A stretch of 64,000 bases of DNA from Candidatus Puniceispirillum sp. (GTDB lineage Bacteria; Pseudomonadota; Alphaproteobacteria; Caedimonadales; UBA1908), in the NCBI GenBank assembly GCA_013822015.1, contig PNJU01000006.1, positions 7,231 through 71,230 on the forward strand. Reading direction: 5' to 3'. How positions within the stretch are numbered: the first letter of the stretch is position 1; each line of letters opens with the position of its first letter. This document shows, in pieces, positions 1-64,000 of the stretch. The notes beneath the pieces are model-generated. The model worked only from the letters and a program-made list of their open reading frames with translations. It was not told the origin of the DNA and searched no databases. The translations under genes were made by a program, and so were the position numbers.

Positions 1-406
1 GACCATTGAAAATAACAAGGTCATGGTTGAGCCCAATGGCGCGTCTAAGAAGGCGCGTTCCATGTGGGGCACAACACAGCGTCTTGTCAGCAACATCGTA
101 CGCGGCGTGAATGACGGTTTCGTCAAGCGCCTGGAAATCATCGGTGTGGGTTATCGTGCGTCCGTCCAGGGCAAAGATCTTGTGCTGCAGCTCGGCTACA
201 GCCACGATGTGGTTTACCCAATCCCTTCAGGCATTTCCATTGCGTGTGAAAAGCCCACCTCCATTGAGGTGAAGGGTGCAGTTTGCCAACAAGTTGGACA
301 AGTGGCTGCTGAGATTCGCTCTTTCCGTCCACCAGAGCCTTATAAGGGCAAGGGTGTACGTTATGAGGGTGAGTGGATTTTGCGTAAGGAAGGTAAGAAG
401 AAGTAA
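1..406 (+). CDS. rplF: 50S ribosomal protein uL6 (5'-truncated by window edge)
   Basis: C-terminal motif [13 protein letters not shown]; frame open to window start; first gene of spc-operon order L6-L18-S5-L30-L15-SecY. Confidence 0.97.
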
Positions 407-408
407 CC

Positions 409-771
409 ATGCTCACAGGAAATGATAGATATTTACGTCGTCAAAAGCGCACAAGAGCGCGCTTGGCGGCTAGCCGTGGGGATCGTCTGCGTCTGAGCGT
501 GCATCGCTCCAACGGGCATATTTATGCTCAGTTGATCGATGATGCAACGCGTTCAACGAAGGTTGCTGCGTCGAGCCTCGAGAAGGATCTGCGCACCGCC
601 CTCAAGTCTGGTGGAAACATAGAAGCTGCTGCAAAGGTGGGTGCACTCATCGCGCAGCGCGCCGTAAAGGCTGGCTTCAAGAGTGTTGTCTTCGATCGTG
701 GTTCGTACTTGTACCATGGCCGTGTGAAGGCATTGGCCGAGGCAGCACGTGAGAATGGATTGGAGTTTTAA
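409..771 (+). CDS. rplR: 50S ribosomal protein uL18
   Basis: [18 protein letters not shown] and [28 protein letters not shown]; operon position. Confidence 0.97.
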
Positions 772-773
772 CA

Positions 774-1322
774 ATGGCAAGACCTAACCCAAAAGAGCGT
801 GAGAAAGAGTCTGAGTTCATTGAGAAGCTCGTGACAATTCGCCGTGTGGCAAAAGTTGTGAAGGGCGGTCGCCGCTTTTCCTTCTCCGCCGTTGTTGTTG
901 TTGGTGATGGTAAGGGCCGTGTGGGTTATGCCACAGGTAAGGCCCGGGAAGTGCCTGACGCTGTGACTAAGGCAACGCAAGCTGCAAAGCGCAACTTGAT
1001 GCGTATTCCTTTGAAGGAAGGCCGTACACTTCACCACGACGTGAATGGCCGTGCCGGCGCGGGTCGCGTGATTTTGCGCGCGGCGCCAGCGGGTACAGGA
1101 ATTATCGCAGGTGGTCCAATGCGTGCGGTTTTTGAGGTTCTCGGGATCCATGACGTTGTCAGCAAGTCCCAAGGTACCAACAACCCACTGAACATGGTGC
1201 GTGCAACCCTTGATGCGCTTTCTCGCATGAGCTCACCACGCCAGATTGCTGCTAAGCGCAGCAAGAAGGTGTCCGAGATTCTGGGTCGCCGTGAAGAGGC
1301 TGGAGAGGTAGCAAATGCCTAA
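774..1322 (+). CDS. rpsE: 30S ribosomal protein uS5
   Basis: [26 protein letters not shown]. Confidence 0.98.
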
Positions 1323-1515
1323 AGCAGAAACAAAAAAAACAGTGACTGTGACGCAGATTGCCAGCGCCATTCGTCGTAAAGAGTACCAAACCCAGACCCT
1401 TATTGGTTTGGGCTTGAACAAGTTGCACCGTACGCGCACACTGGAAGATACACCAGCTGTGCGTGGTATGATCACACGTGTGCGTCACTTGCTGCGTGTT
1501 GAGGGTGAGGAGTAA
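1315..1515 (+). CDS. rpmD: 50S ribosomal protein uL30
   Basis: [26 protein letters not shown]; operon position. Confidence 0.96.
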
Positions 1516-1518
1516 GCT

Positions 1519-1977
1519 ATGAAGTTGAATGAAATCAGAGATAATCTGGGCGCCAGACAAGACCGCATGCGTGTGGGTCGTGGCGAAGGTTCTGGTAAAG
1601 GTAAGACTTGCGGCAGCGGTCAAAAGGGTCAAAAGTCCCGTACAGGCGTTGCGCTCAAGGGCTTTGAAGGTGGTCAAAACCCTCTTTACAGGCGTTTGCC
1701 AAAGCGTGGCTTCTCCAACGTGATGTTTGCAACAAACTTTACGGTGATCAATTTGGGTCAGCTCCAAGCTGCCATTGAAGCCAAAAAGATTGATGCATCC
1801 AAAACCATTAACCACGACGTGCTCGTAGGTGCCGGTCTTATCAAGGGAACAGCGCCTGCCCTGAAGCTTCTTGCAAAGGGTGAACTTAAGCAAGCTGTCA
1901 ACATTGAAGTGGCAAAAGCTTCAAAGACAGCGTGTGACATGGTTGAAAAGCTTAAGGGGTCTGTCACCATCGCGTGA
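1519..1977 (+). CDS. rplO: 50S ribosomal protein uL15
   Basis: [33 protein letters not shown]. Confidence 0.97.
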
Positions 1978-2004
1978 CAACCCCCCTTCATCTGGGAGTA
2001 ATCA

Positions 2005-3348
2005 ATGGCATCGGCCGCAGAGCAGCTTGCTGCAAATTTTAGTTTTAAAGCCTTTTCAAAGGCGGAAAATCTTAAGAAGCGTTTGTGGTTTACGCTTTTT
2101 GCACTCCTCGTGTATCGCTTCGGCACGTTTTTGCCCTTACCGGGCATTGACGCCGAAGTGATGCATCAACTGGCGAGTCAAAATGCCTCAGGCGTTCTGG
2201 GTATCTTTGACAAGTTTACGGGTGGTGCCCTTGGGCGAATGACCATCTTTGCGTTGGGTGTGATGCCCTACATTTCCGCAAGCATTATCGTTCAACTCAT
2301 GACAGCCGTCAGTCCTCAACTTGAGGCTATCAAGAAAGAGGGCGAGTCAGGGCGCAAGAAGCTTAATCAGTATACCCGTTTTCTGACTGTCGCATTGGCC
2401 ATTGTTCAGAGCTGGGGTATCTTGACGGGGCTTGTGAACATGCCCCATTCCCCGGTTATTAACCCTGGTACCCTCTTTATGATTGCAGGTGTTGTATCCC
2501 TAACGGGGGGCACACTTTTCCTCATGTGGCTCGGTGAGCAGATTACAGCCAGAGGTGTGGGTAACGGTGTTTCCCTCATCATCTTTGCGGGTATCGTCGC
2601 AAACCTTCCCATGGCCATTGACCGGACTATGGAACTGGGGCGTACGGGGTCTCTCTCTCCGGTGATGATCGCACTTATTCTGACCATGCTTGTGGCAGCC
2701 ATCTTGTTCATTGTATACATGGAGCGTGCCCAGCGCCGCGTCATGATTCAATATCCAAAGCGTCAGGTTGGTATGAAGGTTTATGGTGGTGAGTCTTCTC
2801 ATCTGCCCATGAAGCTGAATATCTCCGGCGTGATCCCTCCCATCTTTGCGGGATCTCTCTTGGGTGTTCCTGTAACCATTGCCACCCTAGGTAATGCAGG
2901 CGGCGATCCAGACAGCTTCCTTGGTACCCTTCTTCTTTATATGGGTGCGGGTAAGCCTCTTCACATGGCGCTTTACATCTTCCTGATCGTGTTCTTCGCG
3001 TTCTTCTATACGGCTGTGGTCTTCAATCCAACGGAGACAGCTGAGAACCTGAAGAAGAATGGTGCCATCGTGCCCGGACATCGTCCAGGAAAGAACACGG
3101 CAGACCATTTGGACTACATCATTACCCGTCTCACAGTTGTAGGTGCTGCCTATTTGGCTCTGATCTGTGTGCTTCCTGAGTACATGATTGCCAAGTATTC
3201 CATCCCTTTCTACCTGGGTGGTACAAGCTTGCTTATCGTTGTCAGCGTTGGTGTGGATACCATTACACAAATCCAGACCCATCTTTTGGCGCATCAGTAC
3301 GAAGGTCTGATCCGTAAACAAAAAGATCGTAAAGGAAAAGAGCGGTGA
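2005..3348 (+). CDS. secY: Preprotein translocase subunit SecY
   Basis: IFALGVMPYISASII, GVGNGVSLIIFAGI, GGTSLLIVV; about 10 hydrophobic segments. Confidence 0.98.
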   Translation: MASAAEQLAANFSFKAFSKAENLKKRLWFTLFALLVYRFGTFLPLPGIDAEVMHQLASQNASGVLGIFDKFTGGALGRMTIFALGVMPYISASIIVQLMTAVSPQLEAIKKEGESGRKKLNQYTRFLTVALAIVQSWGILTGLVNMPHSPVINPGTLFMIAGVVSLTGGTLFLMWLGEQITARGVGNGVSLIIFAGIVANLPMAIDRTMELGRTGSLSPVMIALILTMLVAAILFIVYMERAQRRVMIQYPKRQVGMKVYGGESSHLPMKLNISGVIPPIFAGSLLGVPVTIATLGNAGGDPDSFLGTLLLYMGAGKPLHMALYIFLIVFFAFFYTAVVFNPTETAENLKKNGAIVPGHRPGKNTADHLDYIITRLTVVGAAYLALICVLPEYMIAKYSIPFYLGGTSLLIVVSVGVDTITQIQTHLLAHQYEGLIRKQKDRKGKER

Positions 3349-4019
3349 ACATAATTCTTCTAGGTCCTCCAGGTTCAGGTAAGGGAACGCAGGCACAACT
3401 CTTGTCTGCAACCTATGGTCTCAAGCACATCAGCACTGGCGACTTGTTCAGGGCTGAGATTGCATCGGGATCACCTCTCGGGCAGGAGATCAAGGAGATT
3501 GTGGAGCGTGGTGATCTGCCAGCAGACAGTATCGCCATCGCACTCATCGAAAAAGAAATTGAGGCCTCTGGTCAAAAGCTGATTCTGGACGGATTTCCCC
3601 GTACAGTGGCACAAGCCCAGGCCCTTGATAAGTTGATTGCACGGGGCGTCTTCGAGGTGCCCCATGTGATTATGCTTGAAGTTGATGAGGCCCTTTTAGT
3701 TGAGCGCCTCACCAATCGCTGGATGTGCTCACAGTGTGGCGCCACCTACAGCCCTTGGCGTTTGCCCGTGAAGGAAGGTGTGTGCGACCGTTGTGGAGCG
3801 ACGACTTTTGAGAAACGTAAAGATGACGAGGAAGAGGCAGTCAAGCATCGCCTGCGTGTCTACCATGAAAAGACAGCACCCGTTGTTGCGTACTATGCAG
3901 ATAAAGGGCACCTTCACCGCGTGAATGGCGCCATGAGTTTGCAAGAAGTTGAAGCGCAGTTTGTGCGCTTTTTGGGAAAGGGGGAAGAACCCCAGGTGAA
4001 AACACACTCTTCCCACTAA
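3345..4019 (+). CDS. adk: Adenylate kinase with Cys4 (zinc-type) LID
   Basis: P-loop GPPGSGKGTQA, LDGFPRT, LID CSQC-x15-CDRC; GTGA overlap with secY. Confidence 0.97.
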   Translation: MNIILLGPPGSGKGTQAQLLSATYGLKHISTGDLFRAEIASGSPLGQEIKEIVERGDLPADSIAIALIEKEIEASGQKLILDGFPRTVAQAQALDKLIARGVFEVPHVIMLEVDEALLVERLTNRWMCSQCGATYSPWRLPVKEGVCDRCGATTFEKRKDDEEEAVKHRLRVYHEKTAPVVAYYADKGHLHRVNGAMSLQEVEAQFVRFLGKGEEPQVKTHSSH

Positions 4020-4027
4020 AGAAGGTA

Positions 4028-4057
4028 TTGACGGCTGGGTCCCTTTTTAGGTAAGGT
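4028..4057 (+). promoter_or_regulatory. Sigma70-type promoter of the alpha operon
   Basis: TTGACG-N18-TAAGGT, 43 nt before the rpsM GTG. Confidence 0.6.
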
Positions 4058-4100
4058 TCCGCAGCGGTTTTGTTATTAATTGGACGTTAAGGAGTAGAAT

Positions 4101-4469
4101 GTGGCTCGTATAGGTGGAGTCAACTTGCCAGCGCGTAAGCGAGTGGTTGTTGGGCTAACATATATTTTTGGTATTGGGCGTCACGCATCTGAGCAGATCT
4201 TGTCTGCTCTTGAGATCTCCCAAGATAGGCGTGTGAATGATCTTTCTGACGATGAGATCCTCAAGATTCGTGAACATATTGACCAGAATTACACAACTGA
4301 GGGTGATTTGCGTCGTGAAGTGTCCATGAACATCAAGCGCTTGACAGATCTTGGATGCTATCGTGGTTTGCGCCACCGTAAGCGTCTGCCCGTGCGTGGT
4401 CAGCGTACACACACCAATGCGCGTACGCGTCGTGGTCGTGCTGTGGCCATTGCTGGTAAGAAGAAGTAA
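4101..4469 (+). CDS. rpsM: 30S ribosomal protein uS13
   Basis: [34 protein letters not shown] before GTG. Confidence 0.98.
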
Positions 4470-4491
4470 GAAAAGGTAGGAAGCAAGAACA

Positions 4492-4884
4492 ATGGCAAAA
4501 GCTCCAGTTCAAAAGTTGCGTCGTCGTGAGCGTAAGAATGTCACAACAGGCATTGCGCACATTCGCTCCACATTTAACAACACCCTTGTGACCATCACTG
4601 ACACAAACGGAAACACGATTTCCTGGAGTGCAGCTGGCGCGTGTGGTTTCAAGAACTCCCGTAAGTCTACGCCCTATGCGGCGCAGCTTGCTGCAGAAGA
4701 TGCAGGCAAGAAGGCGCAAGAGCATGGCATGCGTGTGCTTGAGGTTGAGGTTTTGGGCCCAGGGTCCGGACGTGAATCCGCACTGCGTGCGCTTCAGTCC
4801 TGTGGCTTCACCATCACGTCCATTCGTGATGTGTCCCCCATTCCACATAATGGATGCCGCCCATCTAAGCGTCGTCGCGTCTAA
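4492..4884 (+). CDS. rpsK: 30S ribosomal protein uS11
   Basis: [36 protein letters not shown]. Confidence 0.98.
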
Positions 4885-4914
4885 GAAAAGCTAGGAAAAC
4901 TGAGAGGATCGCCC

Positions 4915-5931
4915 GTGTTACAAAAGAATTGGCAGGCCTTGATAAAGCCCTATAAGCTTGGTGTGAGTTCTCGCGCTGATGCAAATCGTAGTGCTACGGT
5001 TGTTGCAGAACCCCTCGAGAGAGGTTTTGGAAACACCCTTGGTAATGCGCTGCGCCGCGTCCTCTTGTCCTCGCTTCAAGGCTCGGCCATCGTTGGCATC
5101 AAGATTGATGGTGTTCAGCATGAGTTGTCCCCTGTGGCAGGCGTGCGTGAAGACGTCACTGATATCGTCTTGAACTTGAAGATGGTTCCTGTTGCGTCCA
5201 CATCTGATTATGTGAAGAAGGTTTCACTCACCGCCAAGGGGCCTTGTGTTGTGACGTCCGCCATGATCCAAGAGACCGCAGATGTGCGTGTCCTTGACAA
5301 GGAAGTCGTCATTTGCCACCTGGATGCAGGTTCCGAGCTCAAGATGGAAGTGTCCGTCGGTCGTGGTAAGGGTTACATCCCAGCATCGAAGCTGCGAACA
5401 GAGGACGATCCCATTGGTTACATTCCCATTGACGCGCTTTTCAGTCCCGTGAGCAAGGTAGCTTACCGCATCGAGAACGCCCGCGTGGGACAAGTGACAG
5501 ACTATGATAAGCTGATTCTGGACGTAGAGACCAATGGTGCAGTGTCCCCTAAGGAAGCAGTTGCCCTGGCAGCTCGTATCCTTCAAGATCAACTGGCTCA
5601 GTTCATTACCTTTGAGGAGCCACAAGAAGAGGCTGCTTCTGAGGTGCGTGGGGATCTACCTTTCAACAGGAATCTGCTGCGTAAGGTCGATGAGCTAGAG
5701 CTTAGTGTCCGTTCTGCAAACTGCTTGAAGAACGAAAACATTGTCTATATTGGTGATTTGGTTCAAAAGTCTGAGAATGATCTTTTGCGCACACCAAACT
5801 TCGGACGTAAGTCCCTGAATGAAATTCGTGAAGTTCTGGGGCGTATGGGCTTAGAGCTTGGTATTCCAGTTGAGGGTTGGCCTCCAGAGAATATCGAGGA
5901 CCTTGCTCGCAAAGTAGATGAACCCTATTAA
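4915..5931 (+). CDS. rpoA: RNA polymerase subunit alpha
   Basis: [22 protein letters not shown]; alpha-[26 protein letters not shown]. Confidence 0.98.
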
Positions 5932-5962
5932 TAAGTTATAAGAAAGTAAGTGGAGTATTCCC

Positions 5963-6382
5963 ATGAGACACCGTATTGCTGGACGTAAGTTTTCCAGAAC
6001 AACAAGTCAAAGACGCGCTCTTTTGTCTGGTCTTGCTTTTTCCCTTTTGGATAAAGAGCAAATCAAGACAACTCTGCCAAAGGCAAAGGACCTGCGTCCC
6101 TATGTAGAGAAGCTAATCACACTGGGTAAGGATGGCAGCCTGTCTGCACGCCGCCGCTTGGTGGGTATCCTTCACAGCGAGACCTTGGCAAGCAAGCTGA
6201 TTGATAGCATTGCGCCTCGTTATAAAGAGCGTAACGGTGGTTATACACGCATCATCAAAGCTGGCTTTCGCTATGGTGATCTGGCCCCTATGGCCGTGAT
6301 TGAGCTTTTGGACCGCGATCCATCCGCAAAGGCAAACCCTCAGGCAGCCGTCGAGGTCGAAGCCGAGGTGGCTACGTCCTAA
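5963..6382 (+). CDS. rplQ: 50S ribosomal protein bL17
   Basis: MRHR start, [19 protein letters not shown]. Confidence 0.98.
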
Positions 6383-6396
6383 GACAGCACTGTTTC

Positions 6397-6436
6397 AAAA
6401 GGGGCTGATGGGGAAACCCTTCAGCCCTTTTTTTTT
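6397..6436 (+). terminator. Intrinsic terminator after rplQ
   Basis: GGGCTGA-T-GGG-GAAA-CCC-T-TCAGCCC followed by a T9 run; A-run upstream allows bidirectional use. Confidence 0.9.
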
Positions 6437-6480
6437 AAAATAAATCACTACGTTGTATCCCATGGGAAGGGGACTCTGAC

Positions 6481-8172
6481 ATGTTGCACTTTAAGGACGT
6501 GACCCTGCGTTTGGGCGGAAAACCTCTTCTTGAGGGGGTAAGCTTTCACCTGCCCAAGGGCCACCGCGGCGGTCTTGTGGGACGTAACGGGGCAGGGAAG
6601 ACATCTCTATTTAAGTTGATCACGCAGGAATACCATCCTGACAGTGGCGACGTTCAGCGCCCTAAGCATGCCTCCCTGGGGCTTGTGGCTCAGGAGATTG
6701 TCTCTGGCCTTGATCTGACTGTCCTGGCGTTTGTTTTGGCGGCAGACACCGAGCGTGCGCGTCTTTTGGAAGAAGCCGCCACCGAAAGTGATCCCGACGC
6801 GCTGGGTCATATCCACGAGCGTCTTCTGGCTATTTCCGCCTATGACGCAGAAGCCAGAGCCGCAAAGATTCTCCTGGGGCTTGGCTTCCCCCATGGGGCT
6901 CAGCATAAGTCCATGCGAGACTTCTCAGGAGGGTGGCGTATGCGTGTGGCCCTGGCGTGCGCACTTTTTCTTGAGCCTGATTTGCTGCTTCTCGACGAGC
7001 CCACCAACCACTTGGACTTGGAGGCAAGTCTTTGGCTGGAAGGATATCTGCGCAGCTACCCGCGCACCATATTCCTCATCAGCCATGACCGCACATTTCT
7101 CAACGCTGTTTGCGACCGCATCTATCACCTGGAAGGCAAGCGTATTACCTTTTACAACGGTGACTTTGACTTTTTTGAAAAGACACGCCGGGAACGCCTG
7201 GCCCTTATTGAGGCAGAGCGCACAAAGCAAGACGCTGCGCGCGCCCACATGCAAAAATTTATCGATCGTTTTCGCTCTAAAAGCTCAAAGGCGCGCCAGG
7301 TTCAATCCCGTATCAAGCAGCTCTCCAAGTTTGAGCCGCTTTCCACCATGGATGAGGATCCTTTGATGGCGCTCAGTTTCCCGGAGCCCACCCAGCTAGC
7401 TCCCCCCCTGATGACCCTTGATAATGTCAGTGTTGGGTACGGGGGACCCATGATCCTCAAGCGCCTGAATCAGCGCCTGGATCCACAGGACCGTATTGCG
7501 CTTCTGGGTGCCAACGGCAATGGTAAGACGACCTTTGCAAAGCTCTTGGCGGGTGTTTTGGATCCCTCCCAAGGACAGATCACACGCGCGCACAAGATCA
7601 CCGTCGGGTACTATCACCAGCACCAGGTGGAGAGCCTGAGGTTGGATCACACAGCCTTTGATCACATGGCAGATCTCATGCGCGGGACGCCGGAGTCTAA
7701 AATTCGTGCGCGCTTGGGTCGCTTTGGTTTTCCAGGGGACAAGGCAGACGTGAAGGTGGAAAAGCTTTCCGGGGGCGAGAAGGCGCGTCTTAATTTTGCG
7801 CTCATCTCCTTTGCAGCGCCCCAAATCCTGATCCTGGACGAGCCGACCAACCACCTGGACATCGAAACCCGTGAGTCTTTGATCTTTGCCCTCAACGCCT
7901 ACGAGGGCGCGGTGATTCTCATTACCCACGACTGGCATCTTTTAGAGATGACGGCAGATCAAATTTGGGTGGCAAAGGACCAGACCATCATTCCTTTTGA
8001 GGGCACCCTAGAGGATTATAAACGTGAAGTGATGGGGCCATCAGGCAGGTCGGAGGCGAGAGCTGCCAAAGCTGACACCCTGTCTAAAAGCCGCGCCGAC
8101 GAGATTCGCGAGAAAAAGCAGGCCAAAAAGAAGAAGGCACCAGCACCCGCGCCAAAAAAGAAAAAGAAGTGA
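6481..8172 (+). CDS. ABC-F family ATPase (YheS-like ribosome-associated factor)
   Basis: Two NBDs (GRNGAGKT, FSGGWRMR, LDEPTNHLD; GANGNGKT, LSGGEKAR), inter-ABC linker, no TM segments, Lys-rich tail. Confidence 0.93.
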   Translation: MLHFKDVTLRLGGKPLLEGVSFHLPKGHRGGLVGRNGAGKTSLFKLITQEYHPDSGDVQRPKHASLGLVAQEIVSGLDLTVLAFVLAADTERARLLEEAATESDPDALGHIHERLLAISAYDAEARAAKILLGLGFPHGAQHKSMRDFSGGWRMRVALACALFLEPDLLLLDEPTNHLDLEASLWLEGYLRSYPRTIFLISHDRTFLNAVCDRIYHLEGKRITFYNGDFDFFEKTRRERLALIEAERTKQDAARAHMQKFIDRFRSKSSKARQVQSRIKQLSKFEPLSTMDEDPLMALSFPEPTQLAPPLMTLDNVSVGYGGPMILKRLNQRLDPQDRIALLGANGNGKTTFAKLLAGVLDPSQGQITRAHKITVGYYHQHQVESLRLDHTAFDHMADLMRGTPESKIRARLGRFGFPGDKADVKVEKLSGGEKARLNFALISFAAPQILILDEPTNHLDIETRESLIFALNAYEGAVILITHDWHLLEMTADQIWVAKDQTIIPFEGTLEDYKREVMGPSGRSEARAAKADTLSKSRADEIREKKQAKKKKAPAPAPKKKKK

Positions 8173-8252
8173 CCCCGCACGCGCAGAAAAAACTGTCTTT
8201 TTGACCACCGATCGTGTAGAAAAGCGGTGGGGTCACTTAAGTCATAAAATCT

Positions 8253-9764
8253 GTGTCACAGTCAATTCCGGAATTTGGAAAGGTTCGCGCGTTCCTTTGG
8301 CCAATCCGCTCTAGTGAGGCAAAGAAGTTCTTGCCCATTAGTCTCATCATGTTTTTTACCATCTTCAATTACACCGTTCTTCGTAACTCCAAAGACGCCT
8401 TTATTATGACGGAGGCGGGGGCTGAAGTTCTTCCGTTCCTCAAGGGCGGTGTGGTGCTTCCGTGCTCACTTCTTTTGGTGGCAGCCTATACAAAACTTGC
8501 AAATAACCTCTCCCGAGAACGCCTCTACTATGTGGTTGTCCTCTTTTTCTTGAGCTTCTTTGCCCTCTTTGGAGCGATTTTACACCCCTACCGTGATGCG
8601 GTTCAAATGTCAGGCGAGACCATTGCCCACTTCAAGACCGCTTACCCCCACCTCCAACACATCTTTCCACTTTTTGGGGTGTGGATTTACACGGCCTTTT
8701 ATGTCTTTGCTGAGCTCTGGGGCGCGGTTGTCTTAAACCTGTCCTTTTGGCAGTTCGCCAATGAGGTGACACGCACCGTTGAGGCCAAGCGCTTTTACTC
8801 CATGTTCGGTTTTATCGGCCACTTGGCCCTGATTGCGGCGGGATATACCGTGGGCGAAAACTGTAAATTCGATGAGGGCACCATGTCCTGTGAGGGGTAT
8901 GTGCGAGCAACCGTGACCGTGGTGCTCATCGCGGGCGTGATGATGCTGAGCCTTTATTACTGGCTGCACCGGGCTGTTTTGACGGATCCAAAGTACTACG
9001 AAGGTGCGGGGCAGCTTGTGAAGGGTGAGTCGCGTAAGTTAAAGCTGAGCTTGATGCAAAGCATTCGCTACATCCTGTCATCTCCGTACCTCGGCCTTAT
9101 CGCGACCCTTGTCTTCAGCTACGCCTTTACCATGAACCTGCTTGGCATCATGTGGAAGAAGCAGCTGTCTATTCAGTATCCCACCACAAGTGCATACGCA
9201 TCCTTCATGGGCAGCTTTTCCATCTATACGGGCATCACCACCGTGACGGTGATCTTCTTCTTCAAGGGAATTGTGAGCCGTTTTGGTTGGCGCGCGGGGG
9301 CCCTGGCCACACCCATTATTCTGTTTATCACCGCCGTGGCCTTCTTCTCGTTCCTGTTCTTTAAAGCGCAGCTGACTCCCTTCATGTCCCTCATGGGCAC
9401 AACGCCACTGATGATGGCGGTGCTTGTCAGTACGCTGCAGCAGCTCCTGAGCAAAAGTGCCAAGTACTCTCTTTTTGATCCCACAAAGGAAATGGCCTAC
9501 ATTCCCCTGGATCAAGAGCTTAAAATCAAAGGCAAGGCTGCAGTTGATGTGACCGTTCACCAGTTTGGAAAAGCCGCCGGAGGATACGTCTCCGGCCTGC
9601 TTCTTGTGGTGCTAGCGGCGGCTGACCTGATGGTTATTGCCCCGTATCTTGCGGTGGTAATTCTGGTGGCGATTGTTCTTTGGTTTGCGGCTGTGAAGGC
9701 CTTGAACAAGATGTATCACATTCAGTTGGCGAAGCTGGATCCTGGGGCACCTGCTCGGGCGTAA
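8253..9764 (+). CDS. tlc: Nucleotide transporter of the ATP/ADP translocase (TLC/NTT) family
   Basis: FNYTVLRNSKD, FYVFAELWG, EAKRFY, KSAKYSLFDPTKEMAYIPLD, KGKAAVDV; about 12 TM; substrate specificity not determinable by eye. Confidence 0.95.
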   Translation: MSQSIPEFGKVRAFLWPIRSSEAKKFLPISLIMFFTIFNYTVLRNSKDAFIMTEAGAEVLPFLKGGVVLPCSLLLVAAYTKLANNLSRERLYYVVVLFFLSFFALFGAILHPYRDAVQMSGETIAHFKTAYPHLQHIFPLFGVWIYTAFYVFAELWGAVVLNLSFWQFANEVTRTVEAKRFYSMFGFIGHLALIAAGYTVGENCKFDEGTMSCEGYVRATVTVVLIAGVMMLSLYYWLHRAVLTDPKYYEGAGQLVKGESRKLKLSLMQSIRYILSSPYLGLIATLVFSYAFTMNLLGIMWKKQLSIQYPTTSAYASFMGSFSIYTGITTVTVIFFFKGIVSRFGWRAGALATPIILFITAVAFFSFLFFKAQLTPFMSLMGTTPLMMAVLVSTLQQLLSKSAKYSLFDPTKEMAYIPLDQELKIKGKAAVDVTVHQFGKAAGGYVSGLLLVVLAAADLMVIAPYLAVVILVAIVLWFAAVKALNKMYHIQLAKLDPGAPARA

Positions 9765-10908
9765 TGCTTGGCGGAGCCGAGTAAGGTTGAGGAACATAGG
9801 GTGTGCCGTACGCCATGGGCCAGCTTTGGCCTAGGCTGTGCGGCGCAGGCGTGGTTGGCCACTGGGGCGGTTGTGCATAATAAGGTGCGCTGTACCCCGT
9901 GGGGATCCCGTATCCCTGGGGTGCTGGTGTGCTGCTGGGAGGCGTCCAATAGGGTTGGGGCGCAGGGTAGTACGGGCTAGGCGCGTAACCTGGGTGCGCC
10001 GCCTGCACAGAAGGCGTGGGTGAATAGGGCGTTGGCGACTTACTCAGGTGAGGCGGCGGCGCGGGATCCGCGTGCAGTCCCCAGCTCCCCGCCATGTCCG
10101 GCCCTTTGCGAATCTGAACGGGGGATGAGATTGGCATACCAGAGGCGCGCCGGACTGTCTCCAAGCCAGTTTTACGCTTTTCAGCTTCGAAAATACTCGT
10201 GCAAGCAAGTGTTGTATCTTTGATAATGGAAACTTCCACGATATCACCTACCTGTATATTGCTGGCCTTGAGTGTCTCAATAAACGTCGGAATGGGATAG
10301 GCCTCCCACATGGCAGGGCTGCGCCCCAAACCCGCCACGAGTCCTTTGACGAAATAACCATTGAGCACCTTTCCCTCTATCGAGGCGTAGGAATGATATC
10401 CACGTCGTTTAAGGGCCTCCAAGACCTTCCTGTGCTCAAGGATAATGTTATCAATGCTATGCAATCGGCAGTAGAGAGCTGCAGCGGTATCAGTGATCAC
10501 GAGTTCCGTGCGCTCAATAGACCCCTTTTCTTCCCAGAATGTGAGAATGGTGCGCACGAGCGTGGGAGATTCTCCCACAAAGCATGCTCCTGCCGCGCGA
10601 AGAGTATTGCCCAAGGGCCCATAAAGGCCAATGTCCTTGGGAGAAGTTCCCTCATTGGGGGTTCGTAAGTACTCACCAGCTGAGCGCAGGCCGGCGCCTA
10701 TGCCCCAGGACATGGACTCTCCCAGATGCCCAAGAAGGCTGGTGTTTTTTGGTGAACTTGAGGGGATATCCTGTTGAGTGCTCTCAAACTGAGCGATGCG
10801 CGCAACTAACTCCTCAACAAGGTCGTCGCTGGCAAGGCTGGGGGCGCAGTGTTGGAGGCTGACGAAGGCAGCTGTGAGCACAAAATGGGCGAAGATCTTT
10901 CTTGACAT
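9634..10908 (-). CDS. Exported hypothetical protein with Pro/Tyr/Gln-rich disordered C-terminus
   Basis: GGAGG RBS 5 nt before ATG 10908; signal peptide MSRKIFAHFVLTAAFVSLQHCAPSLA|SDD; 3' end overlaps the translocase gene by 131 bp. Confidence 0.75.
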   Translation of the reverse strand: MSRKIFAHFVLTAAFVSLQHCAPSLASDDLVEELVARIAQFESTQQDIPSSSPKNTSLLGHLGESMSWGIGAGLRSAGEYLRTPNEGTSPKDIGLYGPLGNTLRAAGACFVGESPTLVRTILTFWEEKGSIERTELVITDTAAALYCRLHSIDNIILEHRKVLEALKRRGYHSYASIEGKVLNGYFVKGLVAGLGRSPAMWEAYPIPTFIETLKASNIQVGDIVEVSIIKDTTLACTSIFEAEKRKTGLETVRRASGMPISSPVQIRKGPDMAGSWGLHADPAPPPHLSKSPTPYSPTPSVQAAHPGYAPSPYYPAPQPYWTPPSSTPAPQGYGIPTGYSAPYYAQPPQWPTTPAPHSLGQSWPMAYGTPYVPQPYSAPPSITPEQVPQDPASPTECDTSCSRPSQPQTKEQSPPELPPQDTGQ

Positions 10909-10990
10909 ATGGGCCTCCAAGGCTTGTTTTTCCCATAAATCTTAACGCGTTAGTTACGTTTGGGGAAGGCCATATGGGGAAAGAGGTAAA

Positions 10991-11028
10991 GAAAAAGCCT
11001 GGATGCGCTATAAAAACGCACCCAGGCT
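10991..11028 (-). terminator. Intrinsic terminator after ppiD-like gene
   Basis: AGCCTGG-x-TGCG loop CGCA-x-CCAGGCT stem followed by TTTTTC on the minus strand. Confidence 0.75.
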
Positions 11029-11051
11029 GGGCAGGAGAGTCAGGTCTTGGC

Positions 11052-12710
11052 TTAGGAAGGGGCGCCTGTTTGGAGGGTCTTGAGCCACTTTTGGTTAATC
11101 TCCACTGGGAAGCGCTTGCGCAGAGCCATGACATAACTTGAGATAAAGTCATTTTCATAGAGCTTGTTAAAACCTGTGGTCTTTTGCGCAATATCCTCGT
11201 GGTCTGCGTTCTTGGCGTCGGGATCCGCAATGGCCTCAACGCAGCCAACTAAAATCTCCGTATCCTCAAGGCTTGAGCCAAGGGGCGCGAGAAGTGTGCC
11301 GCCCACCGGTGTTTCAAAGACCCGCGAAACGGCACTTTGGGGGAGCTTGATGAGGCTCGTAATGGCGCTTCCCGTGCGGGAGACAGACATCTTTTGGCTC
11401 TTCAGGTTCGCCTTGCGTAGGGAGGACATGAAGGAAGACACGCTTTGTGATTCGTTTGCAATTTTGCGCGCCACATCAACGGCTGCCTCTTTCTTTTTAA
11501 AGGAAAGCCACAGGGTCTTTGCACGCTGGGCAGAGACCTCATTCCAGGCACGAAAATGTGCGTCTTGGACCTTGTCCACGTGCACGATGAAGGAAACCTG
11601 TTCAGGCCCTTCCACAACGGATCCAGCCATTTGGGCCTCCAGGGCAAAAGCCTCACGCACAAAAGCCTGGGTTAAGGGCGCTTGATCCACTTTTCCATTG
11701 GCCGCGTCCGTAAAGGGATCCTGCAAACCAGTGGCGTCCATGCGGGTGAAGGTGCGTAGGGGCAACTTAAACTTCTCGGCCACTTCCTTCATGGTCATGC
11801 CGGAGCTTGCTGCGTCCTCAACCTTTGGCGCCAGCTCGTAAAGCACCTCCAAGGCCTTTTGACGTCGGACTTCTTTGGCCAGATCGGCTTGCACCTGGGC
11901 AAAGCTCTTGCCTTCAAAGGTTGCGGCGCGCTCATCATAAACGCGCTTGACCTCGTCTGGTGTGACCGTCACATCTACGGTCTCGGGGTCAAGAACAATG
12001 ACGGAGAAATCGCGGTATTCTGGCGCCTTTAGCTCATTCTTATGGGCCACAAACATGGCCTTGATGTCTGCTTCAGAAGGTTCGCCCTTAACAGGCACAT
12101 CCGCGCTCTTGATAACGCTGTACACAAGCTGGCGCGTTTGACCCTGCCAACGGTAAAGGGTGACCGTTGTGAGGGACGGCAGGCGCAGGTCATCAAACAG
12201 CGTCTCCATGAAGTTGGCGCGCAAAAGTTCCTTACGGGTTTCCTCCACGAAAGAGGCCTCATTAAAGCCAAGGCGGTCAATAAGGAGTTCAAAGCGCTTT
12301 TTATCAAAGGCGCCACTTTCATTGAGGAAAATCGGGTTTTTCTTGATGCTTTCGCGTACACTGGCGTCGGTCAGTGTCAGCCCCAAACGCTTGGCCTCTT
12401 GTTCAAGGAGCGCGTCATCGATGAGGGAGCGCAAGATATCCTGGAAAAGACCCGCCTTCATGGCCTCGTCTTCGGTGATGCGCTGGCCTGTGGTGAGGGC
12501 AATTTGGCGCAGCTTTCGGTCAACGGCCACACGCAACTGCGTCGCAGAGATACGGGACGAGCCCACCTTGGCCACCATTTGTGCGTGCCCACCACCCATA
12601 TTGTGCATCCAGTCGCCTCCACCCCAAAGGATGGCAAAGGTGACGGCGATGGCGCCTAGGAAGCCTCGGAACCACCACGTGGACGAGTATGCACGAATTT
12701 TCTCAATCAT
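11052..12710 (-). CDS. ppiD: PpiD/SurA-type membrane-anchored periplasmic chaperone
   Basis: MIEKIR N-terminus plus one TM, SurA-N-like helical domain, PEYRDFS motif, degenerate parvulin region. Confidence 0.8.
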   Translation of the reverse strand: MIEKIRAYSSTWWFRGFLGAIAVTFAILWGGGDWMHNMGGGHAQMVAKVGSSRISATQLRVAVDRKLRQIALTTGQRITEDEAMKAGLFQDILRSLIDDALLEQEAKRLGLTLTDASVRESIKKNPIFLNESGAFDKKRFELLIDRLGFNEASFVEETRKELLRANFMETLFDDLRLPSLTTVTLYRWQGQTRQLVYSVIKSADVPVKGEPSEADIKAMFVAHKNELKAPEYRDFSVIVLDPETVDVTVTPDEVKRVYDERAATFEGKSFAQVQADLAKEVRRQKALEVLYELAPKVEDAASSGMTMKEVAEKFKLPLRTFTRMDATGLQDPFTDAANGKVDQAPLTQAFVREAFALEAQMAGSVVEGPEQVSFIVHVDKVQDAHFRAWNEVSAQRAKTLWLSFKKKEAAVDVARKIANESQSVSSFMSSLRKANLKSQKMSVSRTGSAITSLIKLPQSAVSRVFETPVGGTLLAPLGSSLEDTEILVGCVEAIADPDAKNADHEDIAQKTTGFNKLYENDFISSYVMALRKRFPVEINQKWLKTLQTGAPS

Positions 12711-12744
12711 TTAAAAAATCCTGGTTAAAAAACTCTCCAGGATT
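12711..12744 (-). terminator. Hairpin plus T-run between F-box gene A and ppiD
   Basis: AATCCTGG-N12-CCAGGATT followed by TTTT on the minus strand, ending just before the ppiD ATG. Confidence 0.6.
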
Positions 12745-12834
12745 CTAGCCGTTGAGGCGCCTGGGAGCAATATGTTTGTGGGCTGAAGCGCTGGCGCTCT
12801 TACTGTTGCTTGGATGAGCGTTTGTGCGGTGCGA

Positions 12835-14202
12835 TCAAGTCATCCTCTGGAGTCGCATATTCGCCAATCTGACATAAATCTGGATGAGCTCATCCTCGGG
12901 CACGCCTGTGTCGAGCAAAAAATTCTTTCCAAGGGCCTTTAGCTGCACCAAGGGCGTCAGATCAAAGGTTTTCAAGCTTACGCATTTCATCAGGAAACCA
13001 TGATAAATGCTCTCAACTTTAGAAAGACCGCGCCCGTCAAAATGTGAGAGTCTTTCGTCTCGCATAAGAAAACCGCCGCCAACATGGATAAGGCTGGCAA
13101 ACCCCCGCGTGTCAAAGTTTGGAAGGCTTGGGCAGCACATAAGGAAGGCAGATTCTACCTGTGTCACCTGAGCGAAACCGCGCACATCGCACTTTGTGAG
13201 GGCCTTGCTGCCAAAAAGGAAATTAATTCCAATGCTGCCAACGTTTCCAAAATGTTTTGCTTGAAGGGTCACAATCCCGTTGGCGCATGCGAGAAATCTG
13301 TTGTCGATACGGGTTGCCCAGTCATAAGGATCGGACAAAATAAGATGATGAAGGGTGTCGGGGATGTCACTCTTGGAAAGGGAGAGTACGCCGTTTTTGA
13401 TGAAAGTCTCGTCCTCAAAGCTGACCACCACACTGTGATCGTCGCGGGTCGTCAAAAGAGTCCTGAGACCAAATTCATATGTTTGTAAATCGTTCGCGCG
13501 CACAACCAAAGTATGGGGGGCGGACTTAAATACCTCAAGGTCCTCGGTCCCTTCTTGTCCTTTCAAAGCCTTGAAACGGGTGTGGTTGGCAAGAGTTTGG
13601 ACATAGGGTGTCATGGCTTGCACAGTGTTTTTGTCCATGACTTCCCGCACAAGCATGCGGGGCAAGGCGGCCATGACAAGGCCTGCTGAGCGCACGTTTT
13701 GGGGCGCATCCTCACCAAAAAGTGTGGCGTGCCAAGCGTTGAGTATATCTGGATGCGCCTCAAGGTCTGACGCCTTCAAAAGGCGCGTGCATTGGGGGTA
13801 GAGATCTGGGCTAATGAACACATTTTCGAGGGGTGCAAAGCCGCCACGCGTGATGTGGAAAGCAAGGGTCTGTGCCATATCCTCGTCAGGAATTGAAGAC
13901 GCGTGCGTTGAGGGCGTTGGGTCAAAAAGCACATTGGCGTTGCTGAATGCCACGGCGTGCTCATCATTCAAGACGTCACGCCACAGTCGACATACGCCGC
14001 GCGCAATGGCGGCTTCCTCGGCGCTCAGATAAGAGAAAATCTCCACCAGACGGTCACGGGGTATCTGGACGATGGTTGTCGTTTGAAACACGTCCACGTC
14101 CATGAGGTCGTCCGCCTCAAGCTCACTCGCCTGGATGCACGTACTTGCCAGTAATGATACACCCAAAAGCGTAGCATATTTTAAGAATTTATTTTTAAAC
14201 AT
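12835..14202 (-). CDS. Exported F-box plus BspA-like LRR protein (family 1, copy A)
   Basis: Signal peptide ...CIQA|SELE; F-box IPRDRLVEIFSYLSAEEAAIARGVCRLWRDV; C-terminal 25-aa repeats xxIxxxFLxxCxxLxxFDxxgL. Confidence 0.85.
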   Translation of the reverse strand: MFKNKFLKYATLLGVSLLASTCIQASELEADDLMDVDVFQTTTIVQIPRDRLVEIFSYLSAEEAAIARGVCRLWRDVLNDEHAVAFSNANVLFDPTPSTHASSIPDEDMAQTLAFHITRGGFAPLENVFISPDLYPQCTRLLKASDLEAHPDILNAWHATLFGEDAPQNVRSAGLVMAALPRMLVREVMDKNTVQAMTPYVQTLANHTRFKALKGQEGTEDLEVFKSAPHTLVVRANDLQTYEFGLRTLLTTRDDHSVVVSFEDETFIKNGVLSLSKSDIPDTLHHLILSDPYDWATRIDNRFLACANGIVTLQAKHFGNVGSIGINFLFGSKALTKCDVRGFAQVTQVESAFLMCCPSLPNFDTRGFASLIHVGGGFLMRDERLSHFDGRGLSKVESIYHGFLMKCVSLKTFDLTPLVQLKALGKNFLLDTGVPEDELIQIYVRLANMRLQRMT

Positions 14203-14239
14203 GATTATTCTAAGTCACATTTGTGAAGCTTTTCAAATA

Positions 14240-15661
14240 TCAATGCTTCCTGACAAGACTAACTTGCGTCCGCGGATGGCGTGAAGTTGCAGTAATGGGG
14301 ATCGTCTCCGGTTGCTCCCGCGCGAGGAATGCGTCGACCTTCGTGCGTGCTTCCTGGGTGAGTGCCGTTTGGGTCAAGAAATCCTGACCGAGCTGATTCA
14401 AGCCCATAAGGGATGTGGGATCAAAGGTTGTGAGGCTGGTACATCCGTGAAGAAAAGAGTGAAAGATGCTTTCGACATTTGTGAGGCCCCCGGGATTAAA
14501 ATCCTTAAGGCTGGTGCATTCCTTAAGAAACCCTCCACTGAGTTTCGTAAGAATTGCAAAACCCCGCGAGTCAAATTTTTCGACTTTTGGGCATTTGAAG
14601 ACAAAGCACGCCCCAATAAAGGAAACGCTTGTGAAGCCGCGCACATCACAGATTGTTAAGTTTTTACAACTTGAAAGAAAATGATACATAATGGTTTTTG
14701 TTGCTGTGAGACCTCGGGCGCTAAAGGTTTCGAGGCCTTCGTGAAGCATCAAGAAGTTGGGCTCAATGCTGGTTATCTTGTCAAACGGGTCACTCAGGAT
14801 TAGGTGCCGCAGGTTATGTGGTATATCATTCTTCGACATAGTGAGTGCGTCGTTTTTGATAAAGGTCTCGTCGTCGAAGCAAAGCACCACGTTGTGATCT
14901 TTGGGGGCATGAAGAAGACTGCTGAGGCTGTCTTTATGTGCTTGCATATCCTGGGCCCGCACAACAAGGGTGTGGGGCGCCCTATGCAGAGCGTCAAGAT
15001 CCGCTTGGGTTTCATCTCCTGTAAAGCGCAGGAAGTGGGTATTTCGGCCCATTTTTTCAACGTAGTATGTGATGGAATCGAGCGCGTCTTCGTCTATCTG
15101 GTTTTCCACCAGAATTTGAGGTAGGGCCGACATGACGAGGGGCAGCGCATGGGTGTCTTGGGAGGCCGTTTTTCCAAATAGAGCTGTGTACCAAGTAGAC
15201 ACTGTGCTTAGGTTTTCCTTAAGGTCTGACGCCTTCAAGAGGCGCATGCCTTGGGGGTAGAGGTTTGGGTTGATGAAAATAGTCTCGAGGGGCGCAAACC
15301 CCTTATCCAGCAGACGGTGTGCAAGGCACTTTGCAACGAGGTCATCGGGGATCAGGTGAGCCTTATGCGTGAAGGTGGACCCAAAAAGAGCGGCCGCGAC
15401 CGCATGCATATGGCCGTGCTCGGCGGCTAAAATATCATGCCAGGCTTTGCATACCTGGTCTGCAATGAGCCTTTCCTGGGGCGTCAGATAGGAGAAAATA
15501 TAGGCCATACGGTCACGGGGAAGATGGGCGATGGTTGTCGTTTGCGTCACGTCCACGTCCATGGGGTCATAATCCTCAAGCTCGCTCGCATGGATACACA
15601 TACTTGCCAGTAAAGAAACGCCTATCATGGCTGCAGATTTTAAAAATACCGTCTTAAACAT
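14240..15661 (-). CDS. Exported F-box plus BspA-like LRR protein (family 1, copy B)
   Basis: Colinear tandem paralog of 12835-14202; ...CIHA|SELE; F-box LPRDRMAYIFSYLTPQERLIADQVCKAWHDI. Confidence 0.85.
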   Translation of the reverse strand: MFKTVFLKSAAMIGVSLLASMCIHASELEDYDPMDVDVTQTTTIAHLPRDRMAYIFSYLTPQERLIADQVCKAWHDILAAEHGHMHAVAAALFGSTFTHKAHLIPDDLVAKCLAHRLLDKGFAPLETIFINPNLYPQGMRLLKASDLKENLSTVSTWYTALFGKTASQDTHALPLVMSALPQILVENQIDEDALDSITYYVEKMGRNTHFLRFTGDETQADLDALHRAPHTLVVRAQDMQAHKDSLSSLLHAPKDHNVVLCFDDETFIKNDALTMSKNDIPHNLRHLILSDPFDKITSIEPNFLMLHEGLETFSARGLTATKTIMYHFLSSCKNLTICDVRGFTSVSFIGACFVFKCPKVEKFDSRGFAILTKLSGGFLKECTSLKDFNPGGLTNVESIFHSFLHGCTSLTTFDPTSLMGLNQLGQDFLTQTALTQEARTKVDAFLAREQPETIPITATSRHPRTQVSLVRKH

Positions 15662-15859
15662 GATTCACAAAAAACAACTCCATGATTCTTAGGTAGAGAG
15701 TCTGTCAAAATAGTCAAGGAAAAAGATAAAAATTGCATTTTTGAATGTAAACAAACAATTTTTGATCACCTTTGTCGCGTGGTATAGCATTTTCTTGCTT
15801 TTGGCCATGGGGATGTGAGAGGGTAGGGCGATTTGAAACCAAAACGCGAGTGACCATCA

Positions 15860-17104
15860 ATGGCTGCGTCAAATTCGTCAAAGTCTTCGTCCTTGGCTTG
15901 GACTTTGTGGGCTATTGCCGCCCTTTTCTACGCCTTCCAATATATTTTACGTGTGTGCCCCAGCGTCATGAAGGAAGACATGATGGTGAAGTTTCTCACC
16001 GACGCTTCAGGCTTTGGCACGTTTTCGGGTATCTATTATATGGGGTACGCGGCGGCGCACTTGCCCATTGGGGTGCTCCTTGATCGCTTTGGTCCCAAAT
16101 GGGTGATGGCGTCTTGCGTGATGGTGAGCGTTTTGGGCGTGTTGCCTCTGGTCCTGTCAACTTCGTGGGAGCTCGCCATCCTTGGGCGGTTCTTGGTGGG
16201 GGCGGGGTCAAGCGGGGCCATCTTGGGTGTGTTTAAAATCGTGCGCCTTTACTTTCCCGACGCGCAGTTCTCCCGGGTGCTTGGCTTGTCCGTGACCATG
16301 GGGCTTGCCGGCGCCCTCTATGGCAGCTATCCCGTGGGGCGTTTGTCGGCAAACTTTGGCTGGGAAAATGTGCTTCTGGGACTTTTTGTGGGCGGCGCCC
16401 TTTTGGCCCTTATTATGGCCCTTGTGACGCCGCGCGCGCCAAAGGAGACCCTGGAGGAAAAGGGCACGCTGCTGCGCGATCTGCGCCTTGTGTTTACCAA
16501 CAAGTTCGTTCTCGTCACGGCTCTGGCGGCCGCGCTCATGGTGGGGCCTCTCGAAGGCTTTGCAGACGTGTGGGCGAACTCCTATCTTGTGAACGTTTAT
16601 GGATATACGGCCGAGGCGGCCTCGTTCCTCCCATCCCTCATCTTTATTGGCATGGGTGTGGGTTCGCCGGTCCTGGGGTATCTGGCCCAAAGGTGGCACG
16701 CGTACTATGGGGTCACCCTTGGGTGCGCCTTAGGCATGGCGGTGCTTTTTGCGCTTCTCTTGATGGTCCAACTGCCATTTATGATCATTGCGGCGTGTTT
16801 CTTTCTCATCGGCATGATGTCCGCCTATCAGGTGCTGGCCCTTTATATGAACAGTAAGAACGTAGACGAGCGCTTGTCTGGCATTGTGACTGCCCTGACC
16901 AACATGATCATCATGTCCTTTGGATATCTTTTCCACATGGTGATTTCCAAGGTCATGGTGCACTTTTGGGACGGCCAAGCTGTCGGATGCTTGCCCGTTT
17001 ATAGTTCTGTGTCCTATATCAAGGGGCTCAGCGTCATACCCTTGACACTTATGCTGGGATTCGTGGGCTTTTGGTGGGTCAAGCGCGCAACGAAACAGGC
17101 GTGA
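15860..17104 (+). CDS. MFS transporter (12 TM), substrate unknown
   Basis: Motif A GVLLDRFGPK, GRFLVGAGSS; two 6-TM halves. Confidence 0.9.
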   Translation: MAASNSSKSSSLAWTLWAIAALFYAFQYILRVCPSVMKEDMMVKFLTDASGFGTFSGIYYMGYAAAHLPIGVLLDRFGPKWVMASCVMVSVLGVLPLVLSTSWELAILGRFLVGAGSSGAILGVFKIVRLYFPDAQFSRVLGLSVTMGLAGALYGSYPVGRLSANFGWENVLLGLFVGGALLALIMALVTPRAPKETLEEKGTLLRDLRLVFTNKFVLVTALAAALMVGPLEGFADVWANSYLVNVYGYTAEAASFLPSLIFIGMGVGSPVLGYLAQRWHAYYGVTLGCALGMAVLFALLLMVQLPFMIIAACFFLIGMMSAYQVLALYMNSKNVDERLSGIVTALTNMIIMSFGYLFHMVISKVMVHFWDGQAVGCLPVYSSVSYIKGLSVIPLTLMLGFVGFWWVKRATKQA

Positions 17105-17112
17105 GGCAATCC

Positions 17113-19719
17113 CTACGCCGCTTCCTTTGACGCCTTAAGCACGTCTTTGAGGGCGTAAAGGGCCTCAAGGGCCTGGCGCGGCGTCATGTCCTCCAGATCA
17201 AGCTCCCGGATGCGCGCCTCAACGGCACTGGGCTTTGGTGCAGGCGCGGCCTTTGGTGCGGGAGGCGCTGGTGCGAACAGACTTTGTTGGCGCGGCGCCT
17301 CTTGGTGCGCCTTTGCCTGCCCTTCAAGGGAGGCAAGAAGCTCCTCTGCGCGTGCGCGTACACTTTCCGGAATGCCCGCCAAGCGCGCCACATGGATGCC
17401 GTAGGACCGCGCGGCGATGCCCTTGATCACCTCATGCAAAAAGACAATGTCGTCCTCCCACTCCCGCACGGCCACCGTGTGGCACACAAGGTGAGACAGG
17501 GTTTCCTCAAGCTTTGTCAGCTCATGGTAGTGGGTTGCAAAAAGGGTGCGGCACTGGACGTGGGTGTGGAGATGCTCCAGGGTTGCCCACGCCAGGGACA
17601 AACCGTCATAGGTGGAGGTGCCACGCCCCACTTCATCCAAAATCACGAAGGACTTGTCTGTGGCCTGATTGAGGATGGCGGCTGTTTCCACCATCTCCAC
17701 CATAAAGGTGGACCGTCCCTGGGCAAGGTTATCGGAAGCGCCCACCCTGGAGAAAAGTGCGTCCACAAGGCCGATGTGGGCTTTTGCGGCCGGCACGTAG
17801 GAGCCCATTTGCGCGAGAAGCACAATGAGGGCGTTCTGGCGCAAGAAGGTGCTTTTACCCGCCATGTTGGGGCCCGTGATGAGCCACACAAAGGCGCTGG
17901 GATCAAGGGTACATCCATTGGGCGTAAAGGAGGCGCCGCCTTCTTGTGACAGCATTTTTTCCACAACCACGTGGCGCCCGCCCTCAATAACAAGGGTGCG
18001 CGAATCATCCAGGTGAGGACGGGTAAAGCTGTAAACGCTGGCCAGATGGGCCATGCTTAAGGACACGTCAAGGTTGGCCAAGGCACGCGCAAGATCCGCC
18101 AAGGGCTCGCACGCTGCGCGCGCCTCGTGGAGAAGGGCGTCAAAGATGGCAAGCTCAATGTCCAGCGCTTTGCCCTCTGCCGCTAGGAGTTCCGCCTCAA
18201 GATCCGTCAATTCCTGGGTTGTAAAGCGCATGCCGCCCACCATGGTCTGGCGGTGAATGAAGCGCTCGTCCACTTTGCCCTTGTGGGTGCTGGTGATATC
18301 CACAAAATACCCAAGGACATTGTTGTGCTTAATCTTGAGGGAAGGGATGCCGAGCTCACTTTGGTAGGTGGCTTGAAGCGCGAGGACCGCCTCCTTGCCA
18401 TGGTCGCGCAGCGCCCGCAAGCGGTCAAGCTCCGCGTCGTAGCCCGCGCGCACAAAGCCTCCCTCTCGCGCCAGGTGAGGCGCCGTGTCCGAAAGGGCGC
18501 GGGCAAAGTGTTCCTTCAGGTCTGTTGCCTGGGTGAAGGTTGCGGCCGCCAGGCTTTGGGGCGCGTCTTTACGTACTTCCAAAAGCTCGGCGCATGCGCG
18601 GGCGACCTCAAGGGCCCCAACAAGGCTTAAGAGATCCCTGGGACCCGCGCGCCCTACACAAATACGCGACAGGGCGCGCTCTATGTCCGGGCAGCCCTTA
18701 AGGCGCGCGCGCAGCTCCACCCGCAAATCTGTGCTCGCAACAAAAAAGTCAACGCGGGAGAGGCGCGTTTCAAGGCGCGCGAGGTTCTTGAGGGGCGCCC
18801 CCAGGTGAAAGGCCAAAAGGCGGGATCCCGCACCTGTCACCGTATGGTCAATGGCATGGAAGAGGGACCCTTCACGCGTGCCCGACTGGGTCGTCATTAG
18901 CTCAAGGGAGTGGGTGGTGGCCGCACTCAGGCGCACATGGGCGTCATCAAAAATCTTACGGGGGCGCGCAATGCGCACGCGCGCGCCTTTTTGGGTCAGG
19001 TAGAGGTAGTCAAGGAGCGTGCCTGCCGCAGCAATTTCTTGGGTGTCAAAAGCACCAAGGCCATCCAGCGTTGTGACCCCGTAGTAATCCTGGAGGCGCT
19101 TTTGGGCATTTTGGGGGTCAAAGCGGGGGCGCGGCAGAAGGACGCATGCCTTCGCCCAAGGGGTAAGGCAGGCAAGCGCCCCGTCTGGCAGGATAATTTC
19201 GCTTGGCTCAAAGCGCGCCAGCGCACTTAAAAGGCCCGCCTCATCAAGAAGGTCGGTGAGAAAATCACCGCTCGTGATATCCACAACCGCAAGGCCAAAG
19301 CGCACAGCCTTCGGGCAGGGGACAAGGACCGCGAGAAAGTTCGCGCGACCCGCCTCCAAAAGGGCATCCTCTGTCAAGGTGCCAGGGGTCACAATGCGCA
19401 CAACGTCCCTGGCCACAACCTCTTTCGCGCCGCGCTTTTTGGCTAGCGCTGGATCTTCCATTTGCTCGCAAAGGGCCACGCGGTGGCCAGCTTTTACAAG
19501 GCGCGCCAGATACGTTTCGCAGGCATGGAAGGGCACGCCGCACATGGGGATTTCCTCCCCCTGATGCTGACCGCGTTTGGTCAGCGCAATGCCAAGGGTT
19601 TGGGCGGCCACCTTCGCGTCTTCAAAAAAGAGCTCGTAAAAATCACCCATGCGGTAAAAAAGAAGACAGTCCGGGTGCGCGTCTTTAATGCGGTGGTACT
19701 GTTGCATCATGGGTGTCAT
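17113..19719 (-). CDS. mutS: DNA mismatch repair protein MutS
   Basis: [51 protein letters not shown]. Confidence 0.99.
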
Positions 19720-19803
19720 GGTCTCATCCTTGGCAAGTCATTGGTGCCACAAAGGTAGTCAAGGCGCAGGCGTCTGGCAAGGGGTGTGACGGCGGGGTTG
19801 CGG

Positions 19804-20541
19804 TTATTTCTTTTGGTTAACCAGGGCCTTTTCGCACAGGCGTTTGTTAAACCAAATCTTTTTGGCTGTGGCGAGATAGGTCTCGCGGTCAAGGGGGGGA
19901 AGGGTGAGCTCTTCCTCACCCGCGGCACCCGATGCCATTGTTTTAGAAAGGGTGGCAAGGCACGCCTGGGGTTTGCCTTGATGGAGCTGGGTCAAAGCGA
20001 TCTCATTTCGGATCTCGTCTTCCTCAATCCAGTCTATGAAGTCACCACATCCTTCTAACAGGGGGGTGAGGATGGCCTCGGCGCCCGGGTAATCTTTGCT
20101 CTGGTAGGTATCTAAGAATTCCTTGCGACGCTTTTTGATGGAGGCCTGGGAACAGGCTTTTGGCGGGATTTGATAGGTGCCATCAAAGGTGGCGCGCGCC
20201 CCGCAAAATCCCCAACATGTGTCATTTTGACTTTTCACATCAATGCGGTGCGGGCCTGTTTGCACAAACCAGACGCGGCAGGCCTCTTTGTCGCCTTCCA
20301 GCTTTTGCGTAATACCTTCTGTGCCTTGAAGGGTGCCTGAGAGCGCGCACTGATGTCCGTTGGCGCCAACTGTCTCAATCTCAAAGGTCATTTGTTTTGA
20401 CGCGTCTGTGTTGATGCTGAGCGTGCCATGATTTCCTTGAAGGATATAATGGCCGGGGTTTGGGGTAGGCGCACTCCACACGGAGGTCAAAAAAGCGAAA
20501 AACATGATGGAATACAACAAAGAAAACGTCATAAAAAGCAT
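19804..20541 (-). CDS. Exported cysteine-rich hypothetical protein (about 245 aa)
   Basis: Start moved to ATG 20541 so that a hydrophobic signal peptide (MLFMTFSLLYSIMFFAFLTSVWSA) opens the protein; 8 Cys in the mature part; the longer track ORF overlaps divergent pstS. Confidence 0.75.
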   Translation of the reverse strand: MLFMTFSLLYSIMFFAFLTSVWSAPTPNPGHYILQGNHGTLSINTDASKQMTFEIETVGANGHQCALSGTLQGTEGITQKLEGDKEACRVWFVQTGPHRIDVKSQNDTCWGFCGARATFDGTYQIPPKACSQASIKKRRKEFLDTYQSKDYPGAEAILTPLLEGCGDFIDWIEEDEIRNEIALTQLHQGKPQACLATLSKTMASGAAGEEELTLPPLDRETYLATAKKIWFNKRLCEKALVNQKK

Positions 20542-20734
20542 CGCAGATATTTCATACACGCGCTTTAGTCTACAGATGCAGATAGAAGTGTTCAACGGGT
20601 ATGTAAGAGGGCAGGAGCATGTGTTGATGCGGTGCATCACATCTTGCGCAAAAGCTTGGGCTCCATGTGAAAGCAGTTGACAGGGGCGCCCCCCCTGATC
20701 ATATGGTCTAAACATCGATTGCTTAAAAAGGGTT

Positions 20735-21703
20735 ATGGCCATTATGGCAAGGGTTGGCCCCTTATGGGGCGCGTGTTTGGGAGTTGTTGCCATGATGCTT
20801 GCCCCAGCGGCAGTGTCAGCGCCCCTGCGCGTGGTGGGGTCATCCGCGCTTTTTCCCTTCATCGTTGCCGTTGCTGAGCGCTTTGGATACCAGTTTGACT
20901 ACGGTACACCCGTTGTGGAGTCCACCGGAACGGGAGGCGGTATCAAATACTTTTGCAGCGGAAGTGGCCTACGTTTTCCCGACATTGTCTCTGCGTCGCG
21001 TCCCATGACGACGTCTGAAAAAGCCCTATGTGCGCGCCATCACATTGAAGATATTCTGGAGATTCCTTTGGGTCTTGACGCCCTCGTCTTGGTGCGGGCC
21101 AAAGAAGGTCTCTTTTTCGATCTGACAAAAGATCAACTCCGCCAGGCCATTGAGGATAAGGCGCCCTTGCCCTTGCGGTGGCAAGAAATCAGTGCGCGCT
21201 TTCCCGATGAAGCCATTAAGATTTTTCTGCCCCCCCAAACGGCGGGAACCCGCGAGGTTTTTCACCATATCGTGTTGGGTGATGAGGGGCATGAAAGGCA
21301 AGACGGGGCCCTGCGCAGTGTGGCAGACCAGGAAAGCGTTATCGCGCGCAAACTTATGCAAACGCCCGATGCGGTGGGGGTCATCAGCTTTGCGTTTTTG
21401 TACAAAAACCAAGATACGCTGCGTCCTTTTAAGATTAACGGCGTTGAGCCGACCCTGGAGACCATCACCTCAAAGCGCTATCCCCTGGTCAGGCCTGTTT
21501 TCGTATACGTGAAAATGGACGCACTCAAAGAGCAAAAAAATGTCCAAGCTTTTGTGCGCTATATTGCGTCGGACTGTGTGGAGGTTTTGCTGACGCGCTA
21601 TGGGCTTGTAAGCCTGCCAAGGAAAGAACGTGTTCACCTGCGCGCACGTCTTGATCAGCTGATCACGGGACCCCACAAGTCCCGCGGTTTGTGTCAGGGG
21701 TAG
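20735..21703 (+). CDS. pstS: Phosphate ABC transporter substrate-binding protein
   Basis: VGSSAL, ESTGTGGG, DIVSASR, SKRYPLVRPVFVY; first gene of pst operon. Confidence 0.92.
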   Translation: MAIMARVGPLWGACLGVVAMMLAPAAVSAPLRVVGSSALFPFIVAVAERFGYQFDYGTPVVESTGTGGGIKYFCSGSGLRFPDIVSASRPMTTSEKALCARHHIEDILEIPLGLDALVLVRAKEGLFFDLTKDQLRQAIEDKAPLPLRWQEISARFPDEAIKIFLPPQTAGTREVFHHIVLGDEGHERQDGALRSVADQESVIARKLMQTPDAVGVISFAFLYKNQDTLRPFKINGVEPTLETITSKRYPLVRPVFVYVKMDALKEQKNVQAFVRYIASDCVEVLLTRYGLVSLPRKERVHLRARLDQLITGPHKSRGLCQG

Positions 21704-21710
21704 AAGGACC

Positions 21711-22919
21711 ATGGAGCGCATTGTCCTTTGGAGTTGCATTTGGGCCGTTGTTGCATATATGCGCTGCTTTTACGCGGCGCGTGAAAGGGCTGCCGCTTTG
21801 CCAGATGGCGCGTTTTTGCCCACAGCGCCACGTTTTTACGCGCTCATGGGGGGCCTTCTTGTGGGGGCAAGCGCTCTTTTGGGTGGCACAGCCTTTGCGT
21901 TCCTTGATAGGCAGCTTCTCATTGCTGATGTGCCCCTCGATACCCTCGGCTTTGCCATAACCGGCTACGGCCTCACACACATTTTAATGCGGCTTCAGGT
22001 GCACGCCCGGCGCTTTCTTGAGGGTGTGGGTGCGTGTGTTTTCGCACTGGCTGCGCTCATGGCGGTTCTTATCACCGGCGCGATTGTTTTTCTCTTGGTG
22101 AAGGAGGCGGCGCGCTTTTTTGCCTTTGTTCCCCTGGGGGACTTTATGACAGGCACCGTGTGGTCGCCGGAAATCTCCCTCTCAACGGCACAAGGTGCGC
22201 GCGGGTCTTATGGCGCCCTTCCCCTTTTTACGGGAAGTCTTCTCATTACCCTTATCGCCCTTGTTGTGGGAGGGCCCTTGGGTCTGATGGTTGCCATTTT
22301 TACCTCCCAATACGCAAGTGACCAAACCCGCCTGTGGCTTAAGCCTATGGTTGAGATTTTGGCGGGTATTCCCACCATTGTGTACGGATTTTTTGCCCTC
22401 GCCGTGGTCAGTCCCGCCCTTTATAACCTGGGTGAATTTTTAGGTGTGCCTATTTCTGGCGAAAGCGCCTTGGGGGCAGGTCTTGTGATGGGGCTCATGA
22501 TCCTGCCCGTTGTGTCCTCCCTGGGGGACGACGCTTTGCGCGCGGTGCCTAAGAGCTTTTTTGAGAACTCCCTCGCCCTGGGCGCCACACGTTCGGAAAC
22601 CATTTGCAAGGTGCTTCTGCCTGCGGCCATGCCGGGACTCATTTCCGCTTTTCTTTTAGCCATCTCACGCGCCATTGGCGAGACAATGTTGGCGCTCATG
22701 GCCGTGGGACTCCAGGCCAACCTGACCGCAAATCCCCTCAACTATGTCACAACGGTGACCGTCCAGATTGTGACGATCCTGACCGGTGACCAGGAATTTG
22801 ACAGCGCCAAAACTTTATCGGCCTTTGCCCTGGCGCTGCTTCTTTTCCTTGTGACATTGGTTTTGAATATCGTAGCGCTATCCGTTGCGGCCTGGCACTA
22901 TAAGAGGTACGACCGATGA
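21711..22919 (+). CDS. pstC: Phosphate ABC transporter permease PstC
   Basis: KPMVEILAGIPTIVYGFF, ALGATRSETI, SRAIGETM. Confidence 0.95.
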   Translation: MERIVLWSCIWAVVAYMRCFYAARERAAALPDGAFLPTAPRFYALMGGLLVGASALLGGTAFAFLDRQLLIADVPLDTLGFAITGYGLTHILMRLQVHARRFLEGVGACVFALAALMAVLITGAIVFLLVKEAARFFAFVPLGDFMTGTVWSPEISLSTAQGARGSYGALPLFTGSLLITLIALVVGGPLGLMVAIFTSQYASDQTRLWLKPMVEILAGIPTIVYGFFALAVVSPALYNLGEFLGVPISGESALGAGLVMGLMILPVVSSLGDDALRAVPKSFFENSLALGATRSETICKVLLPAAMPGLISAFLLAISRAIGETMLALMAVGLQANLTANPLNYVTTVTVQIVTILTGDQEFDSAKTLSAFALALLLFLVTLVLNIVALSVAAWHYKRYDR

Positions 22920-24130
22920 ACCAACACAACCGGGTCCTTTTAAAGCGTCACAGGGCGGATAAGCGCTTTGAACTCTTGGGGTATCTAGCCAGCGGTGTTG
23001 CGCTTTTGTTTGTGCTTGTCGTCGTGGGGGGGCTTCTTTCTTGGGCGTCGCGCGGCTTTAAGCGGCAAGAGTGCTTATGTGTTGTGACCTTCGACCAAAA
23101 AGCGATCTCACAAGGCATTGTAGACGGTGTTCTCACCCGCAATTTTGATGTAGAAGACCTCGTGAAGGATGATTTTGGGCCAGACAAGAAAGCCTCACAC
23201 CTCCTACATCATATTTTGGCCCCCAGTGCCCACAAGATGCTTTTTGATACGCTGGCACAAGATCCCCATCTTTTAAACACGACACAGGAGATGTGGCTGC
23301 CCGTGGAAGCCTTTGCCACCCGTGCCCATCAGAAACCCTCCCTCTCACAGCCTTTGGCCCAAGCCATGAAATCCCTTGCTAAGCAAAAACGCCTGCGCAG
23401 TGTCTTCCGTTGGGATTTCTTCACCCATGGGGATTCCCGTGATCCTGTGTTTGCGGGCGTGTGGTCGGGGCTAGTGGGCACATTCTATCTTTTTCTTGTG
23501 ACCCTGGCCATTTCGTTCCCCTTGGGGGTTGGTGCCGCCTTTTACCTTGAGGAGCTATCAAAGCCAAATCTTGTATCGCGCTTTATTGAGGTGAATATTG
23601 CGAACCTTGCGGCGGTGCCGTCCGTTGTGTTTGGTATTTTGGGGCTATCCCTCTTTTTAAACACGGCCCACATGCCGCGCTCTTCGACCCTTGTGGGAGG
23701 CTTGACCCTGTCTTTGATGACCCTGCCAACGCTGATCATTGTGACGCGCTCTGCCATTCGCGCTGTGCCCAAAAACATTCGAGAGAGCGCGCGGGGGCTT
23801 GGCGCCTCGTCCATGCAAATTATCTGCCATCATCTCTTTCCACTGGCCCTGCCTGGCATTGTCACGGGGACCCTCATTGCCATGGCGCGCGCCATTGGCG
23901 AAACAGCGCCCCTTCTTATGGTTGGCATGATGGCCTTTGTGGCGGAGCCGGCTGGATCACTCACAGACCCCTCAACGGCCTTGCCCGTGCAGATTTACGC
24001 GTGGGCGCGCAACCCTGAGACAAGCTTTCTTGCGGACGCATCAGCCGCGCTTATTGTGCTTCTGGCCTTTGTGGGCATCATGAATATCATAGCCATTTAC
24101 TTGCGAGGAAAATATGAACATAAGTGGTGA
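22916..24130 (+). CDS. pstA: Phosphate ABC transporter permease PstA
   Basis: [35 protein letters not shown]. Confidence 0.95.
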
Positions 24131-24914
24131 GTCTTCGCGTCAACACAGCGCGCATTTACCCGACAGCTTTACCGTTGAGGATCTCCATCTTTATTATGGA
24201 GAAAAGCAGGTACTTTTTGGCATCAACCTGACCATACCCGACCGTCAGGTCACGGCGCTCATTGGTCCCTCAGGGTGCGGCAAAAGCTCTTTCCTGAGGT
24301 GCCTCAACCGCATGAATGACACCATTCCCGATATGTCCCGTAAGGGACGCGTGCTTTTGCGGGGTGAAGACATTTACGACAAGGACGTGGACGTGGTGAG
24401 TTTGCGGGCGCAAGTGGGTATGGTTTTTCAAAAGCCCACACCCTTTCCTAAATCGATTTACGAAAATGTGGCTTATGGCCCCCGCATCCATAATCTGTTC
24501 AAAGACAAAACTCACCTTGATGAAATTGTGCATAAAAGCTTGTCCCGGGCTGGCCTGTTGGATGAGGTCAAGGACCGCCTTGATCAGCCGGGCACAAGTC
24601 TTTCGGGTGGCCAGCAGCAGCGCCTTTGTATTGCGCGCGCCATTGCCGTGAATCCAAAGGTGATTTTGATGGATGAGCCGTGCTCGGCCCTTGATCCCAT
24701 TGCAACGGCGCGCGTGGAGGAACTCATTGATGAGCTGAGCGCGCGGTATACAATTGTCATTGTGACACACAGCCTGCACCAGGCGGCACGTGTGTCAGAA
24801 AAGACTGCCTTTTTCCATATGGGGCACTTGATTGAGGCGGGGCCCACACCTGAGGTGTTTACGGCGCCCCAGCACGAAAAAACGCAAGAGTACATTACAG
24901 GTCGATTTGGATAA
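24114..24914 (+). CDS. pstB: Phosphate ABC transporter ATPase PstB
   Basis: [41 protein letters not shown]. Confidence 0.97.
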
Positions 24915-24925
24915 GGAGAGAGCCC

Positions 24926-25603
24926 ATGGCTGGTGGACACATTGTTAAATCCTATGATGAGGATTTAAAAAAACTGAATCAAACCCTTGAACATATGGGG
25001 GAGATGGCCGTGCAGCAGCTGGAAAACGCTGTTCTGGCGCTGACGGAGCGCAATGAAATGCTGGCGGCTCAAGTCATTGCCAAAGACCAAGAGGTGGACG
25101 CCCTTGAACACAAGGTTGACACCTTTGCCATTCAAATGATTGCCCTTCGCCAGCCCGTGGCCCGGGACTTACGCCATGTGGTGGCCGCACTTAAGATCGC
25201 AAGCCACTTGGAGCGCATTGCGGACTATGCCAGGAACGTGTCAAGGCGCGCGCTCGAGCTCAATACCATGCCCCAATCCCAGGGAGAGAAAGCACTGCCG
25301 CGCCTGGCGAAGGTGACCATTGCCATGATCCAAGACGCCATTGTGGCTTATATCAACTCCGATGTTGAGCTGGCCCTGAAGGTTTGGGAAAAGGACCAAG
25401 AGGTGGACGAGATGTACACGAGTTATCTGCGTGAGCTTCTCACCTATATGATGGAAGACACGCGCCAGATTGGTCCTTGTACCCAGCTTCTGTTTGCGGC
25501 GAAGAACATTGAGCGCGCGGGCGACCACGCGGCCAACATTGCAGAAATTGTACATTACTTTGTGGAAGGTGTGCCCTTTAAGGATCCTCGGCTACCTTAT
25601 TAG
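24926..25603 (+). CDS. phoU: Phosphate signalling protein PhoU
   Basis: Two PhoU repeats; LRQPVARDLR, HLERIADY, NIERAGDHAANIAE. Confidence 0.97.
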   Translation: MAGGHIVKSYDEDLKKLNQTLEHMGEMAVQQLENAVLALTERNEMLAAQVIAKDQEVDALEHKVDTFAIQMIALRQPVARDLRHVVAALKIASHLERIADYARNVSRRALELNTMPQSQGEKALPRLAKVTIAMIQDAIVAYINSDVELALKVWEKDQEVDEMYTSYLRELLTYMMEDTRQIGPCTQLLFAAKNIERAGDHAANIAEIVHYFVEGVPFKDPRLPY

Positions 25604-25610
25604 AGCCTCC

Positions 25611-27350
25611 TCAGGCCTTTGACGTTGTCTTCTGAGAGCGTACGGGCGCAGCGGATTCAGGGCTTGGCGCGCTTTGGCGGTATGCCCTGCGAAAGGTGTC
25701 GATGACCTGATCAATTTCATCACTTGGCGTGCCCACAGCCTGAAGGGCGTGGGAGGCAAGCTGCAGACTCGGCTCTAAGTTCTCGGGCATGATGACCTTT
25801 GCGCCAGCCTGGTGGAGGGCCATCTCATACTGATTATCACGCATACGTACGCACACATCCATGTGGGGGAACTGGCGACACAGCATGAGGGTTGCCTCTA
25901 CCGCGCAGCGCGGTTTATCCATGCACACAACGGCTGCGCGCGCACGGTCCGCACCAAGGGTGCGCATCATATGAACGCGTCTGGCATCTCCATAAAACAC
26001 GGGAAGTCCCTTGGCGCGTCCCTCGCTGACCCTGGCCATGTCGTTGTCAATGGCGACATAGGGAACCATTTTTTCCGTTAAGAGGCGTGCAATGAGTTTG
26101 CCCACGCGCCCAAAACCACACACAATGACGTGATTTTTGAGATCAATAATCTCTTGCTTAGCCGAGTGAAGGCTTGCGTCCGCCTCCTGCTCTTGCCAGC
26201 GGTGGGTGATAAAGCTGCCAAGGCTTGCCAGAAAAGGTGTCAGTGCCATGGAAAGACCCACAACGGCGTAAATCAGCTGCCCCATCTCGTGGGTAATGAG
26301 GCCGTCTTTAAGCACAGGGCGCAGAAGCACAAACACGAACTCGCCGCCCGTTGACAGAAGAAGTGTTGCACGTAGCGCCACAGCTTTGGGTAAGTTAAAG
26401 AGAAGACACATGGGGTAGAATGCCACGACCTTGATCACAAGAAGCAGTGCTAAGCTGCCCAGCACTAAGGGTATGGCGCCGATGACAAAATTCAAATCTA
26501 TGGTCATGCCCACGGATATGAAAAATAGCCCTAAGAGCAGCCCGTAAAAGGGTTGAATGTCGGCCTCAACCTGGTGTCGGTATTCTGTTTCCGACAGAAG
26601 AAGTCCGGCCAAAAACGCACCCAGCTCCATGGAAAGACCAAAGGCGGCTGTAATGGCGGCGGTGGTGAGGACCACAAGAAGGGTGACCGCTACAAAAAGC
26701 TCAGGACTGGCCAGCTGCGCAATGCCCCGGTAGAGAGGGCGAAAGATGAGGCGTCCCAAAAGCGTGATCATTAAGAGGGAGACAAAGGCTTTGACACCCG
26801 CAAGGGCAAGCTCATACCCCAAACTGTGGGAATCCTCAGGCCCCAGGGCGGAGACGAGGGAGATGAGAATCACCACGGCCAGATCTTGGAACAAAAGGAC
26901 CGCGAAGGACACACGCCCATAACGCAGGGCAAACTCGCCGCGTTCTGTCAGCACCTGCATGCTGACGGCCGTCGAGGAAAGGGCAAGGGCCGCACCAATC
27001 AAAAGGGCAATCTCAAGGTCTTTAAAGATGCTGAAAACAGCAAGCCCTATGAGCCCCGTTGTCAGGGCAATCTGGGCAAAACCAAGGCCAAACACATAGC
27101 GCCGCAGAACCTGGAGACGCTGAAGAGGCATCTTAAGGCCAAGGGTAAACAAAAGAAACACAACGCCGAATTCGCCCAACATACCGGCGTTGTCGACATT
27201 GGAAAGAAGGTTAAGGGCATGGGGGCCGATGAGAAGACCGGCTGTAAGATATCCCAAAATAGAGCTGATGTGAAAAAAACGAAAGATCGACACAACGAAC
27301 ACAGCCGCCAGCAAGAGTGTGAGCACATCCGCTAGAAATGAACCGTGCAA
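25611..27350 (-). CDS. CPA2-family cation/H+ antiporter with TrkA-N domain (KefC/KefB-like)
   Basis: GEFGVVFLLFTLGL, ALSSTAV, FQDLAV, GAFLAGLLL, C-terminal GFGRVG...YGDA; GGAGG RBS before TTG. Confidence 0.92.
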   Translation of the reverse strand: MHGSFLADVLTLLLAAVFVVSIFRFFHISSILGYLTAGLLIGPHALNLLSNVDNAGMLGEFGVVFLLFTLGLKMPLQRLQVLRRYVFGLGFAQIALTTGLIGLAVFSIFKDLEIALLIGAALALSSTAVSMQVLTERGEFALRYGRVSFAVLLFQDLAVVILISLVSALGPEDSHSLGYELALAGVKAFVSLLMITLLGRLIFRPLYRGIAQLASPELFVAVTLLVVLTTAAITAAFGLSMELGAFLAGLLLSETEYRHQVEADIQPFYGLLLGLFFISVGMTIDLNFVIGAIPLVLGSLALLLVIKVVAFYPMCLLFNLPKAVALRATLLLSTGGEFVFVLLRPVLKDGLITHEMGQLIYAVVGLSMALTPFLASLGSFITHRWQEQEADASLHSAKQEIIDLKNHVIVCGFGRVGKLIARLLTEKMVPYVAIDNDMARVSEGRAKGLPVFYGDARRVHMMRTLGADRARAAVVCMDKPRCAVEATLMLCRQFPHMDVCVRMRDNQYEMALHQAGAKVIMPENLEPSLQLASHALQAVGTPSDEIDQVIDTFRRAYRQSAPSPESAAPVRSQKTTSKA

Positions 27351-27490
27351 CGTTTTTCCTCCATCTGTTGTTATCGCGTCTCCTTATTTTTAAGGGTCCT
27401 CTTACTTTATGCAATGTGTGACTTTTTCGCAAGGAGTGAATTGCATTTCTTGCGAACGCTGCCTCTTTAGAAGAGAAGAGAGGCTATTGT

Positions 27491-28033
27491 TTACTGCTTT
27501 AGCAGAGAGTTTTTGTATGACCTTATGGCAAAGTAAACGGGTTTATTACCCCGGTCCGCGGTGTGCGTGCGGTACAAACAGATGATCCCAGGATGGTCGG
27601 TATTGATACCAGACATATTCATGCGCTCAAGGTGCAGATCGTGTAAGAGGTGCCCTTCGAAGCGTTCAGGTGAGGCGCTGTCAAGGCTCAGCGCTGCAGG
27701 ATCAAACAAACGGTATATGACGCGCAACTCTTTGACTTGGCCTGTAACCTCACTTTTCACAAGGGTGCTATTTGCGTGCCAAAAAGAAAGCTGCTGGGTG
27801 ATGAAGCGCACCTCCTTTTGTGTTGCCTGGGCGAGGTTTTGTCTATGGAGATAGGCTGCCTGCCCGCGCAGGCTTGTCAGTATGTGAGGCGTTAAGGTCT
27901 GTGGACACACAGCCTTCTTAAACATTTGAAGAAGCACCTTGCCCTGGTCTTCCCCTTGCCTGGCACTCATTGCCTGAGCTTGTGAGGGGGACATGAGGCA
28001 CAAACTCAGACAAACACACCCAAGACGCATCAT
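27491..28033 (-). CDS. Exported hypothetical protein
   Basis: Signal peptide MMRLGCVCLSLCLMSPSQAQA; 59 bp downstream of the ABC ATPase gene, same strand. Confidence 0.65.
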   Translation of the reverse strand: MMRLGCVCLSLCLMSPSQAQAMSARQGEDQGKVLLQMFKKAVCPQTLTPHILTSLRGQAAYLHRQNLAQATQKEVRFITQQLSFWHANSTLVKSEVTGQVKELRVIYRLFDPAALSLDSASPERFEGHLLHDLHLERMNMSGINTDHPGIICLYRTHTADRGNKPVYFAIRSYKNSLLKQ

Positions 28034-28092
28034 TTTCCCTTACAGACGCAAGACCTTATGTAATTTTAGTATAGCCAGACAAATGCCCTAAT

Positions 28093-28758
28093 TTAAAGGC
28101 TCTCCCCGTAATAAGGCTTTAGAACCTGGATGGCATCAGGTGTGGCGCGCGGGTCCATGTCGAGGGCAATTTTTCCTTGGGCAAGGACCACGATGCGCGT
28201 GGCGATTTGGGTGAGAAAATCCAGATCGTGGGAGGCAATGATGAGGGAAATGCCTTCGCTGTGCACGTGCCGCAACAGATCCACAACGTCTCCAATGGTG
28301 GCGACATCTAATCCTGAGGTGGGCTCGTCACACAAAAGAAAATCCGGCTTCATCATCAGGCACCGCGCAAGGGCCACCCGCTGCTTTTGTCCACCCGAAA
28401 GCTGAGAGGGCAGGGCGTCTTCTTTCCCGGCAAGGCCAAGCTTTGCTAAAAGGGCTTTGGCGGCGGCGCTGTGATCCCTCTCCTTGTCTTGGCAGGAGGG
28501 CGCAAACACAAGGTTTTCAAGTACACTCATATGGGGGAAGAGCTGAAAATCCTGAAACATAAAGCCTCGGGTGTAAGGCGCCGTCAAAGTGCCCGATGAG
28601 AGGGGCTCGAGCCCCTGAAGGCACCGCAAAAGCGTTGATTTTCCGCCTCCTGAGGGACCCGCAAGGCCAATGATGTGCCCAGGCTCAATGGTCAGATCGA
28701 TGGATTTGAGCACATCGTCGGCGCCGTAATTCTTGGTTGCATTTTTTAGGATCATCAT
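28093..28758 (-). CDS. Polar amino-acid ABC transporter ATPase (GlnQ/ArtP-like)
   Basis: GPSGGGKST, FQDFQLFPH, LSGGQKQRVALAR, DEPTSGLD. Confidence 0.93.
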   Translation of the reverse strand: MMILKNATKNYGADDVLKSIDLTIEPGHIIGLAGPSGGGKSTLLRCLQGLEPLSSGTLTAPYTRGFMFQDFQLFPHMSVLENLVFAPSCQDKERDHSAAAKALLAKLGLAGKEDALPSQLSGGQKQRVALARCLMMKPDFLLCDEPTSGLDVATIGDVVDLLRHVHSEGISLIIASHDLDFLTQIATRIVVLAQGKIALDMDPRATPDAIQVLKPYYGESL

Positions 28759-29408
28759 TTTTTGAAACTTCTTTCAATTTTTTCGCTGGCATACTCGATG
28801 CTGAGGATCAAGACGTAGTAATAGAGACCCGCCACACACAGGGGCGCAAAGTACGTAAATTGCTCCGCCGCTACCAACTGCGCCCGGCGCATCACATCCA
28901 TGCCGCCAATGGTGGCCACAAGGGCCGTTTCTTTGAGGAGCGTAATGAGCTCGCTGACCATGGCGGGAAAGCAGGCGCGCAAGACTTGGGGGGCAATGAT
29001 GTGCCGCCACATGTGGGCGGCCGGAATGCCAAGGGTTCTGGCTGCCTCAAACTGTCCTTGAGGTACGCTCATGAGTCCCGCGCGCAAAATCTCGCTGGTG
29101 TAGGCAGCGCTATTGAGTCCCAAGGTGAGGGCACCCGCAAAGGCCGCGTCAATGGGAATACCAATGAGGCTTGGGAGTGCAAAATACACAAAGCTCAGTT
29201 GCAAAATCACAGGCGTGCCGCGAATGATGGACACAAAGGCACGGATGGGGTAAACGCCGTGGCCGCTGTAACGTGCCCAGCACAAAAGGCTCCCCAGCAC
29301 CAGTCCCGTGGTGAGCCCCGCGCCCAGTAACGCGAGGGTCAGCCCCATGCCCTTGGCAATATAAAAGAGCCAGGGCCCTTTTGCGATGAGTGCGTTTAGC
29401 CAATCCAT
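28755..29408 (-). CDS. Polar amino-acid ABC transporter permease (GlnP/ArtQ-like)
   Basis: IIRGTPVILQL, LNSAAYTSEILRAG, GQFEAA. Confidence 0.94.
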   Translation of the reverse strand: MDWLNALIAKGPWLFYIAKGMGLTLALLGAGLTTGLVLGSLLCWARYSGHGVYPIRAFVSIIRGTPVILQLSFVYFALPSLIGIPIDAAFAGALTLGLNSAAYTSEILRAGLMSVPQGQFEAARTLGIPAAHMWRHIIAPQVLRACFPAMVSELITLLKETALVATIGGMDVMRRAQLVAAEQFTYFAPLCVAGLYYYVLILSIEYASEKIERSFKK

Positions 29409-30121
29409 TTTGCAACAAGCTCCTTGAGGACGCCCTTTTCTTTCAGCCGCGCCATCGCTTGGGTCAGCTCTTTTGTGAGTTTCGAGCCCTTCTTGGTTGC
29501 AATGGCGTACCCCGAACCTGTCTCGCCCACAAGGGCGTGGGTCAGCTCAGGATTGACCTTTTGAAAGGCGCTTGCCTGGGCTGTGTCCACAAGGGCTGCG
29601 TCACACTGGCGTGCCTTCACAGCCTCAACGGCTTGGTTCGTGGTGTCAAAGGCCAAAAGCGTTGCCGACGGCACATGTTTGGCGAGCCACATTTGGGTGG
29701 TCGCGCCCATCTGACACGCAACCCGCTTGCCCTCCAGGTCCTTGGCGTTTGCGATCTGCGCGCTTTGGAGACTGAGGGTACTGATGGTCTCGTCATAGTA
29801 AGGGGGCGTGAAGTCAAAGGCGGCGGCCCGCTCCGGCGTTGCCGTAATGGTGGAAATGGCGGCGTCTACTTTGCCGGCGGAGAGGCTTGCCAGAATCGCC
29901 CCAAAGCTCATATTTTCAAAACGCACCTCTTTGCCAAGCTCCTTGGCAAGTTCTTTGGCAATCTCAATATCCAGGCCCGTAAGCACACCATTTTCCACAT
30001 ACTCAAAGGGAGGGTAGTCCGCGCATGTGCCAAAGGTCAGCGTTTCTTTTTTGTCCTCGTCCTGGCAACCTGCCAACACAAGGCTTGAAGCCAGAAGGGC
30101 TTTTATCCACTTTTTATGCAT
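29396..30121 (-). CDS. Polar amino-acid binding lipoprotein (ArtJ-like, probably arginine)
   Basis: Lipobox LVLAG|C; ADYPPFE, GLDIEIA, FDFTPPYY; arginine specificity inferred from adjacent argR and ARG boxes. Confidence 0.9.
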   Translation of the reverse strand: MHKKWIKALLASSLVLAGCQDEDKKETLTFGTCADYPPFEYVENGVLTGLDIEIAKELAKELGKEVRFENMSFGAILASLSAGKVDAAISTITATPERAAAFDFTPPYYDETISTLSLQSAQIANAKDLEGKRVACQMGATTQMWLAKHVPSATLLAFDTTNQAVEAVKARQCDAALVDTAQASAFQKVNPELTHALVGETGSGYAIATKKGSKLTKELTQAMARLKEKGVLKELVAKWIG

Positions 30122-30151
30122 ATATTCACCTATTTTGAATTTGTATTCATA
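30113..30151. promoter_or_regulatory. Tandem ARG boxes overlapping the artJ-like start codon
   Basis: TGAAT-TTGT-ATTCA at 30136-30149 (consensus) and degenerate TATGC-ATAT-ATTCA at 30115-30128, 21-bp period (18+3). Confidence 0.8.
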
Positions 30152-30197
30152 TTCTCTTTCTTACATAGTGTCTGACACCTTGCTTTGTCAAGGTAAA

Positions 30198-30235
30198 AGT
30201 GAATATATTTGCGCATTGTTGAATATGTATTCAGA
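30198..30235. promoter_or_regulatory. Tandem ARG boxes upstream of argR (autoregulation)
   Basis: TGAAT-ATGT-ATTCA at 30220-30233 (consensus) and TGAAT-ATAT-TTGCG at 30200-30213, 20-bp period. Confidence 0.8.
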
Positions 30236-30243
30236 GTGTTCAA

Positions 30244-30687
30244 ATGGCAAGAGATGAAGATTTCCCAAAGGTCCTGCGCGAGATTATCGGCAAAGAAGAG
30301 GTGCGAGAGCAGTCTCAGCTCCAACATCTTTTAGAGGCGCGCGGGTACGCGCTTCCCCAAGCGACCCTGTCCCGACGCTTAAAAAAGCTTGGCATTGTGA
30401 AGATTGCGGGCGTGTATCAATCCTTGGAGGTGCCGCGCGCGTCGGTGCCCCACATCCTATCCATTCAGGAGTCGGCGTTTGGATTTTTTGTGCTCCATAC
30501 CATGCCCGGCAGCGCCAACGCCTTAGCGTATGCCATTGATCAGCAGTATGTTGAGGTAGCGGGAGGAAGTGCCGCCATTTTAGGCACCATCGCCGGCGAT
30601 GATACGGTGCTTGTCTTGATCAAAGGCCCCGGGGATGTGGAGCATGCCCGCGCGCTTTTGGAGGCGATGAAGGTGTCAGGCTCGTAA
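30244..30687 (+). CDS. argR: Arginine repressor ArgR
   Basis: wHTH QSQLQHLLEARGYALPQATLSRRLKKLGIVK; C-domain HTMPGSANALAYAID and ILGTIAGDDTVLV. Confidence 0.95.
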   Translation: MARDEDFPKVLREIIGKEEVREQSQLQHLLEARGYALPQATLSRRLKKLGIVKIAGVYQSLEVPRASVPHILSIQESAFGFFVLHTMPGSANALAYAIDQQYVEVAGGSAAILGTIAGDDTVLVLIKGPGDVEHARALLEAMKVSGS

Positions 30688-30752
30688 GATGTTGCCCTGG
30701 CGTGAGATGTCGCCTAGGATGACAATCTGGAAAATTCCAAAGGAGACGATTT

Positions 30753-31415
30753 ATGTTGGTGCGAGCATGCGTGAAGGTTCTTTCTTTTTTGGCTGTGGTG
30801 CCCTCGGTTATGGCGTCAAACACCTATATTTGTACCATGAACCGCCTCGAGGTCCGCTCTCAAGGGGGGGGGTCAAAACAACCCACCTATCATTCAAAGG
30901 CGGATGTTTTGGTTGTAAACCTAAGGGATAGAGCGGTGAACGTCGCACCAGTGTTTGAGTCAAAGGACGCGTGGACAAAGGCGCACGCTCGGTACAATGA
31001 GATTGCACAGGCTGTCAAGGCCCAGATAGCTTCCCAGTGGTGTGACAGCAGCAGTGAAATCGCAGCCCAGCATCTCTTTGCGACACAAGATGACATTTGG
31101 GCCGGCAGGCCCGCCCCTGAATCTGTGACCTTTCAGGCAAATATCTTTCATGCTGAAACAGACGTAACCCTTCACGCGCAAAATCTTTCTCTGAAAAGCA
31201 CGTTTTGCACCTCACATGCGGGTGATATTACGCTTCGCGCGCCCGATGAATCGTCCGGTTGGCTGCGCGCCATCACCTTTAAGTCTTCTGCCTCCGGCCA
31301 GCGGCCCTTTGATATGATGTTTCAAGGAACTGTCTCATTTACGCCACCAAGCATCGAAAACCTGGTTGTGGTGGGGGCAAGCAAGGTCACCTTTGAGGTG
31401 GATCCCCATGATTAA
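30753..31415 (+). CDS. Exported hypothetical protein, tandem paralog 1 of 5
   Basis: AAAGGAG RBS; signal ...PSVMA|SN; conserved C-domain GWLRAITF..RPFDMMFQGTVSF..GASKVTF. Confidence 0.85.
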   Translation: MLVRACVKVLSFLAVVPSVMASNTYICTMNRLEVRSQGGGSKQPTYHSKADVLVVNLRDRAVNVAPVFESKDAWTKAHARYNEIAQAVKAQIASQWCDSSSEIAAQHLFATQDDIWAGRPAPESVTFQANIFHAETDVTLHAQNLSLKSTFCTSHAGDITLRAPDESSGWLRAITFKSSASGQRPFDMMFQGTVSFTPPSIENLVVVGASKVTFEVDPHD

Positions 31416-31498
31416 GCTTTGCTGCGTGAGGGGTCCGCGCGAGGGTGGATTTCAAAAAAACCGCTTTATTACAAGTGGTTAGGAAGAGTGAGGTTTAC

Positions 31499-32161
31499 AT
31501 GTTTGCGCGTATACGGATTTTTATGCTTGCTTGCCTGGTGGCAATGCCGCCCCTTTTGGCATCGGATGAAAAACTTATTTTCACGCTCAATGACCACGAG
31601 GTGCGCGCAAAAATCAATCGTAATGGCGTGCTGGGCGTTGGGGTGGATGAGAACCATGTTGTTTTGGACCTTAAAGACTGTGCAGGGATACTTGGTGGTT
31701 ATTCTCCGGAAACCAAAGAAAGACGCTGGGATGAAGCGCACGCATTATACACAGATATTTCAACGTGTTCCCCCGCGCATAACAATACCCGTTGGAGTCG
31801 TAACAGCCATAAGCTCATGTGGCAAAATCTTGTTGCAACGGGCGGCCCTATAAAACTAGGTGATGCGGAGCATTTTGACGCGCACAACGATATCCTTTGT
31901 GCCCGGGGGGATATTACATTAAGCGCACAAACCCTTTGCCTGAAAAACACATTTTGTACCTCGGACACCGGCCAGATTACGCTCAATGCGCCTGAAGGCT
32001 GCAGCGGTTGGTTGCGTAGCCTCACCTTTGAGCGCGCACCAGGTGTGAGACCCTTTGACATGATGTTTGATGGAACAGTTTGCTTTAATCCGCCCACCAT
32101 CGAAACATTGCTTGCTCTAGGCGCAAATAAGGTCACCTTTAAGGTTCAGCGTCTTAACTGA
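31499..32161 (+). CDS. Exported hypothetical protein, tandem paralog 2 of 5
   Basis: GAGGT RBS before ATG 31499; signal ...PPLLA|SDE; GWLRSLTF..RPFDMMFDG..GANKVTF. Confidence 0.85.
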   Translation: MFARIRIFMLACLVAMPPLLASDEKLIFTLNDHEVRAKINRNGVLGVGVDENHVVLDLKDCAGILGGYSPETKERRWDEAHALYTDISTCSPAHNNTRWSRNSHKLMWQNLVATGGPIKLGDAEHFDAHNDILCARGDITLSAQTLCLKNTFCTSDTGQITLNAPEGCSGWLRSLTFERAPGVRPFDMMFDGTVCFNPPTIETLLALGANKVTFKVQRLN

Positions 32162-40779: not shown

Positions 40780-42135
40780 TCACCACAGGTGTTTCTCGAT
40801 GGCTTCATAGAAAAGAGAGGCGATGTCTTTGTTAAGGGCGCCTTCGATGCCTTCAAGGCCTGGGGATGAGTTGACCTCCAAAATCTTAGGGCCAGAGTCC
40901 GAGCGAATAATATCAACGCCCGCCACCTTTAGTCCCATGACCTTGGCGGCTTTAATAGCCATGCGGCGTTCTTCGGGTGTAATTTTGATGGGCGCTGCGG
41001 TGCCGCCCAAGTGTATGTTTGAGCGAAAGTCCCCGTCCTTGGCGGTGCGCTCCATGGCGCCCACAACCTTGCCGTCAATGACAAAGCAGCGCATGTCTTT
41101 ACCGCCGGCCTCTTTGACGAATTCTTGGACAAGGATATTTGTGCGCAGGCTCTTGAAGGCATTGATGACGCTTTCGGCGGCTTTTTTGGTTTCGGCCAGC
41201 ACGACTCCCGTGCCCTGGGTGCCCTCCAGAAGCTTAATGACCACAGGCACACCGCCCACAAGTTTGATGATTTCCTTGGTATCAAGGGGGGAGTCTGCCA
41301 TGGCGGTCGTTGGCATATGAAGGCCATTGAGGGCAAGGTTTTGAAGGGAGCGCAGCTTATCGCGAGCGCGGGCAATGGCGCTGGCTTCATTGAGGCAATA
41401 GGCGCCCGTCAGCTGAAACTGGCGCAGCAGCGCACAGCCGTAAAAAGTCGCAGACGGACGAATGCGCGGGATCACCGCGTCTACGTTGTCTAAGATCTCT
41501 CCCCCGCGGTAGTAGACTTTTGGGCTCGCGGCACTCACGTTCACGTAACAGTGCTTGATATTAACGAACTTAATGGTGTGACCGCGGGCCTCTCCCGCTT
41601 CAATGAGGCGCTGGTTAGAGTACAGGGCAGGGTTGCTGGCCAAAAGCAGAATACGTAGGGATCTTCCCTGGGGGTGTGTGAGATCTTCGCCTTCCAGCAC
41701 GCTGTCCCCAAGGCGCGTTCCTTGACTAAAGGAAACATCGGGATCGATGAGGAAGCGCCCCTCCATGGCCTCGCGCCCAAGAAGCATGCGGTACCCCATG
41801 GCGTCTCTGTCCGTAAGGGTGATCTCAATGTCCCAGGTGCTCTCGCCCAAGGTGATGGGCGTTTTAATCACAGGGCGACGTTCTTTATCTCCGCTGGAGC
41901 TCTTGACGATGCGTTTGTCCAGAAGGAGGGCCTTGCAGGACCTTGTGACCTTGGTATTGCGCTGAATGGGGTGTACGTCAAAGTGGACAAAGGTTTGGCC
42001 ATCGTCCTTTTCGTAACGGATATTAAAAGCATGCAAGGCCGATGTTCTGGCGCCTGAGTCCGTTTTGACTTTGAGGGCGCTGATACCTAGCTGGGGCAGG
42101 GCGCACCACTCTTCTTTACCAATAATTTGACGCAT
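40780..42135 (-). CDS. rimK: RimK ATP-grasp glutamate ligase fused to an N-terminal retropepsin-like (RimB-type) protease
   Basis: N-domain GKEEW, KTDSGARTSALHA, MGYRMLLGR; C-domain VIPRI, ARDKLRSLQ, GTQGTGV, DFRSNIHLGG, LEVNSSPGLEGIE. Confidence 0.92.
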   Translation of the reverse strand: MRQIIGKEEWCALPQLGISALKVKTDSGARTSALHAFNIRYEKDDGQTFVHFDVHPIQRNTKVTRSCKALLLDKRIVKSSSGDKERRPVIKTPITLGESTWDIEITLTDRDAMGYRMLLGREAMEGRFLIDPDVSFSQGTRLGDSVLEGEDLTHPQGRSLRILLLASNPALYSNQRLIEAGEARGHTIKFVNIKHCYVNVSAASPKVYYRGGEILDNVDAVIPRIRPSATFYGCALLRQFQLTGAYCLNEASAIARARDKLRSLQNLALNGLHMPTTAMADSPLDTKEIIKLVGGVPVVIKLLEGTQGTGVVLAETKKAAESVINAFKSLRTNILVQEFVKEAGGKDMRCFVIDGKVVGAMERTAKDGDFRSNIHLGGTAAPIKITPEERRMAIKAAKVMGLKVAGVDIIRSDSGPKILEVNSSPGLEGIEGALNKDIASLFYEAIEKHLW

Positions 42136-42162
42136 AAGGTCTCCGCGTGGGTTAAAATGGGA

Positions 42163-43485
42163 TTAGCGTGCGTTGTGGGCCGAGCGAATAAGCGTTGAGG
42201 CGCGTGGGCGTAGCACAAGACACTGCACCCCTTTTTGAGACAAAACGCGAGACGCGTCAAGGGCGCCTTTTTCCGTGAAACCGGATAAGCGCGCTTGGAA
42301 GACACGCCCGCGTTTACGTGCGGCTTGCTCGACGGTTACTTTTACACCCTTGCGGTTGGCGAGTTTTGCAAGCTGGGCCTTGGCGGCGGCCTGGGCGTCT
42401 TTGGCCTTTGCAAACGCACCCACTTGCAGGGCCCAGGTACGCGGCCCTTGCCCAGAAGACGCTGTTTGAGGTGCACCTAGGGTGCGAATTTTTGCGCCCA
42501 CAGGGTCTTGGGTATAGCGTTCACGTAGTGTTGTAGAGGTGACTTGCGCTTCGTCACATGTGCCGCCCTCTTCGCAAACTTGTCTGATCTTGGCGCCCAG
42601 TGGATCGTCACCAAAGTCGTCAGCGGGTGCTTGGGGCGTGTAGGTGGCGTTGCGCAGAAGTGCCTTGGTGCCGTTAAGCACACTCCCATCACCCGCAAAG
42701 GCGGCGTTGAGAAGGGTTGCGGCGCGCTGGTCGCGGGAGGGGCCTGTTTTGCCGCCCATGACAACCACAATGACGCGTCTTCCATTGCGCTTGGCAGAGG
42801 CCACAATGTTAAAGCCAGATGCGTTGGTCAGACCCGTCTTGATGCCGTCCACATTGGGCTCTTTTTCCAGGAGTTTATTGTGGTTGGCAAAACGCTTGTT
42901 GTTGTACCAAAAAGACTGGGTGCGAAAATACGCGTAATATGCAGGGAAGCGCTTGAACACAGCCTGTCCCAAGATGCCCAGGTCATGGGCCGTAGAGATT
43001 TGCGCTGGGTTTGGAAGGCCGGACGCATTCCTGAAGACCGTTGCCCGCATGCCAAGGGTGCGCGCTTTTTTCGTCATGAGGCGGGCGTACGCCTCTTCGC
43101 TGCCCGCAAGATACTCCGCTACAACTACCGAGGCGTCATTGGCAGATTTTGTCACGATACCTAGAATCGCGTCTCGCACGGTGATGGTGCCGCCTGCCCT
43201 AAGCCCCAGCTTGCAAGGCGGCTGGGCGGCCGCTTTTGCAGAAATGGGCATCTTTGTGCGCAGGGAAACTTTTTTGGACTCTAGTGCCTCAAAAAGCAAA
43301 TAGAGGGTCATAATCTTTGTAACGGACGCGGGGAATCGCGGCGCGTGGGCATTTTCCTCGTGAAGAACCTTATTGGACGTTACGTCCAGTACAAAGGCCG
43401 CGTATTTTTCTTTGGCAAAGGACGGTGCGGTGGCGCACAAAAAAGCAGCTGCAAAAATGGCAATTTTTCTTATGGTTAGTGCCAC
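42163..43485 (-). CDS. D-alanyl-D-alanine carboxypeptidase (S11) with C-terminal SPOR domain
   Basis: Signal peptide; SxxK PASVTK, SAN, KTG; WALQVGAF SPOR motif. Confidence 0.92.
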   Translation of the reverse strand: MALTIRKIAIFAAAFLCATAPSFAKEKYAAFVLDVTSNKVLHEENAHAPRFPASVTKIMTLYLLFEALESKKVSLRTKMPISAKAAAQPPCKLGLRAGGTITVRDAILGIVTKSANDASVVVAEYLAGSEEAYARLMTKKARTLGMRATVFRNASGLPNPAQISTAHDLGILGQAVFKRFPAYYAYFRTQSFWYNNKRFANHNKLLEKEPNVDGIKTGLTNASGFNIVASAKRNGRRVIVVVMGGKTGPSRDQRAATLLNAAFAGDGSVLNGTKALLRNATYTPQAPADDFGDDPLGAKIRQVCEEGGTCDEAQVTSTTLRERYTQDPVGAKIRTLGAPQTASSGQGPRTWALQVGAFAKAKDAQAAAKAQLAKLANRKGVKVTVEQAARKRGRVFQARLSGFTEKGALDASRVLSQKGVQCLVLRPRASTLIRSAHNAR

Positions 43486-43487
43486 GC

Positions 43488-45170
43488 CTACATGTCCTCC
43501 CCTGAATAACTGATCACATTGTAGCCGTCTTTTTCGCCCGTGTCACCCTCTGCGCACAGCTCGCTTAGGTTGCACATGGGATCTTTCATGCAAAACGGCA
43601 GGCAAGAGCCGCTAGAGGCATCATCACCTTCACAGGCAAGTGCTGCGCTGCGCTCCATGGATGCCATGTAAACTTGAACGGGGTCGTAAGGGGGCTTGCT
43701 CGTAAGGGAAAGCATTTCCAGCTGAGACGGTGGTGATGCGGCGTTACCCTGGTTGTTGCTCTTACCCAAGAGATCGAAGCTATTAAAGGAGGCCTTGGGC
43801 CTTGGTGCCACGATGGGGGTAGTGTGTGTGGTGGCAGTGGACTCACGCAGCACTTTCTTCAAGGAGATCACCTCGTCCTCTTCAAGATCTGTTCCCTCGT
43901 CTCCTGAGGAACCGCTTTTGATGGAGACGGTATTTTCATCAACACTGCTGTCGCTGTCTTTTTCCACAAAAAGAGGGTGGGGAGGCACAGGCCTAGGGGG
44001 TAATGGTGCTTGGGGAAACGTAACTGATTTGGCTTCGTGCTCTTGTATAACGTACGCTTTGAGAGGCCCCAAGGAGAGGTTATGGGACACCAAAAAACCT
44101 GGTATTCCTGAGGACGGCATGGGTGTTGGTGGTTGGTCCTGGGCTTGGGACATGGGCGGCATGGCGAGAATGTGATGTGCGTAGTAGATGAAAAGTGTGT
44201 CCCAGGTTTGGATCAGCTTCTGGGCGAATTTGGGGCACTGTTCAGTCCAGTGAAGAAAACGTGAGTCACGCAAAAGGCCTAAGGACGCCTCATTTGAATA
44301 AAGGCGAATCGCTGTGTTGCGCACAGCGCGCTCCATATCAAAAAAACTGTCCCACGCGCGGGTGATGTACATTTGATAAAAGCTAAAAGTATGGGCGCCG
44401 TCAGTGATATCATTTACCTTACTGAAGGCGTACAGGCCCTTTGTCCATGTACCATAATGAAAAAGGTTCGCTTGCTTGTGTTGTAAAAAGCGGTTTGAAA
44501 ATTCTCGACGAAAGCCGCAAAATTTTTCAGCAAAGAGGCGATCCTTAGGCCCCAAGGCGCCCAGATATTCTCCCAAGGCGTCGCAGGTCTTGGACATCTG
44601 CGTATAGTGTCTAGACTTGAGACGCGCAACAATGAGCGCCGCAAGGTGGGTTGATGCATTTTCTGTTTCGGGAAGTTTGGCGTTGGCGCGCTCAAGATTG
44701 AATAGGGCCGCGTCAAAGAAATCTTGTGCGCGCACGAGATAGGATTCCATAGGCTGGGTGCTAAAATCTTTTTCACCTAGATCCGGTTTTGCAAAATCCT
44801 CCTCACACCGTACGCGGGCGCGCTCAAGATCCATGTACAGTGCCTCGATCCTGTCTTTTGGCCCAGTTGTGCTTTGTGCTGTTGGGGTAGCGTTTTTTGC
44901 AAGTTCCTTAAATTGACTGTGTGCGAATAAGACACTCTTGGCGCCCATATCCTCTAGTGTCGCGGAGAACGCCTGTGGCTCACCAGGGCCCGCTGACGTG
45001 TCCGCGGAAGTTGCTTGCCCACTTGAAGATGGTGCGCTCTTTGTAGAGCCATTCAAAACCTGTGTGATGTTGCCTACGTAGTCCTCTTCACAGGCGCTTG
45101 CCAGAGAGGGGGCTATCGACACAAAAGTGCACAATACAATGGCTTTGAAATAATAAACGCGACGGAGCAT
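43488..45170 (-). CDS. Exported hypothetical protein with helical core and acidic/Pro-rich tail
   Basis: Signal ...SIAPSLA|SA; 560-codon open frame; segments PQAPLPPRPVPPHP and DSDSSVDE..GDEGTDLEEDE. Confidence 0.8.
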   Translation of the reverse strand: MLRRVYYFKAIVLCTFVSIAPSLASACEEDYVGNITQVLNGSTKSAPSSSGQATSADTSAGPGEPQAFSATLEDMGAKSVLFAHSQFKELAKNATPTAQSTTGPKDRIEALYMDLERARVRCEEDFAKPDLGEKDFSTQPMESYLVRAQDFFDAALFNLERANAKLPETENASTHLAALIVARLKSRHYTQMSKTCDALGEYLGALGPKDRLFAEKFCGFRREFSNRFLQHKQANLFHYGTWTKGLYAFSKVNDITDGAHTFSFYQMYITRAWDSFFDMERAVRNTAIRLYSNEASLGLLRDSRFLHWTEQCPKFAQKLIQTWDTLFIYYAHHILAMPPMSQAQDQPPTPMPSSGIPGFLVSHNLSLGPLKAYVIQEHEAKSVTFPQAPLPPRPVPPHPLFVEKDSDSSVDENTVSIKSGSSGDEGTDLEEDEVISLKKVLRESTATTHTTPIVAPRPKASFNSFDLLGKSNNQGNAASPPSQLEMLSLTSKPPYDPVQVYMASMERSAALACEGDDASSGSCLPFCMKDPMCNLSELCAEGDTGEKDGYNVISYSGEDM

Positions 45171-45360
45171 ATTTATTCACCTTGCATCATGACATATGGG
45201 CACTCTTTTTTTTGTAACTGCTTGAGATGTCTACGTCAAGAGTCTTTGTTGTTAATACTTTATCAATCAAAATGTGCTTGCCTTGCGCGGCCTACCGAGT
45301 GTTCGAAGTGGGGAGCGCAGGAGGCAAATTACGTGTCTAGGTGGTAAGAGTGAGGACAAG

Positions 45361-46338
45361 ATGAAACAAAAAAAAGTATTGTGGCACGGTATCGGCGTAT
45401 TCTTGAGCGCAAGTGCCTTTGCGAGTGCGGACAACTTGGAGGAAAGAGGCGCGTCCACAGGTTGCCCACCTATCCAGGGATTTGCCAGAGCTGCCCAAGG
45501 ACCTGACGCGCAACGTCATGAGCGCAGCTTGTCAGACCCAGCAAAAAGGATTTTTGTGAGCACTCAAAACTATCAAGATGACCCACTTTACGGTGTATAC
45601 CATGGCGTTCTTGCTCTAGATCTTGTGGGTTTTGAGGAGTTTAAGAATCCTGCACAATTGGTGATGGGGTTTCGTCGTCACGAAAAAGAAGCTGAGGGAC
45701 GAGTACATGTTGCGCAGCTGGCGGAACTTGTATTCCGGCAGGAGAAGGGTCTTGATGAACTTGCCAAGCGGAATAACCAACTTGAAGGTATGGTGTCGAG
45801 CCTTGCCCAAGAGGTGGCATTGCTGCAAGGTCGCCTCAAGGCAGTGTCGGCACCTCCAGGACCATCCTCCTGGCCAAAAGATAGTTTTGTCCAGTCCTAT
45901 AGATGGGGGCCTTTTGTGCAAGGGGACGGTGTGACGGCGCTCTTTGATGAGATGGCCGGCTTTATGCCAGCCTCAAAGGAAGGGGTAATTGAGGGCGAAG
46001 AGATCCCAGGGCCTGCTTTGCAGACAAGTGTCTTTTTTAGAGATGCGTCTGGTGGTAAAGGATCTGTCCTTGTGGCTGATCAGCGTGTTGCACAATTTTA
46101 TGATGAGTCACCCCTAACGTCCCCTTCAATTTCACCCGCGGAACCTGTGCCCCGCACTGGATCTCGTAGCGGGCCGTCTATCCCGCCACTTGACTGGAAA
46201 CGCCTTGAAACGAAGATGGACAAAAAGAAGATGGACAAAAAGAAGAAAAAAAAGAAGAAGGGGAGACGCTCAGGAGTGGATATCACGCCCCCCAAAGGTG
46301 TGGGAGGGGCTGCCCTATCTCAGCCTCCCCATGAGTAA
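45361..46338 (+). CDS. Exported hypothetical protein with coiled coil and poly-Lys tract
   Basis: Signal MKQKKVLWHGIGVFLSASAFA|SADN from ATG 45361; heptad-like LDELAKRNNQLEGMVSSLAQEVALLQGRL; KKKMDKKKKKKKKGRR. Confidence 0.8.
   Translation: MKQKKVLWHGIGVFLSASAFASADNLEERGASTGCPPIQGFARAAQGPDAQRHERSLSDPAKRIFVSTQNYQDDPLYGVYHGVLALDLVGFEEFKNPAQLVMGFRRHEKEAEGRVHVAQLAELVFRQEKGLDELAKRNNQLEGMVSSLAQEVALLQGRLKAVSAPPGPSSWPKDSFVQSYRWGPFVQGDGVTALFDEMAGFMPASKEGVIEGEEIPGPALQTSVFFRDASGGKGSVLVADQRVAQFYDESPLTSPSISPAEPVPRTGSRSGPSIPPLDWKRLETKMDKKKMDKKKKKKKKGRRSGVDITPPKGVGGAALSQPPHE
46212..46246 (+). repeat. 15-bp tandem duplication within the poly-Lys tract
   Basis: gaagatggacaaaaa x2 plus gaaga. Confidence 0.85.
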
Positions 46339-46343
46339 GGCCT

Positions 46344-47699
46344 TTATCCCTTCGGTAGTGTTTTTGGATCTGGGTAAGTCATATCTAAAGACGCTGCGCG
46401 GTGGCGCCATGTGAGGGCAAAAAAGACAGCACCTGCCAAAGAGCTGACCGCAAATAAGGCCAGACCCGCGCTCCAGCCATGGGCGTCCACAAGGGCGCCG
46501 ATGGGGGCTCCAACGACGGCAGCACCGGCGTAGGCAAGGGTTCCTGTGAAGCCTGTGGCCACGCCGGCCGCACGCTTGGAGGCAAAGTCTGTGGCTGCAA
46601 GCCCCGCCAAAACTTGTGGTCCATAGACCAAAAATCCTGATAAGAACAAAATAAAGGCGTCAAGCCAGGGATAGCCAGGAGGGGTCAGCCACAACATGCC
46701 CATGGTGACCGTGAGAAGAAGGAGATAAACGGTGCCCACAGGACCGCGTCTGCCCCCAAAAATCTTGTCGGACATCCACCCGGCTAGAACGCCGCCCAGG
46801 AGCCCTGCGACCTCAAAGCTGGTGAGTTGCCACCCGGCCACAAGAAGCGTGACCCCTTTGTGTTCTTTGAGGAACATGGGGGCCCAGGTAAAGACACCCA
46901 TGCGAGGGATATAGAGACAGAAATTGGCAAGGCCCATGTACCACACGAGTTTGTTACTAAAGACAAGGGTGATGACCTCGCGCATGGTGATGCGTTCTTC
47001 TGGCGCGGCTCCCAGTGCCTTCACATCATTCTTATATTCTTCAACGGGGGGGAGGCCAACGTCCTTGGGTGTGTCGCGCAAACGGTTAAAGCAAAACATG
47101 GCCAAAAGCGCTGTGGCAATGGCGGGCACAAAAAAAGCGTACCGCCAGCCAAAGTGATTGATCAGAACCGGCGCCGCCAAGGTAATGGCAATGGCGCCAA
47201 TTTGGTGGGATGTGCCCCACAGCGCCCACTTTGTGCCAATTTCTTTGGGACTGAACCAATGGGTCAGCATGCGCGCAGCCGGTGGCCAGCCCATGGATTG
47301 AAACCAGCTATTTAAAACCCACAAAATGCCAATGACGGTGATGCTGGGGGCCATGCCGATGAAATAGCTCACAGCTGCGGATCCCAAAAGCCCAATGGTC
47401 ATAAAATAGCGCGCGTTAGAGCGGTCACTGATGTATCCATTGATGAACTTACCAATGCCGTAGACAATGGAAAACCAGGTAATAATCCAGCCAAGTTCTG
47501 TCTTAGAGTACCCAAACTCTTCAGAAAGGGCCGGCATGGCAAGGGAGAAGTTTTGTCTGACAAGGTAGAAAGCTGCGTAGCTGATAATGGATGCGTAGAG
47601 GATACGCACACGCCAATAGCGGTAGCTATATTTCTCGATGGAGGTCAGTTTTGCAAAGGCGCGGGACAAGTCATTGCCTAAGGCTCGCACAGCTTCCAT
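46344..47699 (-). CDS. Organophosphate:Pi antiporter (GlpT/UhpC family MFS)
   Basis: FYLVRQNF, GKFINGYISDRSNAR, FQSMGWPP, HWFSPKEIGT, LRDTP, YGPQVL; AAAGGGG RBS before ATG 47699. Confidence 0.93.
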   Translation of the reverse strand: MEAVRALGNDLSRAFAKLTSIEKYSYRYWRVRILYASIISYAAFYLVRQNFSLAMPALSEEFGYSKTELGWIITWFSIVYGIGKFINGYISDRSNARYFMTIGLLGSAAVSYFIGMAPSITVIGILWVLNSWFQSMGWPPAARMLTHWFSPKEIGTKWALWGTSHQIGAIAITLAAPVLINHFGWRYAFFVPAIATALLAMFCFNRLRDTPKDVGLPPVEEYKNDVKALGAAPEERITMREVITLVFSNKLVWYMGLANFCLYIPRMGVFTWAPMFLKEHKGVTLLVAGWQLTSFEVAGLLGGVLAGWMSDKIFGGRRGPVGTVYLLLLTVTMGMLWLTPPGYPWLDAFILFLSGFLVYGPQVLAGLAATDFASKRAAGVATGFTGTLAYAGAAVVGAPIGALVDAHGWSAGLALFAVSSLAGAVFFALTWRHRAASLDMTYPDPKTLPKG

Positions 47700-47950
47700 G
47701 GATTCCCCTTTGGGTTTGCAGACACAATATGAAGGGGATCCTAGCAAAGTTTTGGCGGCTCCAGCAAGCGAAATAGCGCGCTTCTTTGCGCAAATCCTGC
47801 CAAAAAGACAATATTCCTCAATAAGTACGTAGGCTTTTTGGATTATTATTTTTTTTACTTAAATTGTAAGCAGTTTTGGTTTTGGGTTATTTTTTTAATT
47901 TTAAAGTCAACGCGTTGTCTTTTTTCTTGTTCTTCTTTTGAGGGGCGAAG

Positions 47951-48703
47951 TCAGATGTGGTGTGCGTCGTGAGCCCCAAGGTGAGAGAGGAGGCGTTTGA
48001 CTTCTTGGGAGGGGACTTCGTCGACGGCGCCAACCTCAAGCCGCCCTAGGAAAAAGGGGCCGTAACTCACGCGCACGAGACGGTTAATGGAAAGATCGAG
48101 GGCCTCCATGAGGCGGCGGATTTCACGGTTTTTCCCTTCCCACAGGGTCAGGCTGAGCCACGTATTGCGGCCACTTTGGGACAAGACCTCGGCTTTGACG
48201 GGGCCGTACGCAACGCCGTCCACGGTCATGCCGCGTTGGAGAGCCTCCAAGGTGCGCCCTTCCACAAGGCCAAAGACGCGTACCTCATAGGTGCGCGGGA
48301 CCTGGTTTTTGGGCAACTCCAGGGCGCGCGCAAGCTCTCCGTCATTGGTGAGAAGGAGAAGCCCCTGGGTGTTTTGATCAAGGCGCCCAACGGAGACGAC
48401 CCTGGGCATGCTGCTTGGAAGGATATCAAACACCGTCTCGCGTCCCTGTGGGTCCTTGTGGGTTGTGACAACGCCCACGGGCTTGTGATAGCGCCACAGA
48501 CGGGTGGGCTCCCTGGCAATGAGGGGGACGCCGTCCACAAGGACCTGGTCATCTTGCGTGACGCATGTGGCGGGGGAGGTGAGGCGCAGCCCATTGACCT
48601 CAACACGTCCTTGCTGGATCCAGGCTTCCGCGTCGCGGCGAGAGCAAAGTCCTGCGCGTGCCATCACCTTCGCGATGCGTTCGCCTTTGTCTTCTTGTGT
48701 CAT
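47951..48703 (-). CDS. rluB: rRNA pseudouridine synthase (RluB-like)
   Basis: S4 domain [43 protein letters not shown]. Confidence 0.9.
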
Positions 48704-49416
48704 CGGCTGCCTGCCTTGGCCGTGAAGGCCGCAAAGATTTTCTGGTCAAGCGCTGTTGTGCCATACTCAGGGTGCCACTCAACGCCAAGACAGAAAGGCA
48801 GGCTTTCATCCTCGACGCACTCGATGACTGTGTCAGGAGCGGTGGCGCTGATGTTTAGGCCCTTGCCCACCGCATCCACAGCCTGGTGGTGGGTGCTGTT
48901 GACGTTTGCGGCCTCCACGCCAGCAATGCGGTGCAAAAGCGTGCCTGGCACAATGTGGATTGGGTGTGAGGGCTCGTCTTTTGGTAGGGTTTGCTCGTGG
49001 GGGAGGGCGTGCGGAATATGCGCGGCAATGTCTTGATAAAGGGTGCCGCCGCGCATGACATTAAGCAGCTGCATCCCCGCGCAGATCCCAAGAAATGGCA
49101 AACCTTTTTCCAGAGCGCAGCCCGCAAGCTTCATCTCAAAATGGGTGCGGTTTTCTTTGTTAAGTTGCGTTGGATTTTCCTGGGACTTGCCATAGTGGGA
49201 TGGGTGAATATCGAAGGCCCCGCCCGGCACCAAAAGGCCATCAATCATCTCCGCGTAGGTCTGCACAAGATCGGGCGCGTAGGGAATGGCCACAGGTACA
49301 CCGCCCGCGCGCGCTATGCTTGCAAAATAATTTTCGCGCAGGGCGTACCAAGGAAAGGCAGAGTATCCACCCGATTGCTCGTGATCGAGCACCACGCCAA
49401 TGATTGGTTTTTTCAT
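48700..49416 (-). CDS. Peptidase C26 gamma-glutamyl hydrolase (PuuD-like)
   Basis: [15 protein letters not shown] nucleophile elbow, NSTHHQA, GVEWHPE. Confidence 0.92.
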
Positions 49417-49500
49417 AAAAGGCCTCAATGTGGGGCTTGCATCTTGCTTCTATCTTATTCTTAATGGAGCCACGTGCAAAGCCCTATTCAAGGAAAACAC

Positions 49501-50685
49501 ATGGCAAACCCCCCAGTGTGCGACACTTTTTTTGATCCCCTTGGCTGGGAAACTTTCGAAGAAGCGTATTTAGGTAAAAAGTTTTACCACTTTACGCGCG
49601 GGGAAGATGAAGTGCGCTCCTCTCTCTTTTCATGGGAGACGCTCAATACGCTTTTAGCCCAGGAGGGGATCTGGTCAAGTGGTACCCTCAAGCTTGCGCA
49701 AAACGGCGCGCTCTTGGCGGTTGAGAAGTATTGTTGTGAAGGCCTGGACCGGGAAGGGCAAGGGAGGTGGATTCCTGATCTGGAGAGGGTCTTGGACTGG
49801 TGGCAGCAAGGTGCGGGGCTTGTGTGCAATGATGTGGCGACCCTCACACCTGGCTTGAGGGAGATGGCGACGTTTTTGAGCGAGGTCTTCCAGGCGCGTG
49901 TCCTTGCCAATATCTATGCCACAAGCCAGGACGTCCCTGCCTTTGCACCCCACTTTGACACCCACGATGTGTGGGCGTTTCAGGTGAGTGGCACGAAAAC
50001 CTGGCGCCTTTACGGGCAGGAGGACGCACCCATCAATCACCCGATTTTTAATGACCTTGATAAAGCGTACCATCACGCGCATAAGGGAGCGCTCCAGGGG
50101 GAAATCACGACGTCACCGGGTGACGTTCTTTATATCCCTAGGGGACTTTACCACGATGCCTACGCCACAGATCACGCGTCCCTCCATGTGACCTTTAGCG
50201 TGACACGCCCAACGGGCCTTGACGCCGTCAGCGCGCTCTTTGAGCGTCTTGTCCACGTTCCCCTTGCACGCCAAGACGTGCCCCTAAGCGTGCGTGCGCG
50301 CACGCAGTATTTGCAGCAACTTTCACAGGAAATTGATGGTATTTTACGCCAAGAGAATCCTCCCCATACCTTGGCGCCTGCTCAAATGGAACGTGTCTCA
50401 AGGGTGCTTCCTCTGCCTGTCAGTCCTGTTATGCGCGTTGAGAAAGGGCATGTTTCTTTGCGTCAGGAGCAAAACACTCTGTGGCTTGTGACGCCCCGTG
50501 CCCAGGTGCCGGTTCCCCAAGAATGGCAAAGTATTCTTCCCTGGATTATGACAAAGAGTACCTTTTCACAGGAAGAATTTCATCACGCTCATCCATCTAT
50601 CTCGAAGACTTCTTTTCATCGACTTATGAACGATTTGTTGAATATGTCTGTCCTTGAACACGCCCCGAATGCCAGGGCACTCTAG
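49501..50685 (+). CDS. JmjC/cupin 2-oxoglutarate oxygenase of the ribosomal-oxygenase (YcfD/NO66) type
   Basis: FAPHFDTHD (HxD), QVSGTKTW, PGDVLYIPRGLYH (distal His), SLHVTF; winged-helix-like C-terminus. Confidence 0.85.
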   Translation: MANPPVCDTFFDPLGWETFEEAYLGKKFYHFTRGEDEVRSSLFSWETLNTLLAQEGIWSSGTLKLAQNGALLAVEKYCCEGLDREGQGRWIPDLERVLDWWQQGAGLVCNDVATLTPGLREMATFLSEVFQARVLANIYATSQDVPAFAPHFDTHDVWAFQVSGTKTWRLYGQEDAPINHPIFNDLDKAYHHAHKGALQGEITTSPGDVLYIPRGLYHDAYATDHASLHVTFSVTRPTGLDAVSALFERLVHVPLARQDVPLSVRARTQYLQQLSQEIDGILRQENPPHTLAPAQMERVSRVLPLPVSPVMRVEKGHVSLRQEQNTLWLVTPRAQVPVPQEWQSILPWIMTKSTFSQEEFHHAHPSISKTSFHRLMNDLLNMSVLEHAPNARAL

Positions 50686-50835
50686 GGGGTGTGCCCTCTA
50701 TGGCACAGTGGTCTTCTTTTTTTGAAAAAGGGAGCGCGATGACCTTGCCTTGGGGGTCAAAAATGGATGGAATACGTCGCTGGGATAAATCATGAGGGTT
50801 TTCCCTGACGAAGGTCGAAGAAAGGATTGAGGTAC

Positions 50836-52154
50836 ATGAAGAGTGTATTACTAAGCGCAAGTGCTCTGGGGCTTTTGGCTGGTGTTGTGCTGATTGAGGC
50901 CGCACATGCAGAAGCTGCGGGTAACGCGCCGACACTGAAGATTTCCGGAGAAATCAACACAGCGGTCTACGCATTTAATCAAAAGGATCAGCCTAAGGAC
51001 GCCAATGGCGGTAAGGGCCAAGGTTTCCACTCTGACGTCCAAGACTCACGCTTGAACTTTGAAGCTGTGGGCGATGCGCATTTTTATGGTGGCATGGAAT
51101 ATAGCGCCCTTGTTGGCTTTACGGCCAACCCTGAAGAAGGTCAGGCTGCTGTTGAAGAGGTTAACATTCGTCTGCGTGGTCCATGGGGCTTCTTCATGAC
51201 CGGTAACTCCCGTGATGTGGGTGACCGTATGGCGAATGGTGCGTTCTCTGTAATGGGTGCGTCCGGTGGTTTTAACGGAAACTATGACCGTGTGATCAAC
51301 GCCTCTACTGTGTTTTGCCAAGCGTATCTTTGGTGGGTGCACCAAAGGATGCCAACAAGCTGACTTACGTCACACCACGTGTGTACGACGTTCAGTTTGG
51401 TATCAGCTTCACGCCTAACACTCAAACCCAAGGTTTCTCTAAGCTAAAGACAGTTGGCTCTCGCAAGAACGACGACACAACCTATGACAAGAACAACGTC
51501 AGCTTGGGCCTGAACTACCGCACGAAGTTCTCCAATGGACTCGGCCTTAAGGCTTCTGCAACAGCTGTGTTTGGTCAATCTCAGATTGCGCGTCGCTTGA
51601 CAGCGCTGCCTTTGACTGCCACAGAGCGTGCAGCCGAGACATACTTTAGCGGTGATCGCAAAAATACATCCTCCTACGCCCTTGGTTTAGAGCTCGACTA
51701 CGGCGCTTTTGAGCTTGGTTTCGAGTTCATCGACAACGGAACCAGCCAAGTGCTTAAGGCTATCCAGGGACGCAAAGCCGGACAAGTTTACAGCGTTGCC
51801 GCAGGGTACAAGTTCGGTGTGAACCACATCGCCCTTGGTTACCTCCATGCAACACGTAAGCTTGGAACAGGCATTTTGACCAACTTTAACGGCGTACGTA
51901 CGCTGGATGTGGTTTCTGCTGATAACCCACGCGCCAAGGCCGACGTTGTGTCTTTGACCTATGATCGCAACTTGGCAAAGGGCTTGGTGTTGTTTGCTGA
52001 GGCCAACTACTTTGATTACAAGACGGATCAAAGGTGGGTTAACCTGCAAAACAGCATGAAGTCTAGCGGTGTTGGAAATGCCTCCAACATGTTGGACGGC
52101 GTTGGAAACAACCGCGGTCACGTGTTGATGCTGGGAACAAAGGTTCGTTTCTAG
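50836..52154 (+). pseudogene. Alphaproteobacterial porin with an apparent 1-bp deletion (true frameshift or sequencing error)
   Basis: Signal peptide, KISGEI first strand, ANKLTYVTPR, C-terminal GTKVRF; two track ORFs join into about 439 aa if one base is added at 51310-51316. Confidence 0.85.
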
Positions 52155-52175
52155 TTTTGATACTTTCCTAAAGAC

Positions 52176-52209
52176 AAGGGGCGGGAAATTTATTTTCTGC
52201 CCCTTCTTT
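52176..52209 (+). terminator. Intrinsic terminator after the porin
   Basis: AAGGGGCGG-loop-CTGCCCCTT then CTTTA. Confidence 0.7.
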
Positions 52210-52250
52210 ATGTCTCCTCAGAGATGCTATTTCCTTGTAGACTGTGCCTT

Positions 52251-53231
52251 ATGAATACTCAAAAACCTTCCTTTGCTGCGCCCCGTGTGGTGCGTCCCGA
52301 TGAGGCTGGCGCGCGCGCTGACCGTTTTATTACGCACTTGTTTCCCTATCTGGGATACGGGAGTGTCCAGAAGCTTTTGCGTCTGGGTAAAATAAAGGTG
52401 GACGGCAAGAAACTGCGCGCTGCTGATACGCTTTTGGCTGGCCAAACCCTGACATTTTACTTCGCGCCAAAGGAGCGGGACGAGGCGCGCCTGCCTGCCT
52501 CCCGGCGCAAGACGCCGCCCGATAGTGCGCTTGTGGCGCGCCTTTCGTCGGCAGTGCTTTTTGAAGATGACGCCCTCTTGGTGGTGAACAAGCCCCAAGG
52601 TCTTGCAACACAGGCTGGGGTTAATACCCGCATGAGTCTTGACCGTTTGGCCGATGCCAGGGCGGGTGGCGCCTATGCGCCGCGCCTGACCCACCGTTTG
52701 GACCAGGACACCAGCGGCGTGATCATACTGGCCAAAACGAGAGAGATGGCGGCCTACCTGACGCGCGCCTTTAAGGAGAGAAACGTTGAAAAAACCTATC
52801 TTGCCCTTGTGGTGGGTGAGATGAGGGAGAAAAAAGGCCAGTGGGACTGGGATATGGGCAAGGATACGGGACCGCGCCAGGAGAAAATGTCCGTGGACGC
52901 CCCCGAGAGCGTGCCGGCTGTGACACGCTTTGAGGTTCTTGAAAAGCGCCATGGCCTCACCCTTTTGCGCTTAACGCCCCTGACGGGACGCAAGCACCAG
53001 ATTCGCGTCCACTGTGCCCATGCGGGTTACCCCATTGTGGGAGATGGCAAGTATGGAGGGGCCAAAGCTCACCCTTTTGACGGGCGCACACCCCTTTGCT
53101 TGCATGCGTGGTCCATCTCGTTTACGGATAGCCAAGGCCGTGCGCGCACCTTTCACGCGCCCATGCCTGAAGTGCTCTTGCAGCTTTTGACGGACAACGG
53201 CTTTACACCCCTTCATAAGGAGCACCCATGA
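52251..53231 (+). CDS. rluC: RluA-family pseudouridine synthase with S4 domain (RluC-like)
   Basis: VNKPQGL, THRLDQDTSG, KTYLAL, TGRKHQIRVH, PIVGDGKYG, LHAW. Confidence 0.88.
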   Translation: MNTQKPSFAAPRVVRPDEAGARADRFITHLFPYLGYGSVQKLLRLGKIKVDGKKLRAADTLLAGQTLTFYFAPKERDEARLPASRRKTPPDSALVARLSSAVLFEDDALLVVNKPQGLATQAGVNTRMSLDRLADARAGGAYAPRLTHRLDQDTSGVIILAKTREMAAYLTRAFKERNVEKTYLALVVGEMREKKGQWDWDMGKDTGPRQEKMSVDAPESVPAVTRFEVLEKRHGLTLLRLTPLTGRKHQIRVHCAHAGYPIVGDGKYGGAKAHPFDGRTPLCLHAWSISFTDSQGRARTFHAPMPEVLLQLLTDNGFTPLHKEHP

Positions 53232-54097
53232 TGCCCAGCGACCCCTTTTTCTCTTTGCAGCTCGAGGGCAAGCTTCCTGATCTTTTGGCCCTTGAGGCGC
53301 TTTGGGAAGAGCAAGCCGTCTCCACAAGCCTCTTTGAGGTGAGCGAGAAAAATGCGCTCTGGTCCCTGGAGGCTTTGTTTACCCAAGAGCCCGACGTAAA
53401 GACCCTTTTTGCAGGGGCATCAGACGATCTTTCTGCCTATCAAGACAAGGTGACGCTGACCTATCTGCCTGCGACGGACTGGCTTGCCCAGAACCGTTTG
53501 TCCTTTGCCCCCTTATCCATCGGCCGCTTTTACATACACGGCGGGGACGAGGCGCAAAGTGAGGTGGAGGGGACAATCTGCCTGGAAGTGTCGGCCTCCA
53601 CAGCCTTTGGCACAGGCCGACACGAGACTACAAAGGGCTGCATTTTGCAGCTGGAGGCTCTTGCCGCCCAGGAGCACGCCATTCACGATATTCTCGATTT
53701 AGGATGTGGCACGGGCATTCTTGCCATGGTAGCGGCCCACCTTTTTGAGGACGCGCGCCTTGTGGCCAGTGATAACGATCCCCAGGCCACAGATATGACA
53801 ATTCACAATTTGACAAAGAATCATCTCGCCAAGCGCATTGATGTTCGCCTCAGCGAAGGCTTTGACGCTATGGATGAAGACAGATTTGATCTTGTGATTG
53901 CCAATATTTTGGCAGGCCCCCTTGTGGAGCTTGCGCCCATGATGACGCACCATACGCGCCAGGGCGCACACGTGATCTTGTCAGGTATTTTGGAAACCCA
54001 AGCCACACAGGTTGTGGGGGCTTATGAAGCGCAGGGCTTCAGGCTTGTGACGCATCACACTGACGGTGATTGGTGCGCACTGACTTTAAAAAAATAA
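53228..54097 (+). CDS. prmA: Ribosomal protein uL11 methyltransferase
   Basis: AFGTGRHETT, LDLGCGTGILA, FDLVIANILAGPL, ILSGIL. Confidence 0.96.
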   Translation: MMPSDPFFSLQLEGKLPDLLALEALWEEQAVSTSLFEVSEKNALWSLEALFTQEPDVKTLFAGASDDLSAYQDKVTLTYLPATDWLAQNRLSFAPLSIGRFYIHGGDEAQSEVEGTICLEVSASTAFGTGRHETTKGCILQLEALAAQEHAIHDILDLGCGTGILAMVAAHLFEDARLVASDNDPQATDMTIHNLTKNHLAKRIDVRLSEGFDAMDEDRFDLVIANILAGPLVELAPMMTHHTRQGAHVILSGILETQATQVVGAYEAQGFRLVTHHTDGDWCALTLKK

Positions 54098-54114
54098 AAA
54101 AAGAAAATAAACAA

Positions 54115-54600
54115 ATGACTGATAAAACGGAGAATAATATGTCAGCTTTTCAAATCATGCGCTTTGAGCATGCAAAAGACCTTTCCTTACCCACGCCTGG
54201 TACCTACATGAGTGCGGGCTATGATCTATCTGCAGCACTAGAAGAAGATCTGATTCTGGCGCCTGGGCAAAGGGCCCTTATCCCTTGCGGGTTTGCTATC
54301 GCATTGGCGCCTGGATACGAAGGACAGATACGCTCACGCTCAGGCCTTGCCTACAAGCACGGCATTGTGGTGCTCAATGCGCCAGGCACCATTGATGCGG
54401 ACTACCGGGGTGAGCTCAAAGTCATTCTCATGAATCACTCGGACACGCCCTTTACGGTGACACCCGGCATGCGTGTGGCACAACTTGTCATCGCCCGCTT
54501 TGTCACGGTACAGTGGCATGAGGTGGATATGTTAGAAGAAGCGCCGACCCGTGACGCGGCGGGCTTCGGGTCAACGGGACTTCATGCAAAAGGCAAATAA
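54115..54600 (+). CDS. dut: dUTPase
   Basis: SAGYDL, RSRSGLA, NAPGTIDADYRGE, RVAQL, GFGSTG. Confidence 0.97.
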   Translation: MTDKTENNMSAFQIMRFEHAKDLSLPTPGTYMSAGYDLSAALEEDLILAPGQRALIPCGFAIALAPGYEGQIRSRSGLAYKHGIVVLNAPGTIDADYRGELKVILMNHSDTPFTVTPGMRVAQLVIARFVTVQWHEVDMLEEAPTRDAAGFGSTGLHAKGK

Positions 54601-55084
54601 GGCTCTTTTCCTTCTGTCTTGCTTCTTGGTCCTACAAGGAGCGAGCTTTGCTGCGCAGCCGGCGGGGAAACTTCCCCTGCCGCGCTTTGCCTCCCTGCGC
54701 TCGGGTGAGGTGAATATGCGCCGGGGTCCCGGGACCCAGTATCCCCTTGACTGGGTTTATGTGCGCAAAGATCTGCCCGTTGAGATTACCAGCGAGTTTG
54801 AGACATGGCGCCAGATCCGGGACGTGGAGGGAACCCAAGGCTGGGTCCACCAAAGCATGCTCTCTGGCAAGCGCTGTGCCATGACGTATCCGACCCGTGG
54901 GATTGTGAGCCTCAAAGACACGGCAGACGCCCAAGGGGGCACTTTGGCGCTTCTGGAGCCCGGTGCACAGGGAAAAATTCTCACGTGCAAGGGCGCCTGG
55001 TGTAAGGTACAATTTGAACGACATAAGGGGTGGCTCAAACGCCAAGACATGTGGGGCGTTTACGGGAGCGAGCTCATTAAATAA
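54584..55084 (+). CDS. Periplasmic tandem bacterial SH3-domain protein
   Basis: Signal peptide; LPLPRFASL, NMRRGPG, WRQIRD, GWVHQSMLSG, WCKV, GWL. Confidence 0.9.
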   Translation: MQKANKALFLLSCFLVLQGASFAAQPAGKLPLPRFASLRSGEVNMRRGPGTQYPLDWVYVRKDLPVEITSEFETWRQIRDVEGTQGWVHQSMLSGKRCAMTYPTRGIVSLKDTADAQGGTLALLEPGAQGKILTCKGAWCKVQFERHKGWLKRQDMWGVYGSELIK

Positions 55085-55099
55085 AAGGGGGAGAAAACT

Positions 55100-55633
55100 A
55101 TGGCCGGTGACGTTTCAGCAGGGCTTGCAAAAATTGAAAACGAAACCGTTGGGGCGGCCGAAAAGGTCTCCGCTAATACGGCCAACATGGCTGAAAAAAC
55201 CGCCACCGGCGCTGCAGCTCAGGCAACGGGCACAGCCACTGGCGCTTCAAGTACAGCCACCGCCACCGCGACAAACACCCAGGCCCAAACCAGTGCCACG
55301 ACCCTGAACGCCCAAGGGACGGCGAGCTTGGGCGCGTCGGCTGCAGCTGCAGGTCAAGCGGTTGCCGCGCCCGCCACTGCCCAAATGCAAGCCCTGCGGG
55401 CTGGCGCCGAGGCAGCCGTTGCAGGTGGTACGGCTTTTGCCCCCCCCGAAAGCAAGATCGCCGTGCCCACGGCACAAGCGGCCTATGAGCGCTACATCGC
55501 CCTTCACGAACGCCTTGCCAGCCAAGCCAGTGAGCGCGCGACCCTGCGGGCAAATTACGCCGCTATGCTGGCCGATGAACATGCAAAAATCACAGCCATG
55601 AACGCGGCCCTTGAGGGCCAAAAAATGGGCTAA
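55100..55633 (+). CDS. Ala/Thr-rich hypothetical protein
   Basis: GGAGA RBS; low-complexity N-half, amphipathic helical C-terminus. Confidence 0.7.
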   Translation: MAGDVSAGLAKIENETVGAAEKVSANTANMAEKTATGAAAQATGTATGASSTATATATNTQAQTSATTLNAQGTASLGASAAAAGQAVAAPATAQMQALRAGAEAAVAGGTAFAPPESKIAVPTAQAAYERYIALHERLASQASERATLRANYAAMLADEHAKITAMNAALEGQKMG

Positions 55634-55646
55634 GCGCCCACCTTTG

Positions 55647-56582
55647 TTAATCAATCACTTTCACCCCGCGCGCACGAAGGGTGTTCTTGGCGCCTTGGGT
55701 GACTTTTGGGCATCCAGAGACAGAGAGTGTTTTGAGTGATGATGGATAAATAGTTTTTATCTTCATGAGATAACCAAGGCCCATATCGGTGACTTCTGGA
55801 CAGTTGTTGATATTCAAATTTTGTACGCTGTAAAGGTACTTAAGACCTGTGTCAGTGACTCCCGGACAATTGCTCACATTCAAGATCCGTGTTCCTGTAA
55901 GAAGCGCAAAATCTTCATCAGTGACTTCTGGGCAGTGACTGAGATTTAAGATCGTTGCGTTTGTGACATACTGGATTGCAGCACCCGTAATGCCTGGACA
56001 GTGGCTTAAATTGACTCTTTTGGCGCCAGTGAGAAAGACGACTCCCTTATCTGTTATGGGGCAGTTGCTTAAGTTGACGCTTTTGGCGCCAGCGAGTTTG
56101 GAGACTCCAGCGTCTGTGACGCCTGCGCAGTTGCTCACATTAATGGTGATGACTGAATCCGCAACAAAGCACAGGCCTTTATTTGTAATGAGCGGGCAAT
56201 GGCTTAGATCCAGATCTGTCACATTCCAAAGGTGCTCAAGGTCATCATCGGTGGTGGAGGGATCTAGGCACTGGACGGGTGGTACGTGCTCTTCGTCCTG
56301 CTCTTCCTGTGCTTCAGGGAAGTGCTCAGCAACCAAAAGAAGATCTTCTTTTCTGAGGATAATGATCTTCCCACTTTTTGGGTCGATTTGTAATCCTTGA
56401 TGCAGGAGGTTTTGCTGTGGCGGCTCTTGGTCTATCTCGTCACAATGAAGCGGCGCTAAGTGCCTGTCTGTGATGATGAGATCTGCTAACGGGCCGTGGG
56501 AGGGCTGCGTTGCGTGCGCGTCTTTCGCTTGGCACAAAGACAGTGCAGCAATGACCAAAATGTGACGTAACAGAGCTTCCAT
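55647..56582 (-). CDS. Exported Cys-containing LRR protein without F-box (family 2, L1; 8 repeats)
   Basis: Signal ...AHA|TQ; 21-22 aa repeats LxxxxxVNLSxCxxITDxGL; C-cap TQGAKNTLRARGVKVID. Confidence 0.88.
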   Translation of the reverse strand: MEALLRHILVIAALSLCQAKDAHATQPSHGPLADLIITDRHLAPLHCDEIDQEPPQQNLLHQGLQIDPKSGKIIILRKEDLLLVAEHFPEAQEEQDEEHVPPVQCLDPSTTDDDLEHLWNVTDLDLSHCPLITNKGLCFVADSVITINVSNCAGVTDAGVSKLAGAKSVNLSNCPITDKGVVFLTGAKRVNLSHCPGITGAAIQYVTNATILNLSHCPEVTDEDFALLTGTRILNVSNCPGVTDTGLKYLYSVQNLNINNCPEVTDMGLGYLMKIKTIYPSSLKTLSVSGCPKVTQGAKNTLRARGVKVID

Positions 56583-56614
56583 GAGGTGCTTCTCCCAAGA
56601 TTTTTCTTGGACTC

Positions 56615-56644
56615 AGCGTACTGGATACTTATTCCACCCGTCAA
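56615..56644 (-). promoter_or_regulatory. Conserved sigma70-type promoter of L1
   Basis: TTGACG-N18-TACGCT; identical hexamers upstream of L2 with a diverged spacer. Confidence 0.7.
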
Positions 56645-56678
56645 CTGACCTAGGAGCGCATAGAAGTATTTATACTGA

Positions 56679-57712
56679 TTAACCAATCACATTGACACCG
56701 CGAGTGCGCAGCGTGTCTTTCGCGCATTGGGTTATTTTAGGGCATCCATCTATCCTCAACGTCTTTACCTTTATGAGCGCTTGAAGCGCCTTATCGGTTA
56801 TGTTTGGGCAGTGGCTGAGCTTCACCTTTGTTGCGTTGGAGAGAAGAGGAAATTTTTTCCCGTGATTTGCGCACAGTGATTTAACTTCACTGTTTTGGCT
56901 CCTAAGAGGAATCTGAGGCCGTTGTCCGTGATGCCTGGACAGTGGCTGAGGTTTACTGTTCTGGCGCTTGTAATAAACGTAAGGCCGCTATCTGTGATCA
57001 AAGGACAGTGGCTAAGATCGATGTTTGTTGCGTTTGCGAAGAATTTGAGCCAGCTATCTTCTATTTGCGTGCAGCGACTCAGTTTCAACGTCTTGACACC
57101 TGTGAGGAACTTAAACCCTTTATTGCTTAGTTGCGTGCATTTACTCAGATTGAGGCCTATTGCGCCGTTGACAGTGTTAAGATCCGCATCAGTGATTCCT
57201 TGGCAGTTGCTCAGATTCACGCGCTTTGCACGTTTCAGAAACCTGAGACCTACGCCGGTGATTCCTTGGCAGTTGCTCAGATTCACGCGCTTTGCACGTT
57301 TCAGAAACCTGAGACCTACGCCGGTGATTTCTTGGCAGTTACTCAGGTCCACATCAGTGGCTAGTGCAAGAAATGTGAGGTCATCATTGGTGACGGTGAG
57401 ATCAAGACACTGGACCGGCGGGATATATTTTCCTTGAGTCGCTTCTTTGAGGATCTTGGAAAGCTGGGGGAGTGATGCTTTTGTGATCATGATAATTTTT
57501 GTGCAGTTTGTATCCAGCACAGGCTCTGCGTACTGATGTGTCTCACTAGGTAAGGCCTGTCTTGGTTCATCTTCGCGGGACGCCCCTAAGGAGGAAGCGC
57601 CATACACGCGCGTGCCCATTAAGTCATCAACGCGCTCTGGCGTCCCTACGGCGCCCACCTGGGATACAACAAGTGCACTGATGAGCGCAGCGCGATAGAA
57701 AACGGATATCAC
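56679..57712 (-). pseudogene. Exported LRR protein without F-box (family 2, L2), frameshifted near the 3' end
   Basis: Adding one base to the T6 run at 56853-56858 gives GKKFPLLSNATKVKLSHCP...TQCAKDTLRTRGVNVIG* (10 repeats) ending at 56679. Confidence 0.85.
57192..57346. repeat. Perfect 66-bp tandem duplication (one LRR unit) in L2
   Basis: Two identical copies at 57192-57257 and 57258-57323 plus a partial third with 2 mismatches; encodes LKRAKRVNLSNCQGITGVGLRF-type units. Confidence 0.95.
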
Positions 57713-57746
57713 GGGGTGTCCCTTTCAAGATTTTTTTCTTGTATTT

Positions 57747-57776
57747 AGCGTACCCAGCCCCCATCCTCTCCGTCAA
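57747..57776 (-). promoter_or_regulatory. Conserved sigma70-type promoter of L2
   Basis: TTGACG-N18-TACGCT. Confidence 0.7.
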
Positions 57777-57806
57777 CTGTCCTCAAGGGTGCGTGAAAGC
57801 TTTTTA

Positions 57807-58988
57807 CTACTCAATTACCTTCACGCCACGTGCACGCAGCAGGTCCTTGGCTGCCTGAGAGACGTTGGGGCACTGAGCGAGATTGATGCGTTTTACTTTT
57901 TGAAGAGACAGGAGTCCTACGTCAGTAATATTGCACGCGCGTAGCGTAATGTCTTCTACATTTGGGAAAAATGCGAGGTCATCGTCGGTGAGCTGAGTAC
58001 ACGCGCTTAGATCTACAGTGAGGGCGTTTGCAAGATGTGCGAATCCGTTGCGTGTCAGTGTGGTGCACCCTTTCAGGGTCACGTCTTTTGCGCGCTTAAG
58101 GTGGCCAAGTCCCGCATCTGTAATGGTGCAGTAGCTCAGATCGATCGTGTGGATATTTGCAAGAAACGCTAGCCCCTCGTCTTTAACGAACGCACATTTC
58201 CATAGATTCACACTTTCTGCATGGCTCACGGACACGAGTCCTGCGTCAGTAATGGGGCAGTGGCTTAAGATGATCTCCCTTGCCTTCTCAAGGTGCACAA
58301 GTCCTGCGTCCCCAATGTTGCACCCGCACAGATTGATGGTTGTGGTATTCTTAAGAGATGTCAGCCCCGCGTCTGTAATGAGTGTGCAACATCTTAGATC
58401 CACATGGGTGGCTTGGGTAAGATATGCCAGATCATTGTCGGCAATGCTCAGATCCGTGCAGGTGATGGGAACACCGGTGCACCTGCCCTTAAGGAGATGC
58501 ATGGCAAGTAAAGGTAAATCACTTTTTTTTGCAAGATAAAATTTTGTGCCGCGTGCATTTAAGGTGCCTCCATCAAAGCCAACGGCGGCGCATTTGCGAC
58601 TGACTTTGCGAAAAGTTTTGAAATCCTCTTTTCTTAAGTAAAGCAGGATATCCTTCAGCAACTTTTTGGGTAGGTCTTGGAAACATAGGTCCCCGCTTGG
58701 TGCGGTACCGGAGGGCCGCGCAGCATCTGTCGTCTTTATTTCTTGACCTGAGTGGTGTGCATCGCCTGCGCGTTTGAGTTTATGTGAGGTAGGTTTTGCT
58801 GCGGCAAAATCTCCTAAAGGCGACGCATATCTTAAAAAGCGCGTCGCCCAGGTAAGCATCGCTTGCGTGCGCGTGCGAGTAGGCCATCCACAGTCCTGAT
58901 CTAGCATATCATCACAAGCTTTTACAGGGAGTGAGTGATTTAAGAGGAGTATCGTCAGAAGCCATGTGCATAATGTGGGCATTTTCAT
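57807..58988 (-). CDS. Exported F-box plus LRR protein (family 2, L3; 9 repeats)
   Basis: Signal peptide; F-box FQDLPKKLLKDILLYLRKEDFKTFRKVSRKC; C-cap SQAAKDLLRARGVKVIE. Confidence 0.88.
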   Translation of the reverse strand: MKMPTLCTWLLTILLLNHSLPVKACDDMLDQDCGWPTRTRTQAMLTWATRFLRYASPLGDFAAAKPTSHKLKRAGDAHHSGQEIKTTDAARPSGTAPSGDLCFQDLPKKLLKDILLYLRKEDFKTFRKVSRKCAAVGFDGGTLNARGTKFYLAKKSDLPLLAMHLLKGRCTGVPITCTDLSIADNDLAYLTQATHVDLRCCTLITDAGLTSLKNTTTINLCGCNIGDAGLVHLEKAREIILSHCPITDAGLVSVSHAESVNLWKCAFVKDEGLAFLANIHTIDLSYCTITDAGLGHLKRAKDVTLKGCTTLTRNGFAHLANALTVDLSACTQLTDDDLAFFPNVEDITLRACNITDVGLLSLQKVKRINLAQCPNVSQAAKDLLRARGVKVIE

Positions 58989-59019
58989 GTCATAGCCTTT
59001 TAAAAGACTGAATTACATT

Positions 59020-59049
59020 AATGTATGCGGTTGATTCCTAAGGTGTCAA
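59020..59049 (-). promoter_or_regulatory. Sigma70-type promoter of L3
   Basis: TTGACA-N18-TACATT. Confidence 0.6.
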
Positions 59050-59096
59050 AATCATTCTTTGGTGTGTTTGATGTTTCGCCTTAAACTTTGGCTTCT

Positions 59097-59320
59097 CACC
59101 TTAACGCCGCGTGCGCGATGGCGCCCAATCAGTGTGTGTCTATGTGTGACACGTCGCCGTAAGCTTTTGCGGTGGCCAGGGACGCGCTCACAAGTTGGCC
59201 TTCTCAAAGATTTGACAAAGACAAACGCCACATGTGCGAAGGTTGTCTTTGGGGGCTCGGCAAGCGTTGTGGCAGAATCTGATATCAAGTGTTTAAATAC
59301 TTATAGGGAAATCAAATCCA
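59097..59320 (-). pseudogene. Decayed LRR gene relic(s)
   Basis: Minus-strand frames read NGFDFPISI*TLDIRFCHNACRAPKDNLRTCGV and, separately, RARGVKV; both resemble the family C-cap. Confidence 0.65.
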
Positions 59321-59417
59321 TTGTAAGAAGAGTGTCTGCGCTCAATAAAAAGTATTTATTGCATTGATGTTGTGAGACATGCAGTGCGTGTTTAATACAT
59401 GAATGGTTGTCTTCATG

Positions 59418-64000: not shown

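Follow-up and report, generated by a model that had tools for sequence, protein, structure and literature searches.

Organization of the argR–artJ locus

In the 64-kb window (the whole stretch of DNA that was analysed), argR lies on the plus strand and is divergent from an artJ–glnP–glnQ-like ABC importer operon (30121–28093, minus strand); the gap between the two units (30122–30243) is 122 bp in length. The open reading frames are located exactly where the original prediction, made from the letters alone, had described them, and their Pfam scores are all above the cut-offs (Table 1).

Table 1. Genes, ARG boxes and promoter elements of the argR–artJ locus
Feature	Position	Strand	Remarks
glnQ/artP-like ABC ATPase, 221 aa	28093-28758	-	last gene of the importer operon; PF00005, 108 bits
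Polar-amino-acid ABC permease, 217 aa	28755-29408	-	sole membrane subunit; PF00528, 69 bits
ArtJ-like substrate-binding lipoprotein, 241 aa	29396-30121	-	SBP_bac_3 (PF00497), 123 bits; signal peptide ends VLAGC
ARG box J1, TATGCATATATTCA	30115-30128	.	degenerate; overlaps the artJ start codon (CAT, 30119-30121) and ribosome-binding site
ARG box J2, TGAATTTGTATTCA	30136-30149	.	exact core; 21-bp period from J1; 19.1 bits
Putative weak artJ -10	30162-30168	-	TATGTA (18-nt spacer) or CTATGT (17)
Abutting -35 hexamers	30180-30191	both	TTGCTT (+, argR promoter); TGTCAA = TTGACA on the - strand (artJ promoter)
ARG box R1, TGAATATATTTGCG	30200-30213	.	13.0 bits; holds the putative argR -10 TATATT (30204-30209)
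ARG box R2, TGAATATGTATTCA	30220-30233	.	exact core; 20-bp period from R1; 10 nt 5' of the argR ATG; 20.1 bits
argR, 147 aa	30244-30687	+	divergent ArgR/AhrC-family repressor; PF01316 and PF02863

There is an overlap of 4 nt between the permease and ATPase (glnQ) genes and one of 13 nt between the permease gene and artJ, which implies that the three importer genes form one operon. An SBP_bac_3 protein, a permease of the 3-TM type and an ABC ATPase are thereby found in a single operon, as in PAAT-type importers. The permease matches TIGR01726 (HEQRo_perm_3TM) with 71 bits, above the cut-off of 42.2; the top NCBIfam match of the ATPase is GlnQ, with 188 bits, which is below the equivalog cut-off. 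The artJ gene has the ribosome-binding site AGGTGA 5 nt upstream of its ATG.

ArgR contains one N-terminal winged-helix DNA-binding domain (PF01316, residues 9–55, 48.2 bits with a cut-off of 27) and one C-terminal oligomerisation/arginine-binding domain (PF02863, 52.3 bits against 25); the whole-protein equivalog TIGR01529 (argR_whole) is missed, with 89.3 bits against 130.45. Judged from its sequence, the protein is a member of a divergent subfamily. In a tree of 106 ArgR sequences, the proteins of Legionellaceae, of Oligoflexales-labelled lineages and of alphaproteobacterial symbionts fall into one group; the resolution of this ArgR-only tree is too poor to place the genus, and it was replaced by the concatenate described below. 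Ser43-Arg44 aligns with Ser47-Arg48, the DNA-reading pair of Escherichia coli ArgR, and is invariant in 16 homologues. Gly118-Asp119-Asp120-Thr121 aligns with the E. coli GDDT arginine-binding motif, and GTIAGDDT is invariant among the compared homologues. Although the S-R pair and GDDT are shared, the identity to E. coli ArgR is only 32%. The nearest PDB sequences are AhrC (1f9n) and Mycobacterium tuberculosis ArgR (3ere). Of the solved structures, that of Bacillus subtilis AhrC is nearest in sequence; the two-domain architecture is shared (residues 11–137, E = 6e-13), and the sequence relationship to the window ArgR is distant; AhrC controls both biosynthetic and catabolic operons. Compared to L126, the dN/dS values over the four genes are 0.08–0.13 (argR, 0.08; ATPase gene, 0.13), and the module genes are intact in every carrier.

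Operators and promoters in the intergenic region

The gap contains two tandem operator pairs, as had been predicted; their periods are 21 and 20 bp, J2 and R2 are exact, and the degenerate J1 covers the artJ start codon. Like known ARG boxes, they are imperfect palindromes with a TGAAT-N4-ATTCA core, arranged in tandem and overlapping the promoters, the positions of which are putative. The boxes were scored with a matrix trained only on other lineages (Legionellaceae, G001/G002, G084 and G196). J1 is weak on its own, with 4.4 bits; its sequence is identical in G003 and L126. In the Legionellaceae the corresponding position, directly next to the artJ ATG, is taken by a strong box.

The motif TTGnnn(n)TGTCAA is present in 9 of the 14 module loci (alpha, gamma and 'delta') and is always located 19–20 nt upstream of box R1. 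Owing to this fixed distance between TTGnnnTGTCAA and R1, the TATAAT or TATATT within R1 obtains a spacer of 17–18 nt. The design, TTGnnnTGTCAA with the -10 inside R1, is conserved across the alpha, gamma and 'delta' lineages; the R1 orthologue of Legionella, G001/G002 and G196 is TGAATATAATT[TC]CA, with a perfect TATAAT. The putative artJ -10 was placed at its position because it lies 17–18 nt downstream of the conserved TTGACA; it was not called by the consensus promoter scan, and TACATA occupies the equivalent place in G001/G002. In L126, whose ArgR is 84% identical, the synonymous sites are near saturation (dS 1.2–1.5); all four boxes are conserved and the inter-box spacers have diverged. 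Similarly, the central TTGCTnTGTCAAGG is kept in L126, with diverged flanks.

Host organism and arginine metabolism

The host is alphaproteobacterial, as expected from the original prediction, and carries an alpha_tmRNA (RF01849) of 208 bits. Misbinning of the contig was rejected: the identity of MutS on the same contig falls with kinship as expected, and in G001 the module and MutS are located together on one 976-kb contig. The genome encodes three TLC nucleotide translocases, compared to none in 14 control genomes. Nucleotide translocases are a hallmark of obligate intracellular life, and the three copies fit life inside a host.

No arginine biosynthesis genes were found in the genome. The search for argA, argB, argC, argG, argI/F, carA, speA, adiA, astA, astB and arcA was negative across the genome, the argH and carB queries gave weak partial matches only, and one argE-like match is DapE. 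A rocF-like arginase gene and rocD (ornithine aminotransferase) are located at C2:212789-214918. The organism is most likely an arginine auxotroph that lives within a eukaryotic host.

Similarity to the Legionella locus and the transported substrate

In Legionella pneumophila, argR (lpg0490) and an ABC transporter (lpg0491 onward) have the same four-gene divergent order. The identities to Legionella are 38–42% for the binding protein, 54–60% for the permease and 52–56% for the ATPase, the latter compared to 65–66% for the G001 and G002 proteins. For ArgR, the nearest named relatives among the matches listed are those of Legionella and other Legionellaceae, with 45–49% identity; these are matches listed for the GTIAGDDT pattern, a biased sample, and the breadth in Legionellales and Bdellovibrionota may be larger. 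The control regions are alike too, both having the TTGnnnTGTCAA back-to-back -35 hexamers, R1 with the -10, R2 and one more box right at the artJ start codon, so that the window shows the Legionella-type layout including the TTGnnnTGTCAA and R1/R2 region. By sequence comparison, the cassette, with its cis-elements, is homologous to the Legionella argR/ABC-transporter locus. Both Legionella and the window organism are protist-dwelling. According to two reports on Legionella ArgR, arginine is the co-repressor, and the neighbouring lpg0491 is induced about 4-fold in amoebae (PMC3920079, PMC7566939).

One difference lies downstream of the transporter, where L. qingyii and L. erythra carry argG, different from the window organism and the other alphaproteobacterial carriers. 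The gene is located 3' of the transporter in L005, L006, L121 and L125, with argH as the next gene in the latter two; neither argG nor argH occurs in any alphaproteobacterial carrier or anywhere in the genome studied here (G000). L. pneumophila still makes arginine from ornithine or citrulline (PMC3920079).

Based on the conserved linkage to ArgR and the absence of argG/argH, the transporter was assigned as an arginine importer, and we infer that arginine is both the transported substrate and the co-repressor. The binding protein itself scores similarly with the arginine, glutamine and cystine models and reaches none of their cut-offs; its top NCBIfam match is TIGR01096 (Lys/Arg/Orn binding protein), with 155 bits against 256, and the ArtJ_Ecoli model gives 113 bits against 510. 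The nearest PDB sequences are AncQR, Thermotoga ArgBP, Geobacillus ArtJ and STM4351; they include arginine as well as glutamine binders, and the nearest of all is a reconstructed Gln/Arg-binding ancestor. With such scores, the regulator and operators could be as described and the importer could still carry ornithine, citrulline, lysine or glutamine. This possibility also draws on the non-alphaproteobacterial versions, in which argG-argH (citrulline to arginine) follow the transporter genes, and on L. pneumophila, whose transporter mutant needs added arginine in defined medium according to a review (PMC3920079); rescue by added arginine hints at a precursor, rather than arginine, as the possible cargo of the Legionella orthologue. 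However, the window genome is without argG, a real argH or ornithine carbamoyltransferase, so an imported precursor would not be convertible to arginine. Moreover, feedback through ArgR is most sensible if the transported molecule raises the arginine pool, and the top structural relatives include the proven arginine binders Thermotoga ArgBP, Geobacillus ArtJ and STM4351. A substrate other than arginine therefore appears unlikely.

Distribution and origin of the cassette

That ArgR is uncommon in Alphaproteobacteria is borne out by our survey, in which 12 of the 401 genomes (9 of the 307 genera) carry it. Within the order it is confined to this genus (4 of 23 genomes, 1 of 11 genera) and is absent from the sister genus in the same family. 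Beyond this genus, the same cassette occurs in Legionellaceae, one 'Deltaproteobacteria' MAG and four further alphaproteobacterial families. The seven alphaproteobacterial genomes with the module are all TLC-positive, compared to 62 of the 401 genomes overall (Fisher p = 1.6e-6 when counted by genome, 1e-4 when counted by genus).

The origin was analysed with a concatenate of the four proteins (820 columns). The four copies of the genus form one clade with 100/100 support, and the backbone of the tree is a polytomy. A single clade of all nine alphaproteobacterial modules was not rejected by the AU test (p = 0.19); therefore, the tree alone cannot prove transfer, and the case for transfer is mainly based on the patchy distribution. 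No compositional trace of recent transfer was found, the module G+C (0.555) matching that of the genome. Horizontal acquisition, as originally claimed, keeps the backing of the patchy distribution and the Legionella-like cassette; the polytomous backbone points to no particular donor or direction.

These data would also be compatible with a module that was ancestral in Alphaproteobacteria and mostly lost, the Legionellaceae copy being transferred or an ancient orthologue. In keeping with such a history, the nine modules may form one clade, the G+C of the module equals that of the genome, and the genus copy is monophyletic, with a divergence roughly like that of housekeeping genes (65% for GlnQ and 64% for MutS between G000 and G001). 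However, the few carriers in the class and the order and the lack of ArgR in the sister genus argue against ancestry. The Legionellaceae modules are closer to that of the window than are those of the alphaproteobacterial G084 and G131, the genomic contexts in G000/G003 and G001/G002 are unrelated, and the module is confined to lineages that bear translocases and belong to five separate families. We regard ancestry with widespread loss as quite unlikely. Most likely, the cassette was acquired once by the ancestor of the genus from a protist-associated intracellular gene pool and was inherited vertically thereafter.

Size of the regulon

In the whole 1,978,797-bp genome, exact TGAAT-N4-ATTCA occurs only at J2 and R2. 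These are also the only matches with at most one mismatch in the 64-kb window, a count equal to the shuffled mean of 2. By the matrix, R2 ranks first and J2 second genome-wide. Tandem pairs were defined by a spacing of 20–22 bp and a summed score of at least 20 bits; only two were found in the genome, both at this locus, R1+R2 with 33.1 bits (the top pair) and J1/J2 with 23.5 bits. No second locus with a pair of at least 20 bits exists genome-wide, the next pairs scoring at most 17.5 bits and being A-rich and mostly coding. In the genome matrix scan, neither rocF-rocD nor the two APC antiporters have a box nearby. A solitary box, TGAAAAAAAATTCA, is located at C5:8238 (18.3 bits), 56 nt upstream of the gene of an 834-aa exported TPR/YoeB-like protein; as no second box accompanies it, it is probably a chance match.

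As no other credible operator was found in the genome, the regulon appears to be limited to the four genes of this locus. For the same reason, the suggestion of a sensor reporting on the host compartment goes too far; the circuit looks like local uptake feedback with autoregulation, as in Chlamydia, and not like the global or virulence regulon of Legionella. Two publications describe effects of L. pneumophila ArgR on Icm/Dot and effector genes as well (PMC3920079, PMC12341379); compared to these wider targets, no second operator was found in the window genome.

Comparison with other ArgR systems

In Chlamydia pneumoniae, repression of glnPQ by ArgR is mediated by tandem ARG boxes (PMC2175317). 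Like the window organism, C. pneumoniae is obligately intracellular, without arginine synthesis, and has ArgR with tandem ARG boxes for arginine-responsive repression of a putative arginine transporter and a minimal regulon (PMC2175317). Different from TGAAT-N4-ATTCA, its published operator is of the TGCATA type (PMC2175317). No Chlamydia protein is among the 63 ArgR homologues with E <= 1e-5, which places Chlamydia ArgR in a different subclade.

The E. coli ArgR regulon (arg genes, artPIQM, artJ and argR) has the same TGAAT-N4-ATTCA core and tandem boxes with a period of about 21 bp; ArgR represses its own gene as well as arginine ABC transport (PMC5343134), as proposed here. Reconstructed gammaproteobacterial ArgR regulons, including that of E. 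coli, average about 20 genes and are centred on biosynthesis (PMC5343134), whereas the one described here has four genes and no biosynthesis. In contrast to E. coli, the window transporter consists of one permease and a lipoprotein binding protein.

Proposed mechanism

Taken together, we consider it probable that the locus is a self-contained, arginine-responsive and autoregulated uptake switch that was acquired horizontally by the ancestor of the genus, with a regulon that appears to consist of this locus only. At high cytoplasmic L-arginine, arginine-loaded ArgR hexamers would occupy both box pairs. R1 and R2 would cover the -10 and start region of argR, leading to autorepression; J2 and J1, lying between the artJ promoter and start codon, would block initiation or promoter escape of artJ–glnP–glnQ. 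Upon a drop in arginine, both units would be derepressed and high-affinity uptake would be switched on again, and the imported arginine may supply protein synthesis as well as catabolism via arginase and ornithine aminotransferase. Repression on the artJ side is the least secure step, since J1 is weak (4.4 bits) and the -10 (TATGTA) is poor and was not called by the scan.

ArgR might instead act as an arginine-dependent activator, switching on the importer at high host arginine in order to supply arginase and ornithine aminotransferase. General statements that ArgR/AhrC proteins activate catabolic operons elsewhere (PMC2175317, PMC12341379) and the rocF- and rocD-like genes of the genome speak for it. 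However, the boxes overlap the -10 and start region of argR and lie downstream of the only plausible artJ -35, both positions typical of repression; rocF-rocD has no upstream box, and the homologous Legionella and Chlamydia systems repress. Activation is thus highly improbable. That the boxes are chance palindromes in an AT-rich promoter region and ArgR a decaying remnant is effectively refuted: two exact genomic matches are close to the approximately 1.3 estimated from base frequencies, and the one-mismatch count in the window is that of shuffled sequence, but both exact sites sit in one 122-bp gap adjoining argR, rank first and second by an independent matrix and form the sole tandem pairs, the boxes are conserved while the spacers are not, and all carriers retain intact genes, with dN/dS values of about 0.1.

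Downstream paralogues and significance

No terminator follows argR. Downstream of it, at 30753–34347, are five tandem, fast-evolving orphan paralogues on the same strand, all bearing signal peptides; a fold search of this family gave no significant match.

A wider idea is that of a portable 'arginine gauge' that circulates with its promoters and operators among unrelated protist-dwelling bacteria and is wired here to host interaction by read-through from argR into the paralogues. The carriers of such a circuit would be the Legionellaceae, several translocase-bearing alphaproteobacterial families and the 'Deltaproteobacteria'/Oligoflexales-labelled lineages. We hold this idea to be doubtful. 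If it were true, read-through from an ArgR-controlled promoter would tie the expression of the paralogues to host arginine supply and would parallel, by independent evolution, the way in which ArgR controls effectors in Legionella.

The uptake switch favoured above is a clean example of a known regulatory circuit, and its mechanism is not new. Within Proteobacteria, ArgR was reported to be absent outside Gammaproteobacteria (PMC5343134); its presence in about 3% of the sampled genomes corrects the assumption that ArgR-type control is missing from Alphaproteobacteria. Among the sampled Alphaproteobacteria, the Legionella-type cassette is found in nucleotide-translocase-bearing lineages only. 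Transfer being probable, a regulator, its target operon and their cis-regulatory DNA would have moved jointly between classes that share the protist niche. The switch marks arginine as a nutrient that these symbionts have to obtain from their host, and with one operator region and one effector it is compact enough to offer a handle on nutrient sensing in uncultured symbionts.

Architecture of the argR-importer module

ORF calling across the window confirmed the originally predicted coordinates and gene assignments for argR and the importer. The importer is encoded by three overlapping minus-strand genes forming one operon. Its binding protein, permease and ATPase all scored above the Pfam cut-offs for polar-amino-acid ABC importer families, and none of the three reached an NCBIfam equivalog cut-off. 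ArgR contains two Pfam domains, each above cut-off; it did not reach the TIGR01529 equivalog threshold (89 versus 130 bits). The closest solved structures are AhrC (1f9n) and M. tuberculosis ArgR. Its S-R DNA-reading pair and GTIAGDDT arginine-binding motif align with their E. coli counterparts and are invariant in 16 homologues. In the sublineage containing the present genome (G000), ArgR has lost two features of the other members, an N-terminal extension and an FPYL tail at the C-terminus.

Coordinates of the module and of other features in the window
Feature	Position	Strand	Remarks
TLC-family translocase	8253-9764	+	
Orphan ORF	27491-28033	-	180 aa; signal peptide; 59 nt downstream of glnQ
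ATPase	28093-28758	-	221 aa; polar-amino-acid ABC importer family
Permease	28755-29408	-	217 aa; polar-amino-acid ABC importer family
Substrate-binding lipoprotein	29396-30121	-	241 aa; signal peptide ends VLAGC
ARG box J1	30115-30128		TATGCATATATTCA; covers artJ start codon 30119-30121
ARG box J2	30136-30149		TGAATTTGTATTCA; 21-bp period with J1
ARG box R1	30200-30213		TGAATATATTTGCG
ARG box R2	30220-30233		TGAATATGTATTCA; 20-bp period with R1
argR	30244-30687	+	147 aa; 122 bp from importer operon
Five tandem paralogues	30753-34347	+	218-240 aa each; directly downstream of argR

ARG boxes and putative divergent promoters

As predicted, two tandem box pairs, one on the artJ side (J1, J2) and one on the argR side (R1, R2), can be read in the 122-bp gap. 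In the 1.98-Mb assembly, exact TGAAT-N4-ATTCA sites occur just twice, at J2 and at R2. A weight matrix trained solely on the boxes of other lineages placed R2 and J2 at ranks 1 and 2 of the whole genome and R1 inside the top 35; J1 by itself is weak (4.4 bits). At a spacing of 20-22 bp, the genome has just two tandem pairs of at least 20 bits, both at the argR gap. Synonymous sites are close to saturation (dS 1.2-1.5) between G000 and L126, a relative from a metagenome whose ArgR is 84% identical; the four boxes and a central element, TTGCTnTGTCAAGG, are kept in L126, while the spacers diverged. By genome scan, matrix ranking, tandem pairing and conservation in L126, the four boxes exceed chance.

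A lone site resembling an ARG box (TGAAAAAAAATTCA) is located outside the window, at C5:8238; with 18.3 bits it ranks third in the genome. It lies 56 nt upstream of a gene for an exported TPR protein of 834 aa whose C-terminus is YoeB-like. This site has no partner box and probably arose by chance.

Read on the plus strand, the central element gives TTGCTT, and on the minus strand TTGACA; these may be two abutting -35 hexamers of divergent promoters. In every lineage with the element, box R1 starts 19-20 nt past the TTG. The TATATT within R1, at an 18-nt spacer, is the candidate argR -10 hexamer; Legionella, G001/G002 (two other genus members) and G196, a carrier from another alphaproteobacterial family, have TATAAT in its place. 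Because this putative -10 lies inside R1, ArgR bound to R1 and R2 would cover both the -10 hexamer and the transcription start of argR. On the artJ side, the candidate -10 (TATGTA) is poor, and J2 and J1 would lie downstream of it, between promoter and start codon; therefore, artJ-side repression is the least secure step of the mechanism. A consensus promoter scan called neither the argR nor the artJ promoter. With these candidate promoters, transcription is predicted to begin at about 30216 (+) for argR and about 30155 (-) for artJ.

Arginine metabolism and the imported substrate

G000 encodes three TLC-family nucleotide translocases, compared to none in 14 control genomes. Two are full-length (602 and 522 bits) and the third is weaker; the copies are located in the window, which holds one full-length copy, and on contig C5. 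The one tmRNA of G000 is permuted and of alphaproteobacterial type (aragorn; RF01849, 208 bits).

Using E. coli and Legionella query proteins, we found no argA, argB, argC, argG, ornithine carbamoyltransferase, carA, speA, adiA, astA or astB in G000, and only weak partial matches to argH and carB; no arginine deiminase was present either. One argE-like match proved to be DapE, and one argD-like match an ornithine aminotransferase (TIGR01885, 503 bits, above cut-off). The gene for this aminotransferase (ornithine-oxo-acid transaminase) lies outside the window and adjoins one of the arginase family (TIGR01229, 182 bits, under cut-off). Together (C2:212789-214918) they make up a rocF-rocD-like pair for arginine catabolism in a genome that lacks arginine synthesis. 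The genome scan placed no ARG box upstream of the pair. G000 also encodes two APC-family basic-amino-acid antiporters. Owing to the translocases, the missing arg genes and the arginase/ornithine aminotransferase pair, the gene content points to an intracellular arginine auxotroph that is also able to degrade arginine.

The NCBIfam arginine, glutamine and cystine models gave close scores on the binding protein of the importer. According to a review, an L. pneumophila transporter mutant grows only with added arginine (PMC3920079), and in view of this the Legionella orthologue could bring in a precursor. In G000, an imported precursor would be useless, since this genome has no argG, no ornithine carbamoyltransferase and no genuine argH. 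The proposal that ArgR senses the host compartment is plausible only in a narrow form, as feedback on uptake.

Distribution and origin of the module

We searched 401 evenly sampled alphaproteobacterial genomes from 307 genera, using the ArgR C-terminal domain as marker. It was detected in 12 genomes and 9 genera, so ArgR is uncommon in the class, as had been claimed. Within the order, 4 of 23 genomes and 1 of 11 genera carry it, every carrier being in the genus of G000; its sister genus within the family has no ArgR. ArgR has been reported as conserved in Gammaproteobacteria and absent from other proteobacterial classes (PMC5343134). Among the matches listed, the best named homologues (45-49% ArgR identity) are from Legionella qingyii, L. 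erythra and a Legionellaceae MAG; others are labelled Oligoflexales, Deltaproteobacteria and Pigmentibacter. The cassette itself also occurs in a 'Deltaproteobacteria' MAG, a JGI metagenome contig and four further alphaproteobacterial families (G415; G084/G254; G131; G196). In the non-alphaproteobacterial carriers L005, L006, L121 and L125 it is followed by argG, and in L121 and L125 then by argH; the Legionellaceae MAG L007 has no such argG continuation, and the alphaproteobacterial versions have neither argG nor argH. All seven module-positive genomes of the class sample are TLC-positive, compared to 62 of all 401 genomes (Fisher test, p = 1.6e-6 by genome, 1e-4 by genus).

Another alphaproteobacterium has an orphan Legionella-type argR (L102; G169:C14, 7525-7974), which adjoins polysaccharide-export ABC genes with no amino-acid importer beside it; this bacterium has no TLC translocase in the class sample.

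A tree of the four concatenated module proteins (820 columns) groups the genus copies in one clade (100/100) and the Legionellaceae copies in another (98/97); it does not resolve the backbone that connects these two clades, G196, G415 and two other lineages. G000 and G001 are 65% identical in GlnQ, 62% in the permease, 46% in the binding protein and 50% in ArgR, compared to 64% in MutS; module divergence within the genus is thus comparable to the housekeeping baseline. Module neighbourhoods are unrelated between the two halves of the genus. The G000/G003/L126 branch is ∼3 times longer than that of G001/G002 in all four proteins (1.0 versus 0.35 changes per site).

The distribution makes the predicted horizontal acquisition likely, although a single clade of all alphaproteobacterial copies was not rejected (AU p = 0.19). 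In our reading, for which the distribution and not the tree is the main support, the ancestor of the genus acquired the module once, from a pool of genes common to protist-associated intracellular bacteria.

Genes flanking the module

No intrinsic terminator follows argR, and five tandem paralogues lie downstream on the same strand. They carry signal peptides, are 32-39% identical among themselves and share a conserved C-terminal half (...GWLRALTFE..RPFDMMFQGTVSF...). The family is confined to this species cluster and close relatives, with argR as neighbour every time. It evolves far faster than the genes around it: amino-acid identity to the L126 copy is 36% (dN/dS 0.23), compared to 80-93% for flanking genes. 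AlphaFold confidently predicts an all-beta structure (pLDDT 84.5, pTM 0.81); a PDB search with it gave no significant match. At the other end, the orphan ORF may share a transcript with the importer operon. It had no match in a Pfam search and is only 47% identical in a relative in which the flanking genes reach 80-93% identity.

Comparison with known ArgR circuits

The cassette belongs to a known circuit type. Legionella loci share its four-gene layout and control-region architecture, and the cassette probably works like the argR/lpg0491 circuit; we judge the two loci homologous. It would also work like the C. pneumoniae ArgR-glnPQ circuit (PMC2175317); the homologues found include no Chlamydia protein, so the two ArgR proteins are not closely related. 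Whereas ArgR regulons of Gammaproteobacteria, E. coli among them, hold ∼20 genes on average (PMC5343134), the present regulon appears reduced to uptake and autoregulation. The module would be a tidy case of regulator, target and operators moving together between classes.
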